Of a stretch of 64,000 bases of DNA, positions 1 to 64,000 are shown piece by piece. Origin of the DNA: a virus. Taxonomy: Duplodnaviria; Caudoviricetes. The DNA lies in IMG/VR virus record IMGVR_UViG_3300032135_000003, positions 66,948 to 130,947 of that record; one strand, 5' to 3'. The number at the start of each line of letters is the position of its first letter. Position 1 is the first letter of the stretch. The position numbers were made by a program, and so were the translations under genes. Below the pieces are notes generated by a model. It worked only from the letters and a program-made list of their open reading frames with translations, was not told the DNA's origin and made no database searches.

Positions 1-1
1 A

Positions 2-184
2 TTAAATAGTTGTGATAATTCAACAAACTGTAATTCAGTGTGGGACTATGAATTTGTGATAAGCGATAAACTTTTACAAACAGTTATAGGTATTACAGTT
101 CAAGAACTTGCACAATTTAGAAATCTTGTAGTGGATGAAAACCCAAATTTATCTTCGAACATTAAAAGTAGTACAATACAGTAA
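2..184 (+). CDS. 3' end of a virion structural (ring/neck-type) protein, truncated by the window edge
   Basis: Open frame from nt 2 (LNSCDNSTNCNSVWDYEFVISDKLLQ...SSTIQ*) ending TAA at 182-184, abutting the next ATG; position upstream of the IHF-like and tail genes. Confidence 0.55.
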   Translation, partial: LNSCDNSTNCNSVWDYEFVISDKLLQTVIGITVQELAQFRNLVVDENPNLSSNIKSSTIQ

Positions 185-658
185 ATGGATAAGATATTAC
201 CACAAACAAGGATATTAGGGAGAGAGGGTTTTAAGTTTTATAAGCAGAACTGTAATAAAGCTTTAAGAAATAAAAAGATTCACAGGGACAACCATTCTCA
301 AATAGTAAGTGCAATTTTTAGAAATGTTGCACAAAAGCTTCTTCACAATACAAGCGGGGTATTTTTAACTGGGATTGGATATTTTTGTATTATGATGTAC
401 CCTAAGAGAATGATGCTCAGGAATAAATATAGTAAGACAGGAGCTAAGCATTTAAATGTAGATACTGATTACAGAAACTACAGCCCTCAATGGATTTCAA
501 AGATGTACCCAAGTTTCTTTTATACTTGGACATTAGATAGAACTTTTTCCGACACAAATATCAGAAGACCTTTAGCACAGTTACTAAGAGCAGGGAAAAA
601 ATACATAATGGAATATACTCTTGTAAGATCACTTAAAGAGTCCAAATATAATAAGTAA
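185..658 (+). CDS. IHF/HU-like basic protein of the crAss-like structural module
   Basis: Basic 157 aa; helix followed by GVFLTGIGYF resembles the HU/IHF beta-arm start; lies immediately before the tail tubular gene as in crAss-like phages. Confidence 0.55.
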   Translation: MDKILPQTRILGREGFKFYKQNCNKALRNKKIHRDNHSQIVSAIFRNVAQKLLHNTSGVFLTGIGYFCIMMYPKRMMLRNKYSKTGAKHLNVDTDYRNYSPQWISKMYPSFFYTWTLDRTFSDTNIRRPLAQLLRAGKKYIMEYTLVRSLKESKYNK

Positions 659-1527
659 TGGAATTATCAGAGTTTATTGCAGAGATTAAAACCAGCATGA
701 AGTCTTATGATGCTGCAAACCTTATAGATGAGATATCTATCCAAAATTGGGTAATAGACGAATTAAAGAGATTTGGTGCAAATATCATGGATTTACAAGA
801 TTTTGTACTTCATATTAAAAACGGACAAGCAAGACTGCCAGATAATTACTGGCATTTAAGAATAGCTGCAAGGGTATATGCAGATAGATATAAAAATTTA
901 GATGGTAATGATGAGGATGTAAGATATTCAAGGGCTTTATATGATACAGTTGAAAGAGGAGCTACATGGACACCAGAGGGAGTGTGTAAAGAAATAACAG
1001 AAAAAACCGTTACAGAGAGAATCTACATCAATAAGGATAGGGTGGAATTACATTATAGTAACCCAATTTTGTTACAAGTATCTAAAGGAGTTATTCAAAA
1101 GAAAGGCGATTTTAATTGTATAAACCTTAGTAACTCAATGGCTGTTAAAAGCCCTTTTACAGTAGTTATTAATAACAGGACAATACAGGCTAATTTCTCT
1201 GAGGGAGTAATTTACTTACAGTATTATGGATTACTTGCAGATGATGATGGAAACATTATTATACCTGAGACTCAACACAACAGGCTTAAAACATATTTAG
1301 AATACTATGTAAAGTATAAAATACTAGAAGATTTAATGCTGAATGGAGATGACAGGAATGTAGGAAGTCTAATGCAGTTGTTTGACCAAAAAGCAAAACT
1401 ACATTTTGAAAATGCTATGACAGAAGCAAAATGGGAGTCCCTTAATTGGAAAGAAACCAGCAGAAAGTTAAAGAACCAGAGTAAAAGAAAAATGCGAGTT
1501 TTTGAAAATATGTTCCCAAGTATATAA
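658..1527 (+). CDS. Tail tubular / ring protein (P22 gp4-like, crAss Ttub)
   Basis: 289 aa; IQANFSEGVIYLQYYGLLADDDGNIIIP...LEYYVKYKI pattern typical of crAss-like Ttub; precedes the tail stabilisation gene. Confidence 0.7.
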   Translation: MELSEFIAEIKTSMKSYDAANLIDEISIQNWVIDELKRFGANIMDLQDFVLHIKNGQARLPDNYWHLRIAARVYADRYKNLDGNDEDVRYSRALYDTVERGATWTPEGVCKEITEKTVTERIYINKDRVELHYSNPILLQVSKGVIQKKGDFNCINLSNSMAVKSPFTVVINNRTIQANFSEGVIYLQYYGLLADDDGNIIIPETQHNRLKTYLEYYVKYKILEDLMLNGDDRNVGSLMQLFDQKAKLHFENAMTEAKWESLNWKETSRKLKNQSKRKMRVFENMFPSI

Positions 1528-1530
1528 TAT

Positions 1531-4500
1531 ATGAAAGATAACAGGACACTATCTTTAGGGAAACAAATGAACAGAGACTCATCTCCTTTTAATTTAAAGG
1601 AGACAGAGTATTCATTTGCACTTAACACAATGTTTGAGAGTGAGTCAGGAGACTCTTATAACCCCAAGAATGAGTATAGTAATATACTTGCTGTAAAGTT
1701 CTCTGAGGGTTTCAAGGTTGTAGGGCATAAAAATGATATTAATGAAGACAGAACCTTTTTCTTTTTAGCCAATCCTCTTACAAATGTTTCTGAAATTGGG
1801 TATATTAAAAACTCTACTAGGAATGTAGTAGTAGACGATTCTATACCTTTAGAGGAACAAACACAAGAACCTTATTCCCAATTTGTAATTTTATTAAATG
1901 ACAGTTTATCAAAATGTTTAAACCTTGACGTAGACTTTCCAGTTAAGAAAATAGAGATAAAAAAAGAAAAACTTGGAACTACTTTATACTGGGCAGATAA
2001 TAAAAACCCTGACAGGTCTTTTGTAGTAGAAAAAGTAAAAGGTTATATAAACACTGGTATTGTTAACTGTGACAAACTAAGAATAGATAAAAAACACATT
2101 TTACCTACTATTACCCCTGTATCTATTGAGGCAGGAGGACAGTTAGAAAAAGGGGTATATGAATTCCTTATTACCTACTGTGATAAATTAGGTAATGAGA
2201 TTGCTGAGTATGTATCTATCACAAATCCTGTTCATATTTTTAATAATAATGACAGGGTTATTGCAACTACAGAACTTAATGACAAAACAAATCAAGCAAT
2301 TAAATTATTAATTGAAGGTTTAGACACTCAGTACAAGTATTACAAAGTTGCAATCATTCAGAAGCTCTCAGACAACACTTCTTACTTTTCTGAGGGGATA
2401 CACCCAATTAACGACAAAGAAATCATAATATCCTCTGTACAGGATAAAAAACGCATAGATTTAAACAAGATACTTGCATCAAAAACCACGTATGTAAAAT
2501 CAGAGGGGGTTACTTCTTCTAATGGGTATTTATTTAGATATGGGTTAACGGCAGAAAAAGAATGGAACCTTCAGCCCATAACAAATCTACTTGGGGCTTT
2601 TGTAAGATGGCAAACAGTTGAGGCAAAAGAAGATTTATATGAAAGAGGTGAAGCCAGCTCTTTATTTAAAGGATATTACAGGGATGAAGTATATCCATTA
2701 TCCTGGAGAATAAAGACGAATACTGGTTATGTATCAGCCAACTTTCCCTTTATATCAAGACCAGCAACAGAGTTTATAGGTGAAGATCAAAAAGTAGTTA
2801 ATGAAAACGCTGTTATAGAAAACCTTGACACTAAATCTGTAAATACCTTAAACCCTAATTGTTCTCAGGAAGAACGAAATAAATACTGGCAATTTTATAA
2901 CACAGCACACGATGTAGAAAGGTGTACTGATTTCCAAGGAAATACTACTATAGTAACCCAACCCGTAAATAAGTTTTGTATTAGTGAAAATTTTAGTTCT
3001 TTAGAAGATGTATCTATTTATTTAGATATTTCTGAGGTTCCAAATTTTACTACTTTTACAGCGTACTTGGAAGAATTTGGGAATAATCTTACTGCAAATT
3101 TGCCCAATGATTATAATGAGGAAATATATAATAATGCAGAATTACAAAGCATACTCACAGATGAAAGAAAAGATGAAAATTGTAGTATTAATTATAGGGA
3201 TAATTGCATTGACCCAACCCTTATACAAAGTAATATATTTTTAGGAGATATAGAGAATGAAAAAATAAATCCTTCAGCCAAAGATAAAAAAGATTATGAA
3301 CTTTCCAAAGTTGTTCAGTTTTCCTATATTCACGATGTAAACACAGAAGGAAGAGGAAAAGTGGACGAGGAGTTTAAAGCAGAATTCTCAACTAACGAAC
3401 CCTACCCTTTTTCAAGAGCATCAACAACTAACGCAGAAAGATGTGTATCTTCAATCAACTCTGCACAGGTAAGCGAAGCTAATGAGAATAGCAGTGGACT
3501 TGTAATGCAATATTACGCTGATTTACAACAATCAAATCTACAAGAGTCCACAGTCTCAGAAATTGTAGGAGCAGGTTTTACAAATAAAATACATAAAGGA
3601 GCTATTTGGATCAAAAGTTCTATAAAAGATACAGGGAAAGCTATCATTGAAGTAACTAAATGGAAAAAGGCAAACTTTAACGATTTATTCAGTAGCGCAA
3701 AAGGAGATTTTTTTAACACAATAGGGAACCACAATGTAAGGGTTTCCGTTTACAAAGGAAGATGTACTAACTTAGAATTTGTAAAAGCTTTTATAGTAGA
3801 TGTTAGGGAAGGAGCTTTACTTACAGGAGAGGGAGAACCTATATTAGAGTCTGAGGTAGGAAGCGAAGATTTTTATATAGTCATAGACCCCCCAATAGTT
3901 CAAACTCCTGCTGTTAAGGGCTATGTAACAGCAGTTATAAACGGTGTATTTGGACTAGAGGTTCGGGCAGAAGAGTATAAATCTGCAACTATACATTTTG
4001 ATAAGATAAGTGTAAGCAAACAACAAAAATATGAATTAAGTTGTGACTTTGAAGTACCTATTTTTGACGAGTGTGAGCCACAACCTTATAAAAGTGGTAA
4101 ATTTTCTTACTGGGAGTCAATAGAAAAATACCCAGATAATAAAGAATTATTTGACAGCAGTACCTTAGAAATAGATACTATTGATATAGATGACAGTATA
4201 AAAGTAGAGTTTGAGAAGTTTTTTGTAGCTAGTAAAATAAACAATAAGTATCTATTAAAGCAGGACACAAACTTTGCGAATAAACCTATAAGGCATTTTA
4301 AGTTTCCAGATTTTAATGTGGCTCCATTTATGTCCACAAACTTAATAGTACCTTTTAGCCAATCTTATATATACCCATTAGGTGTAACCATATCTAAAAA
4401 AGCGGTAAATTCTTTCTTGGATATAGCGGTCAAAAATAAATTAATATCTCAAGAACAAAGAGACTCTATTACCAGTTTTGAAATGTTCAGGGGTGACAGG

Positions 4501-7500
4501 AGAGTTAATAAGAGTATATTAGGAAAAGGTATTGCCTATGATATGTATGATTATGAGGAGAAAGTAACAGGAGATAAAGTACTTTTTTCAAACTTTCCAT
4601 TTAATGATTTAGGGGACAACAAACTATCTTACGCAGATGAGAAAAGAACATCTTTTATAAAACACCCTTATAAAGGAAACAGGAACAACAAATTTACATT
4701 TCATTCCCCAGAGTATGACTACTATGATTTAAACATAGGGGCAGAAACTAAAATAGAAGCCTTCCAATATGGAACTTCAAGAGGTAATTTTGTAGATGTT
4801 GAAGATCACCCAACTTGGGTAATATTAGGAGAACGAGCGTATAAAAAGGCTAAGGATTTAGCAATTTTAGAGTTTGCGTTAGAAACTGCAATACGTTTAG
4901 CCGAAAACTTAATACAAGCTTCTCAAAACTATTGGTTTATTGGAGGATTAGGTTCAACAGGAGGTAATCCTTGGGGAGCTATAGGGGCTACAGGGTTTGC
5001 CCTTGGGCTCTCAGGCTTTGAAGCATTGGTAAATGTAGTCCCTGTTGTAGGAAGATACAGGTATGAATGGTTAAAAATATTCAGAGATTTAGGACAACCA
5101 GAAAACTTTGCAACTCAGTATGTAGCAGAGGGATTTTATAACTATGCAGAACCTAACTATTGGTATGAAGGTGGAAGTAAAAGCTCCTTAGGAAACAGTC
5201 TTAGAGCAATTTCAACTGGAAAAGAATTAAAAGAAGGACGTTACACTTTTACGGAAAAAACAGGAGAACAACTTAAAGTTAACAACTTAGACAGGGAAAA
5301 AAGCTTACTCCTAACCTTTGGAAATGACTATTTATTAGAGTACCCCGCAGGGTATAAAACCTATGACAATGGAAATGAAGATTCTTATGGAAGCAGTAGG
5401 TCTATACAATCGGACAGTGGTGTTTGCATGGCTGGGAAAAGCCCTGAGATAAAGAAAAACATTGCTTCTCCATATATGAGCTTAAAGAACTACGTACCAT
5501 TTCAATATGGCTCTATCAGCTCTATTAAGTGGTTACAGGCTTCTAAAAGTGTTAATCTTGATGGGGACAATACTTGTTACAGTATTTTTGGAGGAGATAT
5601 ATTTATTTCAAGGTACACTTTAAAAAGGAAAGTACCTTTATTTACAGATACAGCCTTTGGACTTGCACCATTAACACCATATAACTATTATAGAAACAGT
5701 AATTTAGGATATACAAGATTTTACTGTAATTACGAGTTAGGAAATGAAAAAACTCTTGGAGATATCTTATTTCCTGATTTTGAAAGTGAGTATGTTTTTG
5801 ATTGTCAAACTGCATCTTCTGGGTCTTATGTGAAGCCGCCATCAAAAATGTACTTGAATTATTACGGGATTCCTAATTTCCTTGTAGAATCAGAACTTAA
5901 TTTAAATTTAAGGTATGGTAAGAAAGAACCAAGAAATAATTTTTATCCAGAAGTGGGAGACTTTGTTGACTGGACACAAGAAACTAATGTACCCATAAGA
6001 GAACCAAACAGACTCTATTACAATAATGTTTATTCTTCTACTGTATCAGAGGTTTCTTACAGGACTTTACCTGATTACTACTCTAAAGAAGAGTTTGACA
6101 TCTTATATGACTCACCTAATGGAGTGATATATTCCATGCAGGACACTTCTGAGAATGATTTAACTGATCCTTGGGCAATATTTAGACCGTTAGATTATTA
6201 CCAATTTCCATCTTCTTATGGAAAACTTTTGGACTTGAAAGGAATAGAGAGCGCACAGGTACTTGGAAGATTTGAAAACACTTCTGTTATCTTTAATGCT
6301 GTTAACCAATATAAAGATGCTCAGGACGCAGCTACAAGGGAGCTTGGAACAGGTGGTATATTTGCAGCCAGACCTATGGAGTTTAGTAATACCGAACTTG
6401 GGTATGGGGGAACAGGCACTTATCAAATTGTGAGTAATGAGTATGGGCATTTTTATCCCGATACAGACAGGGGACAGGTATTTCAAGCAGGAGCAAAAAG
6501 CCTGCAAGAGATATCTTCGATAGTTGGAGGTAAGGCAGTTGGAATGAAAGCTTGGTTTAAAGAGCATTTGCCTTTTAAAATTAAAAATTCTTTAGTTGAG
6601 AACTATGAATTTATAGATACAGATAATGCCTTGAATGGTATTGGTATAACAATGGGGTGGGACGCTAAATTTGATAGGGTTTTACTTACTAAAATTGATT
6701 ACATACCTTTACAGGAAATGTACTACTGTGGAAGTAAGTTCTTAGACTTTAGCTGCAACTCAATATCTTATTGTGAATACGTTAATAAAGAATTAACTAT
6801 TCAAAATTATTTAGATCAAGGGTATAGGTATTTAGAACAAGACTGCCAATTAATATTCCAAAAAGTAACAGAGAGTTGTACATACAGTTTTAATTTTTGC
6901 ACATTCCCTGATAAAGAAACAAAAGAACAAGTATTAATAAGTACAGGATTTAATTTTAGTAAACAAGTAGATTGTGTTTTAGAATATGAAAAAGTTGAGG
7001 AGATTTGTGATGAAAATTCAAAACAATCTGAGATACAAGCACTTTTAACCGCAGGGTATGTAGAAAGTAGTAGGGTTGAATGCGAAATAACTTACTCAAA
7101 AAGCACTGATACTTGTACTTTTGTAAATCAACAAACGCAAATAAATGCTTTGTTAGCAGATGGATACACTTATAAAGAGGACACAGACTGTAGAAAAGTC
7201 TTTGAAAAAGCAGATGTAATACCTGCACCACCAAGTAATATAGCCAATGACGACTTTGTAGAGGTAGCTCAGGGGCAATTAGTTTCTTTCAACGTTATTA
7301 CAAATGACGTAAGTGGAACAAGTCAAGCTCTTTCCATACATTCATTTACACAGCCTCTTTATGGAACACTAACTAAAGTAAATAGCACTACTTTCAGATA
7401 TACCCATAATGGGACAGATAATTTTGCAGACACTTTTAACTATACAGCCACAAATGACAATGGAGAAACAAACATAGCAACTGTATCTATCTCAATAAGT

Positions 7501-8550
7501 TTTGAACTGGCTTGGAGACCAACACAACCTTATTGTTTAGCTTATGAGCCTCCTTATTATCAACTTACCGCCCATTTTGAGGGTATTAGAAGCGATAAAC
7601 CTAATGATAGGTATGCAGTAAGCACAGTTTCAGGATATACACCACCAGACGGTATTTTACTACAGAGAACTAAGGAAGATGATACAGTAAGAGAAACTAA
7701 TATTGATAATAACACTAAGTTAACACCTTCTTTTCAAAACAATGATAAGGCATGGTCTACTATCCCTTTAGATAAATTAAGATCTTTAAAAGCGAGGTTC
7801 CACATGATAAAAGGACTTTTATTTAATCCAAGTCAAAATACACCTAACTTAGAAGTCTTAGACCTACGTGGAAACAGGACGGAGTTATTAGACTTAGATA
7901 TGACAAATTGTATTAAGTTAAAAGAGCTTGTTATTAGTGAGTGCTATATTGATTCTATATCCTTACCGCCTACTGATATAAATGATACTAATAATTATTT
8001 TACTTGGGCTTATTTAGGGGATTACAATGTAGCTGATAGGAGACAAATGCCGCCTGTACAAGTAGTAGACTCAGTTACCGAGAGAGCATACTACTCTAAA
8101 GTAGCCACGGGACAAGTTTCTACTGGTAGTACTAAAAGGTTGGCTACGGATACAGGAAATGGCACTTTAGTTATTAATGGAATCAATATGCACTATGATT
8201 TAGTGAACAGCAAAAATTGGAATGTAAACCATTTATCGGTAGAAGGGTTTTCTAAAAGTTTTGGCTCAAGTGCAGCAGGGAGCCTATCTTTAGATTTTAT
8301 GACTTCACACCATAATTATAATATAGTGATTGAAAACGCCACTTGGCTAACTTGTACAAACCCTACTGGTAATTATTCGTTAGAAGTACAAACGCTTAAC
8401 TTTACAGCGACTGATAACAATACAGGATCACCGAGAAGTACAGTAATTAAATTTAGAAAAATAAAAGAGTATCCAAGAACAACCAGTCAAATTAATGAAG
8501 ATGGGGACGAGTACCATCATGCAGCTTGGATAACAATAACACAACCTTAA
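1531..8550 (+). CDS. Tail stabilisation/muzzle protein (P22 gp10-like), N-terminal core fused to Cys repeats, Ig-like (Big_9), LRR-like and BACON-like domains
   Basis: N-terminal MNRDSSP..YSFALN, GYYRDEVY, IRHFKFPD, FGGDIFISR, GITMGWDAKFDRVLLTK motifs of crAss-like Tstab; then four ~33-aa Cys repeats, an ANDD...DTFNYT Ig-like domain, LEVLDLRGN and C-terminal WL...N.G..R...ITITQ. Confidence 0.75.
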   Translation: MKDNRTLSLGKQMNRDSSPFNLKETEYSFALNTMFESESGDSYNPKNEYSNILAVKFSEGFKVVGHKNDINEDRTFFFLANPLTNVSEIGYIKNSTRNVVVDDSIPLEEQTQEPYSQFVILLNDSLSKCLNLDVDFPVKKIEIKKEKLGTTLYWADNKNPDRSFVVEKVKGYINTGIVNCDKLRIDKKHILPTITPVSIEAGGQLEKGVYEFLITYCDKLGNEIAEYVSITNPVHIFNNNDRVIATTELNDKTNQAIKLLIEGLDTQYKYYKVAIIQKLSDNTSYFSEGIHPINDKEIIISSVQDKKRIDLNKILASKTTYVKSEGVTSSNGYLFRYGLTAEKEWNLQPITNLLGAFVRWQTVEAKEDLYERGEASSLFKGYYRDEVYPLSWRIKTNTGYVSANFPFISRPATEFIGEDQKVVNENAVIENLDTKSVNTLNPNCSQEERNKYWQFYNTAHDVERCTDFQGNTTIVTQPVNKFCISENFSSLEDVSIYLDISEVPNFTTFTAYLEEFGNNLTANLPNDYNEEIYNNAELQSILTDERKDENCSINYRDNCIDPTLIQSNIFLGDIENEKINPSAKDKKDYELSKVVQFSYIHDVNTEGRGKVDEEFKAEFSTNEPYPFSRASTTNAERCVSSINSAQVSEANENSSGLVMQYYADLQQSNLQESTVSEIVGAGFTNKIHKGAIWIKSSIKDTGKAIIEVTKWKKANFNDLFSSAKGDFFNTIGNHNVRVSVYKGRCTNLEFVKAFIVDVREGALLTGEGEPILESEVGSEDFYIVIDPPIVQTPAVKGYVTAVINGVFGLEVRAEEYKSATIHFDKISVSKQQKYELSCDFEVPIFDECEPQPYKSGKFSYWESIEKYPDNKELFDSSTLEIDTIDIDDSIKVEFEKFFVASKINNKYLLKQDTNFANKPIRHFKFPDFNVAPFMSTNLIVPFSQSYIYPLGVTISKKAVNSFLDIAVKNKLISQEQRDSITSFEMFRGDRRVNKSILGKGIAYDMYDYEEKVTGDKVLFSNFPFNDLGDNKLSYADEKRTSFIKHPYKGNRNNKFTFHSPEYDYYDLNIGAETKIEAFQYGTSRGNFVDVEDHPTWVILGERAYKKAKDLAILEFALETAIRLAENLIQASQNYWFIGGLGSTGGNPWGAIGATGFALGLSGFEALVNVVPVVGRYRYEWLKIFRDLGQPENFATQYVAEGFYNYAEPNYWYEGGSKSSLGNSLRAISTGKELKEGRYTFTEKTGEQLKVNNLDREKSLLLTFGNDYLLEYPAGYKTYDNGNEDSYGSSRSIQSDSGVCMAGKSPEIKKNIASPYMSLKNYVPFQYGSISSIKWLQASKSVNLDGDNTCYSIFGGDIFISRYTLKRKVPLFTDTAFGLAPLTPYNYYRNSNLGYTRFYCNYELGNEKTLGDILFPDFESEYVFDCQTASSGSYVKPPSKMYLNYYGIPNFLVESELNLNLRYGKKEPRNNFYPEVGDFVDWTQETNVPIREPNRLYYNNVYSSTVSEVSYRTLPDYYSKEEFDILYDSPNGVIYSMQDTSENDLTDPWAIFRPLDYYQFPSSYGKLLDLKGIESAQVLGRFENTSVIFNAVNQYKDAQDAATRELGTGGIFAARPMEFSNTELGYGGTGTYQIVSNEYGHFYPDTDRGQVFQAGAKSLQEISSIVGGKAVGMKAWFKEHLPFKIKNSLVENYEFIDTDNALNGIGITMGWDAKFDRVLLTKIDYIPLQEMYYCGSKFLDFSCNSISYCEYVNKELTIQNYLDQGYRYLEQDCQLIFQKVTESCTYSFNFCTFPDKETKEQVLISTGFNFSKQVDCVLEYEKVEEICDENSKQSEIQALLTAGYVESSRVECEITYSKSTDTCTFVNQQTQINALLADGYTYKEDTDCRKVFEKADVIPAPPSNIANDDFVEVAQGQLVSFNVITNDVSGTSQALSIHSFTQPLYGTLTKVNSTTFRYTHNGTDNFADTFNYTATNDNGETNIATVSISISFELAWRPTQPYCLAYEPPYYQLTAHFEGIRSDKPNDRYAVSTVSGYTPPDGILLQRTKEDDTVRETNIDNNTKLTPSFQNNDKAWSTIPLDKLRSLKARFHMIKGLLFNPSQNTPNLEVLDLRGNRTELLDLDMTNCIKLKELVISECYIDSISLPPTDINDTNNYFTWAYLGDYNVADRRQMPPVQVVDSVTERAYYSKVATGQVSTGSTKRLATDTGNGTLVINGINMHYDLVNSKNWNVNHLSVEGFSKSFGSSAAGSLSLDFMTSHHNYNIVIENATWLTCTNPTGNYSLEVQTLNFTATDNNTGSPRSTVIKFRKIKEYPRTTSQINEDGDEYHHAAWITITQP
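6772..7212 (+). repeat. Four tandem ~33-aa Cys-bracketed repeats (C-x4-K-x3-I-x6-GY-x6-7-C-x3-F-x-K)
   Basis: CEYVNKELTIQNYLDQGYRYLEQDCQLIFQK; CTFPDKETKEQVLISTGFNFSKQVDCVLEYEK; CDENSKQSEIQALLTAGYVESSRVECEITYSK; CTFVNQQTQINALLADGYTYKEDTDCRKVFEK. Confidence 0.85.
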
Positions 8551-8551
8551 C

Positions 8552-9643
8552 ATGACAAACACAGGATATAAAGCCTATACCACATTAGAACAATACAATG
8601 TTTACTCTGGAAACGCAACTGGGGTGACAAAACCTAACACTGTAGGTGATGCAGATTATGTAGCCCCAGTTTTGGATGAAGTATATTGCCCTATAGAAAG
8701 TACAATTAATTGGATTGCAGGGGGTTTTTATAATAGTAGTGAGGAGAACGTATTAAAATCTACAGACGGTATAAACTGGGATTATAGTAGAATACCAACT
8801 TTGTTTGATATTTATGACATCTCTTTTGTCAATGGGGAGTGGTTTGCTGTTGGGGCTTCTCAGGATAATGTTGGAGGAGGTTTTAATAATAAAGTAATGA
8901 GGTCTTTTGACACGATTACTTGGGCTGAGGCAGTAATACCACAAATAAGTAGTGTGCAAAGTATAAATTATGCCAATGGCATTTATGTAGCCACAGGAAG
9001 AGCTGACTCTAGTGGATTAAACACAATTGCTACCTCTGTAGATGGAGTTAACTGGACAGGAAGAGGGATAGGAGGACTAGATATAAATTCAATGGGGGTT
9101 ACTTTTGCAAATGGAATATGGGTTGCCTATGGAGAAAGTGATGCCCCAGACAGAGGGTCATTAGCATACTCTACAGATGCAATAAATTGGACACCAACGT
9201 TTAACTACTACTACGACAAAGGATTTACCTTTGGGTATGACGCTTTTTACAATGGAAGTTACTGGATATCAACTGGACTTAAAGGAGGCAGTAATACAAA
9301 TGTTGTTGGAAAATCTTCTGATGGAATAAACTGGACACCCTATAGCACAGGGGCTACAGTAGATAATACAGGTAGAAGATTAGGATATTTTAATAATTTA
9401 TGGGTGTTAGGAGGAAAAGGAAGTTTTGAAATTGCAACTTCTACTAATGGGCAAAGTTGGACTGGAAGATTAAATCAAGACTTAATTGATATTAGAGATT
9501 TCGAGTATAATGACAACAAAATAATTTCAGTAGGGGGAAAATCAGAATCAGTTGGTAAAATATATTCAAGCACAAATGCAACAACTTGGACAGAGTTAGC
9601 CCAAACCAGATTAGGACTTTACACAATAGCTATTAGAAAATAA
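8552..9643 (+). CDS. Asp-box/BNR-repeat beta-propeller, putative receptor-binding or tail accessory protein
   Basis: Repeated S-x-D-G-x-x-W motifs (STDGINW, SFDTITW, SVDGVNW, STDAINW, SSDGINW, STNGQSW, STNATTW) after a short N-terminal NTGYKAYTTLEQY...PDY/ADYVAPV...CP-type module. Confidence 0.7.
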   Translation: MTNTGYKAYTTLEQYNVYSGNATGVTKPNTVGDADYVAPVLDEVYCPIESTINWIAGGFYNSSEENVLKSTDGINWDYSRIPTLFDIYDISFVNGEWFAVGASQDNVGGGFNNKVMRSFDTITWAEAVIPQISSVQSINYANGIYVATGRADSSGLNTIATSVDGVNWTGRGIGGLDINSMGVTFANGIWVAYGESDAPDRGSLAYSTDAINWTPTFNYYYDKGFTFGYDAFYNGSYWISTGLKGGSNTNVVGKSSDGINWTPYSTGATVDNTGRRLGYFNNLWVLGGKGSFEIATSTNGQSWTGRLNQDLIDIRDFEYNDNKIISVGGKSESVGKIYSSTNATTWTELAQTRLGLYTIAIRK

Positions 9644-9647
9644 AAAT

Positions 9648-12032
9648 ATGGCAATAGTTACAATAAATGCAGAGGTAGTTACTACCATTGAAACTGCAAC
9701 CATCACTTTAGACAAGAAAACAACTACTGAGAAAGCCTATATAACAGGTATTTCGGTAGCCTCCCCTGTAGGAGTAGATGCCAAGAACGATATTATTGCT
9801 GAATATCAAGGAAGAAATTATACTTATGATGGAGAAATAGACTGCTCTTTATACTTTTCAAAAGACAGTAATACTTGTGACTATGACGCTAAAGACCAAG
9901 AAATTCAAACTTTATTAAGTAACGGTTTTGAGATAGCATCTACGGTGGACTGTACGCTTACTTTCACTAAGACAGGAGAAATAGACCAAATCTTAGTATT
10001 AGACCCGGTTGTTACTACTGTTTATGAAGTAATTGCAGGAGTTTCAGATTATGCAGAGGAGCCACAGGTAATTGTAAATGGAACAACAGTTGTAGCTACG
10101 GAAGGAAGTATGCTTACAGATGGTTACATTTATGAGGGAGTTATAGACTGTAGAAAAGTATGGAGTAAAGAAATATCATTGTGCGAATTTGACAATAAAG
10201 TAAAAACCATTGCAGAGTATGTAGGAAAAGGGTATGAATTAGTATTAGATGCAAATTGTGAATTAAGCTTTACAGGTACTTTTAGTAAGTGCGACTATTT
10301 AGAAAAAGAGCTTTTAATTAAAAATTATGAGGTTGATGGATATACTTTATTAGAAGAACAAAACTGTAAACTACACTTTCAAAAAAATATAGAAAGTATT
10401 ACAAATCAAACAGACGTGTACGCCTTTTTTGATACAACCTCTATGAGGTTTCAAGATGGAATAGATGCAGCAGCAACTTTACAGATTTGGTTTTCTAAAT
10501 ATCAACAAGATAATCCAGACTATGAGGGTAATTTATACATAATCCCTATTTACTATGAAAGGTATGTAGACTATTTAGATATAATTAAAAAAGGAACTGG
10601 GGTAGGTAAAGTTATTCCAAGCAGACCTACTGTAGGTAATGCTGCGTTTAATGTTTATGGTAACGCTGATTGGATAAAAGAAGTAGGGGTATACCCACCT
10701 AACTTTGATTATATTACAACTCAAAGTACTAACACAAGTTGGACACCACCTACGGATGTTTTAATGTTAGCTTTTATGGACGAAGCAAACCCAGACTATC
10801 ATAAAAATAAATCAAATAGTTTAGAGAACCCTACCGCAGCTTATAATGAGGATTTAATAAGATTTAAAACTATTTTGGGGGAATTTAACTTCTTTAAGGC
10901 AGTCCTTTATCCTATTGTACAGCAACTAGAAGGTAATGGAGGAGCCCTTATCCTACAGTCTATGGCTGCAATAAAAGGGAAAGTACTAACTCAAAGTGAG
11001 ATAGATAGTACAGACACTCTCGTAGACGTAAACCCCTTACTTACGAGTAACCCTTATACAGACGGGTTAAATAAATATGGGTGGATAGGTGTATATGACA
11101 AAACTTCCCCAGCCGCAAATGTTTTTAACTCAACAGGTTTTGGGGAAGAGTTAAACAAGATAATCCTCTCAGGGGTAGAAACAGACTCTCAGAAGGAGGA
11201 TATTTATATTGATGGCACTTTCACTGAATATACTGATGATGTGGTTGTAAAAGGCGTAAATAAGGTTAAGAAAGAATATGTATATTTAGAGGGCTGTGAA
11301 ATACCCCTTGAAGAAGGAGATTATTTTAAAGATGCCTCATTTACTGTAGGATACTCACCTATTACAGGGTCTTGGATATCGTACTATTCTTTTATTCCTA
11401 ATTATTACATAAACCAAACTGACCATTTTAAGACAGGAAAAAACAGTGAGGGAACACTTTGGTCACATTTACTCACAAACAAAAGTTTCCAAGTATTCTA
11501 CGGGAAAAAAGAACCATGGATTATTGACCTTCCAGTAAAAGAACAGTATGTAAATAAGACTTTAAAAGATATTTCCTATTATTTAGATGCTAAAAAGAAT
11601 TCAGGACAGTATGATTATTCTGAATTGAGAAATGAAGGGTTTAATAAAGCTTGGGTCTACAACAACAGGACAAATTCTGGGGAACTAAACCTAATACCTA
11701 GTACAGGACTGCTATCTTTATTATCACAGTATCCAAATATGCTTAGCCCAACACAACAGGAAATATTATATTCTGATACAAGAGGAAAACACAGGTTCAA
11801 CTATTTCTTTGACCGTGTTAAAAATGATATGTCTAACGAGCCAATATGGAAGTGGGATTTAAATCAAATTCACAAAGAGTTAAACCCAGACGCATTGAGT
11901 TTTACAAGTAAGCCCACTTTAGAGTATATAAGAGGAGACTGGTTCTCAATTAGGTTACAACAAGATATTAGAACTGACCTTAGATATGAGTTCAAGTGGT
12001 TAGAATCCGCAGAAACCATAATCAACCCGTAA
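9648..12032 (+). CDS. Cys repeats, vWA-like domain and C-terminal part of the tail stabilisation/muzzle protein
   Basis: Five copies of the same Cys repeat as ORF 1531-8550; DVYAFFDTTSM resembles a vWA/MIDAS strand; C-terminal FKDASFTVGYSPITGSWISYYSFIPNYY...FNKAWVYN...IRGDW resembles the crAss Tstab C-terminus. Confidence 0.65.
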   Translation: MAIVTINAEVVTTIETATITLDKKTTTEKAYITGISVASPVGVDAKNDIIAEYQGRNYTYDGEIDCSLYFSKDSNTCDYDAKDQEIQTLLSNGFEIASTVDCTLTFTKTGEIDQILVLDPVVTTVYEVIAGVSDYAEEPQVIVNGTTVVATEGSMLTDGYIYEGVIDCRKVWSKEISLCEFDNKVKTIAEYVGKGYELVLDANCELSFTGTFSKCDYLEKELLIKNYEVDGYTLLEEQNCKLHFQKNIESITNQTDVYAFFDTTSMRFQDGIDAAATLQIWFSKYQQDNPDYEGNLYIIPIYYERYVDYLDIIKKGTGVGKVIPSRPTVGNAAFNVYGNADWIKEVGVYPPNFDYITTQSTNTSWTPPTDVLMLAFMDEANPDYHKNKSNSLENPTAAYNEDLIRFKTILGEFNFFKAVLYPIVQQLEGNGGALILQSMAAIKGKVLTQSEIDSTDTLVDVNPLLTSNPYTDGLNKYGWIGVYDKTSPAANVFNSTGFGEELNKIILSGVETDSQKEDIYIDGTFTEYTDDVVVKGVNKVKKEYVYLEGCEIPLEEGDYFKDASFTVGYSPITGSWISYYSFIPNYYINQTDHFKTGKNSEGTLWSHLLTNKSFQVFYGKKEPWIIDLPVKEQYVNKTLKDISYYLDAKKNSGQYDYSELRNEGFNKAWVYNNRTNSGELNLIPSTGLLSLLSQYPNMLSPTQQEILYSDTRGKHRFNYFFDRVKNDMSNEPIWKWDLNQIHKELNPDALSFTSKPTLEYIRGDWFSIRLQQDIRTDLRYEFKWLESAETIINP

Positions 12033-12040
12033 CTAATGTA

Positions 12041-12072
12041 TTTGTCAATAGACAGGTAATATTGTATATTCG
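12041..12072 (+). promoter_or_regulatory. Bacteroidota sigma70-type promoter (TTTG-N20-TATATTCG)
   Basis: -33 TTTG at 12041-12044 and -7 variant TAnnTTCG at 12065-12072, in the intergenic gap before the GH73 gene. Confidence 0.65.
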
Positions 12073-12099
12073 TAGAAATTTTGAGTAATAAATTTTTCA

Positions 12100-13008
12100 A
12101 TGGCATCAACGTATAAAGAAGCATCTAAAAAGAATAAAGCAGCAGGATTAGGAGAAAAACCTGATAATGTCAGTGTTGAAAGCTGGAATAAAGCTTTAGA
12201 CCTTTATAAAATGGCTGAGAGTAAGGGAGATGCCTACCCCGAGTTAACAGTTGCTCAGGCCATATTAGAAACTGGCTGGTTTAAAAGTCCATCTGGAAAC
12301 CATAATTATTTTGGTCAAAAGGCTACGAATAGTCAAGCTGGGACTTCATACAATACTAAAGAAGTTTCTAACGGTTCTTCGTATAATACTTCAAGTAGAT
12401 TTAGGGATTACTCTAATTTAGGTGAGGCAGTAGACGACAGGATGAAAAAGTGGGGCTCTAAATATAAAGATGCGGCTAATGTAGAGGAAGCTTTATATAG
12501 TATATGGAGTTATGACGAGGAGAAAGGACAAGGAGTAGGATATGCCACTGATGACAAGTATGATGAAAAAATAATTAATATACTTGGACAAATAGGCACA
12601 CCAGTAGAAAAGGCTTATAAAGATAAATTTGGCTCATTAACTTATGCAGGAGCTACCCCACCAACACAAACTGAGGTAGTAGATGAGAAAGCTTTTCAAG
12701 AAAAAGAAGTTGACAAAACCGCAGTAGCTTCAAACCAAGACAGATTAAATCTTCAACTCCTAGAACAAAATCAGGAAATACTTACAAAACTCAACACACA
12801 AGAAGCTGAGAAAGAAGCAAGCAACAAAGCTGCAATAGCACAACAGAATTTAGACAGGAAAGTAAGTGAGAAAAACTTCTTAAAAGAACTTATTATGAGC
12901 AGTGGTGTTAAAACCATGGAAGCTCCTAAAAGGAACAGTCAAGACTATCCTGAACCTAATTCTCCTGGATACCCTAATTACTTTCAAGATGGGGGAAAAT
13001 ATAAATAA
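12100..13008 (+). CDS. Virion-associated peptidoglycan hydrolase, GH73/FlgJ-like glucosaminidase
   Basis: AQAILETGW...NYFGQKA...FRDY...GYATDDKY catalytic motifs; C-terminal coiled coil ending in FQDGG. Confidence 0.85.
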   Translation: MASTYKEASKKNKAAGLGEKPDNVSVESWNKALDLYKMAESKGDAYPELTVAQAILETGWFKSPSGNHNYFGQKATNSQAGTSYNTKEVSNGSSYNTSSRFRDYSNLGEAVDDRMKKWGSKYKDAANVEEALYSIWSYDEEKGQGVGYATDDKYDEKIINILGQIGTPVEKAYKDKFGSLTYAGATPPTQTEVVDEKAFQEKEVDKTAVASNQDRLNLQLLEQNQEILTKLNTQEAEKEASNKAAIAQQNLDRKVSEKNFLKELIMSSGVKTMEAPKRNSQDYPEPNSPGYPNYFQDGGKYK

Positions 13009-13050
13009 TAGAGCTGACAATTCAACTATACCAAATAACACAATATCATA

Positions 13051-15966
13051 ATGGATAACAAATCAAAATTAGGATATTCTAAAGACTCACCTTACAGGGA
13101 TGAACCTTTTATCAACATACAATCGAACAACATTACCATGAAAGATACAGATCAAGACTTATTAGGGTTAGGAATTAAAAACGGAAAGATAGTAAAGGTT
13201 ATTCCTATGAAAGCAGGAGAGTCTTCTAACTATGATTTTGGTGATGTTGATTCTGTATTAGAGATGCCTAAATTTCAGTTTGGGGGAATGTTTCAAAACA
13301 CTGATATGGAGCAATTGGGTATTCAGACTATGTTGCCTACAAATGAAACAGGGTATAACATACCAACAAATAACTCTGTTGCAGATATAGGGGCAAGACC
13401 ACAAGTACAATCTATATTTTCACCACAAACTTTCGGCACAACACAAAAAGAAATTGATGGGCGTTCCACAGGAATTATTCAAAACAACCAAAAACCACAA
13501 GGAGAATTACTAAATCAAAAGATTGTAGACAGACATAATAAAATTAAAGAGGTAGATGACTCTCCAATAAATGATTACAACTCTCAAAATCCACAATCTA
13601 ACCAAATGTACAACCCTTATGGAGGGGTAGACTTAGCTTCTGCTGCAAGTCTATTTGGCAGAAGTATGAAAGAAGGTGATGCAGGTATGGGAATACTATC
13701 TGGGGCTAAATTAGGCTTAGGATTAGGAAGAAACATTATGGGGGGATATTCAACCCAGAACAGAAATGAGTATGTAGACCAGTGGTCACAAGATCAGGAT
13801 ACCAAAGCACGTAATGGGAATTATGAGCAGTTCCAAGATGGAGGTTCTTATTTGACCAGAGAAGATATAGACTCTATAAAAAGAGACACGCAAATTGACT
13901 TTACAGATGAGGGGGCAAATAATTTATTTCAAAGAACTCCTACACAACAACAAAGTGCTCCACAATCAGATGTAAACTTAGGAAAATACAAAGATGTAGG
14001 ATATTTTGATGTACTTCAAAACAAAGAAGATTCAATTAGTCTTACAAATACTTCAAAAAATCCACACAATCAAGATACAGTTAAAACTGTTTTAGACGAA
14101 ATAAGAGGGTTAAATCCAGGAAAAGATTTAAACTTTGATTATACCCCTAATTTAGAAGATGGTGGTATGGCGAGAAAGCTTACAGGTGAATATGCAGAAG
14201 GGCTTGCAAATGAAAATCCAGACAAAGCTGTTGCAGAATTAGAAAAAGGAGAGTATATGCAGTCACCAGATGGAGAAATTGCCGAAGTTGAAGGAAAAAC
14301 CCACGAAGAAGGGGGAGAGAAAATGACAGCAGAACAAATGGAAGCAGGTACTAAAGTTATTTCTGATAATCTTAAAATAGGTGCTGAGAATGCAAAAGCC
14401 TTTAAAGATAAATATGATATCAAAATAAGTGCAAAAGACACTTATGCCACTGTTATAGATAAAGCCTCAAAGAAAATAGGACTAAAGTCTGTTGTAGAGG
14501 AACAGGAAGAAGTGATAAAAACCATTGAGAAAAATCAAGATACAACTCAGACAAATACCCAAAAATTAAATTTGCAATTTCTATCAAAGAAACTTCAAGA
14601 ACTAGAGCAAAAGAAAGCTCCATTAGAAGAAGCTAGAAAAGCAATTACTGATGATGTATATGAAAGACAAGAAGCTTCTAAACCAAAAGAAAAGCAATCC
14701 ACAGTTATGGAAGATGGAGGAAGTATAGATAGTGCATTTGTCAAAAGCCTTGCAGAGAAGCACGGAGTAAATTATGACTCTGCATATCAAATGGTTCAAG
14801 AGTTTAAAAATGGTGGTGGTTATGTACCTAAGTACCAAGATGGTAAAAATGAGCAAGAAGTAACAACACAAACAGGAAAAAATCCATTTATTTTTACAAA
14901 CCCTGAGTCTCAACCTATGACGGATGAGAATAGATTTGCCGCAGGTACAGTAAACACGGAGAATTACTCTGAAAGGATGATGGCTTTATGGAGAGAGTTC
15001 CCTAACTTAATGGCAGAAAATTTTGAGATCATTCAAGATGAAAAAGGTATACAAGATGTAAAACCTCGTTTTGGGCAAGAGTCTGTTAAAAATCTTCAGG
15101 AGGGGATTAATAGAGTATATGAAGAAAACTTACAGAAAACAGAGCAGATTAAAGACCCCAATAAAAGAAAAGAGCTTCAAGATGCTATCAAAGCAGAAAT
15201 GTTTACAGGAGAAGGCTATAAATCTTTTGATGCTTTAATAGGAGATTTTACCAGCTCTAGGAGAAATATAGATTTTGGCTTAAAAGAAGCAATGGGCGAG
15301 GAAATAAAGTCTCCTGAGACACCAGAAGTTCCAGCAGCAGACCAAGGACAGAATAAAACAGATTCACAAGGTAGAGCTGCATTACCATTACTACCCGATC
15401 AGAGTATAATGCCGCCCTCAGCTCAGGATGCACATTTAAAGAATAACTATAGATTTAACAGGATTGAAGCAAATAAAGTTAATCCTGAACAAGCTTTAGC
15501 TAACTTAAGCTCTCAGTTTGAAACAGGAGTAAACTCAGCTAATCAAAGACCTGACTCACAAAGAAGCGCACTTTTAGCTCAAATGTTGGCGGGAACTGGA
15601 AATAATTCTAATCAAATTATAAATCAAACTAATTCTCAAAATCAAGTTGAGCAAAACCGTGTAGATTCCTATAACGCACAAATAGGAGACAGAGAAATGG
15701 GGGCTAATGCTAATGAAAGAACTCGTTTTGAAAAGCTTCAAATGATGGCTAAGAATAATACAGACCAAGATTATAGAGACTGGATGAAGTATAATTCTGA
15801 CTTGAATGTGGAAAAGTACAATACTATAAATAGGATGAATTTGATGAATGAGTTATTTGATAATTATTCTTATGAAAATGGGCAGGTAAAACAAAAGGCA
15901 GGGAGTATACTTAACTCTCCAGGACGTACACCGCAGCCTAAAGTAGTACAAACCAAAAAGAAATAA
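13051..15966 (+). CDS. Internal virion cargo protein with repeated (F/Y/L/M)-x-x-G-G motifs
   Basis: FQFGG, FQDGG, LEDGG, MEDGG, FKNGG, YQDG motifs; AELEKGE...GKTHEEGG...VISDNL domain of crAss-like cargo proteins; Q/N-rich C-terminus. Confidence 0.6.
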   Translation: MDNKSKLGYSKDSPYRDEPFINIQSNNITMKDTDQDLLGLGIKNGKIVKVIPMKAGESSNYDFGDVDSVLEMPKFQFGGMFQNTDMEQLGIQTMLPTNETGYNIPTNNSVADIGARPQVQSIFSPQTFGTTQKEIDGRSTGIIQNNQKPQGELLNQKIVDRHNKIKEVDDSPINDYNSQNPQSNQMYNPYGGVDLASAASLFGRSMKEGDAGMGILSGAKLGLGLGRNIMGGYSTQNRNEYVDQWSQDQDTKARNGNYEQFQDGGSYLTREDIDSIKRDTQIDFTDEGANNLFQRTPTQQQSAPQSDVNLGKYKDVGYFDVLQNKEDSISLTNTSKNPHNQDTVKTVLDEIRGLNPGKDLNFDYTPNLEDGGMARKLTGEYAEGLANENPDKAVAELEKGEYMQSPDGEIAEVEGKTHEEGGEKMTAEQMEAGTKVISDNLKIGAENAKAFKDKYDIKISAKDTYATVIDKASKKIGLKSVVEEQEEVIKTIEKNQDTTQTNTQKLNLQFLSKKLQELEQKKAPLEEARKAITDDVYERQEASKPKEKQSTVMEDGGSIDSAFVKSLAEKHGVNYDSAYQMVQEFKNGGGYVPKYQDGKNEQEVTTQTGKNPFIFTNPESQPMTDENRFAAGTVNTENYSERMMALWREFPNLMAENFEIIQDEKGIQDVKPRFGQESVKNLQEGINRVYEENLQKTEQIKDPNKRKELQDAIKAEMFTGEGYKSFDALIGDFTSSRRNIDFGLKEAMGEEIKSPETPEVPAADQGQNKTDSQGRAALPLLPDQSIMPPSAQDAHLKNNYRFNRIEANKVNPEQALANLSSQFETGVNSANQRPDSQRSALLAQMLAGTGNNSNQIINQTNSQNQVEQNRVDSYNAQIGDREMGANANERTRFEKLQMMAKNNTDQDYRDWMKYNSDLNVEKYNTINRMNLMNELFDNYSYENGQVKQKAGSILNSPGRTPQPKVVQTKKK

Positions 15967-16012
15967 TTATCAACCCTACACTAAGAAACTTTAACATTCC
16001 AATAACATTTCT

Positions 16013-16020
16013 TACATTTG
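16013..16020 (+). promoter_or_regulatory. Bacteroidota -7 promoter element TACATTTG
   Basis: Matches TAnnTTTG, 20 nt upstream of ATG 16041 in an intergenic gap. Confidence 0.6.
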
Positions 16021-16040
16021 CACTAAATACAATATAAAAC

Positions 16041-19000
16041 ATGGCTAACGCATTTTCACAACCAGGTCAGTTCAAAAACCTAAAAATTCAATCAACTTTT
16101 GATACTCAGTTGGTAGCCACTGTATTAGGCGCAAAACAGGCTAGATATGATTCCAACTTACAGGAAATAGATAACGCTTTAGCTGAGTATGGAAACATAG
16201 ACTTAGCTAGACCAGAGGATAAAGCATACCTTAAAGAGCGTTTAGACGAGTTAACATCCCAAGTTAACGGTGCTGGAATGCAAGATTTATCCTCTTCCGC
16301 AGTTACCAGAAACATAGAAAAACATTTAGACCAAGCTTTAGATGAGAAAGTTTTAGCTCAGGCTGGAATTACGCAACAAATAAGACAATTTCAATCAAAA
16401 GTAAAACAAGTACAAGAAAAAAGCCCAGAACTATATACCGAGCAGAATGCCGCTTTTGCCATGGATCAAGCAGGACTACAAGATTATTATAATGGCGCTG
16501 ATGCTCAAGGTAATAAAGTAGATAGTTTAAGAGGAAGACTAGAGTACACACCTTATAGCAATCTTTCTGATAAGTACAGGGAAATTTTAGATAAAGATTT
16601 AAAGGTTAAAGAGGGAATTACCAGAAAAGTACCCGACCCCAAAAACCCAGGACAATACGTTGAAACCACAGTAAAAGGGCTTGACAGAATAGACATCAGA
16701 AATAAAGTTTTATTAGGATTAACACCCCAAGATTTAAAACAGGCAGAAATAGACGCTTGGGCTAAATACGGGGACAACGCAAAAGAGATTTATTCAAATT
16801 ATGTGCAACCTAAAATTGATGAGTATCAGGCAGAAATAGACGGGTTAAATTTAAACAGGGAGGGTAAAACAGAAGCTGAAAAAGCTATTGCAGACAACAA
16901 TATTGAAAAAAGACAAAAATCAATTGATGATTTAACTTCTAACAAAAAGAGTCTTTCAGAAATTCACAGATTTTTAGGGAAAGAAGAGTTGGGGGAAAGT
17001 CTAGCAGCTATCTATGCACCTGTAAACACCTCTTTAAAATATAGCACTGATGACGGTTATTACAAAGAGTTAGAAATGATTTCTAAAAGAGCACAATCGG
17101 CTATAGGATATGACGATGCTAATAAAAATACCCAACCAGACGTACGTTCTCGTAAAATAGAGACAGAACATGAAGATAATTACATTCCTACTCAAAAGGC
17201 AGAAACAGAAATAGAGTCTTATAAACAAGGATTAGATACTCTTTTTAATGTTGCTTACAATAGGCTTCCAGAAGAAGAAAAAAATAAATTTGATACAGCT
17301 TACAAACAGTTTATAGAAGATGGGGAATTAGAAGATAATGCTTCAAACAAGTCTTCTTTTATGGTACAAAATAGTGGTGGTGGTAAAGGAAATTATTACA
17401 ACGTTTTGGAAGTAGCAGAAGCTAAAGACCTAAATTGGAGGTACAAGCAAAAACTCGAAATACAAGTAGGTAATTATAATGAGGCTTTAGATGAAAAGGA
17501 AGCTGTAAACTTTACAGAAATATTTAGAGTTCTAAAAGACAGAGGTGAAAATGAGAATATTAAAATGCTCGATGAAAAAGGAAATGTGGTTTCCATGACT
17601 AAATACCTTTCTAGTGTAGAGAATATAGAGGACTTGACAGCTATTCAGAAGAAAACGCTTTTAAAATCTGTTTATGCTGATATAACTTTGTCTCAGACCA
17701 AAGATTTTGATATAAAAGGGGGAGTAAATGCTAAAAACACTTATAATATAAGCAGATCAGCAAAACTTAATGGAGAGTCAGGGAAAAGCCTTCCTATGTT
17801 GTTGAACCCAAGAGACATTATATATTCTGCATACTCAGATGAGGAGTTTACGTATGATTTTGAAAAGTTAAAAAAGGATATGCAGTTACCTCCTCAAATA
17901 ACTAAAAAACAGTTTAAGGAGAGTATACAACCTTTAATGGAAAAAAGTATACAAAGTCTACAAGGCAATGTCCCAGGTGTACTTCAACAGTCATTAAATG
18001 TTATGAGTAAGATACCACTCGTAGGGGGCATAATCTCATGGGGAAAGGAAGTGGGGGAAACTGTAAAAACTAACATGGCAAGAGAATTTGGTTTTAGAAA
18101 CCCAGCTAATAATATAATAATTGGTGGAGAAGGGACTAAAACAAGAAAAGACTTAGAAGATGCTTTACAGAATAAACTATATGATGATAGCTGGGGAACA
18201 CGAGATGACTCAGTAGAAGATGATACAGACCTTAGAAGAGTTTTAGATGATAGAGATAGTTTTAGAAGTATTTATGAAGCTAAGATGGCAGAAGATGGTG
18301 CAAATTTTGCTCAAAATAACGAGGTTATAGTTGAAGCATCCACTGGAAGACAGGGAGAATATGTACCAGCTTTTGAAGAACTAAAAGACCTTGGTGGAGT
18401 AAAGTTCGAGTATAACCAGCCAGTTTATGTTAGAGATGAGGGAGACCACTATTTTGCATACCAGACAGATGTAGAGGTAACTAAAAAGGATGATGAAGAT
18501 AGCATAACCAAAAATAGCACTAGGAGTGCCAGTATCGATAAAACAAATTTTAAACAAAACAGCCCTCTTTTGAAATGGCTTGACCAACAATCAGATCGTC
18601 AAAGAGTCACTTCTGACAACACAAAGGAGTTAGTATCAGAATCAGCGGGATTTGCAGATGCAGAGAGTCAAAGAAGCTACATAGTAGGTATGGGGCAATT
18701 AACTGGTATTAAGTCAGAAAAGGAATTAGCTAAGTTTACGGCAGAAGGGGCTAAAAACCACTTACTTGATACACATAAAAAGATATTTGATGGTTCTGTA
18801 GAAGGTATAAAAGCTGAGGCACTGATTAATAAAATAGTAGACAACGGACACCTTTTTAGAATTAAAATGCAAGCTAATGATAGGGGATTGTATGAAATGG
18901 CTATTCAGTATCAGGCTAAAGAAGATGGAAAAGTTAAGTGGGATAATTTAAAAGTAATACCTACAGATACAAATGACATAACAGGTTCAGTGTCTTTAAT

Positions 19001-19124
19001 AGACACAGCACCCCAAATTTTCTTATTAGACTATATGGATAAGCTACTTACAGATATAGAATTTAGAGGTACAAAAAGCGTTAAAGGACAGTTAGAAAAA
19101 TTAAGCAATATATTCCCTGAATAA
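16041..19124 (+). CDS. Large internal virion/ejection protein
   Basis: 1027 aa, largely helical; N-terminal KQARYD...DL.R.ED..YL pattern and position in the cargo cluster. Confidence 0.55.
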   Translation: MANAFSQPGQFKNLKIQSTFDTQLVATVLGAKQARYDSNLQEIDNALAEYGNIDLARPEDKAYLKERLDELTSQVNGAGMQDLSSSAVTRNIEKHLDQALDEKVLAQAGITQQIRQFQSKVKQVQEKSPELYTEQNAAFAMDQAGLQDYYNGADAQGNKVDSLRGRLEYTPYSNLSDKYREILDKDLKVKEGITRKVPDPKNPGQYVETTVKGLDRIDIRNKVLLGLTPQDLKQAEIDAWAKYGDNAKEIYSNYVQPKIDEYQAEIDGLNLNREGKTEAEKAIADNNIEKRQKSIDDLTSNKKSLSEIHRFLGKEELGESLAAIYAPVNTSLKYSTDDGYYKELEMISKRAQSAIGYDDANKNTQPDVRSRKIETEHEDNYIPTQKAETEIESYKQGLDTLFNVAYNRLPEEEKNKFDTAYKQFIEDGELEDNASNKSSFMVQNSGGGKGNYYNVLEVAEAKDLNWRYKQKLEIQVGNYNEALDEKEAVNFTEIFRVLKDRGENENIKMLDEKGNVVSMTKYLSSVENIEDLTAIQKKTLLKSVYADITLSQTKDFDIKGGVNAKNTYNISRSAKLNGESGKSLPMLLNPRDIIYSAYSDEEFTYDFEKLKKDMQLPPQITKKQFKESIQPLMEKSIQSLQGNVPGVLQQSLNVMSKIPLVGGIISWGKEVGETVKTNMAREFGFRNPANNIIIGGEGTKTRKDLEDALQNKLYDDSWGTRDDSVEDDTDLRRVLDDRDSFRSIYEAKMAEDGANFAQNNEVIVEASTGRQGEYVPAFEELKDLGGVKFEYNQPVYVRDEGDHYFAYQTDVEVTKKDDEDSITKNSTRSASIDKTNFKQNSPLLKWLDQQSDRQRVTSDNTKELVSESAGFADAESQRSYIVGMGQLTGIKSEKELAKFTAEGAKNHLLDTHKKIFDGSVEGIKAEALINKIVDNGHLFRIKMQANDRGLYEMAIQYQAKEDGKVKWDNLKVIPTDTNDITGSVSLIDTAPQIFLLDYMDKLLTDIEFRGTKSVKGQLEKLSNIFPE

Positions 19125-22100
19125 ATGGAAGAAAAAGAACCTATATTTAGTTATACACCAAAAGCGCAAACAAATCAAGACCAAGTATCCTCTATTGCAG
19201 AGGATATTAAGGCTAAATACCCTGCCCCGAACTCTACAAATCAGATTCAGAGTCAGGGCTCTGCCTTTGATACCCCCAGCTCTTTATTTTCTCAACCAAA
19301 AAATGACTACAAAGTTTCTTTTAAGGACTACAGTGTAAAAGCGGATGAGATATACACGCAATTATCCGACGGGTCTTATCAGTCAAAGTATAAAAACTAT
19401 ATTCAAGGAACAGATAATAACGAAAGACTTGCACAAAGTCAAACCTCAGGAGAACAGTGGAGTAATGGACTTGTAAAACTTGTAGGTAAAACCAGTACTG
19501 CTGTTTTAGGAGGTACTATAGGGAGTGTAGTAGGATTAGGAGAACTAATTTCAACAGGCTCTTTGAGTGCTATGTACAACAATGATTTTAACAAATATCT
19601 TGACACTCTAAATGAGAAGATGGATTATAAATTACCTAACTACTACACAGAACAAGAGAGAAATGAAAATTTTGGACAAAGTTTAGACAATACAAATTTC
19701 TGGGCAAATGATGTTTTAGGGGGACTGTCTTTTACATTAGGTACAATAGTATCAGAGGGTATATGGGCAGCAGCTACAGGTGGAGCAGGATTAGCAGTTT
19801 CAGGAGCAAGAGTAGCAGCAAGAGCAGGATTAGGAGGATTTAAAACCGCAGCACAATTAGCAAGAGCAAATGCCAAAGCAGCCAAACTTGGAAAAGCCTT
19901 TTTAAGAGGCGCAGAATACTCAGGAGAAGCTGTTAACAAAGTAGGAAGGGGATTAGAATTATTTAATACTGCAAGGTTCACTTACACCTCAGCAGGTTAT
20001 GAAGCAGGGGTAGAGGCTAGAACCTTTATGAAAGAAGCGGAAGAAAACTACCGTTATACTTTTGAACAACAAAATGGAAGACCACCATCACCAGAGGAAT
20101 ACGCAGCTTTTAATGTAGATATGGTGAACACAGCAAATACCGTTTTTACAATAAATACTGCACTTGTAGGCTCGTCTAATTTAGCGGTATTTGGTAGAAT
20201 GTATGGATTAAGAAACCCTTTTAAATCTACAACAAGTGGAGTCAATAAAAGTCTTTTTGGCTTAGGAACAAAACAGGGTATGGCTGAAGGTAGAAAAGTA
20301 CTTGAAGTCTTAAAACCAACCAAATTACAAAAATTTGCAGGAAAAACCTATGGAATTCTAAAAGCTCCAGCAGTAGAAGGAGTATGGGAAGAAGGGATGC
20401 AAGCTGTTACCTCTAATGGGGCTCAGGCTTGGCTTAATTCTACTTATGATGCCAATGCAACTAAAGAGAATATAAGTCTTTCTGAGGCAGCTTATGAAGG
20501 ACTGTCCCATACTTATGGAACCAAAGAAGGTTGGAAGGAAGTAGGAATAGGAATGATTATAGGTTTAGTTGGCGGGGGGATTGCCACAGGGGGAAAATTT
20601 AATGAAGTAAGTAAATCCCGTAAAGACTTAGCAACTAAGGTAGGGGAAATAAACACTTTTTCAGCCGAAAACACTTTAGAAAATTTTAAAATACAAAATC
20701 AGGTATCCCAAGCAGTTAAGGACATTGAGAAAGCCGAAGCAAGTAATGATCTTTTAGGAAAAGACTTAGCTACCAGAAGATTACTGTACACCAATGCCAG
20801 AGCAAATGCAAGGTTTGGTAGAGATGAAGCATCAGAAGATTTTAAAGCTTCACTTCAAGGTTTAGATAATGATTACTTTGCCAGTATTGGTATTGATGTA
20901 TCTACTGAGGAAGGTGCAAAAGAAGCTCAGGATTTAAAAGACAGTTTATATACTCAATATAAAGACGTACAAAAACAGTATAAAACAAATAGAACTACAG
21001 CCGAGTACTTAGTAGGTAGAAGCCAGTTAGAAGGTGTTGATAATACAGAGGAATTGATAGAATCAGTTGCTTACAATATCACCATGGGAGAACAGTCTGA
21101 TAAGTTTGCAAGCCAAGCTTTTGAGGCTATCGAGGAAAATATGACCGATGAGCTTGGGGTGAAGATTGTAGGCGGGATAAAAATAAGAACAACTTTAGAT
21201 AAAGCTCACAAAAATACCAGAGAACGTTTTTACTACCACAGAAATAAACTCAAAGCTGCCACAGAAGAATTATCAAAAGCAGAACTGGAATTAAGAGATG
21301 CCCAAGCTGCACTTGCGGCTGCACCGAGAGAAAATAATATAACTGTTACCAAAAGACTAGCTAAAGCTCAGGAAAACTTACTTAAGATAACTGAGAGAAA
21401 GACCAGCGAAGAGAACTTGATGAATCAGACCTATGCAATGGCACAGGCTGAGAATCCATATTCAGGCACAGCAAATGTTTTGGAAAGTGATTTAGAAGCA
21501 GCAGACACAAATCTAAATGAAGGGGAAAAATATCTTGACAATTTAAAAGAGACCAACCCACAAAAGTTTAGAACACTTGAAAAGCTGTTTAAGGAATATC
21601 ATAAAGCTAACTATGCTTTCAGACAGTTTAATGAAACTGTTCAAGGTTTGACAAATGATAATTTAAAAATGCAAGAAGCTTCAAACGCTTTAAGCAAAAA
21701 AATATTTGGTCAGAAAACACCTAATGAGTTTACAAAAGAGTTTTTCATTAAAAACCTAGAAGCATACAGAGGTGATTTTGCAGAAACCCAAGGGGAATTT
21801 TTAGGAAATCAATTTAAAAATCAGACAGACAAGAAAAACAATATTGAGGATAAACTCTTTAAAGATGAAAAGCTATCCCCAGAAGAGCAAGAGGTTTATA
21901 ACAGTTTCAAAGAAGAAATAGATACCAATGTAAAATCCAAACAACTTGCAGAGAGAATTTTGGATGAAGGACAGGATTTCTTAACAGGAGATGATCTAAC
22001 TTTCTTTAATGAAAATAAAGATAAGATAAACCAGATTATAAGTGAAAAGGAAAAAGGAGACAGGGTAAAATCAAAATCTACAGAAGAGGAAAAGAAAAAT

Positions 22101-24386
22101 AGTCTTGAAGATAGAATTGAAAATGCAATAAAGAATAACTCTGTAGTTTTAAATTATGTGGGTGATAGTATAGATGATGTTATGTCCAAGAAACCTACAA
22201 CTAAAGAGAGAGACGAGTTTGAAAGCCTTTATAACAATGAGAGTAGAACTGATGAAGAAGAAAGCAGATACCAAGAACTTTTAGAAAAATTAACTAATTG
22301 GAGAGTAGTAGATGGTTCTATTGATCCTAATGGTTATTCCCTTGCAGATTTAATAAGAGCAAAAGAGCAACAGGACGCTAAACCTACAACAGACAATGTC
22401 AAGCAGGAACTTACACATCAGGAAACTATAGAGATAGGAACTGTAAGTGAGAAAGATGCCTCTGCAACAAGGTCAAATGTTAATTTTATACAGACTTATG
22501 AAAATGTTAAGGTAAAAGTTTCGTCAAGTAAAAAAGATTTTGTATTTTCACATCTGAATATAGAAAGCATCCTTAATTTATTTCCAGTTGATTTAATTAA
22601 AGTGCAACTTGCGGGAGATAAGGGAAAGAAAGATTTTACACCTAAGCTACTGGCAGACAATAGAAAAGAGCCAGGAACCAAGTTTGAAATTACTTTAGGA
22701 GATCAGAAAATTGTACTACTTATAGAAGAGCGTGGTAGAATTTCTATTCCAATTGAAGAGTTTAGATTAATTGAGGATAAATTAGGATTTAAACTAATTA
22801 ACCCTAAGTTAACAAAAACATCTTATTTTGATGTTTATAACAAGATTGCTGATATTTTCAGACCAAAGGGCTCTGATTTTAAAGTAGAAACAAGTGAAGG
22901 GGGAGAAGTAATTCTTCTGGAAGTACAGGAAATAGAAAATTTAGAAGCTGGAGATAAAGTTGGATTTAGAGTTAACCCAAACAGTGTATTTAACACAGCA
23001 TTAAAAGAAGAATATAATAACGCTAAGACAAAAGAAGCTAAAAAAGAGGTCAAAGATAAAATCATTAAGTCTTTAGAGATATACACGCAGACCGAAGATG
23101 GAAAAGTTATTGGGGTAACAAAAATCACAAATAAAAAAACCAATAAAAAAGATAAGGCACAGGATAACCATTTAGCATTAAGACAGTTTGCAGCACAACA
23201 GTTTATAAAGAATATAAAATCAAACAGCTCTTTCATTTTAAAGTCAGTTGTACCTGTTCAAATGGTTCTTTTGGGATCACCTGACTTAGTATTAGAGGAA
23301 ACAGAAGACGGCTTAGTTCCAAAGAACATAAGTATTACAGATGCAGCTTTAGAGCAAATAGTAGATTTTGGTTTTATTGAAAATGGGAAGATAGTTACTA
23401 ATGAAAAGGCAGAGGATTCAGATATAGTCAAGGATTTTATAAAAAGTGTAGGTAAAAATGAGCGAGTACCTTTTATAGTATTTAAACATGGGAATAAGAA
23501 AGTAGCTTATCCTGTAAGTTTGGTAACTACGGCTAACCCCGCTTCAAATGCGATTGTAGATATTAATAATACCGAGACTTTAACCGCAGGGGAAAAGATA
23601 GTGAAAATTAATGATATCCTTTTAGAGAACGGTATTTCTCCTCAGGAGTATGATTTAATGAACACAGATGCAGAGATTATAGATAAAAAGATAGATGAGA
23701 TAATTGAAAGGTTGGTTAGCAAAGAGATCAAACCAGATTTAAACAACTGGTTAGAGAGCAATAAATCTATTTTAAAGACCGAAGCAATTATAAGTATTGA
23801 TTTAGAAAACAGACCTTTAAAATCACCTAAAGTAATGTTGGATTTTGCTGCTGCTGAATTAAGTGAAGAGATAGAGCAAGTTGCAAATGAAGCTGCAACT
23901 ATTGAGACAGAAGTAGAGGAAAGTTTATTTACCCCAGTGGAGATAGATTTTGGTCAGGCAGAAGAAGTAATTTTAGGGGCAGGATTTCCTAAGGTTACTG
24001 AAGAACAGTTATCAAAAATGTCAAAAGAGCAGATAGGAGTAAAAATAGGGGAGCTTCAAAAAGAGAGGGATAAAAAACTTATTGAGTTAAGGGACAAAGA
24101 TGCCAAAAGAGCTTTATCTGAACTAAAGGCTAAGTTCCCAAAACAGTTTGAGAATTTGACCAATGAAGTACAAGTTATAGATGTAGTAGACAGATTACAA
24201 TTATTTGCAAATCAAAATAATGATGATGTACTTTATAACCAGACAGTAAATGCTATTAAGGGAGATACCAAAACAGAAGTAAATTCTATAATTGATGGAT
24301 TTGATTTCTTGATAAGTAAAGTACAGAACTACAGAGTAAAAACAATAAAGTCAGCAGTAACAGAATTAGAAAACCAAGATTGTTAA
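19125..24386 (+). CDS. Giant ejection protein with Gly/Ala-rich putative membrane-spanning segments
   Basis: 1753 aa; hydrophobic segments (LGGLSFTLGTIVSEGIWAAATGGAGLAV, VGIGMIIGLVGGGIA), EGVWEEGMQ motif, long coiled coils. Confidence 0.6.
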   Translation: MEEKEPIFSYTPKAQTNQDQVSSIAEDIKAKYPAPNSTNQIQSQGSAFDTPSSLFSQPKNDYKVSFKDYSVKADEIYTQLSDGSYQSKYKNYIQGTDNNERLAQSQTSGEQWSNGLVKLVGKTSTAVLGGTIGSVVGLGELISTGSLSAMYNNDFNKYLDTLNEKMDYKLPNYYTEQERNENFGQSLDNTNFWANDVLGGLSFTLGTIVSEGIWAAATGGAGLAVSGARVAARAGLGGFKTAAQLARANAKAAKLGKAFLRGAEYSGEAVNKVGRGLELFNTARFTYTSAGYEAGVEARTFMKEAEENYRYTFEQQNGRPPSPEEYAAFNVDMVNTANTVFTINTALVGSSNLAVFGRMYGLRNPFKSTTSGVNKSLFGLGTKQGMAEGRKVLEVLKPTKLQKFAGKTYGILKAPAVEGVWEEGMQAVTSNGAQAWLNSTYDANATKENISLSEAAYEGLSHTYGTKEGWKEVGIGMIIGLVGGGIATGGKFNEVSKSRKDLATKVGEINTFSAENTLENFKIQNQVSQAVKDIEKAEASNDLLGKDLATRRLLYTNARANARFGRDEASEDFKASLQGLDNDYFASIGIDVSTEEGAKEAQDLKDSLYTQYKDVQKQYKTNRTTAEYLVGRSQLEGVDNTEELIESVAYNITMGEQSDKFASQAFEAIEENMTDELGVKIVGGIKIRTTLDKAHKNTRERFYYHRNKLKAATEELSKAELELRDAQAALAAAPRENNITVTKRLAKAQENLLKITERKTSEENLMNQTYAMAQAENPYSGTANVLESDLEAADTNLNEGEKYLDNLKETNPQKFRTLEKLFKEYHKANYAFRQFNETVQGLTNDNLKMQEASNALSKKIFGQKTPNEFTKEFFIKNLEAYRGDFAETQGEFLGNQFKNQTDKKNNIEDKLFKDEKLSPEEQEVYNSFKEEIDTNVKSKQLAERILDEGQDFLTGDDLTFFNENKDKINQIISEKEKGDRVKSKSTEEEKKNSLEDRIENAIKNNSVVLNYVGDSIDDVMSKKPTTKERDEFESLYNNESRTDEEESRYQELLEKLTNWRVVDGSIDPNGYSLADLIRAKEQQDAKPTTDNVKQELTHQETIEIGTVSEKDASATRSNVNFIQTYENVKVKVSSSKKDFVFSHLNIESILNLFPVDLIKVQLAGDKGKKDFTPKLLADNRKEPGTKFEITLGDQKIVLLIEERGRISIPIEEFRLIEDKLGFKLINPKLTKTSYFDVYNKIADIFRPKGSDFKVETSEGGEVILLEVQEIENLEAGDKVGFRVNPNSVFNTALKEEYNNAKTKEAKKEVKDKIIKSLEIYTQTEDGKVIGVTKITNKKTNKKDKAQDNHLALRQFAAQQFIKNIKSNSSFILKSVVPVQMVLLGSPDLVLEETEDGLVPKNISITDAALEQIVDFGFIENGKIVTNEKAEDSDIVKDFIKSVGKNERVPFIVFKHGNKKVAYPVSLVTTANPASNAIVDINNTETLTAGEKIVKINDILLENGISPQEYDLMNTDAEIIDKKIDEIIERLVSKEIKPDLNNWLESNKSILKTEAIISIDLENRPLKSPKVMLDFAAAELSEEIEQVANEAATIETEVEESLFTPVEIDFGQAEEVILGAGFPKVTEEQLSKMSKEQIGVKIGELQKERDKKLIELRDKDAKRALSELKAKFPKQFENLTNEVQVIDVVDRLQLFANQNNDDVLYNQTVNAIKGDTKTEVNSIIDGFDFLISKVQNYRVKTIKSAVTELENQDC

Positions 24387-24389
24387 TAA

Positions 24390-27300
24390 ATGGGAATAGC
24401 TTGTAAGATTAATAGAGATAGTAAAGGAACACCAATTAGTGTCACCACAGAAAAAGGTGCAGACTCAATACTTTTTAAAGAAGCCTTAAAATTGGTGAAA
24501 GACCCGTTTAAAGCCTTGAACTTATACACAGTGAGCCATCTTCCCGTCTTTAAGGAAAAGGTATCAAACCCACTTGTACAAAAACACAAAAGGGAAACTT
24601 TAGATGCACTAAACAGACTTACCTCAAATAAGGAAATTACTATTGTTTCTGAGGGTAATGAGTACACTATCAATACAGCAAATATAAAAACTGCCCCAGC
24701 AAGAATAGAAGGTTCAGAGACAGAAACCATCATGAACTATTCCCACGATCTTCCTAATGGGGAGAGTGTAGATATGGGATTTATACAGTTAAAAGAGTCC
24801 CCAGAAGGATATCAGGTAATTTTCTCAAATCTCAATGAATCTTTAAGTGCTTACAATAATGGGCAATTAGAGACGTTACAGGGGAAAGGAATTGGCACTG
24901 AAATGTATAAGCAATTAGGAATTGAGTTGATTGGAGCAGGAGAAACTTTGTATTCTGACTTTAGTTACACACCACAGGCAGAAGGAGTTTGGAAGAAAAT
25001 GGAAAAAGCTGGGCTTGCCAGTCAGACTACCATAGTTGATAATAATGGGAAGGCAAAGACTGTGTATCAGATTACACCCAACCCATCTCAATTTGATAAA
25101 AATGGGGAGCCAAAATTATCTGAAATAACAAAATATATTGGGGAGCAAAGTAGGGCTGATAAAAAACTTACTTTCAAACAAACCCAAGATATAAAAAACG
25201 CTTTAAGAGACAATCCTAATTTAAAACAGGATATTGTAAATGCGTATATTACTGATGGACTGTTTTATATCAACAGACAGAAACTGTTAGAATCAGGTCT
25301 ATACAGTCTCCCAGAGGTTAACGAGATTATTTCCAACGCAGAGCTCCAGAATGAGATTAAAGCCTCTGTAAAAGCTTATTTGAACCATTCAACAGACATT
25401 GCAGCGCAAGTAGATAACAGTCCTTCATTGCCCGTAGTTTCTAAAAGCTTAATTACCCCTATTATAAACAGGTTAAAGAAAACTGGACTAGCTTTAAATA
25501 CCTTTGTACTTTCAAATGAGGGGATTAAAAACAAACTAAAATCCATTGGAGTAAATGAGAATGTTTTAAACCAAATCATAGGTAAAAAAGGCGCACAGAA
25601 TTTAGACAACGTAGAAGAGGTAACTTTTAGACTTGACAACTTAAGTATTGCAAGGGAGATGGAGTTTGAAAATAAAACCCCCAAGGAAATTAAACTTTTA
25701 ACAAACTGGGAAAGAGGTGCAGACAAATTATGGAAATATGAGATAGATGATTCAAAGTTTTCAACAAAAGATATAACTGTAAATTTATCTACCAGTAATA
25801 AAGAGTTTGAAGGAAAGTCGCAAGAGTTAAAACTTTCTGATATTTTAGACGCAAAAGAATTATACAAAGCCTATCCTCAAATGAAGGATACCAGAGTAGT
25901 CTTGTATTCAACAAAAGGGATTTTTAACCAAAACTCACAATTTCATAGTAATAAGAATTTTTACATAAACATAGACCAATATGGAGGAGAAACTAACTTT
26001 AGAAAACATTACATATCAGAGGGCGGACAGAGCGGACTGCTACACGAAATACAGCACTATATTCAACAAACTGAAGGATTTGCAAGAGGAGGCTCGCCAG
26101 AAGGACTCAAGCGGAGAATTAGCAAACTCTTTACTTCTATTCGGGTGCCAAATAAAGAGGGAGTTAGTATCGAAGATAATTACATTAGAAGGGCGGTTAG
26201 AACTGTTGCAGATATTAATGAAGAAACCTTAGAAGACTTTGCAAAAAAAGAAAAGCGAGAATTAGTTGCAGCAGCTTTAGGAAGGTTAATTTATTCAAAA
26301 CTTGCAGGAGAGGTAGAGGCTATAAATGTACAGAAAAGAGCCAACTTAACTCAGGAAGAAAGAAAACAGTTATTAGAAGATACAGAAGAAGTTTCAAGAG
26401 AAGACCAAATCTTTTTAACCAATCCTGATATTGAAGCTCAAATTGTAGGAGAAAAAGGAGCACAGAATTTAGATAATTCAGAAGAAGTAACTTTTAGATT
26501 AGAAAGTCTTTCCATAGCAAGAGAAATGGAAGATACTAAAACTCCTAAAGAAATAAGAATAGCTACAAACTGGGAACGTGGCGCAGATAATAAATGGAGA
26601 TACGAGGTACAAGATATAGAACTCTCAGTAGACGAAGTTGAGGTTGGAAAAGAATACAAATACACAGACCTTGTAAAAAACAACGAGCTTACAAAAGCAT
26701 ACCCAGAGTTAAAAAATATAAAAGTAATTTTTAAAGAAGATGGAAAAAACAGTTTTAGACCAGATACAGGGTACATTGAATTCGATACCAAAAATGCACC
26801 TGAGTACGTTGATAAATCAGCAACGGGGGGATTACAGGCTACCAATAGTGGTAGACAAGGAGAAGTGGAGAAATATATGTATAGACTACGCCCCGTGGAT
26901 AGAAAAAATTTGCTCCACGAATCAGCTCACTTTGTCCAATGGCAAGAAAATTTCTATAGAGGAGGCTCTCCATATCTTATTAGAGAAGAGGCCGAAAGAA
27001 TATCAGGAATTACTGGAGAGGATCAGCTTGGAGTTCAGGTTAGTAAAACACTCAAAGCTTTAGGAAAAGAAAATCTTACTCCAAGTGAGGATAAAATGTT
27101 AAGGGCTTATTTAAAGGCAATAGATGGTGAAGCAGATGCAGTATCGGTAGCATATAAAAATATTTCAGGGGAAGTAGAAGCAAGAAATATAGAGATGAGG
27201 GCTAATACACCTTTTGAGGAAAGAAGGGACTCACTTTTGCAGGAAACAGAAGATGTAAGAAGGGAAGACCAAATATTTCTAAGACAAGACAATGTCCAAT

Positions 27301-30248
27301 TTCAAGTAGTAGGAGAAAAAGGGGCTCAAACTTTAGATAAAGCTGAGGAGGTTAATTTTAGAATAAACAGCCTCAATATTGCTAAGAAAATAGAGACTTC
27401 TGGGAAAAACCCAAAAGAAATTAAAATAATAACAAACTGGGAAAGAGGCTCTGACAACAAATGGAGATATGAGGTTCCCGATGTAGAATTTTCTATAGAT
27501 GAAGTTGAATTAGGTAAAGAATACAAATATACGGATATTGTAAAAGCAAATAAATTTACAAAAGCTTATCCAGAACTTAATAATATAAAAGTAATATTTA
27601 ATGACCGAGGAAGAAATCAGTTTAGAGTACATAGAAATAGTATTGAATTGTCTACCAGGATTTTTTCTTTTTCCGCTTATTTATGGGAACAAGGAACCGC
27701 ACCTGTGGGAGGAAGAGAAGGATATATGCATAGACTATCAGCCGATAGTTTACGAAATCTTATCCACGAATCAGCTCACTTTGTTCAGGGACGAGAAGGT
27801 TTCAGTGGAGGAGGCTCTACAGTTGCTATTGAAGAAGAGGCCAGAAGATTATCAGAAACTGAAGGAGAAAGTTCAAAAGAGGTACAACTAGAAAAAGTAA
27901 ATAAAAGCCTTTTAAGAACCGATATTACTCAGAGTGATAGGAATGTATTAGAAGCATATAAACTATCTTTACAAAGAGACTACGTAGGTTTTTCAAACAG
28001 AGGGTATAGAAGTATTGCAGGAGAAGTAGAAGCACGTAATATGGAGAAGCGTTCCTCTATGTCTATGGAAGACAGAAGAAGCTCTTTATTAGAAGATACC
28101 GCAGATGTTTCCCCACAAGACCAAATATTTTTAAAACAAAATGGTACACAATTAAAGCAGGAGTTAGGGGGAATAGGGCTCTTAACAATACCCAATGGAT
28201 TTGTTTTTCAAAATGAAGTCTATTTGAATAAGGATAAAATGTCATTGAGTACGCCAATTCACGAATTTAGTCATATCTTTTTGAACAATTTAAAAGAGAC
28301 CAACCCTGAAATTTATCAAAAAGGACTGGCATTAATAGAAAAAGACGGGCAACAGTATATCGATTTTGTCAAGAAAAATCAACCTAATTTAAAAGGGGCT
28401 GCATTGTATGACGAGGCTTTGGCTCAAGCCATTGGAGATAGGGGTGCGAGAATAATAAATAAGTCTAAAAAGAACTCCTTTACAAAGTGGTTAGCTGACT
28501 TATGGGAAGTTATTAAAAACAGTTTAGGCTTATCCGAGTACACAGCAGACCAAGTTCAAAATATGAATTTAGGGGAATTTGCAGATGCAGTAGCAATAGA
28601 CCTCTTAAAAGGAAAAAACATAGGTAAGTTTATACAGCCTGAGAAAGACACAAGTAAGGTAAATTCTCTTGGTCTATATGAGAGCACTAACCCATTTTTA
28701 CAAGAAAAGGAAGTCGTACAATTACTGGGGGGAATTAAAGACAGGTCTTTGTTTGAAGAGAAACTGGAAGACAGTGAACTTGAAAACTTAAAATCCAATT
28801 ACTTTGAAGACCCGACTTTCGCAAACGAATTTTTTGAGGAAATGTCAGTTTTAAATAGAATTAGAGAGTTTAAAATAACTGATGGGAAATTAAGTAGAAA
28901 AAACAATTCTGAGACAAAAGCCTTACTGGAAGAAACTCTTATAGTTGGAGTAGAAAACGGTTTAAATGAGAGCATTACATATTTAGAGACCTTACCAGAA
29001 GATATATGGCAGAATAACTCTGAGGATATTGTTACTTTATTAGAAGATATTAGAGAAAAAGCAGTTGGTATTGGACTGAATTTGAACGGATTAGAAGATT
29101 CTTATATAAATAAAACCAAGAATGAAGTAATAAGTTTGTTAAATTCAGTTAAAAATGTTAACTTGCAGCCAAATAATTTAAGGCTGGAAGAACTTACGTC
29201 TTTGTATGATGAATTTTTCCAATCAGATAAATCGGGAGCAAATCAAATTGAGCTTCTACCTAAAGAACACAGGGAGAAGAGTTTAATATACTTAAAATCG
29301 GACTTATCAGAGTATGAACTTTTTAACAGTCATAGCTTATTAAGAGTAAGAGATAATGTGTATCAAAAAGTAGATAAGGATGGAACGTCTTTAGAAGTCT
29401 TAACACAAGCTCTACCAAATATAGACAATGCAGCAAAGTTTATAGAGAATGGAGTTACTAATTTAGAAACCCCTAACTTTAGTGTAGATAATGAAGTTTT
29501 ACAGAAAATGTTTGCCTTTAAAATTTACTTTAACTTGGAGATTAATAACCAACAAAGTATAAGTGAAGATATTCAATTAAAAGAGTACAGTAATTTTACT
29601 GGAAACTTGGGGTATTTACAAAAGGATTTTGTGGCTGATTTTAATAAAAATTCTGTTAAGGAACTGCAAAAAGAAAGCGAAGCTTATACTAATTTTTATA
29701 CTCATTTTAAAATTACCAATAAAGGAATAGAATTAAATAACACTGATCCTATTTCTATGGAACAAATAAAAGATTATTTAAATAGTAACGAGATTAATGA
29801 AAAGACTAAGGAGAATTTATTACAGTATAGTATAGTTTCAAAAAGTCTTGATTTAAGCAGTTTATTAGAAACTAACTCTATTGTAAAGACGGAAGAGTTT
29901 TACAGGGATTTTTACACTAATAACCCTATACAAGCTCCAAAGGCCGTAGGGCAATATAGTGTTATAAATGAGAGTACAATTGCTGCAAAAGGCAATCCTA
30001 AATTCATTAGAACACCAAAAGGAGTGTTTGAAGCTGTAACAGAAGTAGGAGGACAGAGTATTTATAAAAAACTACCTGAGACCAACACTGATTTTAACCA
30101 GTTGGATGTAGAGCAACCAGAATTAAATTTAGACTTAAGTAAGTTTAATCATTTACAAACAGCTCCAAGTAAAGTAGTAAAAGCTAAAAACTACTACAGT
30201 AATAAAGAATTAGCAGAAATAGACAACCAATTTTTTAATTGTGGATAA
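24390..30248 (+). CDS. Large polyvalent virion protein: GNAT-like domain, three LPD23-like/zincin units and an additional zincin
   Basis: LQGKGIGTEMY (GNAT motif A-like); three units with NWERGAD.KW.YE, HExxH (LLHEIQH, LLHESAH, LIHESAH) and (A/S)GEVEA; fourth TPIHEFSH. Confidence 0.75.
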   Translation: MGIACKINRDSKGTPISVTTEKGADSILFKEALKLVKDPFKALNLYTVSHLPVFKEKVSNPLVQKHKRETLDALNRLTSNKEITIVSEGNEYTINTANIKTAPARIEGSETETIMNYSHDLPNGESVDMGFIQLKESPEGYQVIFSNLNESLSAYNNGQLETLQGKGIGTEMYKQLGIELIGAGETLYSDFSYTPQAEGVWKKMEKAGLASQTTIVDNNGKAKTVYQITPNPSQFDKNGEPKLSEITKYIGEQSRADKKLTFKQTQDIKNALRDNPNLKQDIVNAYITDGLFYINRQKLLESGLYSLPEVNEIISNAELQNEIKASVKAYLNHSTDIAAQVDNSPSLPVVSKSLITPIINRLKKTGLALNTFVLSNEGIKNKLKSIGVNENVLNQIIGKKGAQNLDNVEEVTFRLDNLSIAREMEFENKTPKEIKLLTNWERGADKLWKYEIDDSKFSTKDITVNLSTSNKEFEGKSQELKLSDILDAKELYKAYPQMKDTRVVLYSTKGIFNQNSQFHSNKNFYINIDQYGGETNFRKHYISEGGQSGLLHEIQHYIQQTEGFARGGSPEGLKRRISKLFTSIRVPNKEGVSIEDNYIRRAVRTVADINEETLEDFAKKEKRELVAAALGRLIYSKLAGEVEAINVQKRANLTQEERKQLLEDTEEVSREDQIFLTNPDIEAQIVGEKGAQNLDNSEEVTFRLESLSIAREMEDTKTPKEIRIATNWERGADNKWRYEVQDIELSVDEVEVGKEYKYTDLVKNNELTKAYPELKNIKVIFKEDGKNSFRPDTGYIEFDTKNAPEYVDKSATGGLQATNSGRQGEVEKYMYRLRPVDRKNLLHESAHFVQWQENFYRGGSPYLIREEAERISGITGEDQLGVQVSKTLKALGKENLTPSEDKMLRAYLKAIDGEADAVSVAYKNISGEVEARNIEMRANTPFEERRDSLLQETEDVRREDQIFLRQDNVQFQVVGEKGAQTLDKAEEVNFRINSLNIAKKIETSGKNPKEIKIITNWERGSDNKWRYEVPDVEFSIDEVELGKEYKYTDIVKANKFTKAYPELNNIKVIFNDRGRNQFRVHRNSIELSTRIFSFSAYLWEQGTAPVGGREGYMHRLSADSLRNLIHESAHFVQGREGFSGGGSTVAIEEEARRLSETEGESSKEVQLEKVNKSLLRTDITQSDRNVLEAYKLSLQRDYVGFSNRGYRSIAGEVEARNMEKRSSMSMEDRRSSLLEDTADVSPQDQIFLKQNGTQLKQELGGIGLLTIPNGFVFQNEVYLNKDKMSLSTPIHEFSHIFLNNLKETNPEIYQKGLALIEKDGQQYIDFVKKNQPNLKGAALYDEALAQAIGDRGARIINKSKKNSFTKWLADLWEVIKNSLGLSEYTADQVQNMNLGEFADAVAIDLLKGKNIGKFIQPEKDTSKVNSLGLYESTNPFLQEKEVVQLLGGIKDRSLFEEKLEDSELENLKSNYFEDPTFANEFFEEMSVLNRIREFKITDGKLSRKNNSETKALLEETLIVGVENGLNESITYLETLPEDIWQNNSEDIVTLLEDIREKAVGIGLNLNGLEDSYINKTKNEVISLLNSVKNVNLQPNNLRLEELTSLYDEFFQSDKSGANQIELLPKEHREKSLIYLKSDLSEYELFNSHSLLRVRDNVYQKVDKDGTSLEVLTQALPNIDNAAKFIENGVTNLETPNFSVDNEVLQKMFAFKIYFNLEINNQQSISEDIQLKEYSNFTGNLGYLQKDFVADFNKNSVKELQKESEAYTNFYTHFKITNKGIELNNTDPISMEQIKDYLNSNEINEKTKENLLQYSIVSKSLDLSSLLETNSIVKTEEFYRDFYTNNPIQAPKAVGQYSVINESTIAAKGNPKFIRTPKGVFEAVTEVGGQSIYKKLPETNTDFNQLDVEQPELNLDLSKFNHLQTAPSKVVKAKNYYSNKELAEIDNQFFNCG
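25572..28135 (+). repeat. Three tandem ~865-bp (~288-aa) diverged repeats
   Basis: Units start at 25572 (QIIGKKGAQNLD), 26439 (QIVGEKGAQNLD) and 27303 (QVVGEKGAQTLD); each ends DQIFL; similarity also visible at nucleotide level. Confidence 0.9.
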
Positions 30249-30381
30249 AGAAAAAGTATTAGAAGAATTTAGTAAAAAACTTATAGGAGACCAACAAGAG
30301 TTAGACCCTGACTTTAATGAAGTTTTAAATAAAATGTTCTGGGAGTTAATAGATAATGAACCAACAAAACCAAGATTTTAG
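30241..30381 (+). CDS. Small 46-aa hypothetical protein (not in the ORF track)
   Basis: GTG-initiated frame MDKEKVLEEFSKKLIGDQQELDPDFNEVLNKMFWELIDNEPTKPRF* fills the gap between two giant genes exactly. Confidence 0.5.
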   Translation: MDKEKVLEEFSKKLIGDQQELDPDFNEVLNKMFWELIDNEPTKPRF

Positions 30382-33300
30382 ATGAGTAAGTGTCAAGTAA
30401 AATATAATTCATTAGGTTCAATAGACTCTGTTTTAAACGAACAGGGGGAACCTTCTCAACTCTATGCAGATATAGCAAAGCATCCTTTTGTAGAAAGCAA
30501 GGAAAAAGCTTTGAATATCTATAAAAATATCTATACACAGAAAGTTGACGAAAACAGCTCTTTTATGCATAAAACCAAATATGGTTTCACTGATTCTTTA
30601 AAAGAGGCTTTGGATGAGTCTAACGAAGGAGATGTTATTGAAGTTGGGTTTTCAGGAAAAGACTTTGTTAAAATTATGTCAATTAATGTTAATACAGACC
30701 CAAACACAGTAGAAGGTTTTGTTAATTTACAAATAAAGAACGGGTTGTTATCTGAGGACAAAATTATTGATCCAGAGGGAACATTCTTTAAAGCTAAAGG
30801 GGAGTCTTCTCAGGCCAAAGCTATAAATACTGCTTTATTAGAGGAACAGTTAAAGCTTCACGTAGGTATTGGTGGTTACAAAAGACACAAAGGAAATAAA
30901 TATACCATTGACTCCATAAAACCCAAATACAATTATAGCCAAGGAACAATAGATGCTATTCTTTCAGAGGAACTTGCCAAGAGCTCTATGATGAGAACTT
31001 TTGGGAAAGACAAAATTGACGAGTCAGAGGGTTTAAATGAAGATGAACTTAAAATAAGACTACTAAATTTACTTAATTCTTTGGGTATAAAAGTTACTTC
31101 AATATCTGAATACATATCTAAATATAATGCAAAAAATGGGGTAGACCCATCAGCAAATGCACTTGCAGATATAGCAGGAAAAGTAATAGCTTTTCAAAAT
31201 GGTGAAATAGGGGTGGAGGACTTGACAGAAGAGGTATCTCACTTTATTGTAGAAGGATTTCCACAAGACCAAATTGAAAACTTACTTAGGAACATTCACA
31301 AAACAGATGAGTGGGTACAGTATTCTAAGAATTACCGAGAAGTATATGCAAAAGAGTACAATGGAGAGAATCTTGAACAAGCCGTAAGAAGGGAAGTACT
31401 TGGAAAAGTATTGGCAAACTCCTTACAAGCTAATTTTCAAACTGAAAAAGCTTTTGGAACTCAATTAAGTGTAATTGAAAAACTAAGGGATTTATTTAAC
31501 ACTCTTATGAAAAGGGTACAAGAGTTTCTAACACCACAACATTCTATAGATATAGCTACCTTTACAAAACAGGTAAAAGATTTATTGATGAAAGATGAGC
31601 TTAGTAACTACATCTCTCAGGATAATTTTGCTGCCAATAAATTTAGATTTTATAGCACCAATTCAACAGACAGTAATCCTATCAACCAAATAAGGAGTAG
31701 GGCTATTGCAGCTATTGAAGTTTTAAAAAGACAGATTGCCGATTTGTCAAAGACAAGTCAAGCATCAGGAGTAAGTAGACAACAGTTAAGACAGGCTCTT
31801 GATGATTTGGATAAAGAGTCAACCACACAATCTATAACTACTCTATTGGAAGTTACCAGAAAACAGATTGATTATATTCAAAACGCTTTAAAAAGCAACA
31901 GTAAAGATGAATTTGTATTAAGCCAGGAAGAAGTAGCTGTTTATGAGTCTTTAAAAAATGATTTAAACCCTATATTATCAGAGCTAAGAGAAAGAGTAAG
32001 AAGTAAACCAGCTACTACGGACAGAGCAGAGTGGAAAGCCATAGAAGATAGGCTTACCAGTGCTCTTGATAGTATAAATAAGATTGAGGGTATAGAGAAG
32101 TCAAATACTTCTGAGGTCTTGGATAAACTGGTTGATAAAGTTATTGAAAGACATAATCTTGATCCTGTAAAATATAAAGACTACATTAAAACTTGGTTTG
32201 AAACAGCTAAGTCTGATACCTCTTATTTTCACGCCACTTTCGGTCAAATGATTCATGCACAAGACCCTTTATTATCTCTTGCGGGAGTAGTAATTCAGGA
32301 TACTATGAATGAGGCACGTATTAAGTATTTAAAATATACCAAAGAGTTTCAAAAGGAGCTTAAGGATTTAAATATCAAGGAAAAAGACTTAGACCAGTTT
32401 TTTGATAATGGATTTTTAACAGATGCTGTAGACCACCACAAATTTCAAGAAGATATTCTTACTATAAGAATGAAAGCTTTAAAGGAAGTAACTAAAACTG
32501 ACCTCACCATAGAGGAGTTAATTAGAAGAAGTAAATCTCCTTCCCGTGAAGCAAAAGATTCATTACCTGAAGTAAGCCCCTCACAGGAAGCAGAATTGAA
32601 TAAAACTGTTAGTGAAGAGCAAAATAAAATAACCGAGAGGGTTATGCTAGATAAGTACTATACTGAGAAAGAGAAAAAGTACAAAACAGCAGGCGTTAGC
32701 CCAATTACAATAAGTACTTTAAGGGCAATTAGCCAAACTCGTGGAAGTATTTTACAGAATGCCAGAAGATCAGACGGTATTGTAGATAGGACTCTTTTAT
32801 CAGATAGTGATAATAAAAGGCTGGATGAACTTGGAAGGGATAGAAAGCTACAAAAAAATCCCTATGACACCTCAGGAAAACTAAAGAAAGGTCTTATACC
32901 TAACCCAGATGCCAGTGAAGATTACGCTCCTGCTTTTATCTTAGACCCTAAAGAGAAACAACCTTCAAATGAAGCAGTAATATCAGCAGACTTGCAAAAT
33001 TTGGACTCTACTTATATGAAAGAGGAGGCAGCAAAAGCAGAAAAAGAGGGGAGAAAAATAAAGTCTATACCACAAACTTTTTTCAATGATTTAGAAGCAG
33101 CACAAGCTGAGAGTCATGAGGCAGCATTAAACTTTTTAAGACTTAATGCAAATATGTCTTTTACTCCTGAATTTTGGGACTCTTTTGGAGAAAATATGTC
33201 TGTAAATGACAGGTTAGAGGAAGTTATACAAGAAGGTGATCCAGAAATTAGTAGGGAAGCATCTAAGGTACAGTCTAGTATTAAAGACCTCTCTAGTAGG

Positions 33301-36024
33301 AGAAAAAACTTAATAAAAGTATACCAAAATCCAAATAACCCCTCTGAGATAGACGTGGAGTATATGGATAAAGGTGTCAGGGAAGAAGTTAAGAATCTTA
33401 CAGAAGACCTTAGTACTGAGTATCAAAAAGCATTTAGACTCCTTGAGGATATAGATAATGAATCTGAGGCAGTATCAGAAAGTACTGTAAATGAAGCTTA
33501 CAAAAATGCATTAAAGGATAGAAATATTGAAGATGCAGCAGAGGAAGCCGATTTTATAAAAGAACATGTAACTAAATCTGACCTTTTAAGAATCAGTCAA
33601 TTAGAGGCATTTTTAAAAGACTATAAAAAAGGGTTAAAAGATAATGTGCCTTTGGTTTTAAAAAACTATGTAGAGGCTAATGTAGAACTAAGTGATTTTG
33701 ATACTAACATAGAAATTAGAAACTACGCAAAAACCAAACTTTTACCTTATTATAAAAGGCTTGCCCCAATAGGACACCAGTCACTTATGAGTGAGTTAAA
33801 TTCTGGGTCAAAGTCTGTTGTTGATTTTGTAAGAGAAGTAGAAAATAATGAGCATCAAATACAGGTTAACCCAAACTACTCTTACTTCCAACAGGGAGAA
33901 GATATGGTAAATCCTTTATATAAAACAGATTATGAAGGGGGTTATTTACAACCTAAATTCAATACTTATAAAAACAGTAAGTTTGAAGATATGTTTGCTC
34001 CTGAGAAAAAGGTTGATGGATCATTCACAACGTATAAAGACGAAAAAGGAAATGATGTATATAGACCAACAAAAAATAAGAATTTATACAAAGGTTATGA
34101 AGTTTTAAAGCAATTTCAGAGGGCAAACTTGGAACAAATTGGAGAGTTAGGCTCACATAGTCTTTACAAACTCCCACAGATATCTAAAACCCGTTTAGAG
34201 AAGATTACCTCCTTTGCGGAAAACGCTTCCTCTGAGAGGCTTGGAGAGGCTTGGAAAGACTTCTCAATGTACAGGGTTGATGAGATGGAAAGGGGTGCGG
34301 AATTTGATGGGCAAACACTTTCTAATTCCAAAATTATACCTAAGTATTTTTTAAGAGATTTGGAAAGTGCAGATGATGTGTCTTCACAACTTTTTTCAAC
34401 GTATGCTGCTTTTGCACAACAGGCTTACTTGCACAGAGCCCGTAGAAACAATATTGGGGATATGTTTGCTTTAAGAGAAAAAATACTTAATAGAAAAATG
34501 AATAGTGGAACTCCTGCTGAGGGATCGAGAACCTATAAAATGTTTGAGAGTTATATGGATGCTAATTACTTCGGTATTACAGAGCAATCAAAACTGTCTA
34601 TAAATGTCTTAGGAAGAGAGGTAGATTTAACCAAGTTAGCAAGAAGGTTCCTTAATTTTATTAAGTTTAAAAACTTAGGTTTCTCAGCTATTGTACCAGC
34701 AACTTCATGGCTTACCGCAGAGGTAAATACCAAGATAGAGCAGTGGGTACAGGAGCATACAAATGTTCGTAGTGGAGATATGGCTTTTAAAGAGTTCAAA
34801 AAACTTGCGCCAGATGCAGCTAAAGAGTTTCTTAATTTAAACAGTGAAGCAAAATTAAGTGTTCTTGGAGAGTTCATGGGAATATTTGATTTAGAAAACA
34901 GGTACAAAAACTCATCTTATAACAAGACTGTTAGAGGAGGTTGGAAACTGGGTATGGGAGTTCACCAAATGGCTAACTTTCCTATTATACCAAGACTTAT
35001 GTTATCTGTACTTTATGACAACAGGGTAGTAGATGGAAACATAGTTAATTTTAATGACTATGTAAGACAGCAGAAAAAAGACAACCCCGAAATTACTACA
35101 AAAGAAATAGAATCTGAATGGAGTAAATTTGAAGATAAAAATATCTATGATTACTTAACTATAAGTAAAACAGGAGTGGAGTGGCAGAAGGATAGGATAT
35201 CAAAGGACTTAGGTAAAGAGGGAGAAGAGTTAGACAAATTCCTTGAAAACAAGTTAAATGGAATCCAGTCGAGGGTTGAAGAAGTGAGTTCAAATATTGA
35301 TGGTAGTATATCACAGTACAGACAAGTTGCCGCTTCAAGACACTACCTTCTAAACTACTTTATGACACATAGAAACTGGTTAACTATTGCTACCTCAAGG
35401 AGATTCAAATTAGGACAGACTAATTTACAAACTGGGGAGCAAGAAGTAGGAAGCTGGGTAAGCACTTATAACTTTATAGGGGATTATTTAAAAGAACTTT
35501 CCCCGAAAAAGAATAAGGAATATAGAGAGAGTCTAAAAACACAATGGGCAAATTCAGATGAAACTCAAAGAAGGAATTTAAAAAGAGTTGGAATAGATAT
35601 CGCTGTATTAAATATTATGGTTCTAATAGGGTTTATTATTGCAAATTACGCAGATGATGATGATAATGAAGACCTATGGGCGTTACAAATGGGGAATTAT
35701 CTATATCACAGGACTTTAAATGAAACTGCATCATCTTCACTAGCCTTACCCTTACAGTATATGGAAACAATAGAAAGCCCTTTTGTAGGATTAAATGTAG
35801 TACAAGAACTTGGAAACCTTTACAAAGTATTTAACTTTGAGGATGTAAAAGCTGGAAAGTACAGAGGAATGACAGTAGGGCAAAGACAGTTAGTTAAGAC
35901 TGTCCCAGGAGTAAAACAAATGAGAGAAATATATAACCCAAAAGAAGCTTCTGATACTTACAGATATTATAACAGGAGTAATTTTAACGCAATACCAGCA
36001 ACTCATTTTATAACAGAAGACTAA
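30382..36024 (+). CDS. Giant virion/ejection protein with a degenerate zincin-like motif and a C-terminal hydrophobic segment
   Basis: 1880 aa; LTEEVSHFIVE...REVLGKVLA (zincin-like, first His replaced); C-terminal IAVLNIMVLIGFIIA; last gene of the giant-protein cluster. Confidence 0.6.
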   Translation: MSKCQVKYNSLGSIDSVLNEQGEPSQLYADIAKHPFVESKEKALNIYKNIYTQKVDENSSFMHKTKYGFTDSLKEALDESNEGDVIEVGFSGKDFVKIMSINVNTDPNTVEGFVNLQIKNGLLSEDKIIDPEGTFFKAKGESSQAKAINTALLEEQLKLHVGIGGYKRHKGNKYTIDSIKPKYNYSQGTIDAILSEELAKSSMMRTFGKDKIDESEGLNEDELKIRLLNLLNSLGIKVTSISEYISKYNAKNGVDPSANALADIAGKVIAFQNGEIGVEDLTEEVSHFIVEGFPQDQIENLLRNIHKTDEWVQYSKNYREVYAKEYNGENLEQAVRREVLGKVLANSLQANFQTEKAFGTQLSVIEKLRDLFNTLMKRVQEFLTPQHSIDIATFTKQVKDLLMKDELSNYISQDNFAANKFRFYSTNSTDSNPINQIRSRAIAAIEVLKRQIADLSKTSQASGVSRQQLRQALDDLDKESTTQSITTLLEVTRKQIDYIQNALKSNSKDEFVLSQEEVAVYESLKNDLNPILSELRERVRSKPATTDRAEWKAIEDRLTSALDSINKIEGIEKSNTSEVLDKLVDKVIERHNLDPVKYKDYIKTWFETAKSDTSYFHATFGQMIHAQDPLLSLAGVVIQDTMNEARIKYLKYTKEFQKELKDLNIKEKDLDQFFDNGFLTDAVDHHKFQEDILTIRMKALKEVTKTDLTIEELIRRSKSPSREAKDSLPEVSPSQEAELNKTVSEEQNKITERVMLDKYYTEKEKKYKTAGVSPITISTLRAISQTRGSILQNARRSDGIVDRTLLSDSDNKRLDELGRDRKLQKNPYDTSGKLKKGLIPNPDASEDYAPAFILDPKEKQPSNEAVISADLQNLDSTYMKEEAAKAEKEGRKIKSIPQTFFNDLEAAQAESHEAALNFLRLNANMSFTPEFWDSFGENMSVNDRLEEVIQEGDPEISREASKVQSSIKDLSSRRKNLIKVYQNPNNPSEIDVEYMDKGVREEVKNLTEDLSTEYQKAFRLLEDIDNESEAVSESTVNEAYKNALKDRNIEDAAEEADFIKEHVTKSDLLRISQLEAFLKDYKKGLKDNVPLVLKNYVEANVELSDFDTNIEIRNYAKTKLLPYYKRLAPIGHQSLMSELNSGSKSVVDFVREVENNEHQIQVNPNYSYFQQGEDMVNPLYKTDYEGGYLQPKFNTYKNSKFEDMFAPEKKVDGSFTTYKDEKGNDVYRPTKNKNLYKGYEVLKQFQRANLEQIGELGSHSLYKLPQISKTRLEKITSFAENASSERLGEAWKDFSMYRVDEMERGAEFDGQTLSNSKIIPKYFLRDLESADDVSSQLFSTYAAFAQQAYLHRARRNNIGDMFALREKILNRKMNSGTPAEGSRTYKMFESYMDANYFGITEQSKLSINVLGREVDLTKLARRFLNFIKFKNLGFSAIVPATSWLTAEVNTKIEQWVQEHTNVRSGDMAFKEFKKLAPDAAKEFLNLNSEAKLSVLGEFMGIFDLENRYKNSSYNKTVRGGWKLGMGVHQMANFPIIPRLMLSVLYDNRVVDGNIVNFNDYVRQQKKDNPEITTKEIESEWSKFEDKNIYDYLTISKTGVEWQKDRISKDLGKEGEELDKFLENKLNGIQSRVEEVSSNIDGSISQYRQVAASRHYLLNYFMTHRNWLTIATSRRFKLGQTNLQTGEQEVGSWVSTYNFIGDYLKELSPKKNKEYRESLKTQWANSDETQRRNLKRVGIDIAVLNIMVLIGFIIANYADDDDNEDLWALQMGNYLYHRTLNETASSSLALPLQYMETIESPFVGLNVVQELGNLYKVFNFEDVKAGKYRGMTVGQRQLVKTVPGVKQMREIYNPKEASDTYRYYNRSNFNAIPATHFITED

Positions 36025-36027
36025 TCC

Positions 36028-36140
36028 AGAGGGAATACGAATAAAGGCTCGTAGTAGTTTTGTGTATTCAGGAGCCTTGCCCCATTAGGGAAAACCCAAG
36101 CGTGAAAGCGTTGTAAGCTGTTAAACACAAGCCCTCTTTT
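36028..36140 (+). ncRNA. Candidate compact structured RNA (pseudoknot plus two small hairpins)
   Basis: Closing stem AGAGGG/CCCTCT followed by a T-run; crossing stems GAATACG/TGTATTC and AAGGCTC/GAGCCTT; GGG-AAAA-CCC; AGCGT-GAAA-GCGTT (GNRA loop). Confidence 0.5.
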
Positions 36141-36151
36141 TAAATTAAATT

Positions 36152-36649
36152 ATGAAAAAAATTATCACATTAATTTTAGTTTTATTTGCAACATCCGTTT
36201 TTTCGCAAAAGAAAATGGTAAAGATTGAAGGTTTTCAAGGAAACCAAATAGAGGTATCAGATAGTCTTTCGGAGAGGGTTATTCACAAGTTTGTATTTTA
36301 CATGGAAAGAAACCCCATTAATTATGAAAAGGCTTTGCGTAAAATAAAGGCTATAGAAGTAATTAAAGCTGATAGATACTTTGTTTCAGACTTAAAAGGA
36401 GGTGTAATCTATTTGAATAGCCGTCTTAATGACTTTCCGTATACAAAAGAAGTAGTTATCTTACATCATTTGGCAGTCAATAACGGGATGAAAACAAAGA
36501 ATAAGACACAAGCGTATGTAGGACATACCGCTTTTAATATTACAGACAGAAATGAAGAACTATTTAAAAAGCAGTTAAAAAGAAATAGACCTTACGAAAC
36601 CATTGTAAAAAAACTAATTGAAAATTCACCACTAAGATCAAAATTATGA
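36152..36649 (+). CDS. Secreted/periplasmic protein with signal peptide
   Basis: MKKIITLILVLFATSVFS-Q is a typical Bacteroidota signal peptide. Confidence 0.6.
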   Translation: MKKIITLILVLFATSVFSQKKMVKIEGFQGNQIEVSDSLSERVIHKFVFYMERNPINYEKALRKIKAIEVIKADRYFVSDLKGGVIYLNSRLNDFPYTKEVVILHHLAVNNGMKTKNKTQAYVGHTAFNITDRNEELFKKQLKRNRPYETIVKKLIENSPLRSKL

Positions 36650-37176
36650 AAAAGATTAAAGAGTTATTTAACAAAATAGTAGAAGCTTTAGCAACACCGT
36701 TTTACGGTTTAATATCAGCCTCGTGGTTCCCACAATTACCAAATAATAAGGTAATCAAATTAGAAATATTTTATGCTTGGATGAGTATAGGGGGATTCTT
36801 TGCAGCTTATGGAGTAGCTAGAGATCATGTAAACAATGTAGACTTTAGCACTCAATCAACTGTATTTGCTTCTATATTTATCTTAGGATGGATATTAAGG
36901 GTAGGAACAGTTTTTGGGTATAACGCTAGTAAAGCAGTACAGGAGAAGTTTTGGAGGACGCAATTGATGAGGTTTTTAGACCCAAAACACCAACTTCAAT
37001 TTGACAACTATCCTAATTCAAGCGAGCTTTTAAAAGAGTACAAAGAAAGATGGATTGATAAATATGGAGTAACAGTAGAGTGGACAAGAGCAAATGCACC
37101 TTACTGGCAGAAAGTTCAGATAGCTCTACTTATTGGATGTGTTGCATTAGGAATTACATTAGGAAACTTATTTTGA
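36646..37176 (+). CDS. Membrane protein (about 3 TM segments), possible lysis function
   Basis: Hydrophobic segments; located at the end of the late operon. Confidence 0.5.
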   Translation: MKKIKELFNKIVEALATPFYGLISASWFPQLPNNKVIKLEIFYAWMSIGGFFAAYGVARDHVNNVDFSTQSTVFASIFILGWILRVGTVFGYNASKAVQEKFWRTQLMRFLDPKHQLQFDNYPNSSELLKEYKERWIDKYGVTVEWTRANAPYWQKVQIALLIGCVALGITLGNLF

Positions 37177-37778
37177 AAGGTGTAAAAAGATTTTGGCTGT
37201 TCTACTGGACTTTAATGTTTCGGTGGAACAGCCTTTCTTTGTTTTATATACTTTCATTAGTATTAATCCCCTTTACAATAATATTTAACTGGCATTGGTT
37301 AATGTATATCTACCATTTAACAGTTCCTTTTAATATTTTACTTAAGTATAAGTTTAAAGTTAAAAACCTATGGTTATTTAATGACACTGTAGATGGAGAC
37401 TTTGGTTCTGAAGAGTGGCTAAAGGAAAAAGGCTATAAGAAAGGCATCTGGAGTGCAATATTATGGTGGCTAAGAAATATTTCTTGGAACTTCATTAGAG
37501 GATTTATACCAGAATGGAAAAACGGGGAAGTAGACAAGGATTTAGAGGGAAATGATATCTTTGCCGTAATAAAAAATACTCTTACAAGAACAACTGATTA
37601 TGGTAGGTGGACAAGAGCAAGTGGAAAGGATAACATCTTTGGAACAAACTACATAGCCTTTCAAATAAATGGTAAGAGATACTGCCAATACAGTTATGCA
37701 AACAAATATATAACATTGCAATTAGGGGCAGCAACGGAATACAGATTTAGATTTAAATTACACCCTTTTAAAAATTAA
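37080..37778 (+). CDS. Membrane protein, hypothetical (true start possibly TTG near 37173)
   Basis: Trp/Leu-rich TM segments, WWLRN motif; the listed start overlaps the upstream gene by ~100 nt. Confidence 0.5.
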   Translation: MDKSKCTLLAESSDSSTYWMCCIRNYIRKLILKGVKRFWLFYWTLMFRWNSLSLFYILSLVLIPFTIIFNWHWLMYIYHLTVPFNILLKYKFKVKNLWLFNDTVDGDFGSEEWLKEKGYKKGIWSAILWWLRNISWNFIRGFIPEWKNGEVDKDLEGNDIFAVIKNTLTRTTDYGRWTRASGKDNIFGTNYIAFQINGKRYCQYSYANKYITLQLGAATEYRFRFKLHPFKN

Positions 37779-37798
37779 ATAAAGGCTGAACCTATAAC

Positions 37799-37830
37799 TT
37801 TGTTAAATCAAATAACAAGTAGTATTTTTG
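37799..37830 (+). promoter_or_regulatory. Bacteroidota promoter TTTG-N20-TATTTTTG
   Basis: Both elements match the consensus with 20-nt spacing. Confidence 0.7.
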
Positions 37831-37851
37831 CACCCAAACAAACAATATACA

Positions 37852-38391
37852 ATGACTTACAAAATTTATACATCTAGTAACTACTTTATAATAGAGACTA
37901 TATCAGGAGATATTTACACAGCACTTAGTAAAGATGTTTTTGTAGAGGCTCATATACTACGTTCAGGGGCAGCATACTCTTTCCACACAATAGAAGGTTT
38001 TAGCCAAACTCCTGTGCTTCTTTCTAACTTACAAGATGAAGCTGGAACACCCTATACAGTAAATACCTTTAATAATTTCTATGAGACTAATACTGGGGAG
38101 GCACTATCAGATGTTAACTTCACCACCGCCAAGGATGCGAAGCTGACAGGGATTGAAATTGGTGCGACAGCAGATTTAACTGATGCGGAAATAAAAACCC
38201 AACTCTTAGCCAATACAGATACCTTTACCGTTACTCAGGCGCAACTAGATAAGATAGCAGAAAATTTAATTGATGAAGTTTCAACTCTATCAGCTTATGG
38301 TAGTGATTTAGCAGCAGCAACAGGGGGTATTTTAATTGGACAAGCGTATGTAAATAATACAACAGGCATAATTCATAGAAGATTAGCTTAG
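37852..38391 (+). CDS. Hypothetical structural/fibre-like protein (start reassigned to ATG 37852)
   Basis: The track's TTG start lies inside the promoter; FTTAKDAKLTGIEIGAT resembles fibre repeats; C-terminal AAATGGILIGQAY motif. Confidence 0.5.
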   Translation: MTYKIYTSSNYFIIETISGDIYTALSKDVFVEAHILRSGAAYSFHTIEGFSQTPVLLSNLQDEAGTPYTVNTFNNFYETNTGEALSDVNFTTAKDAKLTGIEIGATADLTDAEIKTQLLANTDTFTVTQAQLDKIAENLIDEVSTLSAYGSDLAAATGGILIGQAYVNNTTGIIHRRLA

Positions 38392-38514
38392 TAATAGAAG
38401 CAAAATTATATCAAAACGAATCTTAAAATAATTAAATCAAAACTATGGCTACATAGATTAGGGGGAGTTTGATATGATTATTACAATATTACCCACATTA
38501 AATAAATAGAGATT

Positions 38515-38730
38515 ATGAAGAAAAGCAAGTTTTATCAGATGATGAAGACAACTGAAGCAGTTTTAGTAATAGGAGTACCAATACTCTTTGTTATACTAGG
38601 CTGGTTTAAATTTATACCCGCACTATTATTAATGGGGTTATACACTTTAGTCAATTTAACTGGATATGCAATGGAACCTCTATGGAAGTCAAGAGATAAG
38701 ATAAAAGAAGAAGTTGAAAAGCTTAAATAG
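38515..38730 (+). CDS. Small 2-TM protein, holin candidate
   Basis: 71 aa, two hydrophobic helices, charged C-terminus, last gene of the late strand. Confidence 0.4.
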   Translation: MKKSKFYQMMKTTEAVLVIGVPILFVILGWFKFIPALLLMGLYTLVNLTGYAMEPLWKSRDKIKEEVEKLK

Positions 38731-38741
38731 ATTGTTTTAAC

Positions 38742-38803
38742 ACAGCCCCCTTTTTGGGGGTTTTATTATAAAAAGGCAAGCCTAATTGAGACTTGCCTTT
38801 TTT
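38742..38803. terminator. Intrinsic terminators at the convergence of late and early modules
   Basis: CCCCC-TTTTT-GGGGG-TTTT hairpin, and AAAAGGCAAG...CTTGCCTTTTTT hairpin flanked by A- and T-runs (bidirectional). Confidence 0.85.
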
Positions 38804-38810
38804 GTTTGTA

Positions 38811-40424
38811 CTATAATTTTAACAAACTACTTATCTGTAAGTCATCTCCAAAAACAAGTAGTTGGTTTTTACAGTTGGGGTGAATAACACTATGAGCATA
38901 AGCCCAAGAGCTCAAACCTCTTCTATTATAGTATTGGTCTAAATGGCAAGTTACACCAACTACGCTGACACCATTAAACGATGCTGGGCTATGTTGGTGG
39001 CCGTGTATCATCTTACTGTTTAATCTAGCAAAAGATTTATAAGACCCTTTAGCCCCATTCATACCAAAATCTCCATGGGCAGCACATTCATATCCGCAGA
39101 TATCTAAAGAAGCTCCATAATTAAGGTAAGAGACGCTTTCTCCGAGCTCTTTATCAACAAGATACCCATACACTCCACCATACTGAGTTAAGTCCACAGT
39201 TTGCTGTATTTGAGCATATTTTAAGTAAGCTGGGGAATTGTGTAAATCCCTTTTCCAGTTGTTATCATTAATCATTCTGTCAAGAAAAATATCATGGTTA
39301 GAAACTGTAATAAAAGTCTCTGCCCCTACACTGTCAGATATGTATTTAATCATGTCTAAAGACTCCTGTACCTCCTCTTCAATTAAGTGTTGACCTTTAA
39401 TAATTTTCTGTCTTTGGATAAACATATCTTTCACTTCATGAGGATTCACGGCAGATCCATCGTAGACGTCATGCAAGACTTGCTTTTTAGGGTTAAGGTG
39501 AGAACATAATTTAATAGTTTTTTCAAGTATTTCAGTATTTATTACTCTTGTATGGAGATCGCCCCAAACAAAACCTTCACTATAATCAATTTCTTGCACT
39601 TTTCCCTCTTTGGCCTCAAATATAAGGTCAATAAAAGAGCCCTCAGAAGTTACTTTAACATTCCTGGGAATATGACAAATACCGTCTTTTTTCTTTTCAA
39701 CTACTATAAATCCATAAGAGTGATGTTCAAAAGCAATATCTCCAGCCTTTGAACTAGAGTAATTCTTATTAGTACAAAACCCAGTAGTAGACATTGTTCT
39801 TAATGGCTTATTCTTAAATCTGGGTAGCGTTGTAAAGTGAATCTTTGAATGGGGTACAATTAAGTGTTTATCCTTTGCCATCACCTCGAAGCCTGTAAGA
39901 GGGTTTTTAGCGGTAGGTCTAACTCTACTCTCTGTAGCAATCATAGTATCTCCAAACTCTCTTTTTCCATAGTGTAAGAATTCCTGTACTTCATCTCTCC
40001 ACCATTCATCAGACTTTTGTTTATCCGCTTCTACAGGAGAAGTTGGATTTCTATACCTTGAAGGAGCTACAATAATTTCGGTTTTAAAGCCTTTACTAAT
40101 TAAGAAGTCTTTGTAGGCTATAAGATTTTCTAAAAAGTGTGTATTTATACCCGTCTTATTTTGTGCAGCCGTAACCAGTAAAATATCAGTTTTTTTATTA
40201 ATTTGTCTTTCCTGAGCCTTTTTTAATTGGGGGGGGAGATTATTAAATGTTGCTGTAAGATGAAGTTCTTCTTTCCACCACCTTCTAATAGTCCTTCCAG
40301 AAACACCGTACTTTTTAGTTAGTTTTTCTAACTTTTCCTCATGCGCCAGACCACTTTCATAATAAATATGTGTGATGTATTGCAAGTCTTCAGGTGATAA
40401 ATTTTTGAATTTAATTCTATTCAT
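38811..40424 (-). CDS. HTH plus calcineurin-like metallophosphoesterase (T5 A1-like nuclease family)
   Basis: N-terminal KYGVSGRTIRRW HTH; GDLH, HDVYDG, SNHD, HGD..NGAKGS and GHQHSP motifs. Confidence 0.75.
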   Translation of the reverse strand: MNRIKFKNLSPEDLQYITHIYYESGLAHEEKLEKLTKKYGVSGRTIRRWWKEELHLTATFNNLPPQLKKAQERQINKKTDILLVTAAQNKTGINTHFLENLIAYKDFLISKGFKTEIIVAPSRYRNPTSPVEADKQKSDEWWRDEVQEFLHYGKREFGDTMIATESRVRPTAKNPLTGFEVMAKDKHLIVPHSKIHFTTLPRFKNKPLRTMSTTGFCTNKNYSSSKAGDIAFEHHSYGFIVVEKKKDGICHIPRNVKVTSEGSFIDLIFEAKEGKVQEIDYSEGFVWGDLHTRVINTEILEKTIKLCSHLNPKKQVLHDVYDGSAVNPHEVKDMFIQRQKIIKGQHLIEEEVQESLDMIKYISDSVGAETFITVSNHDIFLDRMINDNNWKRDLHNSPAYLKYAQIQQTVDLTQYGGVYGYLVDKELGESVSYLNYGASLDICGYECAAHGDFGMNGAKGSYKSFARLNSKMIHGHQHSPASFNGVSVVGVTCHLDQYYNRRGLSSWAYAHSVIHPNCKNQLLVFGDDLQISSLLKL

Positions 40425-40444
40425 AATACTCTCTTAATATAATG

Positions 40445-40476
40445 CAAATATAATGTTAATACTATTGTATGCCAAA
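40445..40476 (-). promoter_or_regulatory. Bacteroidota promoter TTTG-N20-TATATTTG
   Basis: Plus-strand CAAATATA at 40445-40452 and CAAA at 40473-40476. Confidence 0.75.
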
Positions 40477-40484
40477 AAAGTAGG

Positions 40485-40745
40485 TTATTCCTTGATAGAA
40501 GAAGCGTCCCATATCTCCATTCTATAACTTTCTGTAGGAGCTTGTGAAACCCCATCTAACAGAGAATTCTCTTCCACTACAATCTCAATCTCTACTTCAT
40601 TAGGTTCACCACTTTCTTCAAGCTCTTTTAAAGACTGTCTGTGTTGTGCCCATCTCTCTTCTCTTTCCTCAGGAGACATATACTCCATTTCAAAATCCCC
40701 AATAGAGACTTTAGGCACTTTTAATTTATAGCTTTTTATACTCAT
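40485..40745 (-). CDS. Hypothetical protein
   Basis: ORF in the tightly packed early operon. Confidence 0.6.
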   Translation of the reverse strand: MSIKSYKLKVPKVSIGDFEMEYMSPEEREERWAQHRQSLKELEESGEPNEVEIEIVVEENSLLDGVSQAPTESYRMEIWDASSIKE

Positions 40746-40746
40746 T

Positions 40747-41040
40747 TTACCTTTGTTTTAACATTTCATCAGCCATTTTATGAGATAATTCTATTACTCT
40801 TTCACAGCTTCTAATGTATTTATCTCCTTTATACCCTGACATCCAATCAGGATTAGAAAGTAGTCCTTGCATTGCCTTAGCTGCAAACTTATCTCTCATG
40901 GTTAATTTGTCTACTTGAGTTATTCTTGGTCTACTTTCTACAAAGGACTTAACCATTTCAAACACTCTAATTTCGTTTGCACCACTCTCAAATATATGAG
41001 AGATTTCCATTTGTAATTGTTCTGCTTCTATTTCATTCAT
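40747..41040 (-). CDS. Phage hypothetical protein (RDxFAAKAMQG family)
   Basis: LTMRDKFAAKAMQGLLSN...ADEML motif is common in small phage proteins. Confidence 0.65.
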   Translation of the reverse strand: MNEIEAEQLQMEISHIFESGANEIRVFEMVKSFVESRPRITQVDKLTMRDKFAAKAMQGLLSNPDWMSGYKGDKYIRSCERVIELSHKMADEMLKQR

Positions 41041-41270
41041 AATTTTTCATTTTAATTTAAAGGTTAACATTATTAATTTTAAAACTGTCAAATTTTTCTT
41101 CTCCAATATCCATCCATTCCATTATTTTTTGTTTGGTAATATTTTCTAAATCTTGTTCTGTTATAGTTACTTCTCTATAAGCATAGTTTTTATTTTCCCA
41201 TATTTCTACTTCAATAGTCATAATTATAATTTTAGTTTATTAAGTCGGCACTAATCATATTTGTAGTAAG

Positions 41271-41516
41271 TTAAAAGCAAGTAGTCCCACAAGTATATAT
41301 TCTAAGAATTGGATAACAATTTACGTCAATCGGTGGACTTGGAGCATCTAATATTTCTGGGTCTGAACTACTACCACTTATACGAATATAACAGTTGAAA
41401 TTATCTCTATTATCTTTGTGTACTGTTCCTATTTTAATTGCTAAATCAATTAAATCTCTTTTCCATAAAAATTGTCTTTCTGTTTTAATATTTATTCTAT
41501 CCAATTCTATTTCCAT
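41271..41516 (-). CDS. Hypothetical protein
   Basis: ORF with AT-rich upstream region. Confidence 0.5.
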   Translation of the reverse strand: MEIELDRINIKTERQFLWKRDLIDLAIKIGTVHKDNRDNFNCYIRISGSSSDPEILDAPSPPIDVNCYPILRIYTCGTTCF

Positions 41517-41565
41517 TTTGTTTAATTTAATATTTATTACTTTAATTTATTTTATAACAACTTAA

Positions 41566-42042
41566 TTAAGAACAAAATCCTAATTGTTTTAGTGCTGCAT
41601 TGGTTAATTTTAAATTAAAATCTTCAAGATGCTCAACAGTAAAACCTTCCTTATAATCAAAGACGCTGCAAATATAACTTATGTCATTTTTAGCAATTGA
41701 TTCAAAAGTCACTCTGATTTCTTTTTCATCTGATTCAGCTTTGAGTATTCCTTTAAATAATACTTTTTGTTCAGCTTTTCTTAATTCACGCTTCAAATCT
41801 TTACAATCATTATAATCTTCCTCTCCACAAGTACAAGATTCATTTTTTAAACAATTTACGTCTAAATGTTCTAAAGCGTTACCTTCCTCATCACAAGGCA
41901 AAAACATTTCTAGTTTTAAAGGTTGTTTTAGGAAGTCTGAATATTTCTTTGTCCGACTGACATATTCATCTTGTGATATTTTTGAATTATAAAGAAGTTT
42001 AAACTGCTCTAAAACAAAGTTTGTCATTGGTATTAGCTTCAT
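41566..42042 (-). CDS. Hypothetical protein (flavobacterial phage type)
   Basis: MKLIPMTNFVL...FLKQPLKLEMFLPCDEEGN. Confidence 0.65.
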   Translation of the reverse strand: MKLIPMTNFVLEQFKLLYNSKISQDEYVSRTKKYSDFLKQPLKLEMFLPCDEEGNALEHLDVNCLKNESCTCGEEDYNDCKDLKRELRKAEQKVLFKGILKAESDEKEIRVTFESIAKNDISYICSVFDYKEGFTVEHLEDFNLKLTNAALKQLGFCS

Positions 42043-42410
42043 AATTTATCTTCTATTTTATGTGAAAAATGTTTTTTGGTAAATTTTGAATTATTTTTCA
42101 TAGCTATTTTAGCCCATATTAATTCATTATCCCAGTCAAACCTGTGAGCAAAATAATCTGATACAAGCATAGGTAGTACCCACTTAGTATTTTTTGCTTC
42201 AAATTTAGTATGGCTGCATATTTTATATATAAGATCATTTACAAACTGTTTATCAACTTTATTCTCATCAAAATTGTCATACCCTTCTGCGGCTGGAAAT
42301 GCACAAGTTAAGTAACCATTACTGTCCTCAGCTTTTGTTACAAATAAAAAAATATTTTCACGGTATCTCTCCCAGCCTAATTTCCCCACTATTTTATCAA
42401 ACTTTGTCAT
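42039..42410 (-). CDS. Hypothetical protein
   Basis: ATGA-type overlaps with neighbours. Confidence 0.6.
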   Translation of the reverse strand: MTKFDKIVGKLGWERYRENIFLFVTKAEDSNGYLTCAFPAAEGYDNFDENKVDKQFVNDLIYKICSHTKFEAKNTKWVLPMLVSDYFAHRFDWDNELIWAKIAMKNNSKFTKKHFSHKIEDKL

Positions 42411-42793
42411 AATTTCTTTTCTAAATCATTAATAGCATTTATAACTCCTAATTCTAAAGCTCTGGTTCTATTGGTTACTCCACTATTTGAATAAAGTGGT
42501 TTTTGATGAGTATTACCGTGTGCATTCACATGGACTACGGTTATAAATTTAAATTCTCCCCGTAAAGGAAGCCCAATAAAATATCCTTGATGTTCTAACC
42601 AGTCTAATATATTTCCATAGTGAAAGTGAAAGTACATCTCAGAATTGTCAGTTGAGGGTGTATAGAGATCAATTTCAATTTTCTCAACATCATAATCACA
42701 AAAGTCATCATCTTTTCTGCACCAATTAAGAAACAGTTCTTTTGATTTTTGATTCTCTCCGAAGAGCTCATATATTCCTAAAGTGTTTCTCAT
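42407..42793 (-). CDS. Hypothetical protein
   Basis: Overlapping start/stop coupling. Confidence 0.6.
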   Translation of the reverse strand: MRNTLGIYELFGENQKSKELFLNWCRKDDDFCDYDVEKIEIDLYTPSTDNSEMYFHFHYGNILDWLEHQGYFIGLPLRGEFKFITVVHVNAHGNTHQKPLYSNSGVTNRTRALELGVINAINDLEKKL

Positions 42794-43083
42794 TAGTCAA
42801 GCGTATCCCAATCGGTTAAAACAAATTCTAAGCTTAAATCTACTTTACCATTTTCATAGTAAGACCTAACTTTTAATCCCCCACTATGAATACCCCAATC
42901 TTCTTTATGCTCTAAAGAGTAATCATAACTATCTTCTAACTTCTTTTTTGAAGACACAACCAACTGATAAATACTAGGAACACCTTTGTAAAGCCAAGTC
43001 CAATCTAAGAAAGTCATTGTTTTAAAAACTCTATCAAAGTCAAAGTTATTTAGAATTTCCTCTATTTTTTCATCTTTACTCAT
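42793..43083 (-). CDS. Hypothetical protein
   Basis: IEEILNNFDFDRV..TM..LDWTW pattern. Confidence 0.65.
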   Translation of the reverse strand: MSKDEKIEEILNNFDFDRVFKTMTFLDWTWLYKGVPSIYQLVVSSKKKLEDSYDYSLEHKEDWGIHSGGLKVRSYYENGKVDLSLEFVLTDWDTLD

Positions 43084-43154
43084 TTTTTACTATTTTAAAT
43101 TCACACTTACTACAGAGTAGTTTGTATTTAGGTTTGTATTCTTTTTTTAAAAAA

Positions 43155-44138
43155 TCACTTAGTTTCATAGTTGTCTTTATTTTTTAACCAATTTTTCAAA
43201 CCTTCTGGATCAAATTTATTATTTCTTTTAACGTATTGATTGTAATAACGTGGTAGTAGTTGAAGATTACTCCAATGATTTAGCTTGTACAGCTCCTCTT
43301 CACTCCCACAAGAATTCAAAGGTTTAATATGGTCAAGGTCTATACCCTCACCATCAACTTTGAACCCATAAGGATTATCTTCCAAATGGTGAAGTAATTC
43401 AATCCAACTTGTGCCTAGTATTTTTAAGATATGAGGTCTTTTCCCTTCGCATCCAAGTTGAGACCTATAAAATATCAATCTCCTTGTTAAATTATAACTT
43501 GTCTTTTTAAGTCTTATAGGTATAGTTCTGCTATTCTCATTAGCTTTTATTTGTCCACATTTATTACAGTCGTGTAGTAAATGTTTAGAAGGTTTTTGTT
43601 CAAACTCTCCATGGACAGGACAAATTATCTTAATCTTTAGATTAGTATTAATATATACTACATTATCATAGTTAAATTTATCCCCATGTCTCAGACGGGC
43701 TTTTTTAATAAAATCCTATTTAGAATGAGTTTGTTTTAGAGTAGAATTGATGCTACCACAATCAGGACATCCATTACCATTAAGGTGAGAGGAAGGTGTT
43801 TGATTAAAATTCCCATGTAAAGGACAGGATATTGAAACTTTAGTGCTGTTATTTTCATAAGTCACATTACCATAACTGTAAATATTATTGTGTAACTTAT
43901 TTGCTTTAATAACAAAATCGGCAGTATTAGATTTTCTATTTTTAATAGAAGATGCCTTACCACAGTCAGGGCAACCTTGACCACCTAAATGTTTGTTAGG
44001 GGTCTGATTAAACTCCCCATGCTCCTTACAGATAATAGTAACTTTTTTCTTAGCTCCAACATATTCTACTTTGTCATAATTATACCTATCAGCATGTATT
44101 TTAACAACTTTAGATATAAAATTTACTGTTTTATCCAT
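43155..44138 (-). pseudogene. HNH homing endonuclease with three Zn-ribbon (CxxHG...CxxC) repeats, interrupted by one in-frame TAG at 43716-43718
   Basis: Reading through the TAG gives THSK*DFIKKARLRHGDKFNYDNVVY...ICPVHGEFEQKP...CNKC, continuing in frame into DLDHIKPL...HWSNLQLL...YN (HNH); joins track ORFs 43716-44138 and 43155-43478. Confidence 0.85.
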
Positions 44139-45051
44139 TTTTACAATCTTTTAAAAACAAGGGGGAACTCATACCAGTCTTTCTCATGTCCATAGCAGAT
44201 TTAATGTAACCCCTTGTATTTTTACTTAAATAGACACTATTTGATATACACTCTATGATATGTTCTTCTGCTTCTAACTCTGAAATATAATTTGCAGCGC
44301 AATATCCCCATAACATAAGAGAGTAGGATAATACTTGAGGATGCCCGTTGTCCTCTATCCTTCCTATACCATTAGAATATATTCTGAGTACTGTTTGTCT
44401 ATCTTCTTCTGAAACGTTCTCTAATGGCTCGAAATCCCCTTCTATTATCCTAAACTCATCTATCTTTAATCCCCTAGTTGTCCAAGTCTCTGGGTTTTCC
44501 CTAAAACGTAGGTTTTCATCCCAGCTAAGAAAATTTGGTAGGACTGGATTTTGAGAACTGGGGTCAAAACCAAGGAATCTTTCCATATAAAAAGCAATAC
44601 CGTAGAAATATTCTTTAAACTCATCAGTAGATTTAACAATCGGGATATGGATTAAAAATTTTACTCCTCTTTTTGATGGAGAAACGTATGCACAAATAAC
44701 TGATTTTAATCTCTCAAAAAGTAAATCTCTAAACTCCTCGGCATTATCTATATGGTCAAAATCTAATACTACAAATCCCGTAAAACCTGTTATATTTTCA
44801 TAACCCCTACCTTTACCATCTAAAGTTACACAAGGAGTAAAATAAAACAGATTGTTTTGCTTTAAAAGCCCTTTCTTCTCTAAATCCCCATCTTTCTCAG
44901 CCTGAGCGATCTGGTTAAAAATAGCTTTAATATTTTCTTTCGGTTTGATATGCGCCTCAATAAACTGCCTTAAAGAAACTGTTCCTAAAGGTACTGAACG
45001 CCATATTTTTCCTTCAAAGTATTGAAATTTTGTATCAAGAATACTACTCAT
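44131..45051 (-). CDS. Primase-like protein (VirE N-terminal/BT4734-like, AEP-type)
   Basis: FTP, VLDFDH, SPSKRGVK and FDPS motifs; near the helicase. Confidence 0.75.
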   Translation of the reverse strand: MSSILDTKFQYFEGKIWRSVPLGTVSLRQFIEAHIKPKENIKAIFNQIAQAEKDGDLEKKGLLKQNNLFYFTPCVTLDGKGRGYENITGFTGFVVLDFDHIDNAEEFRDLLFERLKSVICAYVSPSKRGVKFLIHIPIVKSTDEFKEYFYGIAFYMERFLGFDPSSQNPVLPNFLSWDENLRFRENPETWTTRGLKIDEFRIIEGDFEPLENVSEEDRQTVLRIYSNGIGRIEDNGHPQVLSYSLMLWGYCAANYISELEAEEHIIECISNSVYLSKNTRGYIKSAMDMRKTGMSSPLFLKDCKNG

Positions 45052-45339
45052 TTAAAGTAAGTTATAATCTTTAATAATCTTCTCTATAACTTCTACAGGT
45101 ACACTTTCTATATTATCTAAAAGTGTATTATAAGCATCATTAATTCTAATACTATTATTGGGGTAAAAGTGCCTACTGCTCCTTATAGTGTGCCCCGATA
45201 ATTCTAGAGCTTCAATCAATTCTTCATCATCAAAGTCAACTGCATCCTTATAATAACCCTTATCTTCTGCCCACTCTTGTAATAGTTCTTTAGGAATATC
45301 ATCAATATCTATATCGTGTTCTACTGTAAAATAACTCAT
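45052..45339 (-). CDS. Hypothetical acidic protein
   Basis: ORF abutting the primase start. Confidence 0.6.
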   Translation of the reverse strand: MSYFTVEHDIDIDDIPKELLQEWAEDKGYYKDAVDFDDEELIEALELSGHTIRSSRHFYPNNSIRINDAYNTLLDNIESVPVEVIEKIIKDYNLL

Positions 45340-45489
45340 ATTTTATGTTTTAAATTTTCTAGTTCGTCTATTCTAATACTCAATTCTAAAAGCTTTTCTT
45401 TACTAACCGTCTTTGTAAGTTTTACCCTTGATTCTTGTGAGTACAAGCTCTTAAGGTGATTTAACCTGTCATTAATTATTTTATCCATA

Positions 45490-45900
45490 CTAATATTCTT
45501 CACCTGCATTTAGTTCTATTTTTAAACTTTCTACCTCCTCATCTCTATCCTTTACTTCTGACTTTAAGTCTTCTATTTCTATCTCCAAGTCATTTATAAT
45601 GTCTTCCAAATCTTCCTTTTCGTCAACTACAGTGTTAATTTGACTTTCAGCTTCATTTCTCATATCTTGATTAGTAGTTCTAACATCTTCACAAGCTTCC
45701 TCGCAGCCTGAATAAATTCTGTCAATAAAGTATTCTAAATCTTCTAAAACAATTACTTCGGGGTCTTCTAAACTTTCTTTATAGTTTTCTATAATTCTTT
45801 CAGCAAAATCCTTTAACTCCTCTTTAATATCAAGCCTAAGTGAACTTAAGCATTTATCAATATCCCCACAAGTGAACATGTAGTCAAAACTCATGACCAT
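45490..45900 (-). CDS. Acidic coiled-coil hypothetical protein
   Basis: TC..ID...EDVR..N..MR pattern followed by heptads. Confidence 0.6.
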   Translation of the reverse strand: MVMSFDYMFTCGDIDKCLSSLRLDIKEELKDFAERIIENYKESLEDPEVIVLEDLEYFIDRIYSGCEEACEDVRTTNQDMRNEAESQINTVVDEKEDLEDIINDLEIEIEDLKSEVKDRDEEVESLKIELNAGEEY

Positions 45901-46151
45901 TCGTGATTAGGATCAGCCATAAAAGTCATAGTAGTTCTAAATTCATAACCATATTCATTCCTAAAACTTGGATGTTCATTATAAAAATCTACTACCTGAG
46001 TTTGTACATCTGAGGCTTCTTTAATTAACCAACCACCAAATACTTTTGCTCTGGATAAAAACCCAGCGTTATTTTGCTTAATTGGCTCCCATTCTAATTC
46101 TATCATAATTACTATTTTAAAAAGGTTTTGTTTCATCTTCTTCTGTCTCAT
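45891..46151 (-). CDS. Hypothetical protein (RAKVFGGWL family; start probably downstream of the listed one)
   Basis: RAKVFGGWLI...F..DPNHEW motif. Confidence 0.6.
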   Translation of the reverse strand: MRQKKMKQNLFKIVIMIELEWEPIKQNNAGFLSRAKVFGGWLIKEASDVQTQVVDFYNEHPSFRNEYGYEFRTTMTFMADPNHEWS

Positions 46152-47283
46152 CTATATCGAATGCGGCCTTGGGGTCAAAGTTTGCAGTGATATTAGCGTA
46201 AGGGTCATCAAATACTGGTTTTTCTTTATCAAAGTTGGGGGTAGATGAGAAGTTTGTTGGTTTTGTACCCATATACTTTTCTTGGACTTCCTCCTCTATA
46301 CTAGGATTTATGATTTCGCAGAATAATCTAGGGTCTTCAAAGTCATCAACTAATCTTACTTTTATTACATCAATGTAAACCCTATTTCTTCCTTTTAGTC
46401 TTGCCCAAGAATTATCTAAATTATTACCCTCAACAAAGTGTTCCTCTAAATGCTTGTAGTATTCTTTAGGCACAGAGGCATACTCATCTAAATTAGCTAC
46501 CTGAGGAATTACTAAAGTATAGATAAGGTCGCCAAATTGTTGTATAAAATCCGTATTATAAATAAATCCTGCGTGAGGTCTAAAATTCTTTGGGTTAGGT
46601 TTATTATCATTACTTCCTCTCCAATATGTTTCAAGTGTCCTATTTAACTGAAAATAACCTATGAAGGATATAAAAGGGTATTCAAGTTTCATATCATTAC
46701 AAATGCTTAAAAAAGCATCTATCCTTTTCTTATCTCCTAGTATGTGTAAATGGTCAATAATTACTATTTTATATGTAGTAGGGTTTCTTTCACAAAAAGA
46801 CTTAAGTAGATATACTAAATCTTCCCCCTCTATAATCTTACTTACATTTGTAATTCTTTTATCATCTAATCTATGAACAGTATCTATAACTATAGGTTTT
46901 TCATCCTCTGTGTAAGGTTGGGCTATAATATCTTTCATCCCCTTTTTTAAGGACTTTTTAAGTTCTCTAAGTAGTAATGAACTAGACTGCATCTCCCAGT
47001 TTAACCTTAACACTTCTATATCTAAGGGATTAAGCTTTTTATCTAGTAGATTATCTATGACAATACTAGAATTATAAGTCTTCCCCATAGCAGGACGGCT
47101 ACCACAAAAGACCATTTTATTTTTTAAACCGTCTGGAAGAAAATTATCTATATAAGGTAATCCCGATTTTAAAATATTATTTTTATTCTTTTGCATTTCG
47201 ACAATTTCCCCATGAGCTTTTCTAATCTCACTCTCTCTTTCCTTTGTGTCGAATAAACCATCAATATATTTTTTTGACTGCAT
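46117..47283 (-). CDS. dnaB: DnaB-like (SF4) replicative helicase
   Basis: Walker A GSRPAMGKT, NWEM, Walker B IIDHLH, QLNR motif. Confidence 0.85.
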   Translation of the reverse strand: MQSKKYIDGLFDTKERESEIRKAHGEIVEMQKNKNNILKSGLPYIDNFLPDGLKNKMVFCGSRPAMGKTYNSSIVIDNLLDKKLNPLDIEVLRLNWEMQSSSLLLRELKKSLKKGMKDIIAQPYTEDEKPIVIDTVHRLDDKRITNVSKIIEGEDLVYLLKSFCERNPTTYKIVIIDHLHILGDKKRIDAFLSICNDMKLEYPFISFIGYFQLNRTLETYWRGSNDNKPNPKNFRPHAGFIYNTDFIQQFGDLIYTLVIPQVANLDEYASVPKEYYKHLEEHFVEGNNLDNSWARLKGRNRVYIDVIKVRLVDDFEDPRLFCEIINPSIEEEVQEKYMGTKPTNFSSTPNFDKEKPVFDDPYANITANFDPKAAFDIDETEEDETKPF

Positions 47284-47315
47284 ATATTTTTTCTAAACGT
47301 TTAGTTATGATTGTG

Positions 47316-47489
47316 TTACTCTTGTGTTAAATTTTGTTTAAGTAAGTGCAGCTTACTTATCATTTTATTTAACTCTAGGTCTAATCTATTTCTTTTTGGG
47401 TGATTTAAGGGAAGTATTAAAGCTAAGTCTTTTGCATATTTGAAATGCTCCCAATAACTGTACTCTAGTATTTCTATCTCGTGTGTCAT
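47316..47489 (-). CDS. Small hypothetical protein (57 aa, not in track)
   Basis: MTHEIEILEYSYWEHF...LTQE*, ATGA-coupled to the upstream ORF. Confidence 0.5.
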   Translation of the reverse strand: MTHEIEILEYSYWEHFKYAKDLALILPLNHPKRNRLDLELNKMISKLHLLKQNLTQE

Positions 47490-47995
47490 AATAAATCTAT
47501 TTCTTCAACCCAAGCAGTATTAAAATCTTTCACATCATTTCTTAAATCACACCATTCATCATACTTTTCAAACTCCTCATTAGTAACTGTTCCATTTTCA
47601 AAGAGCTCATAAACTTCATACTCTTTACAATCTAAAGGAAAATCAGGTACTTCTGTACATTTCTTTATTATAAAGTCCTTTTCTTTTTCTGCTTCAATAG
47701 GATTACTATATGCTTTGTGGTTAATTGTTATATAGTCTTCATAATCCCCTGATGAGGAAACTACTAAGTATATTTTATTTTTCATAATTTTCTTTGTATC
47801 CTCTTCTTCCTCTTCATCCTTTGATTCAACAGCTAATATATCTCCAAATGGAATAACGTAGTCAAAGAATGTTTCAAAATTAGCCAAGACACTTTTATCC
47901 CTAACCTCTTTTACAAGACCTCTAGTGTCTTTACCCTCAGGTGGATTTTTAACCCAAATAAAATCTCCTACTTCTAATCCTATGTTATTTTTCAC
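47486..47995 (-). CDS. Hypothetical protein (SH3/KOW-like N-terminus plus a second domain)
   Basis: LEVGDFIWV...GLVKEV; acidic linker then MKNKIYLVV. Confidence 0.55.
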   Translation of the reverse strand: MKNNIGLEVGDFIWVKNPPEGKDTRGLVKEVRDKSVLANFETFFDYVIPFGDILAVESKDEEEEEDTKKIMKNKIYLVVSSSGDYEDYITINHKAYSNPIEAEKEKDFIIKKCTEVPDFPLDCKEYEVYELFENGTVTNEEFEKYDEWCDLRNDVKDFNTAWVEEIDLL

Positions 47996-48137
47996 CTTTT
48001 CTTAATTTATGCCAAAGTTGCTCGTTAATACTATTATTAGACTTCCAATAACTACCATTTTTAAAACTTTTTATTAAAGTTCTCATTTGTACTTCCTCTA
48101 ACTCTTTATGAACTAACCAATCTTCGTATTTAATCAT
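47985..48137 (-). CDS. Small hypothetical protein (50 aa, not in track), probably leaderless
   Basis: MIKYEDWLVHKELEE...GEK*; ATG starts 4 nt from the -7 promoter element. Confidence 0.45.
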   Translation of the reverse strand: MIKYEDWLVHKELEEVQMRTLIKSFKNGSYWKSNNSINEQLWHKLRKGEK

Positions 48138-48140
48138 ATA

Positions 48141-48172
48141 CAAATATAGTTTAATTATTTTGATTTAACAAA
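48141..48172 (-). promoter_or_regulatory. Bacteroidota promoter TTTG-N20-TATATTTG
   Basis: CAAATATA at 48141-48148 and CAAA at 48169-48172. Confidence 0.75.
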
Positions 48173-48186
48173 TATTTAAGATTCTT

Positions 48187-48774
48187 TTATTCTTCAAACT
48201 TTTTATTATCAAACACTTCTCTATACTTTTCATAGTATAGCCATAGTTTACTATCCTCTAGTTTCGGTTTAGTTTGAAAATGATTTTCACCTTTCCAGAA
48301 TACATATTGCATAACCTTAGAATACTCCATACGATCATCATCAGAAACAAAATCCCGTATAAGTATTACCAAGTTATTTTTAGAAATTCCTGATTCTCTT
48401 CTAAACCAACTGATAAGATTTTTACATTTGGTCTCTGAACCTATTTCTTTACCAAGTCCAAGGTACATATTCTTAACCCAGTCAAATACCATTATATCTT
48501 GATCTTCCACTAAGCAGGTGTCTGTAAATTCTGAAAGTAGCTTATCCCCCTTTTTCGATAAACGTATAGTCGAGAAACCACTGTCATTTTTCTTTTTCTT
48601 CTTAATCGAAGTTAGAATATTTTCTTTTTCAAACCTTTCTATAATAGGGTCGCTAAGATAATATGCAAGATACTCTTCCAAGTCTTCTGATCTGTTCTGC
48701 TTTAAAAGCTGCATCACAAATACTTCTTGAAGATTGTATCCTTTTTCTGTTATAAGTGCTAGATTTAAATACAT
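48187..48774 (-). CDS. Hypothetical protein, possible winged-helix DNA-binding/replication protein
   Basis: IRLSKKGDKLL resembles a wHTH wing; near the helicase. Confidence 0.45.
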   Translation of the reverse strand: MYLNLALITEKGYNLQEVFVMQLLKQNRSEDLEEYLAYYLSDPIIERFEKENILTSIKKKKKNDSGFSTIRLSKKGDKLLSEFTDTCLVEDQDIMVFDWVKNMYLGLGKEIGSETKCKNLISWFRRESGISKNNLVILIRDFVSDDDRMEYSKVMQYVFWKGENHFQTKPKLEDSKLWLYYEKYREVFDNKKFEE

Positions 48775-48775
48775 A

Positions 48776-49420
48776 TTAAATATTTATTGTTATAGGAAAG
48801 TTAACTACTCTATAAGACTCATCGACTTGGGATGCATTTATAGATATATGTTTGTTATGTCTTTTAAGCATTCCAAAAGAGTTGTGGACATGTCCTACAA
48901 CGTGTAGTTTCAAATTAGTTAGCTTTCTAATACGCTCAGTTAAAGTAAATTCTCCCACACTTCTCCCGTCTACAAGAGTATCTAAAATGTATAATTCAGG
49001 TGCGTGAGAAATTAAGATATCGGTATCAGAAGGTATTTTAGAAAATAAAGCTTCTAATTCAAACTCATTTCTATTAAAAGCCCAAGAACAAAATTCTTTA
49101 GAATGAGGAGTACCATATATTTTTAAACCCTCTATTTCTACGCTTTCATCTTCAAGGTATATAATACTGGGGTATAGTTTTAATAGAGCTCTAAATTGAA
49201 TTGGAGAGTCTTCTATCCACCTATCGTGATTTCCCGCTATCATAATTTTATATTTATGAGGTTGGAGCGAAAACCAGTTTAAAAAATCTGTTAACTCATA
49301 TTCTGAGTAACCAGAGTTCATACAATCCCCTGCAAAAATAAGCATGTCAGCCTCTTCTAATATTTCAAGTTTTCTGTGGAGCCCGTGGCTATCGCTTATG
49401 CAACTTATCTTCATAATCAT
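48776..49420 (-). CDS. Calcineurin-like metallophosphoesterase
   Basis: ISDSH, AGD, IAGNHD, LISH and GHVH motifs. Confidence 0.9.
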   Translation of the reverse strand: MIMKISCISDSHGLHRKLEILEEADMLIFAGDCMNSGYSEYELTDFLNWFSLQPHKYKIMIAGNHDRWIEDSPIQFRALLKLYPSIIYLEDESVEIEGLKIYGTPHSKEFCSWAFNRNEFELEALFSKIPSDTDILISHAPELYILDTLVDGRSVGEFTLTERIRKLTNLKLHVVGHVHNSFGMLKRHNKHISINASQVDESYRVVNFPITINI

Positions 49421-49653
49421 TTTATTTTAAATTCTTCGGGAAAACGCTCGTCTCCCCACAAATACTTTTTATCTAAACATTCTTTCATTCTATCTAAGAC
49501 CCAAATAAGACCGTCTTTACTTTCAGCAACAACTTCTACACCTCTTTTTGTATAACCCTCAGGCTTTCCTTCCTTATCATAATATACCTCGTGAATACAG
49601 TATTGATAATCATCACCGTCTTCTATAACTAATACTCTATGGTTAAAGCTCAT
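49417..49653 (-). CDS. Hypothetical protein (IHEVYY family)
   Basis: FNHRV...IHEVYYDKEGKP motif. Confidence 0.65.
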   Translation of the reverse strand: MSFNHRVLVIEDGDDYQYCIHEVYYDKEGKPEGYTKRGVEVVAESKDGLIWVLDRMKECLDKKYLWGDERFPEEFKIK

Positions 49654-49655
49654 AA

Positions 49656-49877
49656 TTAATCTATATATCCGATTAAAGTAAGAGTAGTAGGATCACAAAG
49701 TAATTTTGTATTATCACAATGAACCTTTACCTTACCATTTAGTGAACTCTCGCTATTGTAAATAACGCCCTCTAAGCCTGTTTTAGTCTTAACTATCTGC
49801 CCAGCCTTAGGATTACCGTTAATCATCCTATTTAGGTACTCAAATTCCCAACTCAATGATTCTTCTTTACTATTCAT
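49656..49877 (-). CDS. Hypothetical protein
   Basis: Packed ORF. Confidence 0.55.
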   Translation of the reverse strand: MNSKEESLSWEFEYLNRMINGNPKAGQIVKTKTGLEGVIYNSESSLNGKVKVHCDNTKLLCDPTTLTLIGYID

Positions 49878-49882
49878 TATCT

Positions 49883-50929
49883 TTAATTTAAATTAATAAA
49901 TGTGTTTTGTGATTTAAAAAACATTTCTCTAACTTTTGTAGATATATACTTGTTGACATCTTTTGGCTCCAAGCTATTTTCTACCATCGTATCCATTTCT
50001 TCTGCCGCAATATCTTTTACAACCCACCTTATAAAATCACCCATCTTTTTTACATCTAAATCTTCTTCACCAAACACGTTTTCAACTGCTTGTTCAAATC
50101 TATTTTCAGTAACAGAGTATTCAACAAATTCTTGAATAGATTTTAATTTTTCAACATCCACACTTGCAAGTTTCTTAACCTTTGTTACAGAGTGTTTATC
50201 CCCTTTTACTTTAAATCTATGCACATTGCCCTTATACTCAACACTCCATACAACACCCTCTCCTAGTCCGTTTTCAATTCCAAATGCTTTAGATATTGGA
50301 CATTCATTTTCAACTTCATTTGTTATTTCTGAAAACTTATTTTGTGCTAATTGTGGCATATTAAAATCAACATCAATGTAGTATGTTTTGTAGTCCTCCA
50401 CATTAAAAATTCTATTTTCTATACTTCTAACATTACTTGAATCAACCCAATAGGAGTTAAACTCTTCATCTTGTGGGTTAGATATTTTCACCCCAAAAAC
50501 ATAAAACGCTTTATCTAATTGAGATATTCCTACCCCTTTCTGTATTCCTTTACCTGCCCACTCTCCATAAATTGAAATTGTATAAATTTTAGTATCAATT
50601 TTATTTTCTTCTATAATAGCGTCTAATAAAGAAGAAAACTGTATTTTACGACTTTCTGCAAAAAATGCAAATCCAGCATTATCGTTTTCAACGGTAATTA
50701 TGTTTTGTCTTGATTGTATCCAAAAACCGTTTTCAGAGTTAAAGCAAACACTTGCATTTGTTCCATGCAACTTAACAGTACCTTTAAATGTTAAAGTTGG
50801 TTTTTTAATTGATGGGTCGTAAACAGCATTACCATCTTCATCTAAGCCTGTGAAAGTTATTTCTCTACTGATGTTTGCAACAATATTTCTAAACTGTTGA
50901 ATCTTAGGGTAACTAATGTGTTTCTTCAT
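49883..50929 (-). CDS. RNA ligase, Rnl2-like ATP-dependent nucleotidyltransferase
   Basis: Motif I KLHGTN, SR, YGEW, GEGVV and FKVK. Confidence 0.85.
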   Translation of the reverse strand: MKKHISYPKIQQFRNIVANISREITFTGLDEDGNAVYDPSIKKPTLTFKGTVKLHGTNASVCFNSENGFWIQSRQNIITVENDNAGFAFFAESRKIQFSSLLDAIIEENKIDTKIYTISIYGEWAGKGIQKGVGISQLDKAFYVFGVKISNPQDEEFNSYWVDSSNVRSIENRIFNVEDYKTYYIDVDFNMPQLAQNKFSEITNEVENECPISKAFGIENGLGEGVVWSVEYKGNVHRFKVKGDKHSVTKVKKLASVDVEKLKSIQEFVEYSVTENRFEQAVENVFGEEDLDVKKMGDFIRWVVKDIAAEEMDTMVENSLEPKDVNKYISTKVREMFFKSQNTFINLN

Positions 50930-51188
50930 AACTTTTTACCTTTTTTAAAATAATATCTATTGCCATTCCTAATACAGAGGGGTTTGGCATTTCAATTGTT
51001 TCATCTCCACGCCTCCATTTGTTGTGATTTTCTAAAACAGTTATAGCTCCTTTAAGTGTCATCATTTTTAAAAGTGTTTGAGTTATTATTAATTTCGCAT
51101 TTATGTCCTGCTTTTGCACCGCAATTAATACATCTATTAGCAAAACCATTTATCCTATTGCAAACAAGTGTGTAGATTTCTTCTTTCA

Positions 51189-51446
51189 TCAGTCTAAAGG
51201 GGTTTCTGCGATTGATTTTTTATCTATAATACAATGAAAGTTATTCAAAGCACGAGCATCATACTTCCCATTTTCAATAACTTCTATTTTCGCTCTTTCC
51301 GCAGCTTCCCCTAACTTAATCTTTATTTGTGCTTTAGCAAAGTCTGCCATTATTTCCGTAATTGCTTTAGGTGTTAAAGTAGATACGTTCATATTTAATC
51401 CTAATACTATTCCCAAGTGAACCAATGCTTTTTCTTCTAAACTCAT
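51189..51446 (-). CDS. Hypothetical protein
   Basis: ORF ending IDKKSI.. Confidence 0.55.
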   Translation of the reverse strand: MSLEEKALVHLGIVLGLNMNVSTLTPKAITEIMADFAKAQIKIKLGEAAERAKIEVIENGKYDARALNNFHCIIDKKSIAETPLD

Positions 51447-51606
51447 GATATTATATATAAAATTATTGCTGCAAATATTATTAAAAATATTATAGGTAAT
51501 ATAAAATCACCCTCAGAACCACTACCTGTCACCATTGGGTCATTAACTATAGAGTCCCAAGCTATGTAGTCCTCCTCTTTCAACTGTCTTAAGTATTCTT
51601 TATCTG

Positions 51607-51777
51607 TCATTTCAATTTAATATTTGGTTTATGATATTTAACTATTGCCGCCTCTCTAACAGGTCTTTTAGGTATTCTAATAAGCTCTAGTTTACCTGTA
51701 GCTATATTTATCCACAACTGATCTACATACGCCTCTTTGCCGTTAGAGTAATCAAATTTAATCCTATCCTTTTCCAT
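51607..51777 (-). CDS. Small hypothetical protein (start reassigned to ATG 51777)
   Basis: The track's start lies within the promoter -7 element. Confidence 0.45.
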   Translation of the reverse strand: MEKDRIKFDYSNGKEAYVDQLWINIATGKLELIRIPKRPVREAAIVKYHKPNIKLK

Positions 51778-51795
51778 TTTTACTCCCTCTTCCTG

Positions 51796-51830
51796 CAAAT
51801 ATACAATTTAAAAAACTCATAAACAACAAA
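51796..51830 (-). promoter_or_regulatory. Bacteroidota promoter (TATATTTG -7 element)
   Basis: CAAATATA at 51796-51803 with CAA/CAAA at 51824-51830; AAAGCTC...GAGCTTT hairpin just upstream may terminate the RNR transcript. Confidence 0.65.
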
Positions 51831-51895
51831 AAGCTCCACAATTTGCAGAGCTTTAGTATTATATTAACTTTTCTTAATTAAATATCTGTGTACTT

Positions 51896-54800
51896 TTATA
51901 TAAAAGTTACCTCGCACTGACTACCAGAACAAGCAACAGCTCCTAAAGTATCAACATCAACAAATTCAGGTTTATTTAAAATCTCTGTAAAATCTACCAT
52001 TTTAAACCCTTTTGATATTGTATTCCATTTGTGCCATAAATGTACATCTTTCATACAATAGAGAGTACTGTCCATATCCTTTTTAAAGTAATTTATAGAG
52101 AATTTTTTAACCCTACGTATCCAGTCTTTCTTAAGTAGCACTTGTGATCTATTCCCCTCTACTTTCAAACTTTTATCTACTACATGTTTTGTAGCCGTCC
52201 AAAGATCACCGTCAAAGTAATGTAAACCATCAACAATTAAACCTGCCATAAACATTGCACCATCTCCATACTTTTCAATAATTTCCTTAGTATTTAAAAC
52301 AGAAGTGAAAGGTGCTTGATTGTAGTCCTTATCTCCTGACATAGAAAGAAAAGAAACTGCCGTAAAAGTATCTTGATTGTCAAAGATGTAGTCTATGATT
52401 TCTTTCTCATCATCTATAATAACAGTGTTACTTACATTGTGGTCTGTAGTAGGTGCATAGCATAATTCTTCCCTTTTACCACCTTTAACCCAAGAGTTTT
52501 GTACAAGCTCAATTAATTTTAAGTGCTTCACACCTTGCATTTCATCCTTGTATAGTGTTCCTTCGGGGTTTACACAAGGAGAGTATACAACATAGTCACT
52601 ACCTGTGTTAGACCAAACTGAATTTTCTAGCATCTCTGGTTTATTTACTAATAACCATTTTGCAGTTTCACTATCTTTACTCAATTGCATAATTCTAAAA
52701 TACCTTTTAGAATGTTCGGGGTGAATACCAGAGGCTGTTTGTAATACAACAGAAGCATTACCAGAGGGTTTTACGGTAGTTGCTCTAGCAGATAAATTAA
52801 TACCAATAACTTTAGCTACTTCTGCATTGGTGTCTTTTACTACCTGAGCCCCTTTAATAAGAATCTTTTCATTAAAAAGCTCTGGCCTTGTCATCCAACC
52901 TGTAATTGAAACCCCTAATAAAGCTTCTCCTGCAACTATCTCCTCTGTTTGCTTACCAAGATAAGGAAACTTTGAGTATCCTGCTTGTAGGGTTCCTACG
53001 ATAGCTGCTACTCTACATAACTCATAAAACTTATCCTCATTGAAATTATCATTTGTCGCATTTTTACATGAAGATGCATTTATCTCCGTGAGATTACAAA
53101 ACTGAAAAACTGCTTCATCTTTGTTTTTTATTTTTGAGTAAAAATTAAAACCAATTTCATAGCATGGGTTGAAAAGTTCATCTTCATTAGACATAAAAAC
53201 AAATCCAAGGTCATTATCTCCATTATTAAAAGCTACTAATTTTTCAAAAGTGTCTTTAGAAAAATTATTTCTTAAAAGACCAACAGAATTATTACTTCTA
53301 GCTCTCCAAGGATGTGCTTGTCTCCAATTCCCTGTTTTTGCATTTAAAAGTTCTGTATCATCTTCGTCAATAATAACGTTCATTGCACTTCTTCTAACTC
53401 CCCCTGATAAAACAGCATCAGATAAATGCATAAAAACATCATAAGCAATTATAGACTTGAATACTTTAGATTTATCTTCTCCAACATATTCAGATAAAAG
53501 AGTGTCAATTCTTTCCAAAGACTGTTTTAACCCTTCATGCCCAGGAGCTCTAAAACCCCCTCTTATAAAAGAGCCTTTTGGTCTAATCTGAGAGAAGTCA
53601 AATTTTATCTGGTGTCCGTAAAATTCCCCATATAGAGAAGGATGTTTACAAAAGGAACTTAATAAAACTTTTGCTGATTCAGCCCAACCCTCGATACTAT
53701 CTTCTAAAATGTGCAATTTTGCTTCTGAGCCTCTTTTATCAATAGTAGGAAGCTTAGAAACGAACTTATTCTTTAAAGATACCCCAAGACCAGTTCCTGA
53801 AAGAAGTACAAAAAATCCTTTATTAAATATGTCTGGGCTGTAAGCATAACTTACACAACAATTACCAGTATGCAGACCATTAGGAAACGTAAACGATTTA
53901 TCATCTTCAACTTCTAAACACCATACATCTTCATATCTGCCAGAGTCTTCTATACTTTTAACTGAAAAATAAGGTGCTGTATTACCTTGCCCTTGAGTAA
54001 GTCTAAAAGATATAGTTTTTCCTCTAATTCCAAAATTAGTTTCTTGACCTGTGTAGTCTTTTTCTCCACAAATAAATACACCTGCTATAGGGAAACATTT
54101 TCTAACAAAATCTATGTGACTTTCATCTGAGGTTTGAAGAGAGATAAATTTACTTCCATAATTACCCTCTCTTTCAAAATTAGAATTTTTAGCTCCATCG
54201 GCTTGTAAATACCCTGCAACGAATGCTCTTATAAGCTCAGGAGAGTCTTTTGCAGGATCAGGAGCTGTCTTAAGGTAAGTTCCTGTATAAGCCATATAAT
54301 CCCCTTCCAATGAAGTATTAGTAGAGGTTTTAAAGCCCATTTCTTCAAACCTTTTGGCAAATTGCTTATCATACCCACACAGACGTATCATAGAATAAGC
54401 ATGCTCTCCATTATTCTTGATTTTTGTGCCGTCACCATAAACCAGTCCATAACACCAATACAATCTTTCTAAAGGATTGGCACTATCATAGTCAAAACCT
54501 TCAAAATATCTATTAGTTCTAATTAATTGATCTCCAACCTTAATATCTTCTGTAATAGACTCATCTTTTAGGAGCCATCTGTGATTTTCAGTAGCGTAGT
54601 AAGTGTATTTACCTTTATTTCGCCCTATCTTTATTTTGTTCAGGGCTGCCTTTCCGTAATTCTTAACTGTGGCCTTTTTCCAATTGCCTTTATGAGTTAA
54701 TACAGTAGTTATATCTCCATCTCGGAAATTTTCAAATCTCTTTACTCCTTCAGAAGTAACAAATTCTGTTTCTTTTCCAAAGCAATTATAAAGTTTAGCG

Positions 54801-55048
54801 TTATTTCTATGAATTAAATCCCCTCTAAACTGTAAGCTTCTCTGGGAGGCTAAAAACTCTTTATTATAATAGGGTTCTGATACCTCCCCTATATATTTAT
54901 CAATCTTTTCACCATACTTTACTCTGTGGGTGTCTAAAACTTTATCAACGGCTTCATTCCAAGTTTCAAATCTATTCTCATTGTCATCCCATTTCAAGTA
55001 GTCACTATATAATTTTAACTCTGAAATAAATTGTTTTCCTTTACTCAT
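51896..55048 (-). CDS. nrdJ: Class II (adenosylcobalamin-dependent, monomeric RTPR-type) ribonucleotide reductase with an intein
   Basis: LYNC, SGGVRRSA, RARSNNS, NPCYEI, CNLTEIN, TTVKPSG and C-terminal ACSGSQCE; no small-subunit gene nearby; likely start MSKGKQ at 55048. Confidence 0.85.
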   Translation of the reverse strand: MSKGKQFISELKLYSDYLKWDDNENRFETWNEAVDKVLDTHRVKYGEKIDKYIGEVSEPYYNKEFLASQRSLQFRGDLIHRNNAKLYNCFGKETEFVTSEGVKRFENFRDGDITTVLTHKGNWKKATVKNYGKAALNKIKIGRNKGKYTYYATENHRWLLKDESITEDIKVGDQLIRTNRYFEGFDYDSANPLERLYWCYGLVYGDGTKIKNNGEHAYSMIRLCGYDKQFAKRFEEMGFKTSTNTSLEGDYMAYTGTYLKTAPDPAKDSPELIRAFVAGYLQADGAKNSNFEREGNYGSKFISLQTSDESHIDFVRKCFPIAGVFICGEKDYTGQETNFGIRGKTISFRLTQGQGNTAPYFSVKSIEDSGRYEDVWCLEVEDDKSFTFPNGLHTGNCCVSYAYSPDIFNKGFFVLLSGTGLGVSLKNKFVSKLPTIDKRGSEAKLHILEDSIEGWAESAKVLLSSFCKHPSLYGEFYGHQIKFDFSQIRPKGSFIRGGFRAPGHEGLKQSLERIDTLLSEYVGEDKSKVFKSIIAYDVFMHLSDAVLSGGVRRSAMNVIIDEDDTELLNAKTGNWRQAHPWRARSNNSVGLLRNNFSKDTFEKLVAFNNGDNDLGFVFMSNEDELFNPCYEIGFNFYSKIKNKDEAVFQFCNLTEINASSCKNATNDNFNEDKFYELCRVAAIVGTLQAGYSKFPYLGKQTEEIVAGEALLGVSITGWMTRPELFNEKILIKGAQVVKDTNAEVAKVIGINLSARATTVKPSGNASVVLQTASGIHPEHSKRYFRIMQLSKDSETAKWLLVNKPEMLENSVWSNTGSDYVVYSPCVNPEGTLYKDEMQGVKHLKLIELVQNSWVKGGKREELCYAPTTDHNVSNTVIIDDEKEIIDYIFDNQDTFTAVSFLSMSGDKDYNQAPFTSVLNTKEIIEKYGDGAMFMAGLIVDGLHYFDGDLWTATKHVVDKSLKVEGNRSQVLLKKDWIRRVKKFSINYFKKDMDSTLYCMKDVHLWHKWNTISKGFKMVDFTEILNKPEFVDVDTLGAVACSGSQCEVTFI
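53861..54784 (-). mobile_element. 308-aa intein with LAGLIDADG-type homing endonuclease
   Basis: Starts CFGKETEFVT, block B ATENHRW, YGLVYGDG and AGYLQADG motifs, ends VWCLEVED...LHTGN followed by Cys(+1). Confidence 0.92.
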
Positions 55049-55075
55049 TTTTAATTTTTGTTGTTTTAAATTAGT

Positions 55076-55120
55076 AATAAAAAAACCTCCCCCGATAAGA
55101 GAAAGGCTTTTGCAAAGATA
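55076..55120 (-). promoter_or_regulatory. -7 promoter element (TATCTTTG) directly followed by a terminator-like hairpin upstream of nrdJ
   Basis: CAAAGATA at 55113-55120; minus-strand GCCTTTCTC-TTATC-GGGGGAGGT then a T-run. Confidence 0.55.
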
Positions 55121-55167
55121 CAACCTAGTGTTAAATTATGAAAACAAATCAACACATATTTTAGAAA

Positions 55168-55413
55168 TTATATTCTATTAATAACAGCCTCTACTTCATC
55201 TAACCTAACTAAAATATCATCAATAGATTCACTTGGTTTTAAAGCATAATTCATATAGCTTAGTAAAGCTTGTTTTAAAGTAGGAAAGTAAGACTCAGAT
55301 TTTGAGAACTGCTCTTTTCCTGTTTTTTCATTAATACCTTTACTTTCTTTGTATTTCAAAGTGTAGTTATAGGTATCTGTTTCTATTTGGTATAAATCAT
55401 CTAATACTATCAT
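55168..55413 (-). CDS. Hypothetical protein
   Basis: YQIETDTYNYTL...YFPTLKQAL pattern. Confidence 0.6.
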   Translation of the reverse strand: MIVLDDLYQIETDTYNYTLKYKESKGINEKTGKEQFSKSESYFPTLKQALLSYMNYALKPSESIDDILVRLDEVEAVINRI

Positions 55414-55425
55414 ATCTGTTTTGTT

Positions 55426-55641
55426 TTAATAAGTATCGTTATACTCAGGCAAGTTGCGCAAGTCATTTAATATATAGGACTCTCCCTCTAAATTCTCTAC
55501 AATTTGAAAGTTATAGAATCCATTGTGTATAACAGTCTCTAAAATATTTTCCAATTGTATATCAGATGCCTGAGATAATTTCTGAAAAATTGCTGCGAGT
55601 GCAAACTCTCTTGTTACGCTATGTGTTGTTTTTATACTCAT
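55426..55641 (-). CDS. Hypothetical protein
   Basis: Packed ORF. Confidence 0.55.
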   Translation of the reverse strand: MSIKTTHSVTREFALAAIFQKLSQASDIQLENILETVIHNGFYNFQIVENLEGESYILNDLRNLPEYNDTY

Positions 55642-55645
55642 AATT

Positions 55646-55975
55646 TTAGTTTAAAAATAAAGAAATTAAATACCCCCCACCTAAGACTATCCAAGGTAAA
55701 AGCATAGAGCTAAGTATTCTTGTACTACTACTCTCTGAGTAAAGTTCTTTGTTTAGTTGTGGCATTTGCGTTTTATTAAATAAAGTAAGCACCATACTCA
55801 AAGATACCGCTTCTAAATATCCTACAACAGGTAATTGTTCAAAAACAGGTAGTAAGAACCAGTGATAAAACTTATAAGTAATAAACCCCCATGCAAATGC
55901 TGAGTAAAGTATAAGTGCTACAATTTTAAAAATTCCTAGGGATAAAGCTCCTAAAGCTGAATTTAACTCCTTCAT
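55646..55975 (-). CDS. Membrane protein (3 TM)
   Basis: Hydrophobic helices, WF..PVF..LP motif. Confidence 0.65.
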   Translation of the reverse strand: MKELNSALGALSLGIFKIVALILYSAFAWGFITYKFYHWFLLPVFEQLPVVGYLEAVSLSMVLTLFNKTQMPQLNKELYSESSSTRILSSMLLPWIVLGGGYLISLFLN

Positions 55976-56178
55976 AATTCTTCAATTAAGTCAAATACTC
56001 TATTTTCAATATGACCGTCTGAGTTTCCAGAATACTCATTAAGTATATTTAACAGCTCATTTTATCTACTACTAAACCTTTTGTTAGAAATTCATAAGCA
56101 TCCTCTAACTCTCCTGGATCAGGTACATAGTCAAAATTCATTGCAAGTTCTCTTGCGATTCCTAAATCTTTTAACTCT

Positions 56179-56526
56179 TTAATCTTGCTTTGCATCTTCT
56201 TCTTTTTTAAGTAATTCTTCTCTTTTCTTACGGTCTTTTTCTACTAAATACTTCATTAAAATAGGTCTTGACTCTTGTATACTCTCTTTTAATCCTCTAG
56301 CCACATCTTCTATTTGCTGCAACTTATAAACACTGTTTTCTAAGTCCTTTATAGTAGAAGAATCCATATCAAGAAAAATTGACCTACTACAATCACTAAT
56401 AGAGAAACTAATATCAAGAGGTTCCCAATGCTCTGAATCCTCCTTAGTCATAGTAGCACAAACAGCAGATGTTGAATGATATGTACCTTTGTTTAAAAAT
56501 CTCCTATCGGAAAAAATATCTTTCAT
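56179..56526 (-). CDS. Hypothetical protein
   Basis: RRFLN...ISDCSRSI motif. Confidence 0.6.
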   Translation of the reverse strand: MKDIFSDRRFLNKGTYHSTSAVCATMTKEDSEHWEPLDISFSISDCSRSIFLDMDSSTIKDLENSVYKLQQIEDVARGLKESIQESRPILMKYLVEKDRKKREELLKKEEDAKQD

Positions 56527-56529
56527 AAA

Positions 56530-57228
56530 TTAAGCTGTTTTGAAAATTTTATTATAGACTCGAAAATAATTTGAAATAATATTAACAGTCTTATCTAGCT
56601 CTTTTAAGAAGGTTTCAGCTCTTTTACGTGAATATGGTGTAGGAATTTCTAAAAGTTTCCCTGAGAGCCTTAAAGGGTGCTTCTCAGCCCCATTCCCTTT
56701 GCGTTCAAGTAACAAAACTTTACTTTCTAAAATCTCATACCCCTCTAAATCTCTACAATAAGAGTATAGAGTAGTTTGTTGGTAATCTTTACCCCCATAA
56801 AACTTAGGTTTGTCAGTATGATTCCCAGTTTTTAAATCTGTAATAATAAGTTTACCCTCTTCTGGCTCATCTTCTTGATCCACAAAACCTTGTATAACGT
56901 AAGTCCCCCTATCAACAACAATCTCTGTTTCGTACTTAGCAGTTGAAGGTCTAGGAAGTGTTTGAAGGACTAAAATATCTCCTTCTCCTAAATCAGAACA
57001 CTTTTCTTTTTCCCAGTATTCTCCACACTTTCCACCAAAAGTAGAAAAAATATTTCCATCATCTTTTATCCCTAGAAAATACCCCCCTATATAAGAGCCT
57101 CTATACATCAACTCTTTAAAACTCGTATATTGGGAGTAAGAAATCTTAGGACGACCTGCAAATTTATGGTATTTTTCAGGAGTATCTTCCTTAATCTCAT
57201 ATACTTTAGGTAAAATTACTTTTGGCAT
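56530..57228 (-). CDS. PD-(D/E)XK nuclease (Cas4/RecB-like)
   Basis: ISYSQ, GFVD, ITDLKTG and Q..LY motifs. Confidence 0.8.
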   Translation of the reverse strand: MPKVILPKVYEIKEDTPEKYHKFAGRPKISYSQYTSFKELMYRGSYIGGYFLGIKDDGNIFSTFGGKCGEYWEKEKCSDLGEGDILVLQTLPRPSTAKYETEIVVDRGTYVIQGFVDQEDEPEEGKLIITDLKTGNHTDKPKFYGGKDYQQTTLYSYCRDLEGYEILESKVLLLERKGNGAEKHPLRLSGKLLEIPTPYSRKRAETFLKELDKTVNIISNYFRVYNKIFKTA

Positions 57229-58211
57229 ATCTCTTCTATTAAATTATTAACCTCTTCTTCTTTACTTTGAACTATCGCTGCTTTATCAGCTTTGAACATC
57301 TCTGAGTTGACATATAATCTTGTTATAATATCTTTAACAACAGGAATATCTTTTTTAGCCAGCTTTTTCTTCTTAATAAGAACTTTCAATTCTTTTCTAT
57401 CCGTATCATTTACTTCTTTAGAGGTATAAATACGCTCTAGTATTGGTAATGGTTCAGGTAGAGCTGCTTCTTCTTTAACTTCATCTAAAAACTTTACTTC
57501 CTCAAATTGAAATATGGGTTCTTTTTTAATCCTTCTAATAATATTAAAAGTAGCAATTGTATCATAAGAACAGTATCTACCTATTCTTTCAAAATCCCCC
57601 TCAAAGTATACTGCACCTACTTCATCTCCTACTAAGTCTACTTTACTAACGGGGATACCAAGTACCGTACACAAAGCTTGTAAAGAGCTTCCTGAACCTG
57701 TTCCACCCATCTTCCAAATATCCTGATTTGTACAAAGGTTTGTGTTCTCCCACGGCTTGAGATGTGCCGTATCTAGGATAAGGGGAATGTCTAAACCTGT
57801 TATGATATATCTTTTGCTAAGAAACGGGTAGTCAAAATACTTTGCAGCATGTCCCACCAACCTAAAGTTCTTATCTCCACTTGCAATACGGTCTAAAAAC
57901 AATCCTAGATCGGTAAGAAGTTGTAATTCATCCTCCCCATAAAACTCTTTACAAAGTAAGCTCTCCCCAGACTTATCTAAAAAAGCAAGACTAACTGCAC
58001 AGATTTTAGAAAATTCTGCATATAAAGAGGCTTTCTTACTCCACAAGTTAGATAGAACTTCTTGATCGGGTATTTCACCATCTTGCTTATTCTTATACTC
58101 CCAAGCAGACTGCCATTCTTCTGATAAGTCCTCGAAGTGTTCAGTGTATCTTACCGTCTCTATATCAAGAGAGACAAAATACTTTGTTTTAATTTGTTTT
58201 AACAGTTTCAT
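57216..58211 (-). CDS. PolB-like DEDD 3'-5' exonuclease (stand-alone)
   Basis: ExoI LDIET, ExoII GH..KYFDYPF, ExoIII YCSYD. Confidence 0.85.
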   Translation of the reverse strand: MKLLKQIKTKYFVSLDIETVRYTEHFEDLSEEWQSAWEYKNKQDGEIPDQEVLSNLWSKKASLYAEFSKICAVSLAFLDKSGESLLCKEFYGEDELQLLTDLGLFLDRIASGDKNFRLVGHAAKYFDYPFLSKRYIITGLDIPLILDTAHLKPWENTNLCTNQDIWKMGGTGSGSSLQALCTVLGIPVSKVDLVGDEVGAVYFEGDFERIGRYCSYDTIATFNIIRRIKKEPIFQFEEVKFLDEVKEEAALPEPLPILERIYTSKEVNDTDRKELKVLIKKKKLAKKDIPVVKDIITRLYVNSEMFKADKAAIVQSKEEEVNNLIEEICQK

Positions 58212-58212
58212 T

Positions 58213-58401
58213 TTATTTACTTTTTAGGAATTCTTTAACTTTTTCTAAATCTTCTATCAGCTCTTTATCTTGAAGCTGCAATATAGCTCTATTTATTATT
58301 GTACACAAGACTAATGGTGTATTTATTTTAGTCCTCTTCTTTTCCTTTTCTTCATTCCAGAAGTATATTTTGTCTTCTTCGTATTTGTCTTGACTGTTCA
58401 T
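58213..58401 (-). CDS. Hypothetical protein
   Basis: Packed ORF. Confidence 0.5.
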   Translation of the reverse strand: MNSQDKYEEDKIYFWNEEKEKKRTKINTPLVLCTIINRAILQLQDKELIEDLEKVKEFLKSK

Positions 58402-59220
58402 CTATAAACTATCCATTGGTCTTACCCCTGTTAGTAATTCAGTTATGTCGTTACGGTGTTTTTCTCCGTTCTTCTGCCTTGCATACTTAGCTTTATATTC
58501 TAATATCTCTGCCATTATATTTACCTTGTATTTATGTCCTTTGTACTCTACAATCTTGTACTCTGACTTATTATCTATACTTAAATCAATATTTATATTG
58601 TTGTACGCATAAGTATCATCAAAAGTATTTCCGCTGTTTTTTGAATCAATGTGCTTTACTCCGTCTAATTCTGTCAAATCAATGTAAAATGGATGTATAA
58701 CATCTAAATCCCCTATACCATTGTCTTTAACCCTTTTAAGTTTTGCACCTTGTAAATACAATGACAGTGACCCACCTATCACTAAGTAGGGAAACGTAGC
58801 TTGTAAATTCCTAACCTCTGCTAATTTTAAATTCTTTTCCTCTCTCTTTTCTTCCCTCTCCGCTAATATTGTTTCTTTACTTATCTCCTCTAAGAATCTT
58901 ATAGCCGTAGTTCCTGCTTTGTAGTCAGGGATATAATTAGAATCTCCTGAGGGAGTGTAGTTTCCAAGGATAGCAACTTTAAAGAATCTGTTATCTCCGC
59001 TATTAAAACTGTAGTAAGAGTTTACACTTTCTAAATCATCACAGTAATGTATAACATTTTTAGAACAGGTTTTTAAAGATGTATCTACTTTCGGGTCTGC
59101 TCCAAACACAAGTCCTTCTACCACCTCTTTCTTATCATTAACAAAGTAAGTCTTACCGATTTCAAACTGTACATTTCTGCACTGCATATTCCTGTCTGTA
59201 CCTTTGTATCCTATTTTCAT
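58402..59220 (-). CDS. Two-domain protein: GYKG...C-type N-terminal domain plus Pol-beta superfamily nucleotidyltransferase
   Basis: C-terminal IGGSLSLYLQG...GDLDV (GS/DxD) and KHRNDI; N-terminal GYKGTDRNMQCRNVQFEIGKTY. Confidence 0.7.
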   Translation of the reverse strand: MKIGYKGTDRNMQCRNVQFEIGKTYFVNDKKEVVEGLVFGADPKVDTSLKTCSKNVIHYCDDLESVNSYYSFNSGDNRFFKVAILGNYTPSGDSNYIPDYKAGTTAIRFLEEISKETILAEREEKREEKNLKLAEVRNLQATFPYLVIGGSLSLYLQGAKLKRVKDNGIGDLDVIHPFYIDLTELDGVKHIDSKNSGNTFDDTYAYNNINIDLSIDNKSEYKIVEYKGHKYKVNIMAEILEYKAKYARQKNGEKHRNDITELLTGVRPMDSL

Positions 59221-59702
59221 TAACTAGACTTTGAATTACTAAACTGCTTTGACTGTACGCTAATAGACTGTACAATAGATTGTAATATAGTATTATACAT
59301 TTGAAATAGTTCTTCGGTACGTATGAAAAATTCTGTGATGTCTTCTAGTAAGTTTAATCTTTTAACATAGTGAGGGTGAGCATAAATTAATTTGTCTGCG
59401 GCTGTAACAGCCAAACCCTCATCTATAAGAAGCTTCATAGTCTCCCCTTTAAACCTCTTTCTGTGCTCTGAGAGGTACGTATGGGTATCTCCCTTATACT
59501 TCTTCGTTTGAGAATAAAGTGTCGCATATCGCTCTAAATGAGCATTAAACTCCCTCTTTATTTTCTCCAAAGCGTCTAAGTTATCTGTCTCCCTATATTC
59601 TTGGGTAAGACCTGATAGAATTTTTATACAGTCTAATATTTCTGTATAAGTATCCTTAGAAAAGGAAATCAATGATGATACTGTTAATTTTTCTTCTGCC
59701 AT
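59220..59702 (-). CDS. Helical protein, possibly a UvsY-like recombination mediator
   Basis: All-helical pattern, lies near the nucleases; resemblance only. Confidence 0.35.
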   Translation of the reverse strand: MAEEKLTVSSLISFSKDTYTEILDCIKILSGLTQEYRETDNLDALEKIKREFNAHLERYATLYSQTKKYKGDTHTYLSEHRKRFKGETMKLLIDEGLAVTAADKLIYAHPHYVKRLNLLEDITEFFIRTEELFQMYNTILQSIVQSISVQSKQFSNSKSS

Positions 59703-60070
59703 TATATTGTAATTAAGGTTTTAACTTCTAAAATTATATCTGTGAATTGCCGTCTATCTAGTTTTAAATACTGTCCGTAAGCAGTGTCATAAACTTTTAA
59801 ACCCTGTATTTCTATCTCTCTGGACAACATAGCAAACTCTTCTGGGTGACAGTTATCAGCAGCTGTATAAGTACCCTTTTCCTCAATAAGTAGATTAAAC
59901 TGGATATCAAAATCAGGGAGACTAATTATTTCCTCTTGATCGTATCTATAAATTTCTACATCTTCTTCCCAGTCATATTCAGTTACCATGGGGTAAATTC
60001 TCTCCTCTGTTATACTTAACTGATCTGAGAATCTGTCAATTTGTTTTTGCATGTACGTTATATTCTGCAT
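59702..60070 (-). CDS. Hypothetical protein
   Basis: Coupled ORF. Confidence 0.55.
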   Translation of the reverse strand: MQNITYMQKQIDRFSDQLSITEERIYPMVTEYDWEEDVEIYRYDQEEIISLPDFDIQFNLLIEEKGTYTAADNCHPEEFAMLSREIEIQGLKVYDTAYGQYLKLDRRQFTDIILEVKTLITI

Positions 60071-60072
60071 AG

Positions 60073-60798
60073 TTATAAATTTTTGTTAATCCATTTATCA
60101 AATCCATTCCAATCAGTCCCAAACTTTTCATTAAACATACTTTTACATAGTTTAATCACTTCTTCTCTACTATAATTATTTTTAATAGAATGAATTGTAA
60201 CAGTATTGTGTGAATCTACTTTTGGTACCTGTAAACAAATACAATCTAAATTTTCACAATTGTCTCCATTACAGTTATTAATACATTTACTATAAACATA
60301 TTCAATCAGCACTTCGTCAATACCCCCTTCTTTACAGTACTTCTCAATAAATGCTTGAGATGGTTGAGGTAAATAAATATTACTACTATTATCTTGCGTA
60401 GGGTGTATGTCTTTTGATGTTCCAATTATTAATTTGTCCGTAGTAACTACTATTTTTCTTGAATCTTTTAAAAACACTGTATCTTCATACGCTAAACCTT
60501 TAACATTTAAAGTAGTTTTAGTTTTAGCTAATTTTAAAGAATTAACTTTACATAATCTAGGTTTTTTATCTTTATCTTCTGTATGTGAAGTTATAATATA
60601 GTCACCTTCTTTAATATCTTCATCTATTGTGAAGTATAGGTGTTGAGGTATATACCCTCTCTCTTCAATTTTATCTATAGTGCCATCATCTAATACTAAA
60701 GGATTTCCGTGTTTAGGTGTAAATTTATGCTTATTCATAAGTATTTGAGTTCTACTTTCTGTAGGTAACATAATTACCTTTGATCTTTTATCTGCCAT
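60073..60798 (-). CDS. Hypothetical protein (flavobacterial phage type)
   Basis: VIMLPT...QHLY...IKEGD...KIVVTTD...PQPSQAFIEKY...YSREEV. Confidence 0.65.
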   Translation of the reverse strand: MADKRSKVIMLPTESRTQILMNKHKFTPKHGNPLVLDDGTIDKIEERGYIPQHLYFTIDEDIKEGDYIITSHTEDKDKKPRLCKVNSLKLAKTKTTLNVKGLAYEDTVFLKDSRKIVVTTDKLIIGTSKDIHPTQDNSSNIYLPQPSQAFIEKYCKEGGIDEVLIEYVYSKCINNCNGDNCENLDCICLQVPKVDSHNTVTIHSIKNNYSREEVIKLCKSMFNEKFGTDWNGFDKWINKNL

Positions 60799-60822
60799 TT
60801 TTGTTTAGATTTAAGATTAAAA

Positions 60823-61068
60823 AGTTCTTTGCCCAAATTTCAGTTATGGGATAAGTTCAATGATTTCTCCGATGGTAGTTGCCTACTGACCTTATCTGAA
60901 TCTTCGTTCAATCTTACTTACATAAAAATAAACACAACTGATAACTGATACAGTTTATAATATTGCCCTTATAAGTATCCCCATAATTTGGTTTAAGTCC
61001 CGAAGGCTTAATAGAACATTGATTACTTCGTTTATAAGGTATTACTGTTTATTTTAAATCAAAGAACT
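60823..61068 (-). ncRNA. Candidate structured RNA module C (~245 nt, pseudoknotted)
   Basis: Closing stem AGTTCTTTG/CAAAGAACT; AAAATAAACA/TGTTTATTTT; CCTTATAA/TTATAAGG; cUUCGg and GCAA tetraloops readable only on the minus strand; crossing pairs CCAAATT/AATTTGG, TTATGGG/CCCATAA and TCAATG/CATTGA. Confidence 0.65.
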
Positions 61069-61083
61069 GATTAAATTTTTAGT

Positions 61084-61349
61084 ATGGCGCAAGGGGCTTG
61101 AACCCTATACATTCCCCATATAGAGTCTAAGCTCTCTTATAAGGTTATCCCAGTTATTATTAGTATATCAATTAGACTAAGATGAACTAATATACCTCAA
61201 AATGCACCATCCGTTACTTTTCACGGTCAGCCAGTCTTATCGTTATTTACGGGCTAATATGCTCTCTCCCTGTTTTCTCACCCGAACTGCATTTCTGATA
61301 ACGACAATCTACTATAGCGACAACTATAGATTCATTTTAAGAAACAGGG
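61084..61349 (-). ncRNA. Candidate structured RNA module B (~265 nt) with a 3' tRNA-like acceptor/T-arm
   Basis: CCCTGTTT/AAACAGGG stem with pseudoknots TCGTTAT/ATAACGA and CGGG/CCCG; ATGGTGCA/TGCGCCAT 8-bp stem next to AGGG-TTCAAGC-CCCT T-arm. Confidence 0.65.
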
Positions 61350-61361
61350 TTATTTCGTAAT

Positions 61362-61585
61362 AAAAAATTACCCGTCTTCCAATTAGAATATACAATATTT
61401 ACAGAGTCTTCGTGATGCACGAGGTAGAATTCAAGTTCTACTATACTGTTTGTATATCTTACAACAACATAAACCTTTTCTTGGATAAAGGTTGTAATAT
61501 TTTCCCTTAACCATTTTTTAGGACAAATCAGTAATTCAATGTCTATAGGTTAATAGTATTACTGTTGTTTGTAAGCGGGTAATTT
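61362..61585 (-). ncRNA. Candidate structured RNA module A (~220 nt)
   Basis: 10-bp closing stem AAATTACCCG/CGGGTAATTT then a U-run; internal CAGTAAT/ATTACTG, TTACAAC/GTTGTAA, AACCTTT/AAAGGTT, ATATACAA/TTGTATAT, GTAGAA/TTCTAC and TCGTG/CACGA. Confidence 0.6.
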
Positions 61586-61595
61586 ATTTCTTCTA

Positions 61596-61603
61596 CAAAT
61601 ATA
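61596..61603 (-). promoter_or_regulatory. -7 promoter element TATATTTG upstream of the ncRNA cluster
   Basis: CAAATATA on the plus strand, ~10 nt upstream of the module A 5' stem. Confidence 0.7.
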
Positions 61604-61817
61604 CAATAATTATTTGGAACTCTAACTACAATACAGTGTTAAATTTTTGCTTTAGTGAATTTTTTTTCAAACTCTGATTTAACTCTTACAAACCTCTTTC
61701 CCGCTTCATTTTGGTATAGAACTACTATCTCTTCTCTACCATTTGTGGCATCTATTACATTCCAGTCAGTAACATAATAGGCGGTTTTGTTCTTGTTATT
61801 CACGTAAATTTCTTGCA

Positions 61818-62201
61818 TTATGTTAGTTTTAGTGCCTTTTGTAATCCAACTTCTAGTGTATTTTCAAATACTCCAGTTATATGATTTTCAGATGTAACTT
61901 TTATTATTATTACATTTCCTATTTGATTTCTATTTTTATGAATAAAAACACCATAAGAATCTGCAAATAGGACATCTATTGATATATCTACATTATGTTC
62001 TTCTCGCAACCATTTTTGAAGTAGCGATTGAGTAGGTGCAGAATAATATCCTTTAGCCCAATTACTACCGTTCATATTACATAATTCATCACTAATATCG
62101 GTTAATCCATAGTTAGGGTGGTAATAATCTCTAACCTCTAAATCAAATCCTTTTTCCTTGGCTAATTTAGCTGTTTCAAATGTGATTAATTCTTCTTTCA
62201 T
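61818..62201 (-). CDS. Hypothetical protein (MKEELITFETAKLAKEKGF family)
   Basis: SAPTQSLLQKWLRE...GLQKALK pattern common in Bacteroidota phages. Confidence 0.7.
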   Translation of the reverse strand: MKEELITFETAKLAKEKGFDLEVRDYYHPNYGLTDISDELCNMNGSNWAKGYYSAPTQSLLQKWLREEHNVDISIDVLFADSYGVFIHKNRNQIGNVIIIKVTSENHITGVFENTLEVGLQKALKLT

Positions 62202-62424
62202 TTCTACTTGCTTTTAAACCTGTTAAAAAACCTCTGTTATATATAACTGTTACTGTAGTATCTTTTAGTCTTGGAAGTGGCGCAATTGGTAAAATAGGGG
62301 AAAGACAAAACTCTACATCATAGCAATAACCGTCTTTATAACCTTCTCCCCAGATTGTATCAAAATCTAATTGACTAAAGCTGAGGCTAATTAATATTCC
62401 TAGTGTTATTAATAATTTTTTCAT
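62176..62424 (-). CDS. Small secreted protein
   Basis: N-terminal signal peptide MKKLLITLGILISLSFS. Confidence 0.55.
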   Translation of the reverse strand: MKKLLITLGILISLSFSQLDFDTIWGEGYKDGYCYDVEFCLSPILPIAPLPRLKDTTVTVIYNRGFLTGLKASRNERRINHI

Positions 62425-62717
62425 ATCTGTCTTTTTATATAATATCCTACTTTATCAAAATCAAAACCCCCTTTACTTGGAGCGTCTATCCACCATCCAT
62501 CCGCTTCTACATTCTCTTTCCAATCATATAAATCCTCTAACAATTCAATTAGTCTACGGTTTTCCACAACAAGCCTGTTAATATCTAAGGTATGAAACGC
62601 TAACTCTCCGTTACCAAATTCCATAATCATATCAATTATTTCTTCGTTGGTTTTTAATTTATAGCCGTCCATTTGTTCGTCTTCAAATTCTTGTAATTCT
62701 TCTCTTATTGGTTTCAT
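62421..62717 (-). CDS. Hypothetical protein
   Basis: Coupled ORF. Confidence 0.55.
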   Translation of the reverse strand: MKPIREELQEFEDEQMDGYKLKTNEEIIDMIMEFGNGELAFHTLDINRLVVENRRLIELLEDLYDWKENVEADGWWIDAPSKGGFDFDKVGYYIKRQI

Positions 62718-62720
62718 AAC

Positions 62721-62912
62721 TTATCCTTTTAGGCTTCTTAATTTTTCTTTTTCAATACTTATTAAAGCATCAATATCTGCCAAATCTTCCATTAGTAATT
62801 CATACAACTCAGGATCGTCTGATACATCAAATATATCCTCTTCTATCCAGTCTCTTTTACAATATAAGTCTGCTAAGACCTCTTTTTGTTTTTCTCTTGG
62901 TGTTAGTTTCAT
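62721..62912 (-). CDS. Hypothetical acidic protein, probably leaderless
   Basis: ATG starts 5 nt from the -7 element at 62917-62924. Confidence 0.55.
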   Translation of the reverse strand: MKLTPREKQKEVLADLYCKRDWIEEDIFDVSDDPELYELLMEDLADIDALISIEKEKLRSLKG

Positions 62913-62916
62913 ATTA

Positions 62917-62946
62917 CAAATATATGATTTAACTCTTGATTAACAA
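62917..62946 (-). promoter_or_regulatory. Bacteroidota promoter (TTG-N19-TATATTTG)
   Basis: CAAATATA at 62917-62924; CAA at 62944-62946. Confidence 0.65.
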
Positions 62947-62957
62947 TACTTTTTAAT

Positions 62958-62988
62958 AAAAAATAACCCCTCTTTTTGGGAGGGGCTT
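62958..62988 (-). terminator. Intrinsic terminator after ORF 62992-63393
   Basis: CCCCTC...GAGGGG hairpin with a plus-strand A-run on its low-coordinate side. Confidence 0.7.
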
Positions 62989-62991
62989 AAT

Positions 62992-63393
62992 TTAGTCTTC
63001 GACTTTCGTCAGCTTTGCATCTTGTTTAGCCTTTGCTTCCTCCCGCAAAGTATCAATAAGCACAGCATTACCCTTCTCAATGTTCTCCATGTGAGCTTGG
63101 TGAATTAGATTAGCTACATACGTGTAGTTAAAACTCTCTACATCTCTGGTTTCAATAGTGGTTTGATTTTTATACTCCTTGTCAGAAGAAAATTCTTCCC
63201 AACTTGATTTCCCAGTTTTCTTGTCAAAGACTGGTTTTTGGCTTAAAAATAGTTTCTTTGGTGGTCTCTTTGCTGTTTCCTCGGCAATAAAACCTCTTAG
63301 AATATCAAATATTTCAGCAGGTACTTCTACCATACTACCTTGTCTGTAACCAAATGCTCTTGGATCAATTTCTACTTTGTCTTCTTTACTCAT
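62992..63393 (-). CDS. Hypothetical protein
   Basis: ORF followed by a terminator. Confidence 0.65.
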   Translation of the reverse strand: MSKEDKVEIDPRAFGYRQGSMVEVPAEIFDILRGFIAEETAKRPPKKLFLSQKPVFDKKTGKSSWEEFSSDKEYKNQTTIETRDVESFNYTYVANLIHQAHMENIEKGNAVLIDTLREEAKAKQDAKLTKVED

Positions 63394-63402
63394 AATTTAT
63401 AT

Positions 63403-63999
63403 TTAACGTTTTAACAATTCACAAATGTATTCACCTAAATTCTTAACAACATTCCCTTTACGTGTTAAGTCTATATACTGTATAATAAATTCAGGCATAT
63501 TCTCCTCTACAGTAAAACTCTCATCTACAATTAAACAGTTTTCAAACTTATCTGCAATAACCTTACTACCTTTTAACTTGGCTGTTTTTACATCTATCCA
63601 ATCTAAGTTAAAATTATACTTTTTATTAACTTCTGCCTGTAAAGGGGTAACAGTATCTTCAACAGAAACAGGGTAAGCTACAGGTGGAGATTCAATGGAG
63701 GTTTTTGAGGAGTAAGACCACAAACTATCTTCTACAGAGGTTATTACTTTCCCACCTATCTTACAGTCTTTTCTCTCTCTTATAGATTGCATAAGCCAAG
63801 GATACGAATTAACATCCCCATACTCTTTGTAAACCTCTTGTGCAATATTGTGCATTAAATCAGAAGCATTACCATAAGAAGACGTACTTGATAGAAATTC
63901 ATTTTCTTCAGACCTAAAGTCAGACCTAATAATCTCTCTAAGGAACTGTTCATTATCTGTGTATTTAATCTCAGTTACAATGTTGCTCTCAACCTGATA
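63403..63999 (-). CDS. 3' part of a larger protein truncated by the window edge
   Basis: The frame stays open upstream of ATG 63855 to nt 63999 (YQVESNIVTEIKY...ASDLMHN). Confidence 0.65.
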   Translation of the reverse strand, partial: YQVESNIVTEIKYTDNEQFLREIIRSDFRSEENEFLSSTSSYGNASDLMHNIAQEVYKEYGDVNSYPWLMQSIRERKDCKIGGKVITSVEDSLWSYSSKTSIESPPVAYPVSVEDTVTPLQAEVNKKYNFNLDWIDVKTAKLKGSKVIADKFENCLIVDESFTVEENMPEFIIQYIDLTRKGNVVKNLGEYICELLKR

Positions 64000-64000
64000 A

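Follow-up and report, generated by a model that had tools for sequence, protein, structure and literature searches.

Muzzles and nozzles of described phages

The muzzle of the Bacteroides phage crAss001 is one chain of 1371 aa (gp44, PDB 7QOK/7QOL), encoded after tail ring protein 1 (R1, gp43). Bayfield et al. 2023 (PMC10172136) describe variation in muzzle length through insertions, which they map to IG2 and the crass domain. In the Cellulophaga phage phi4:1, the muzzle homologue gp042 is likewise one protein (2289 aa), and is the cultured member of phrog_37948. A T7-type nozzle divided into two proteins is described in the Pseudomonas podophage A1002, where gp42 (nozzle-base) and gp39 (nozzle-rope) rebuild the platform and propeller via strand complementation, and gp80-like fibre genes lie between the gp42 and gp39 genes (PMC13730344, 2026).

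Division of the muzzle gene

In the window (the whole stretch of 64,000 nucleotides of brine phage DNA analysed here; all features below lie on the + strand), a muzzle of the crAss-like family is encoded by two open reading frames, an N-half of 2339 aa (1531-8550) and a C-half of 794 aa (9648-12032). A single profile spans both, as expected from the original prediction of a muzzle gene split in two: in a profile search of phrog_37948 (2289 positions), aa 12-1788 of the N-half (P0001) match profile positions 13-1789 (E=0) and aa 209-784 of the C-half (P0003) match positions 1744-2282 (E 5e-102), the same profile to which the unsplit gp042 of phi4:1 belongs. The N-half carries the first three quarters of a crAss-like muzzle (core aa 1-1744, nt 1531-6762), followed by a repeat array and an adhesin tail, and the C-half carries the remainder. 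Between them lies a gene for a beta-propeller protein; the three genes occupy three different frames, the N-half and propeller frames both end in TAA, with the next ATG lying 1 nt beyond the first stop and 4 nt beyond the second. The one polypeptide per subunit of gp44-type muzzles is replaced here by two, and this split is conserved in the clade to which this phage belongs. Purifying selection acts on both halves: dN/dS is 0.024 in the N-half core (versus a relative of 93% identity) and 0.042 in the C-half core (aa 250-794), compared with 0.037 in the neighbouring lysin gene.

Identification as a muzzle rests on the upstream gene and on three matches to gp44. The R1 gene (658-1527; Pfam CrAss_Ring_1, 49.3 bits, cut-off 27) lies directly upstream of the N-half, as it does in the relative L008 and in the gene order of crAss001, and therefore the next gene (1531-8550) is identified as the muzzle. 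When an alignment of N-halves is compared with gp44 by hhalign, aa 10-254 pair with residues 10-249 (probability 82%, E 1e-5), the region of ring joining, propeller blades 1-2 and IG1. The model of N-half aa 1520-1724 (pLDDT 64) has gp44 1025-1200 as its top match, with a modest Z of 7.4 that is little higher than the Z of about 6 reached by generic propellers. The model of C-half aa 619-791 matches gp44 1251-1371 (Z 11.3, with an rmsd of 1.9 across 120 aa; Foldseek E 2e-6), whereas by sequence alone the C-half resembles gp44 weakly (hhalign E 0.054). Because these matches are collinear, with gp44 10-249 and 1025-1200 in the N-half and 1251-1371 in the C-half, the break falls within the beta-propeller of the muzzle.

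The C-half ends in a universal muzzle C-terminal core (11298-12029), comprising the end of the propeller together with the C-terminus, which is recognised from homologue positions and the structural match to gp44; its last ~240 aa are the extreme C-terminus in most of the best 150 of 836 matches, mainly proteins of 1900-2600 aa. Homology had been predicted to resume at about position 11320, which marks the start of the region that every crAss-like group shares (from aa ~551); a restart at nt ~11300 holds only in comparison with distant relatives, and with phi4:1-type relatives it restarts at aa ~209-250 (nt ~10270-10390). The most conserved stretch of the C-half, aa 548-619, is modelled with low confidence, which is compatible with, rather than proof of, a need for a partner chain.

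Conservation of the split and comparison with fused relatives

The split is kept across a clade at 53-88% identity in independent contigs. Seven clade members have a C-half covered over its full length (783-795 aa), and there are five further N-halves of 2034-2249 aa, on separate JGI/Logan contigs. The clade members L007, L008, P0187 and P0188 possess the two genes, the repeat arrays and a Big_9 domain, but neither the leucine-rich repeats (LRR) nor the propeller gene that the window has. The fission predates the LRR/BACON/propeller cassette, since there are clade members that are split without it, and the suggestion that insertion of the cassette caused the split is not supported as written. 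It had been proposed that two genes in all relatives, regardless of the cassette, would speak against the insertion; this is nearly the situation within the clade, but more distant relatives are fused.

In most crAss-like relatives the muzzle is encoded by one gene. Such fused single genes include phi4:1 gp042 and the 'muzzle protein' of csAssE-Sib. The closest cultured homologue, gp042 of phi4:1 (Lightbulbvirus, with phi17:2), is 37% identical over C-half aa 210-790. It shares with the window the flanking genes, the vWA domain and one copy of a mini-domain, but is a single polypeptide with that one unit, without the Ig/LRR/BACON tail and without genes lodged in it. The annotation of gp042 records its detection by MS/MS in virions.

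Compared with crAss001 gp44, the likeness consists in the position after ring protein 1 and the N-terminal, pre-break and C-terminal matches; the differences are that one chain of 1371 aa is replaced by two genes (2339 and 794 aa) with one or more others between them, and that repeat arrays, a vWA domain and adhesin-type domains are added ~170 residues from the gp44 C-terminus. This insertion site differs from the sites in IG2 and the crass domain of the muzzles described with crAss001 (PMC10172136). The original reading as a homologue of the muzzle, with its break at a site prone to insertion, is supported.

Repeat arrays and vWA domain

Four Cys-bearing mini-domain units of ~35 aa (N1-N4, 6763-7209; 52.7-56.6 bits each with the unit HMM) adjoin the end of the N-half core and have positional orthologues in L006, L007 and L008. 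Five units (C1-C5, 9780-10385) were found by the same HMM in the C-half, three of them strong and two degenerate (C1 and C3); an AF2 model predicts five helix-plus-hairpin units at aa 41-248, with a low-confidence insert of ~45 aa between C2 and C3. C5 and N1 are reciprocal best paralogue matches, and the units have positional orthologues across the split clade. Fused relatives have a single unit at this site, within 64-68 aa between two flanking motifs, versus four plus five here. A Cys repeat flanking both sides had been noted from the start, and no copy was found outside the two arrays in the 131-kb genome.

The C-half opens with a leader (9648-9767), consisting of a conserved N-terminal beta-strand, MAIVTINA[ED]V, and then a variable strand; strands are predicted at aa 16-33. 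Column conservation is 0.81 in its first 10 aa, versus 0.52 at aa 23-45 and 0.84 in the C-terminal core. The heptamers at 7471 and 9645, earlier read as a duplicated junction strand, do exist (13/21 bases identical), but their similarity is at the level of chance: local alignment of the Ig C-terminus with the C-half N-terminus scores 21 versus a shuffle mean of 21.5 +/- 4.2 (p ~0.53), and a duplication was rejected in favour of an ordinary beta-strand pattern.

Behind the array lies a predicted vWA-fold domain (10392-11177, C-half aa 249-510; VIA-align Z 9.3-9.7 to VWF A1 and integrin I domains, pLDDT ~88). It is common to phi4:1-type fused muzzles and missing in crAss001 and epsilon-type muzzles. 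The MIDAS motif D-x-S-x-S is absent from it, the first strand ending in D-T-T-S-M (aa 262-266), with T in third and M in fifth position.

An exchangeable cassette of putative adhesins

The sequence inserted at the break resembles adhesin and glycan-binding domains, as had been predicted. A Big_9 bacterial Ig-like domain (7231-7491; Pfam PF17963, 42.1 bits, cut-off 23.6) shares 94% DNA identity with a 183-aa gene that stands by itself in L006. The C-terminal tail of the N-half (7513-8547) is a putative LRR and BACON region: both domains are below the Pfam gathering thresholds (LRR_4, 19.9 bits versus 27; BACON, 24.5 versus 25), and a language-model feature search of the Atlas relates the tail at 0.94 to Bacteroidota LRR+BACON clusters. 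This tail is specific to the variant in the window, being missing in L006 and in contigs that join 7544 to 8561. The gene between the halves (8552-9643, 363 aa) has the seven S/T-x-D/N-G/A-x-x-W boxes of a BNR/Asp-box propeller, and its Atlas model (pTM 0.78; TM 0.74 to DUF6242 propellers) points to a BNR/DUF6242/Ycf48-like beta-propeller; it has no Pfam match at E<=0.1.

These modules lie in a mosaic hypervariable region (7063-10128), defined by blastn breakpoints versus L006, a relative of 88-95% identity whose flanks are 93-95% identical but which has different modules between those positions, including, between the halves, a GP4-gp80-like fibre gene (PF23140, E 1e-24) and an Ig protein gene. 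Contig joints (7062>7237, 7544>8561, 8697>9645 and 9743>10129) occur in runs that also hold the form in the window; no contig was found to join 7471 to 9645, the junction named with the original prediction. Both cassette forms are present in the same brine metagenome runs at shifting ratios (depth 575 versus 334 in X2, 32 versus 50 in X9), and the depth of the flanks approximates the sum of the two. The alternative offered with the original prediction, an exchangeable cassette, is strongly supported by this mosaic and by the co-occurrence of the two forms.

Phage tails exchange receptor-binding proteins modularly, with a conserved N-terminal anchor and a variable C-terminal domain. The cassette resembles such systems in being mosaic between near-identical genomes, and the propeller gene resembles them in having a conserved N-terminal anchor (nt 8552-8708, the first ~50 aa, 86% DNA identity to its L006 paralogue) but a divergent body (no blastn match to L006, dN 0.58). 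The exchange site differs in position: rather than a separate fibre locus, it occupies an essential gene of the tail tip, which has been opened into two.

The break lies at a site already tolerant of insertion, as it holds one mini-domain and the vWA domain in phi4:1-type fused relatives. In the split clade the mini-domain has multiplied into two arrays, four units after the N-half core and five behind the leader strand of the C-half, which would form an arm projecting from the muzzle. Judging from domain types, the unattached tail in which the N-half ends (Ig, followed by LRR and BACON) may be a receptor-binding module, as may the products of the genes lodged between the halves (the BNR propeller here; the GP4-gp80-like fibre and the Ig protein in the relative). 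Opening of the chain at the break would allow modules to be gained, lost or swapped by recombination with the core undisturbed, the outcome being a host-range cassette.

Alternative explanations

Conserved fission of the nozzle-type tail muzzle, a subunit of two chains and a host-range cassette at the break together make up the explanation that we consider likely. It is improbable that the C-half is instead an independent fibre-like protein (leader, repeats and vWA) with a captured muzzle C-terminal anchor, the N-half alone being the muzzle body and the two proteins being neighbours in the tail with no shared folded domain. The unit-plus-vWA module does occur in a non-muzzle cadherin-repeat protein on another crass-like contig, several proteins of 750-1400 aa match only in this module, and aa 619-791 fold confidently alone in the model; however, the fused relatives carry exactly these segments on a single polypeptide, collinearly with gp44 (1025-1200, followed by 1251-1371), and therefore the N-half alone would leave the propeller incomplete. 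Furthermore, the model gives no independent fold for aa 548-619, which are strongly conserved, and constraint is equally strong on both halves.

The tight packing of the genes, with gaps of 1 nt and 4 nt, and the stop-codon recoding and introns for which crAss-like phages are known (PMC12386605) might suggest that expression yields a full-length muzzle after all, whether through frameshifting, readthrough, an intron or a split intein, but this is very unlikely given the two TAA stops, the three frames and the complete propeller gene between the halves. The frame offset between the halves also differs among relatives (-1 in L007, +1 in L008), the C-half starts with a conserved ATG and leader, positions 6000-12500 have no Rfam match, and profile and Pfam searches found no intein or endonuclease domain in the open reading frames. 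Still harder to credit is an artefact of assembly or sequencing, or a decaying pseudogene: the window is part of a metagenome-assembled viral contig (86% complete), but the same architecture at 53-88% identity is found in independent contigs, 7413-9689 is reproduced exactly by contigs of several runs, and dN/dS is 0.02-0.04 in both cores.

Proposed assembly from two chains

Under the explanation of a conserved fission, the tail tip of this brine phage must be built from two proteins. From the N-half would come the end that joins the ring, the greater part of the beta-propeller and the distal domains, while the C-half would complete the propeller and provide the C-terminus. The functional subunit would be a heterodimer, kept together because each chain fills in the propeller of the other, with six copies of each chain by analogy with crAss001. 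The arms of the two chains (N-half aa 1728-1998 and C-half aa 1-256), modelled as a complex, gave an ipSAE of 0.51 (median of three runs; best control 0.00), with partner pLDDT of at least 68 and agreement between runs in at least 85% of contacts. The ipSAE mark is reached by 58/80 solved complexes and 2/110 mismatches, and values at or below 0.60 include only 7/80 solved complexes together with both passing mismatches; at this level the model is weakly suggestive of pairing between the arrays.

The closest precedent for assembly in trans is the split nozzle of A1002, in which fibre genes also lie between the two parts and the C-terminal propeller/platform piece is likewise extended at its N-terminus, by a long stretch that includes an Ig-like domain. 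A GP4-gp80-like fibre gene between the halves is a trait that L006 shares with A1002; the genome of the window has no match to PF23140. In A1002 the gene order is reversed, with the C-part first, and the rope has no sequence relation to the proteins in the window. In the window, the extension consists of a helix-hairpin repeat array and vWA, and, unlike in A1002, the N-half also has an array. Strand complementation is described for A1002, whereas assembly here would follow from the collinear mapping of the two halves to gp44.

A more speculative possibility, which we rate as rather doubtful, is that leader strand and mini-domain array constitute a general docking grammar, by which the N- and C-arrays would zip into a two-chain arm re-joining the propeller, and proteins with leader and unit, such as the 183-aa Ig protein of L006, would daisy-chain onto it; crAss-like phages would thereby gain a platform, sited on the muzzle itself, into which receptor-binding modules could be plugged. 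The gene for this Ig protein of L006 opens with a leader similar to that of the C-half (score 43 versus 24 +/- 4.7, p ~0.004).

The muzzle gene is divided between two genes

The muzzle gene of this phage (an IMG/VR virus, 130,947 bp, 86% complete) is divided, as originally predicted, into an N-half (P0001, 1531-8550, 2339 aa) and a C-half (P0003, 9648-12032, 794 aa), with a beta-propeller gene between them (P0002, 8552-9643, 363 aa), all three on the plus strand, tightly packed and each in its own frame. A single PHROG, phrog_37948 (2289 profile positions), spans both halves: residues 12-1788 of the N-half match positions 13-1789 (E = 0), and residues 209-784 of the C-half match positions 1744-2282 (E = 5e-102). 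The cultured member of this family is gp042 of Cellulophaga phage phi4:1, a virion protein that forms one chain of 2289 aa and has the same neighbouring genes; the muzzle protein of csAssE-Sib, an epsilon crAss-like phage, is likewise one chain, of 2257 aa. The C-half has 836 relatives in an exhaustive search. Among the 150 best of these, most are proteins of 1900-2600 aa that end in a counterpart of the last ~240 residues of the C-half, and thus a single chain is the norm. No report of a split muzzle was found in the crAss-phage literature searched; split nozzles, modular receptor-binding proteins and muzzle insertions are already known.

The two products together are the homolog of gp44, the crAss001 muzzle protein. 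The gene upstream of the N-half (658-1527) encodes crAss ring protein 1, and in crAss001 gp43 (R1) is followed by gp44. The N-half profile (aa 10-254) aligns to gp44 residues 10-249 (probability 82%, E = 1e-5); the AlphaFold model of the end of the N-half core (aa 1441-1745, pLDDT 64) matches gp44 1025-1200 best among PDB entries (Z = 7.4), ahead of generic propellers and other podophage nozzles (Z ~6); and the C-half model (pLDDT 72.5) superimposes on gp44 1251-1371 (Z = 11.3, rmsd 1.9 Å, 120 residues). By sequence, the C-half matches gp44 weakly (BLASTP E = 0.91; hhalign E = 0.054), phmmer found nothing among PDB sequences for either half, the A1 profile gave only a spurious Fab match in the PDB (E = 0.37), and Megablast of window positions 1-25000 against phages gave none. 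In gp44, a ring-joining domain is combined with a propeller of seven blades; IG1, IG2 and the crass domain are insertions that extend as far as residue ~1021 (PMC10172136). Given this layout and the model matches, the break maps near gp44 residue 1200, within the C-terminal propeller part, and the second gene encodes the last ~170 gp44-equivalent residues.

Repeat units and domains at the break

In fused relatives, the motifs [TS]KxDYxP[LIV] and F.TTSM are 64-68 residues apart, the length of one small unit. Here, in agreement with the original prediction, a Cys-bearing repeat of ~35 aa is present on both sides of the break, as four copies after the N-half core (6763-7209, plus strand) and five in the C-half (9780-10385, plus strand; three strong, two degenerate), with no further copies elsewhere in the genome. 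The unit, modelled as a helix followed by a beta-hairpin, has two cysteines in most copies, and the copies are positional orthologs across relatives. Units N1 and C5 are mutual best paralog matches, the pattern expected of an ancestral unit whose duplicates came to lie on either side of the break. This helix-hairpin mini-domain is previously undescribed and open to structural study.

The C-half units are followed by a vWA-fold domain (aa 249-510, Z ~9.5) in which the canonical MIDAS motif was not found, by a strongly conserved segment without a confident fold alone (aa 548-619), and by a confident C-terminal core. This segment, the most conserved sequence of the C-half (YF.DASFT..YSP..GSWISYYSF...; 11289-11504), is also the one with the poorest AlphaFold model in the isolated chain. 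The muzzle core was proposed to resume at ~11320, which is correct relative to distant crAss-like groups only; relative to phi4:1-type relatives, homology resumes at ~10270-10390. In another crass-like contig, downstream of MCP and a ring 3/4-like gene, unit and vWA domain lie together within a cadherin-repeat protein of 891 aa in which the muzzle C-terminus is absent (L011:9326-12001), and thus the module evidently moves between tail proteins. P0013-P0018 and P0031/32 were dropped as independent C-halves, being likely other tail proteins that share only this module (36-40% coverage), as in L011.

Conservation and age of the split

Six other C-halves from separate contigs (783-795 aa) are 53-88% identical to this one over their full length and share its start, MAIVTINA[ED]V. 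The five N-halves found on separate contigs have 2034-2249 aa. Two relatives (L007 and L008) have an N-half consisting of the core, four units, Big_9 and one more Ig/BACON-like domain, and a C-half that begins 1-2 nt later; both lack the LRR region and the propeller gene. Thus, the LRR/BACON/propeller material is not the cause of the split, contrary to the idea that insertion of an adhesin cassette had broken the gene; the split, which these relatives conserve, is older than that cassette. Restoration of a full-length muzzle by recoding, an intron or an intein is unlikely, because the internal stops of P0001 and P0002 are both TAA (the next ATG following 1 nt and 4 nt on), the frame offset is not the same in L007 as in L008, and there was no Rfam match within 6000-12500 and no intein match. 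Both muzzle cores are under strong purifying selection, with dN/dS relative to the closest relative of 0.024 (N) and 0.042 (C), compared to 0.037 for the neighbouring glucosaminidase gene. Searches for related loci yielded none with P0003 alone, one distant viral locus with the clade alignment, and only the L006-type contig again among metagenome contigs.

Exchange of the cassette between the halves

The cassette is exchangeable, as had been offered as an alternative to assembly of the halves in trans. A relative with the same split (L006) has DNA 93% identical to the window as far as 7062 and, starting at 10129, 95% identical, with only islands of identity between: Big_9 (7237-7544, 94%), the start of the propeller gene (8552-8708; ~160 nt, ~50 aa; 86% identical to the L006 paralog) and the C-half leader (77%). 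L006 has a divergent propeller, no LRR+BACON, an N-half with additional units and a ~400-aa tail (no Pfam match), a 137-aa GP4-gp80-like fibre gene (PF23140, E = 1e-24), and a separate 183-aa gene (L006:3122-3673) composed of a leader resembling that of the C-half (p ~0.004), an N4-orthologous Cys unit, and a Big_9 domain whose DNA is ~94% identical to that of the window at 7237-7544. The 183-aa gene marks a second fission, within the repeat array. The propeller protein of the window, which has no Pfam or PHROGs match, follows the anchor-plus-variable-head pattern usual for receptor-binding proteins. Beyond its first ~50 aa, it has diverged from the L006 paralog past blastn detection.

Both cassette versions occur in the same samples, as seen in contigs of public brine-metagenome runs. 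Contig joints fall exactly at the L006 breakpoints (7062>7237, 7544>8561, 8697>9645, 9743>10129), and these L006-type joints were the only ones seen, the suggested 7471-to-9645 joint being absent from contigs. The depth ratio of the two versions varies by run (575:334 in X2, perhaps the source sample of the window; 32:50 in X9, which like X13 has no such flag), and flank depth approximates the sum of the two. Strong holders of window 5000-12500 are all labelled brine metagenomes, and among the listed runs that contain the sequence none is catalogued as RNA. Across this interval in runs X2, X9 and X13, clustered synonymous-looking SNPs at about one-third of depth separate the two co-occurring strains outside the cassette. 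The GC content of the cassette (0.32-0.40, versus 0.29-0.40 in the flanks) has no clear anomaly.

Proposed assembly and possible function of a two-protein muzzle

Both heptamers of a supposed duplicated junction strand exist, but their similarity is at the level of shuffled sequences (p ~0.53). The first 10 residues of the C-half are nearly as conserved as the core (0.81 versus 0.84), followed by a variable stretch (aa 23-45, 0.52); this conserved leader and its counterpart in the L006 183-aa gene suggest a docking strand. The two chains would complete one propeller and together constitute each muzzle subunit, the repeat arrays would build an arm where insertions are tolerated, and the open chain end and lodged genes would bear receptor-binding modules, for which the candidates are the Ig domain, the LRR+BACON region (resembling Bacteroidota surface proteins) and the BNR/DUF6242-type propeller with its conserved anchor. 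A two-arm complex prediction (ipSAE 0.51, best control 0.00, partner pLDDT at least 68, contact agreement at least 85%) weakly supports pairing of the N-half and C-half arms.

Complementation of two proteins exists in podophages: the split nozzle of phage A1002 has been solved, and gp80-like fibre genes lie between its two nozzle genes (PMC13730344). The present lineage would be a second, independent two-protein nozzle. No other tail part of crAss-like phages is as conserved, or as poorly understood, as the muzzle, and host recognition by these phages is largely an open question; a muzzle gene opened exactly where adhesin-type modules swap points to the muzzle rim as a site of host recognition, and natural variants that share the same brines, with almost no differences outside the cassette, offer a ready-made host-range comparison.

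Neighbouring tail genes

Directly after the C-half is a glucosaminidase-domain gene (12100-13008, 66 bits), where L007 has an 846-aa SLT-domain gene; thus, the tail lysin has also been exchanged. The gut phage csAssE-Sib (L002:1-5756) has two TnpB/IS605-type genes and a BACON 'tail protein' just upstream of its single-chain muzzle gene.

Follow-up and report, generated by a model that had tools for sequence, protein, structure and literature searches.

The ncRNA locus and its putative transcription signals

The DNA analyzed here (the window) is a 64,000-nt stretch forming the right half of a 130,947-bp IMG/VR phage record, which is 86% complete; the phage is of a marine flavobacterial type. 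Between a 59-aa ORF (61639–61818) and a 241-aa ORF (60073–60798), both on the minus strand, that strand lacks any ORF of at least 30 aa. At a threshold of 45 aa, the whole 64-kb window contains three ORF-free gaps of at least 200 nt, two of which make up this ncRNA region, the largest noncoding gap of the window. The region is split by a plus-strand ORF of 52 aa that we call spurious; in the near-identical strain L082, a natural 2-nt deletion shifts its frame. The scans at both thresholds confirm the approximately 770 nt without a sizeable ORF that had been described in a first-pass annotation of this DNA.

The same annotation had placed a promoter of the TAnnTTTG type ahead of these nucleotides. 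A Bacteroidota-type −7 box, TATATTTG, is indeed present on the minus strand at 61603–61596, in the intergenic spacer, and a pattern scan revealed only five TAnnTTTG boxes on this strand between positions 60000 and 64000, this one included. It would act as a promoter, with transcription starting near 61590. A consensus scan found no canonical terminator inside 60799–61638: there is no local GC-rich hairpin followed by a U run, and long-range helices alone abut the U runs found after modules A and C (described below). Since this is the one recognizable promoter in the region, modules B and C having none of their own, and no canonical internal terminator was found, the simplest reading is co-transcription followed by processing.

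BLAST comparison of the region with 50,697 phage records returned no match. No Rfam family, GOLLD and ROOL included, reached its gathering score in the 64-kb window, and at E = 10 the region gave chance-level matches only (E > 3). ARAGORN reported no tRNA or tmRNA in the window. The proposal of a phage ncRNA locus on the minus strand is supported, and the locus lies outside the Rfam families. Elsewhere in this genome there are six ordinary tRNAs and another tRNA mimic, of the alanine type. An 11-mer, AACAGTAATAC, is common to modules A and C and has exactly these two occurrences in the genome; a looser pattern, AAACAGTAAW, is not enriched in the window.

The downstream gene and synteny

The first gene of the operon that follows module C is the 241-aa ORF at 60073–60798 (minus strand), which matches phrog_15656. 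Its product has no match in Pfam and no sequence match in PDB, and the AlphaFold model (pLDDT 84) gave no fold match. Its relatives, at no more than 45% identity, come from phages of Cellulophaga and Bacteroides and from numerous contigs of marine metagenomes. In L003/L026, a permuted tmRNA (Rfam RF04321, 60.3 bits; also found by ARAGORN) lies directly upstream of the homologue. There are tmRNAs within 3.5 kb of the homologue in L037 (phage phi14:2), L059, L062, L064, and L066, and tRNAs or whole arrays of them directly upstream of it in L033, L057, L073, and L075. At the same place, L004 and L025 possess ORF-free gaps of 0.7–1.6 kb with no recognized RNA. The tRNAs and tmRNAs found beside this gene in the relatives indicate that the ncRNA locus lies where this group of phages keeps its stable RNAs. 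Homing-endonuclease genes occupy the same place in variants and relatives.

Folding and modular organization

Compared with shuffled controls, the fold of the complete 781 nt has a z-score of −3.18 on the minus strand versus −1.57 on the plus strand. For the individual modules the values are −3.67 (A), −2.14 (B), and −1.45 (C), the last of which is no better than chance. To this extent, the structure is less well supported than the first-pass annotation had it. The division into three blocks stands, its borders coinciding with the terminal helices of module A (10 bp) and module C (9 bp), and the UUCG (61004–61001) and GCAA (60882–60879) loops of module C are present. Of the crossing pairs in module B, a 7-nt kissing pair is not conserved; a different pseudoknot, beside the T arm, covaries.

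The first-pass annotation had drawn a comparison with GOLLD and ROOL and had considered a single RNA of about 770 nt. One large structured RNA of that type would fit the solitary recognizable promoter, the lack of a strong internal terminator, and the z-score of the entire stretch. Against this, the Rfam matches are at chance level, the whole-region minimum-energy fold retains A, B, and C as separate domains, and the parts are conserved or duplicated independently, the tRNA-like domain of module B occurring in other phages and a paralogue of module C lying 95 kb away. We regard a single large RNA as very improbable, and the comparison is not upheld. The locus is most likely a chain of small folded RNAs, with units of at most 300 nt, because the tRNA-like domain is found elsewhere without A or C, and C is found elsewhere without A or B.

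Module A (61365–61585, minus strand) is predicted to be a multi-branch RNA of approximately 220 nt, and none of 200 shuffles was as stable in RNAfold. It is closed by a 10-bp helix (61585–61576 with 61374–61365), and then comes a U6 run (61367–61362). The 5′ domain of module B (61211–61349, minus strand) is predicted to consist of a 12-bp closing helix around a branched fold, followed by two hairpins. Module B opens with a degenerate boxA-like string (61344–61334) that has a swap at core positions, for which reason it is not counted as a boxA; in E. coli, mutation at those positions abolished function (PMC5725501).

No homologues of module A, the 5′ half of module B, or module C were detected by nhmmer and BLAST in about 70 related loci. 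What speaks for module A and the 5′ half of B is their folding energy and a few strain variants only. Strain L082 differs by three substitutions and one 2-nt deletion, all inside the 5′ domain of module B. Two of the substitutions fall at predicted pairs, both giving G.U, which is tolerated in the minus-strand RNA only; the remaining changes are in loops or in a GA-repeat linker. The assemblies L009–L015, which come from different samples (five spanning the whole gap and two its downstream half alone), are 100% identical over the stretch that each covers and hence carry no covariation information.

A tRNA-like domain without an anticodon arm

The 3′ half of module B (61083–61210, minus strand) is a tRNA-like domain of 128 nt. 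Its acceptor helix joins AUGGUGC(A) to (U)GCGCCAU, giving 7 bp, or 8 bp if the A:U pair is counted, and abuts a 4-bp T stem with the T-loop UUCAAGC; the result is a 12-bp tRNA minihelix. Both the U-U-C-R-A T-loop and the stack of acceptor on T arm are those of a tRNA, and the pairs covary in the four phages. At the 3′ end, a discriminator A is followed by CUA, CCA not being encoded. The other elements are a variable hairpin (H1), the conserved strings AAUAAU and GGGAUAACC, and a pseudoknot with a hairpin termed H3.

Homologues of this domain are present in three other phages (L025, 2529–2668; L094, 7485–7600; L105, 3029–3143). The first was reached by a local match and lies next to a protein with 38% identity. 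A covariance model (R1) was made from the window and L025 pair; its use, combined with scanning IMG/VR and JGI metagenomes for sequence patterns, yielded L094 and L105. L094 is a phage of 102 kb in which the tRNA-like element lies inside inverted terminal repeats. Where known, the neighboring proteins of the four phages are about 38% identical. The L025 locus has the tRNA-like domain and no boxA. In the alignment of the four sequences, the window's included, 97.6% of cells are paired and 11 of 23 pairs have changed on both sides; none of 500 shuffles was as good, and sliding the partners gave 39–61% pairing. Covariation, to which the first-pass annotation had looked for support of its RNA modules, is thus borne out for the tRNA-like domain of module B.

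From the 5′ end of the acceptor to the discriminator, the domain measures approximately 107–131 nt. Invariant in the four homologues are a U5.G68 wobble, the strings AAUAAU and GGGRUAACC, a UGCAU that follows the acceptor, and a GGAA within the pseudoknot loop. The pseudoknot itself, in which a conserved ACC forms four pairs with the loop of the hairpin that precedes the T arm, covaries. Hairpin H1 is up to 33 nt long and is reduced in L094 and L105 to three base pairs capped by a 4-nt loop (GUAA/GAAA). This shrinkage implies that there is no anticodon arm and that the 7-nt kissing pair of this phage is not a feature of the family.

The family is absent from Rfam, and Rfam searches with the domains of L094 and L105 gave no match. 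An unrelated 2.3-kb IMG/VR contig (L032) that matched the first domain pattern proved to have a sequence unlike the family and was discarded. Weak matches of a model R2 (18–22 bits) in L108, L016, and L003 are probably odd tRNAs or the TLD of a tmRNA rather than members.

By the defining tests, the tRNA-like domain is neither a tRNA nor a tmRNA. With respect to an ordinary tRNA, there is no ARAGORN call, no match to RF00005 in the region at E values up to 10, and no anticodon loop of 7 nt. With respect to tmRNA, the identity pair 3:70 is never G.U, one sequence having G:C there and the other three C:G, and the only conserved wobble is U5.G68. A search for a tag, which recovered that of the control L003, revealed no frame with an Ala/Val-Ala-type end in the window, L025, or L105, and in L094 one unrelated frame of 63 aa. 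RF00023, RF04321, and ARAGORN gave no match; the best RF04321 score in the genome is 8.4 bits, at another place.

It might still be asked whether the domain works as a pared-down tmRNA, going into stalled ribosomes together with SmpB and maybe bearing a very short tag. The bona fide permuted tmRNA at the syntenic position in a relative argues for this, as does a build like that of tmRNA, with an acceptor and a T arm but lacking the anticodon arm. By eye, each of the four sequences also has an A-rich string before the conserved GGG RUA ACC, with an in-frame stop within 3–7 codons. The putative tags of 3–7 codons have no common C-terminal degron, no Ala/Val-Ala-ending frame exists, the 3:70 pair is never G.U, and the Rfam tmRNA models and ARAGORN are silent, so that we hold a minimal tmRNA to be quite improbable.

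Two further identities were considered. For YrlA or another bacterial Y RNA, there is no Rfam match in the region and no Rsr (TROVE) gene in the genome. For a retron msr-msd, inverted repeats exist in modules A and C, but the 86%-complete genome has no match to RVT_1. Searches of the genome for reverse transcriptase, TROVE/Rsr, and CCA-enzyme genes were negative.

Under the decoy or sponge role suggested earlier, the tRNA mimic would act in trans to sequester a host protein that acts on tRNA (a tRNA-cleaving defense nuclease, a modification enzyme, or a synthetase), with A and C serving as further decoys or scaffolds. The conserved single strands (UGCAUY.UGAG, AAUAAU, GGGRUAACC) and the invariant U5.G68 resemble a protein-binding surface rather than mere punctuation, and the alanine-type mimic and the six ordinary tRNAs of this genome point in the same direction. 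The candidate partner genes (TROVE/Rsr, reverse transcriptase, CCA enzyme) are all absent, which weighs against it, and we rate the decoy reading as rather unlikely. It is compatible with the stable-RNA operon proposed below, and both may coexist.

Module C, its boxA, and a paralogue

Module C (60823–61068, minus strand) comprises a boxA, a variable core with the UUCG and GCAA hairpins, and a conserved 3′ hairpin (60850–60832). It ends in the complement of boxA (60831–60823) and a U run, after which there are 24 nt to the ATG of the 241-aa gene. The closing helix has 9 bp (61068–61060 with 60831–60823).

The boxA-like element at the 5′ end of module C is GTTCTTTGA (61059–61067, minus strand). 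In a sample of 16S 5′ ends taken from Flavobacteriales and other Bacteroidota genomes, the exact 9-mer is located −65 to −140 from 16S in 46 of the 76 leaders; by its sequence and position, GTTCTTTGA is a host-type rRNA-leader boxA. The shorter string GYTCTTT occurs within 450 nt upstream of 16S at 54 of 75 loci, versus 7 of 75 on the opposite strand. The gamma-proteobacterial boxA consensus is GYTCTTTAANA (PMC5725501).

The 131-kb phage genome contains three copies of GTTCTTTGA, all on the minus strand, two of which open the C-type modules. As three copies in 262 kb of sequence are only about three times the uniform expectation, the boxA argument rests on where the copies are located. That of module C is, as read from the sequence, in sense orientation, downstream of the −7 box and upstream of a gene.

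A self-search revealed a paralogue of module C about 95 kb away in the same genome (L002:1358–1532, minus strand, equivalent to G000:C1 ~33020–33192). It is shorter; the two copies match over ~45 nt at the 5′ end and ~40 nt at the 3′ end, and their cores differ. Each stops 24–27 nt before the ATG of a gene on the same strand. Between the copies, the loop of the 3′ hairpin is preserved and one of its pairs has undergone a compensatory change (C-G to U-A), and in the closing helix a G-C pair becomes G-U. AGTTCTTTGA, the 5′ end common to both copies, likewise stands at the start of three modules in a row in L094, and in L105 there is at least one occurrence (3303) along with two looser matches at module borders. 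In both of these phages the AGTTCTTTGA motif comes 3–14 nt after the 3′ end of a tRNA-like element.

Across 64 related phage loci the boxA motif shows no general enrichment (31 sense vs. 63 antisense matches), and patterns of the exact ends of module C gave no match in IMG/VR. The analogy with an rRNA processing stem was dropped because the complement of boxA was found downstream of host 16S in none of 30 loci. In our reading of its sequence features, an anti-termination leader acting in cis describes module C better than the decoy or sponge first suggested.

The restricted distribution of much of the locus raises the question of whether it consists mostly of debris or mobile-element scars (decayed tRNA or tmRNA genes, plus small inverted-repeat elements, namely module C and its paralogue, inserted between genes), only the tRNA-like domain being functional. 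In its favor are the lineage-specific nature of modules A and C and of the 5′ half of B, the ordinary thermodynamics of C, and the homing-endonuclease genes found at this position in variants and relatives. Module C has, in addition, terminal inverted repeats of 9–10 bp and short flanking direct repeats (TTTAATC; ACTAA). The two C copies, however, are alike at their ends only and differ in their interiors, unlike MITE copies; what would be the left "repeat" is the sense-oriented host boxA; ACTAA is part of a motif conserved in other phages; and the putative target duplications are unequal in length and offset. The 100% identity of seven assemblies from different samples and the strong structure of module A likewise argue against debris, which we judge improbable. 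Module C as a MITE-like element was rejected on the same evidence: inverted repeats are present, but duplication length and offset vary and the copies are not near-identical.

A putative stable-RNA operon

The interpretation that we favor, at about an even chance of being correct, is that of a stable-RNA operon of the phage, punctuated by tRNA-like processing signals and relying on Nus factors for anti-termination. Two features that the first-pass annotation does not mention, the tRNA-like domain in module B and the host-type boxA that opens module C, point to it. It also draws on the ORF-free gap with its −7 box, the folding of the minus strand, the synteny, and the duplication of module C before a second operon. 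The operon would be the counterpart of the tRNA and tmRNA clusters beside the same gene in related phages.

Starting at the putative early promoter (61603–61596), an untranslated transcript of approximately 800 nt would cover all three modules and continue into the operon headed by the phrog_15656 gene. That tRNA minihelices are substrates for RNase P, RNase Z, and the CCA enzyme is established. The acceptor/T minihelix of module B has the shape recognized by these three enzymes and therefore probably sets RNA ends: RNase P would cut at its 5′ side and RNase Z at its 3′ side, CCA would then be added, and the cuts would release a stable tRNA mimic together with the flanking RNAs.

In rRNA operons and at the nut sites of phage lambda, boxA and Nus factors make RNA polymerase resistant to Rho on RNA that is free of ribosomes. 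By the same logic, the boxA of module C could load NusB-S10 and other Nus factors onto RNA polymerase, so that the untranslated, structured transcript would be shielded from Rho and transcription would reach the downstream genes. The second C copy would play the same role before another operon. More speculatively, the complement of boxA and the U run at the 3′ end of module C may form a Nus-sensitive switch.

Several observations stand against the operon reading. Module A, the 5′ half of B, and C lack homologues outside this phage, and the folding of C is at chance level. The number of boxA copies is only modestly above expectation, the string before module B has its core swap, and the L025 locus is without a boxA. 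In the predicted fold of module C, pairing between boxA and its complement would make the element inaccessible to NusB-S10. The helix and U6 run that end module A could halt transcription before B and C.

The locus yields a small covarying family of tRNA-like RNAs, which makes covariance-model searches for further members feasible. In contrast to the familiar tRNA genes of phages, mimics that lack an anticodon and the RNAs around them are little known and are missed by standard annotation. The sequence evidence also indicates that a Bacteroidota phage of lytic type carries a host-type rRNA boxA, at a position from which it could protect long untranslated transcripts from Rho. If the operon reading is true, it would extend lambda-type hijacking of Nus factors to a distant phage and host group and would account for how phages can afford long noncoding RNA islands.

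A broader and more tentative suggestion, which we think doubtful, is that some Bacteroidota phages carry repeated units resembling miniature rRNA operons, each with a boxA, a freely evolving RNA, a tRNA mimic acting in trans, and a Nus switch. The mimics would then constitute a new class, absent from Rfam, with a protein-binding face of their own (U5.G68, UGCAU, GGGRUAACC, and the pseudoknot) that would target a host tRNA-handling or defense protein, and the switch between boxA and its complement would govern read-through into early operons.

Comparison with known systems

Small stable phage RNAs have a precedent in species 1 and 2 of phage T4 (rnaC, rnaD), which lie in the tRNA cluster and are processed together with the tRNAs; the host of the present locus belongs to a different phylum. 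A tRNA-shaped module within a longer ncRNA, seen by tRNA-processing enzymes, is also known from mascRNA at the 3′ end of MALAT1 and from the bacterial YrlA/Y RNAs. Unlike YrlA, the present RNA comes from a phage without an Rsr/TROVE gene, and it has no match to YrlA in Rfam. GOLLD and ROOL are likewise ornate phage RNAs near tRNA-type genes, from which this locus differs in having no covariance-model match and in being a chain of units of at most 300 nt rather than one large fold.

The closest resemblances of the tRNA-like domain are to the TLD of tmRNA (RF04321, TLD-only forms): an acceptor stacked on the T arm, a T-loop of canonical type, the lack of an anticodon arm, and a neighboring pseudoknot, at a locus where a relative has a permuted tmRNA. 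The domain differs from tmRNA in that it lacks G3:U70, a tag frame, the 5′/3′ split, and a match to the models, and is closed on itself.

For module C, the comparison is with the boxA of rrn leaders and of the lambda nut sites. The element is short, in sense orientation, and early in its putative leader, and its 9 nt are identical to those of Flavobacteriales leaders. In lambda, nutL and nutR are boxA sites ahead of operons; here, there are two C-type copies, each before an operon. In contrast to lambda nut, neither an N-like protein nor a boxB is evident at the phage locus, and in contrast to both lambda and rrn leaders, the boxA of module C precedes approximately 230 nt of structured RNA and its own complement.

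Strain variation and mosaicism

Four independent Logan contigs (L012, L013, L083 and L084) begin at the identical base, window position 61226, within the 5′ half of module B of the RNA locus. This shared start coincides exactly with a cluster of variants in the near-identical strain L082, which suggests that the 5′ half of module B around this position is a site of strain heterogeneity or a recombination patch. The variant phage L009 is 100% identical to the window over the RNA region and the downstream genes, whereas its upstream genes (L009:1-2160, including an HNH endonuclease) differ from those at 61819-62424 of the window. The RNA locus therefore constitutes a mosaic boundary.

Conserved elements and the adjacent gene

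The 17-nt string that terminates module C, GGGCAAAGAACTTTTTA, occurs as a third copy on the minus strand at L002:1697-1714, a locus of the same genome. Here it occupies the 3′ end of an ORF of 77 aa, and the next ATG is again found approximately 25 nt further on. The related phage loci L003 (2786-2910) and L004 (3155-3235) have in common a conserved non-coding block of approximately 95 nt (81-93% identity), which is located at the start of their gaps, ends in AACAAACAGTAAA, and may represent another small RNA.

The protein encoded downstream of module C (phrog_15656; 60073-60798, minus strand) was modeled with confidence (pLDDT 84) as a β-rich structure with two C-terminal helices. No match to this model was found among PDB folds at E ≤ 0.001. 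The position of its gene beside tRNA and tmRNA genes recurs.

tRNA-like elements in related phages and in the same genome

In the 102-kb phage contig L094 (G001), the anticodon-less tRNA-like domain known from module B, together with its boxA-led neighbors, is present in two copies (7218-7333 and 94669-94784) because these elements form part of the inverted terminal repeats. In the relative L025, an ORF-free gap of 1.6 kb contains, within 1982-2385, an element with a further T arm (GCAAG/CUUGC, loop UUCGAUU), called by none of the tools used. Two upstream segments could pair with the 3′ strand of its acceptor: one at a distance of 376 nt, matching perfectly over 7 bp, and one at 52 nt, matching at 6/7 positions. 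With the former, the element is by its sequence a candidate of tmRNA size. Rfam identifies L105:3493-3566 as a tRNA (44.6 bits); its anticodon stem closes a loop of only about 5 nt, ARAGORN assigns it a 2-nt anticodon, and a boxA-like string follows directly 3′.

A second tRNA mimic is found on the minus strand of the genome that carries the RNA locus (G000:C1:27208-27340; L024:1500-1640). Against the Rfam tRNA model it scores only 15.3 bits. Both D and T arms are present, and a 5-bp stem bears a 9-nt loop containing UGC, followed by approximately 60 AT-rich nucleotides. With its acceptor GGGGAGG/CCUCUCC, including G3·U70, and A73, this mimic looks like an alanine-type mini-tmRNA or a derivative of tRNA-Ala.
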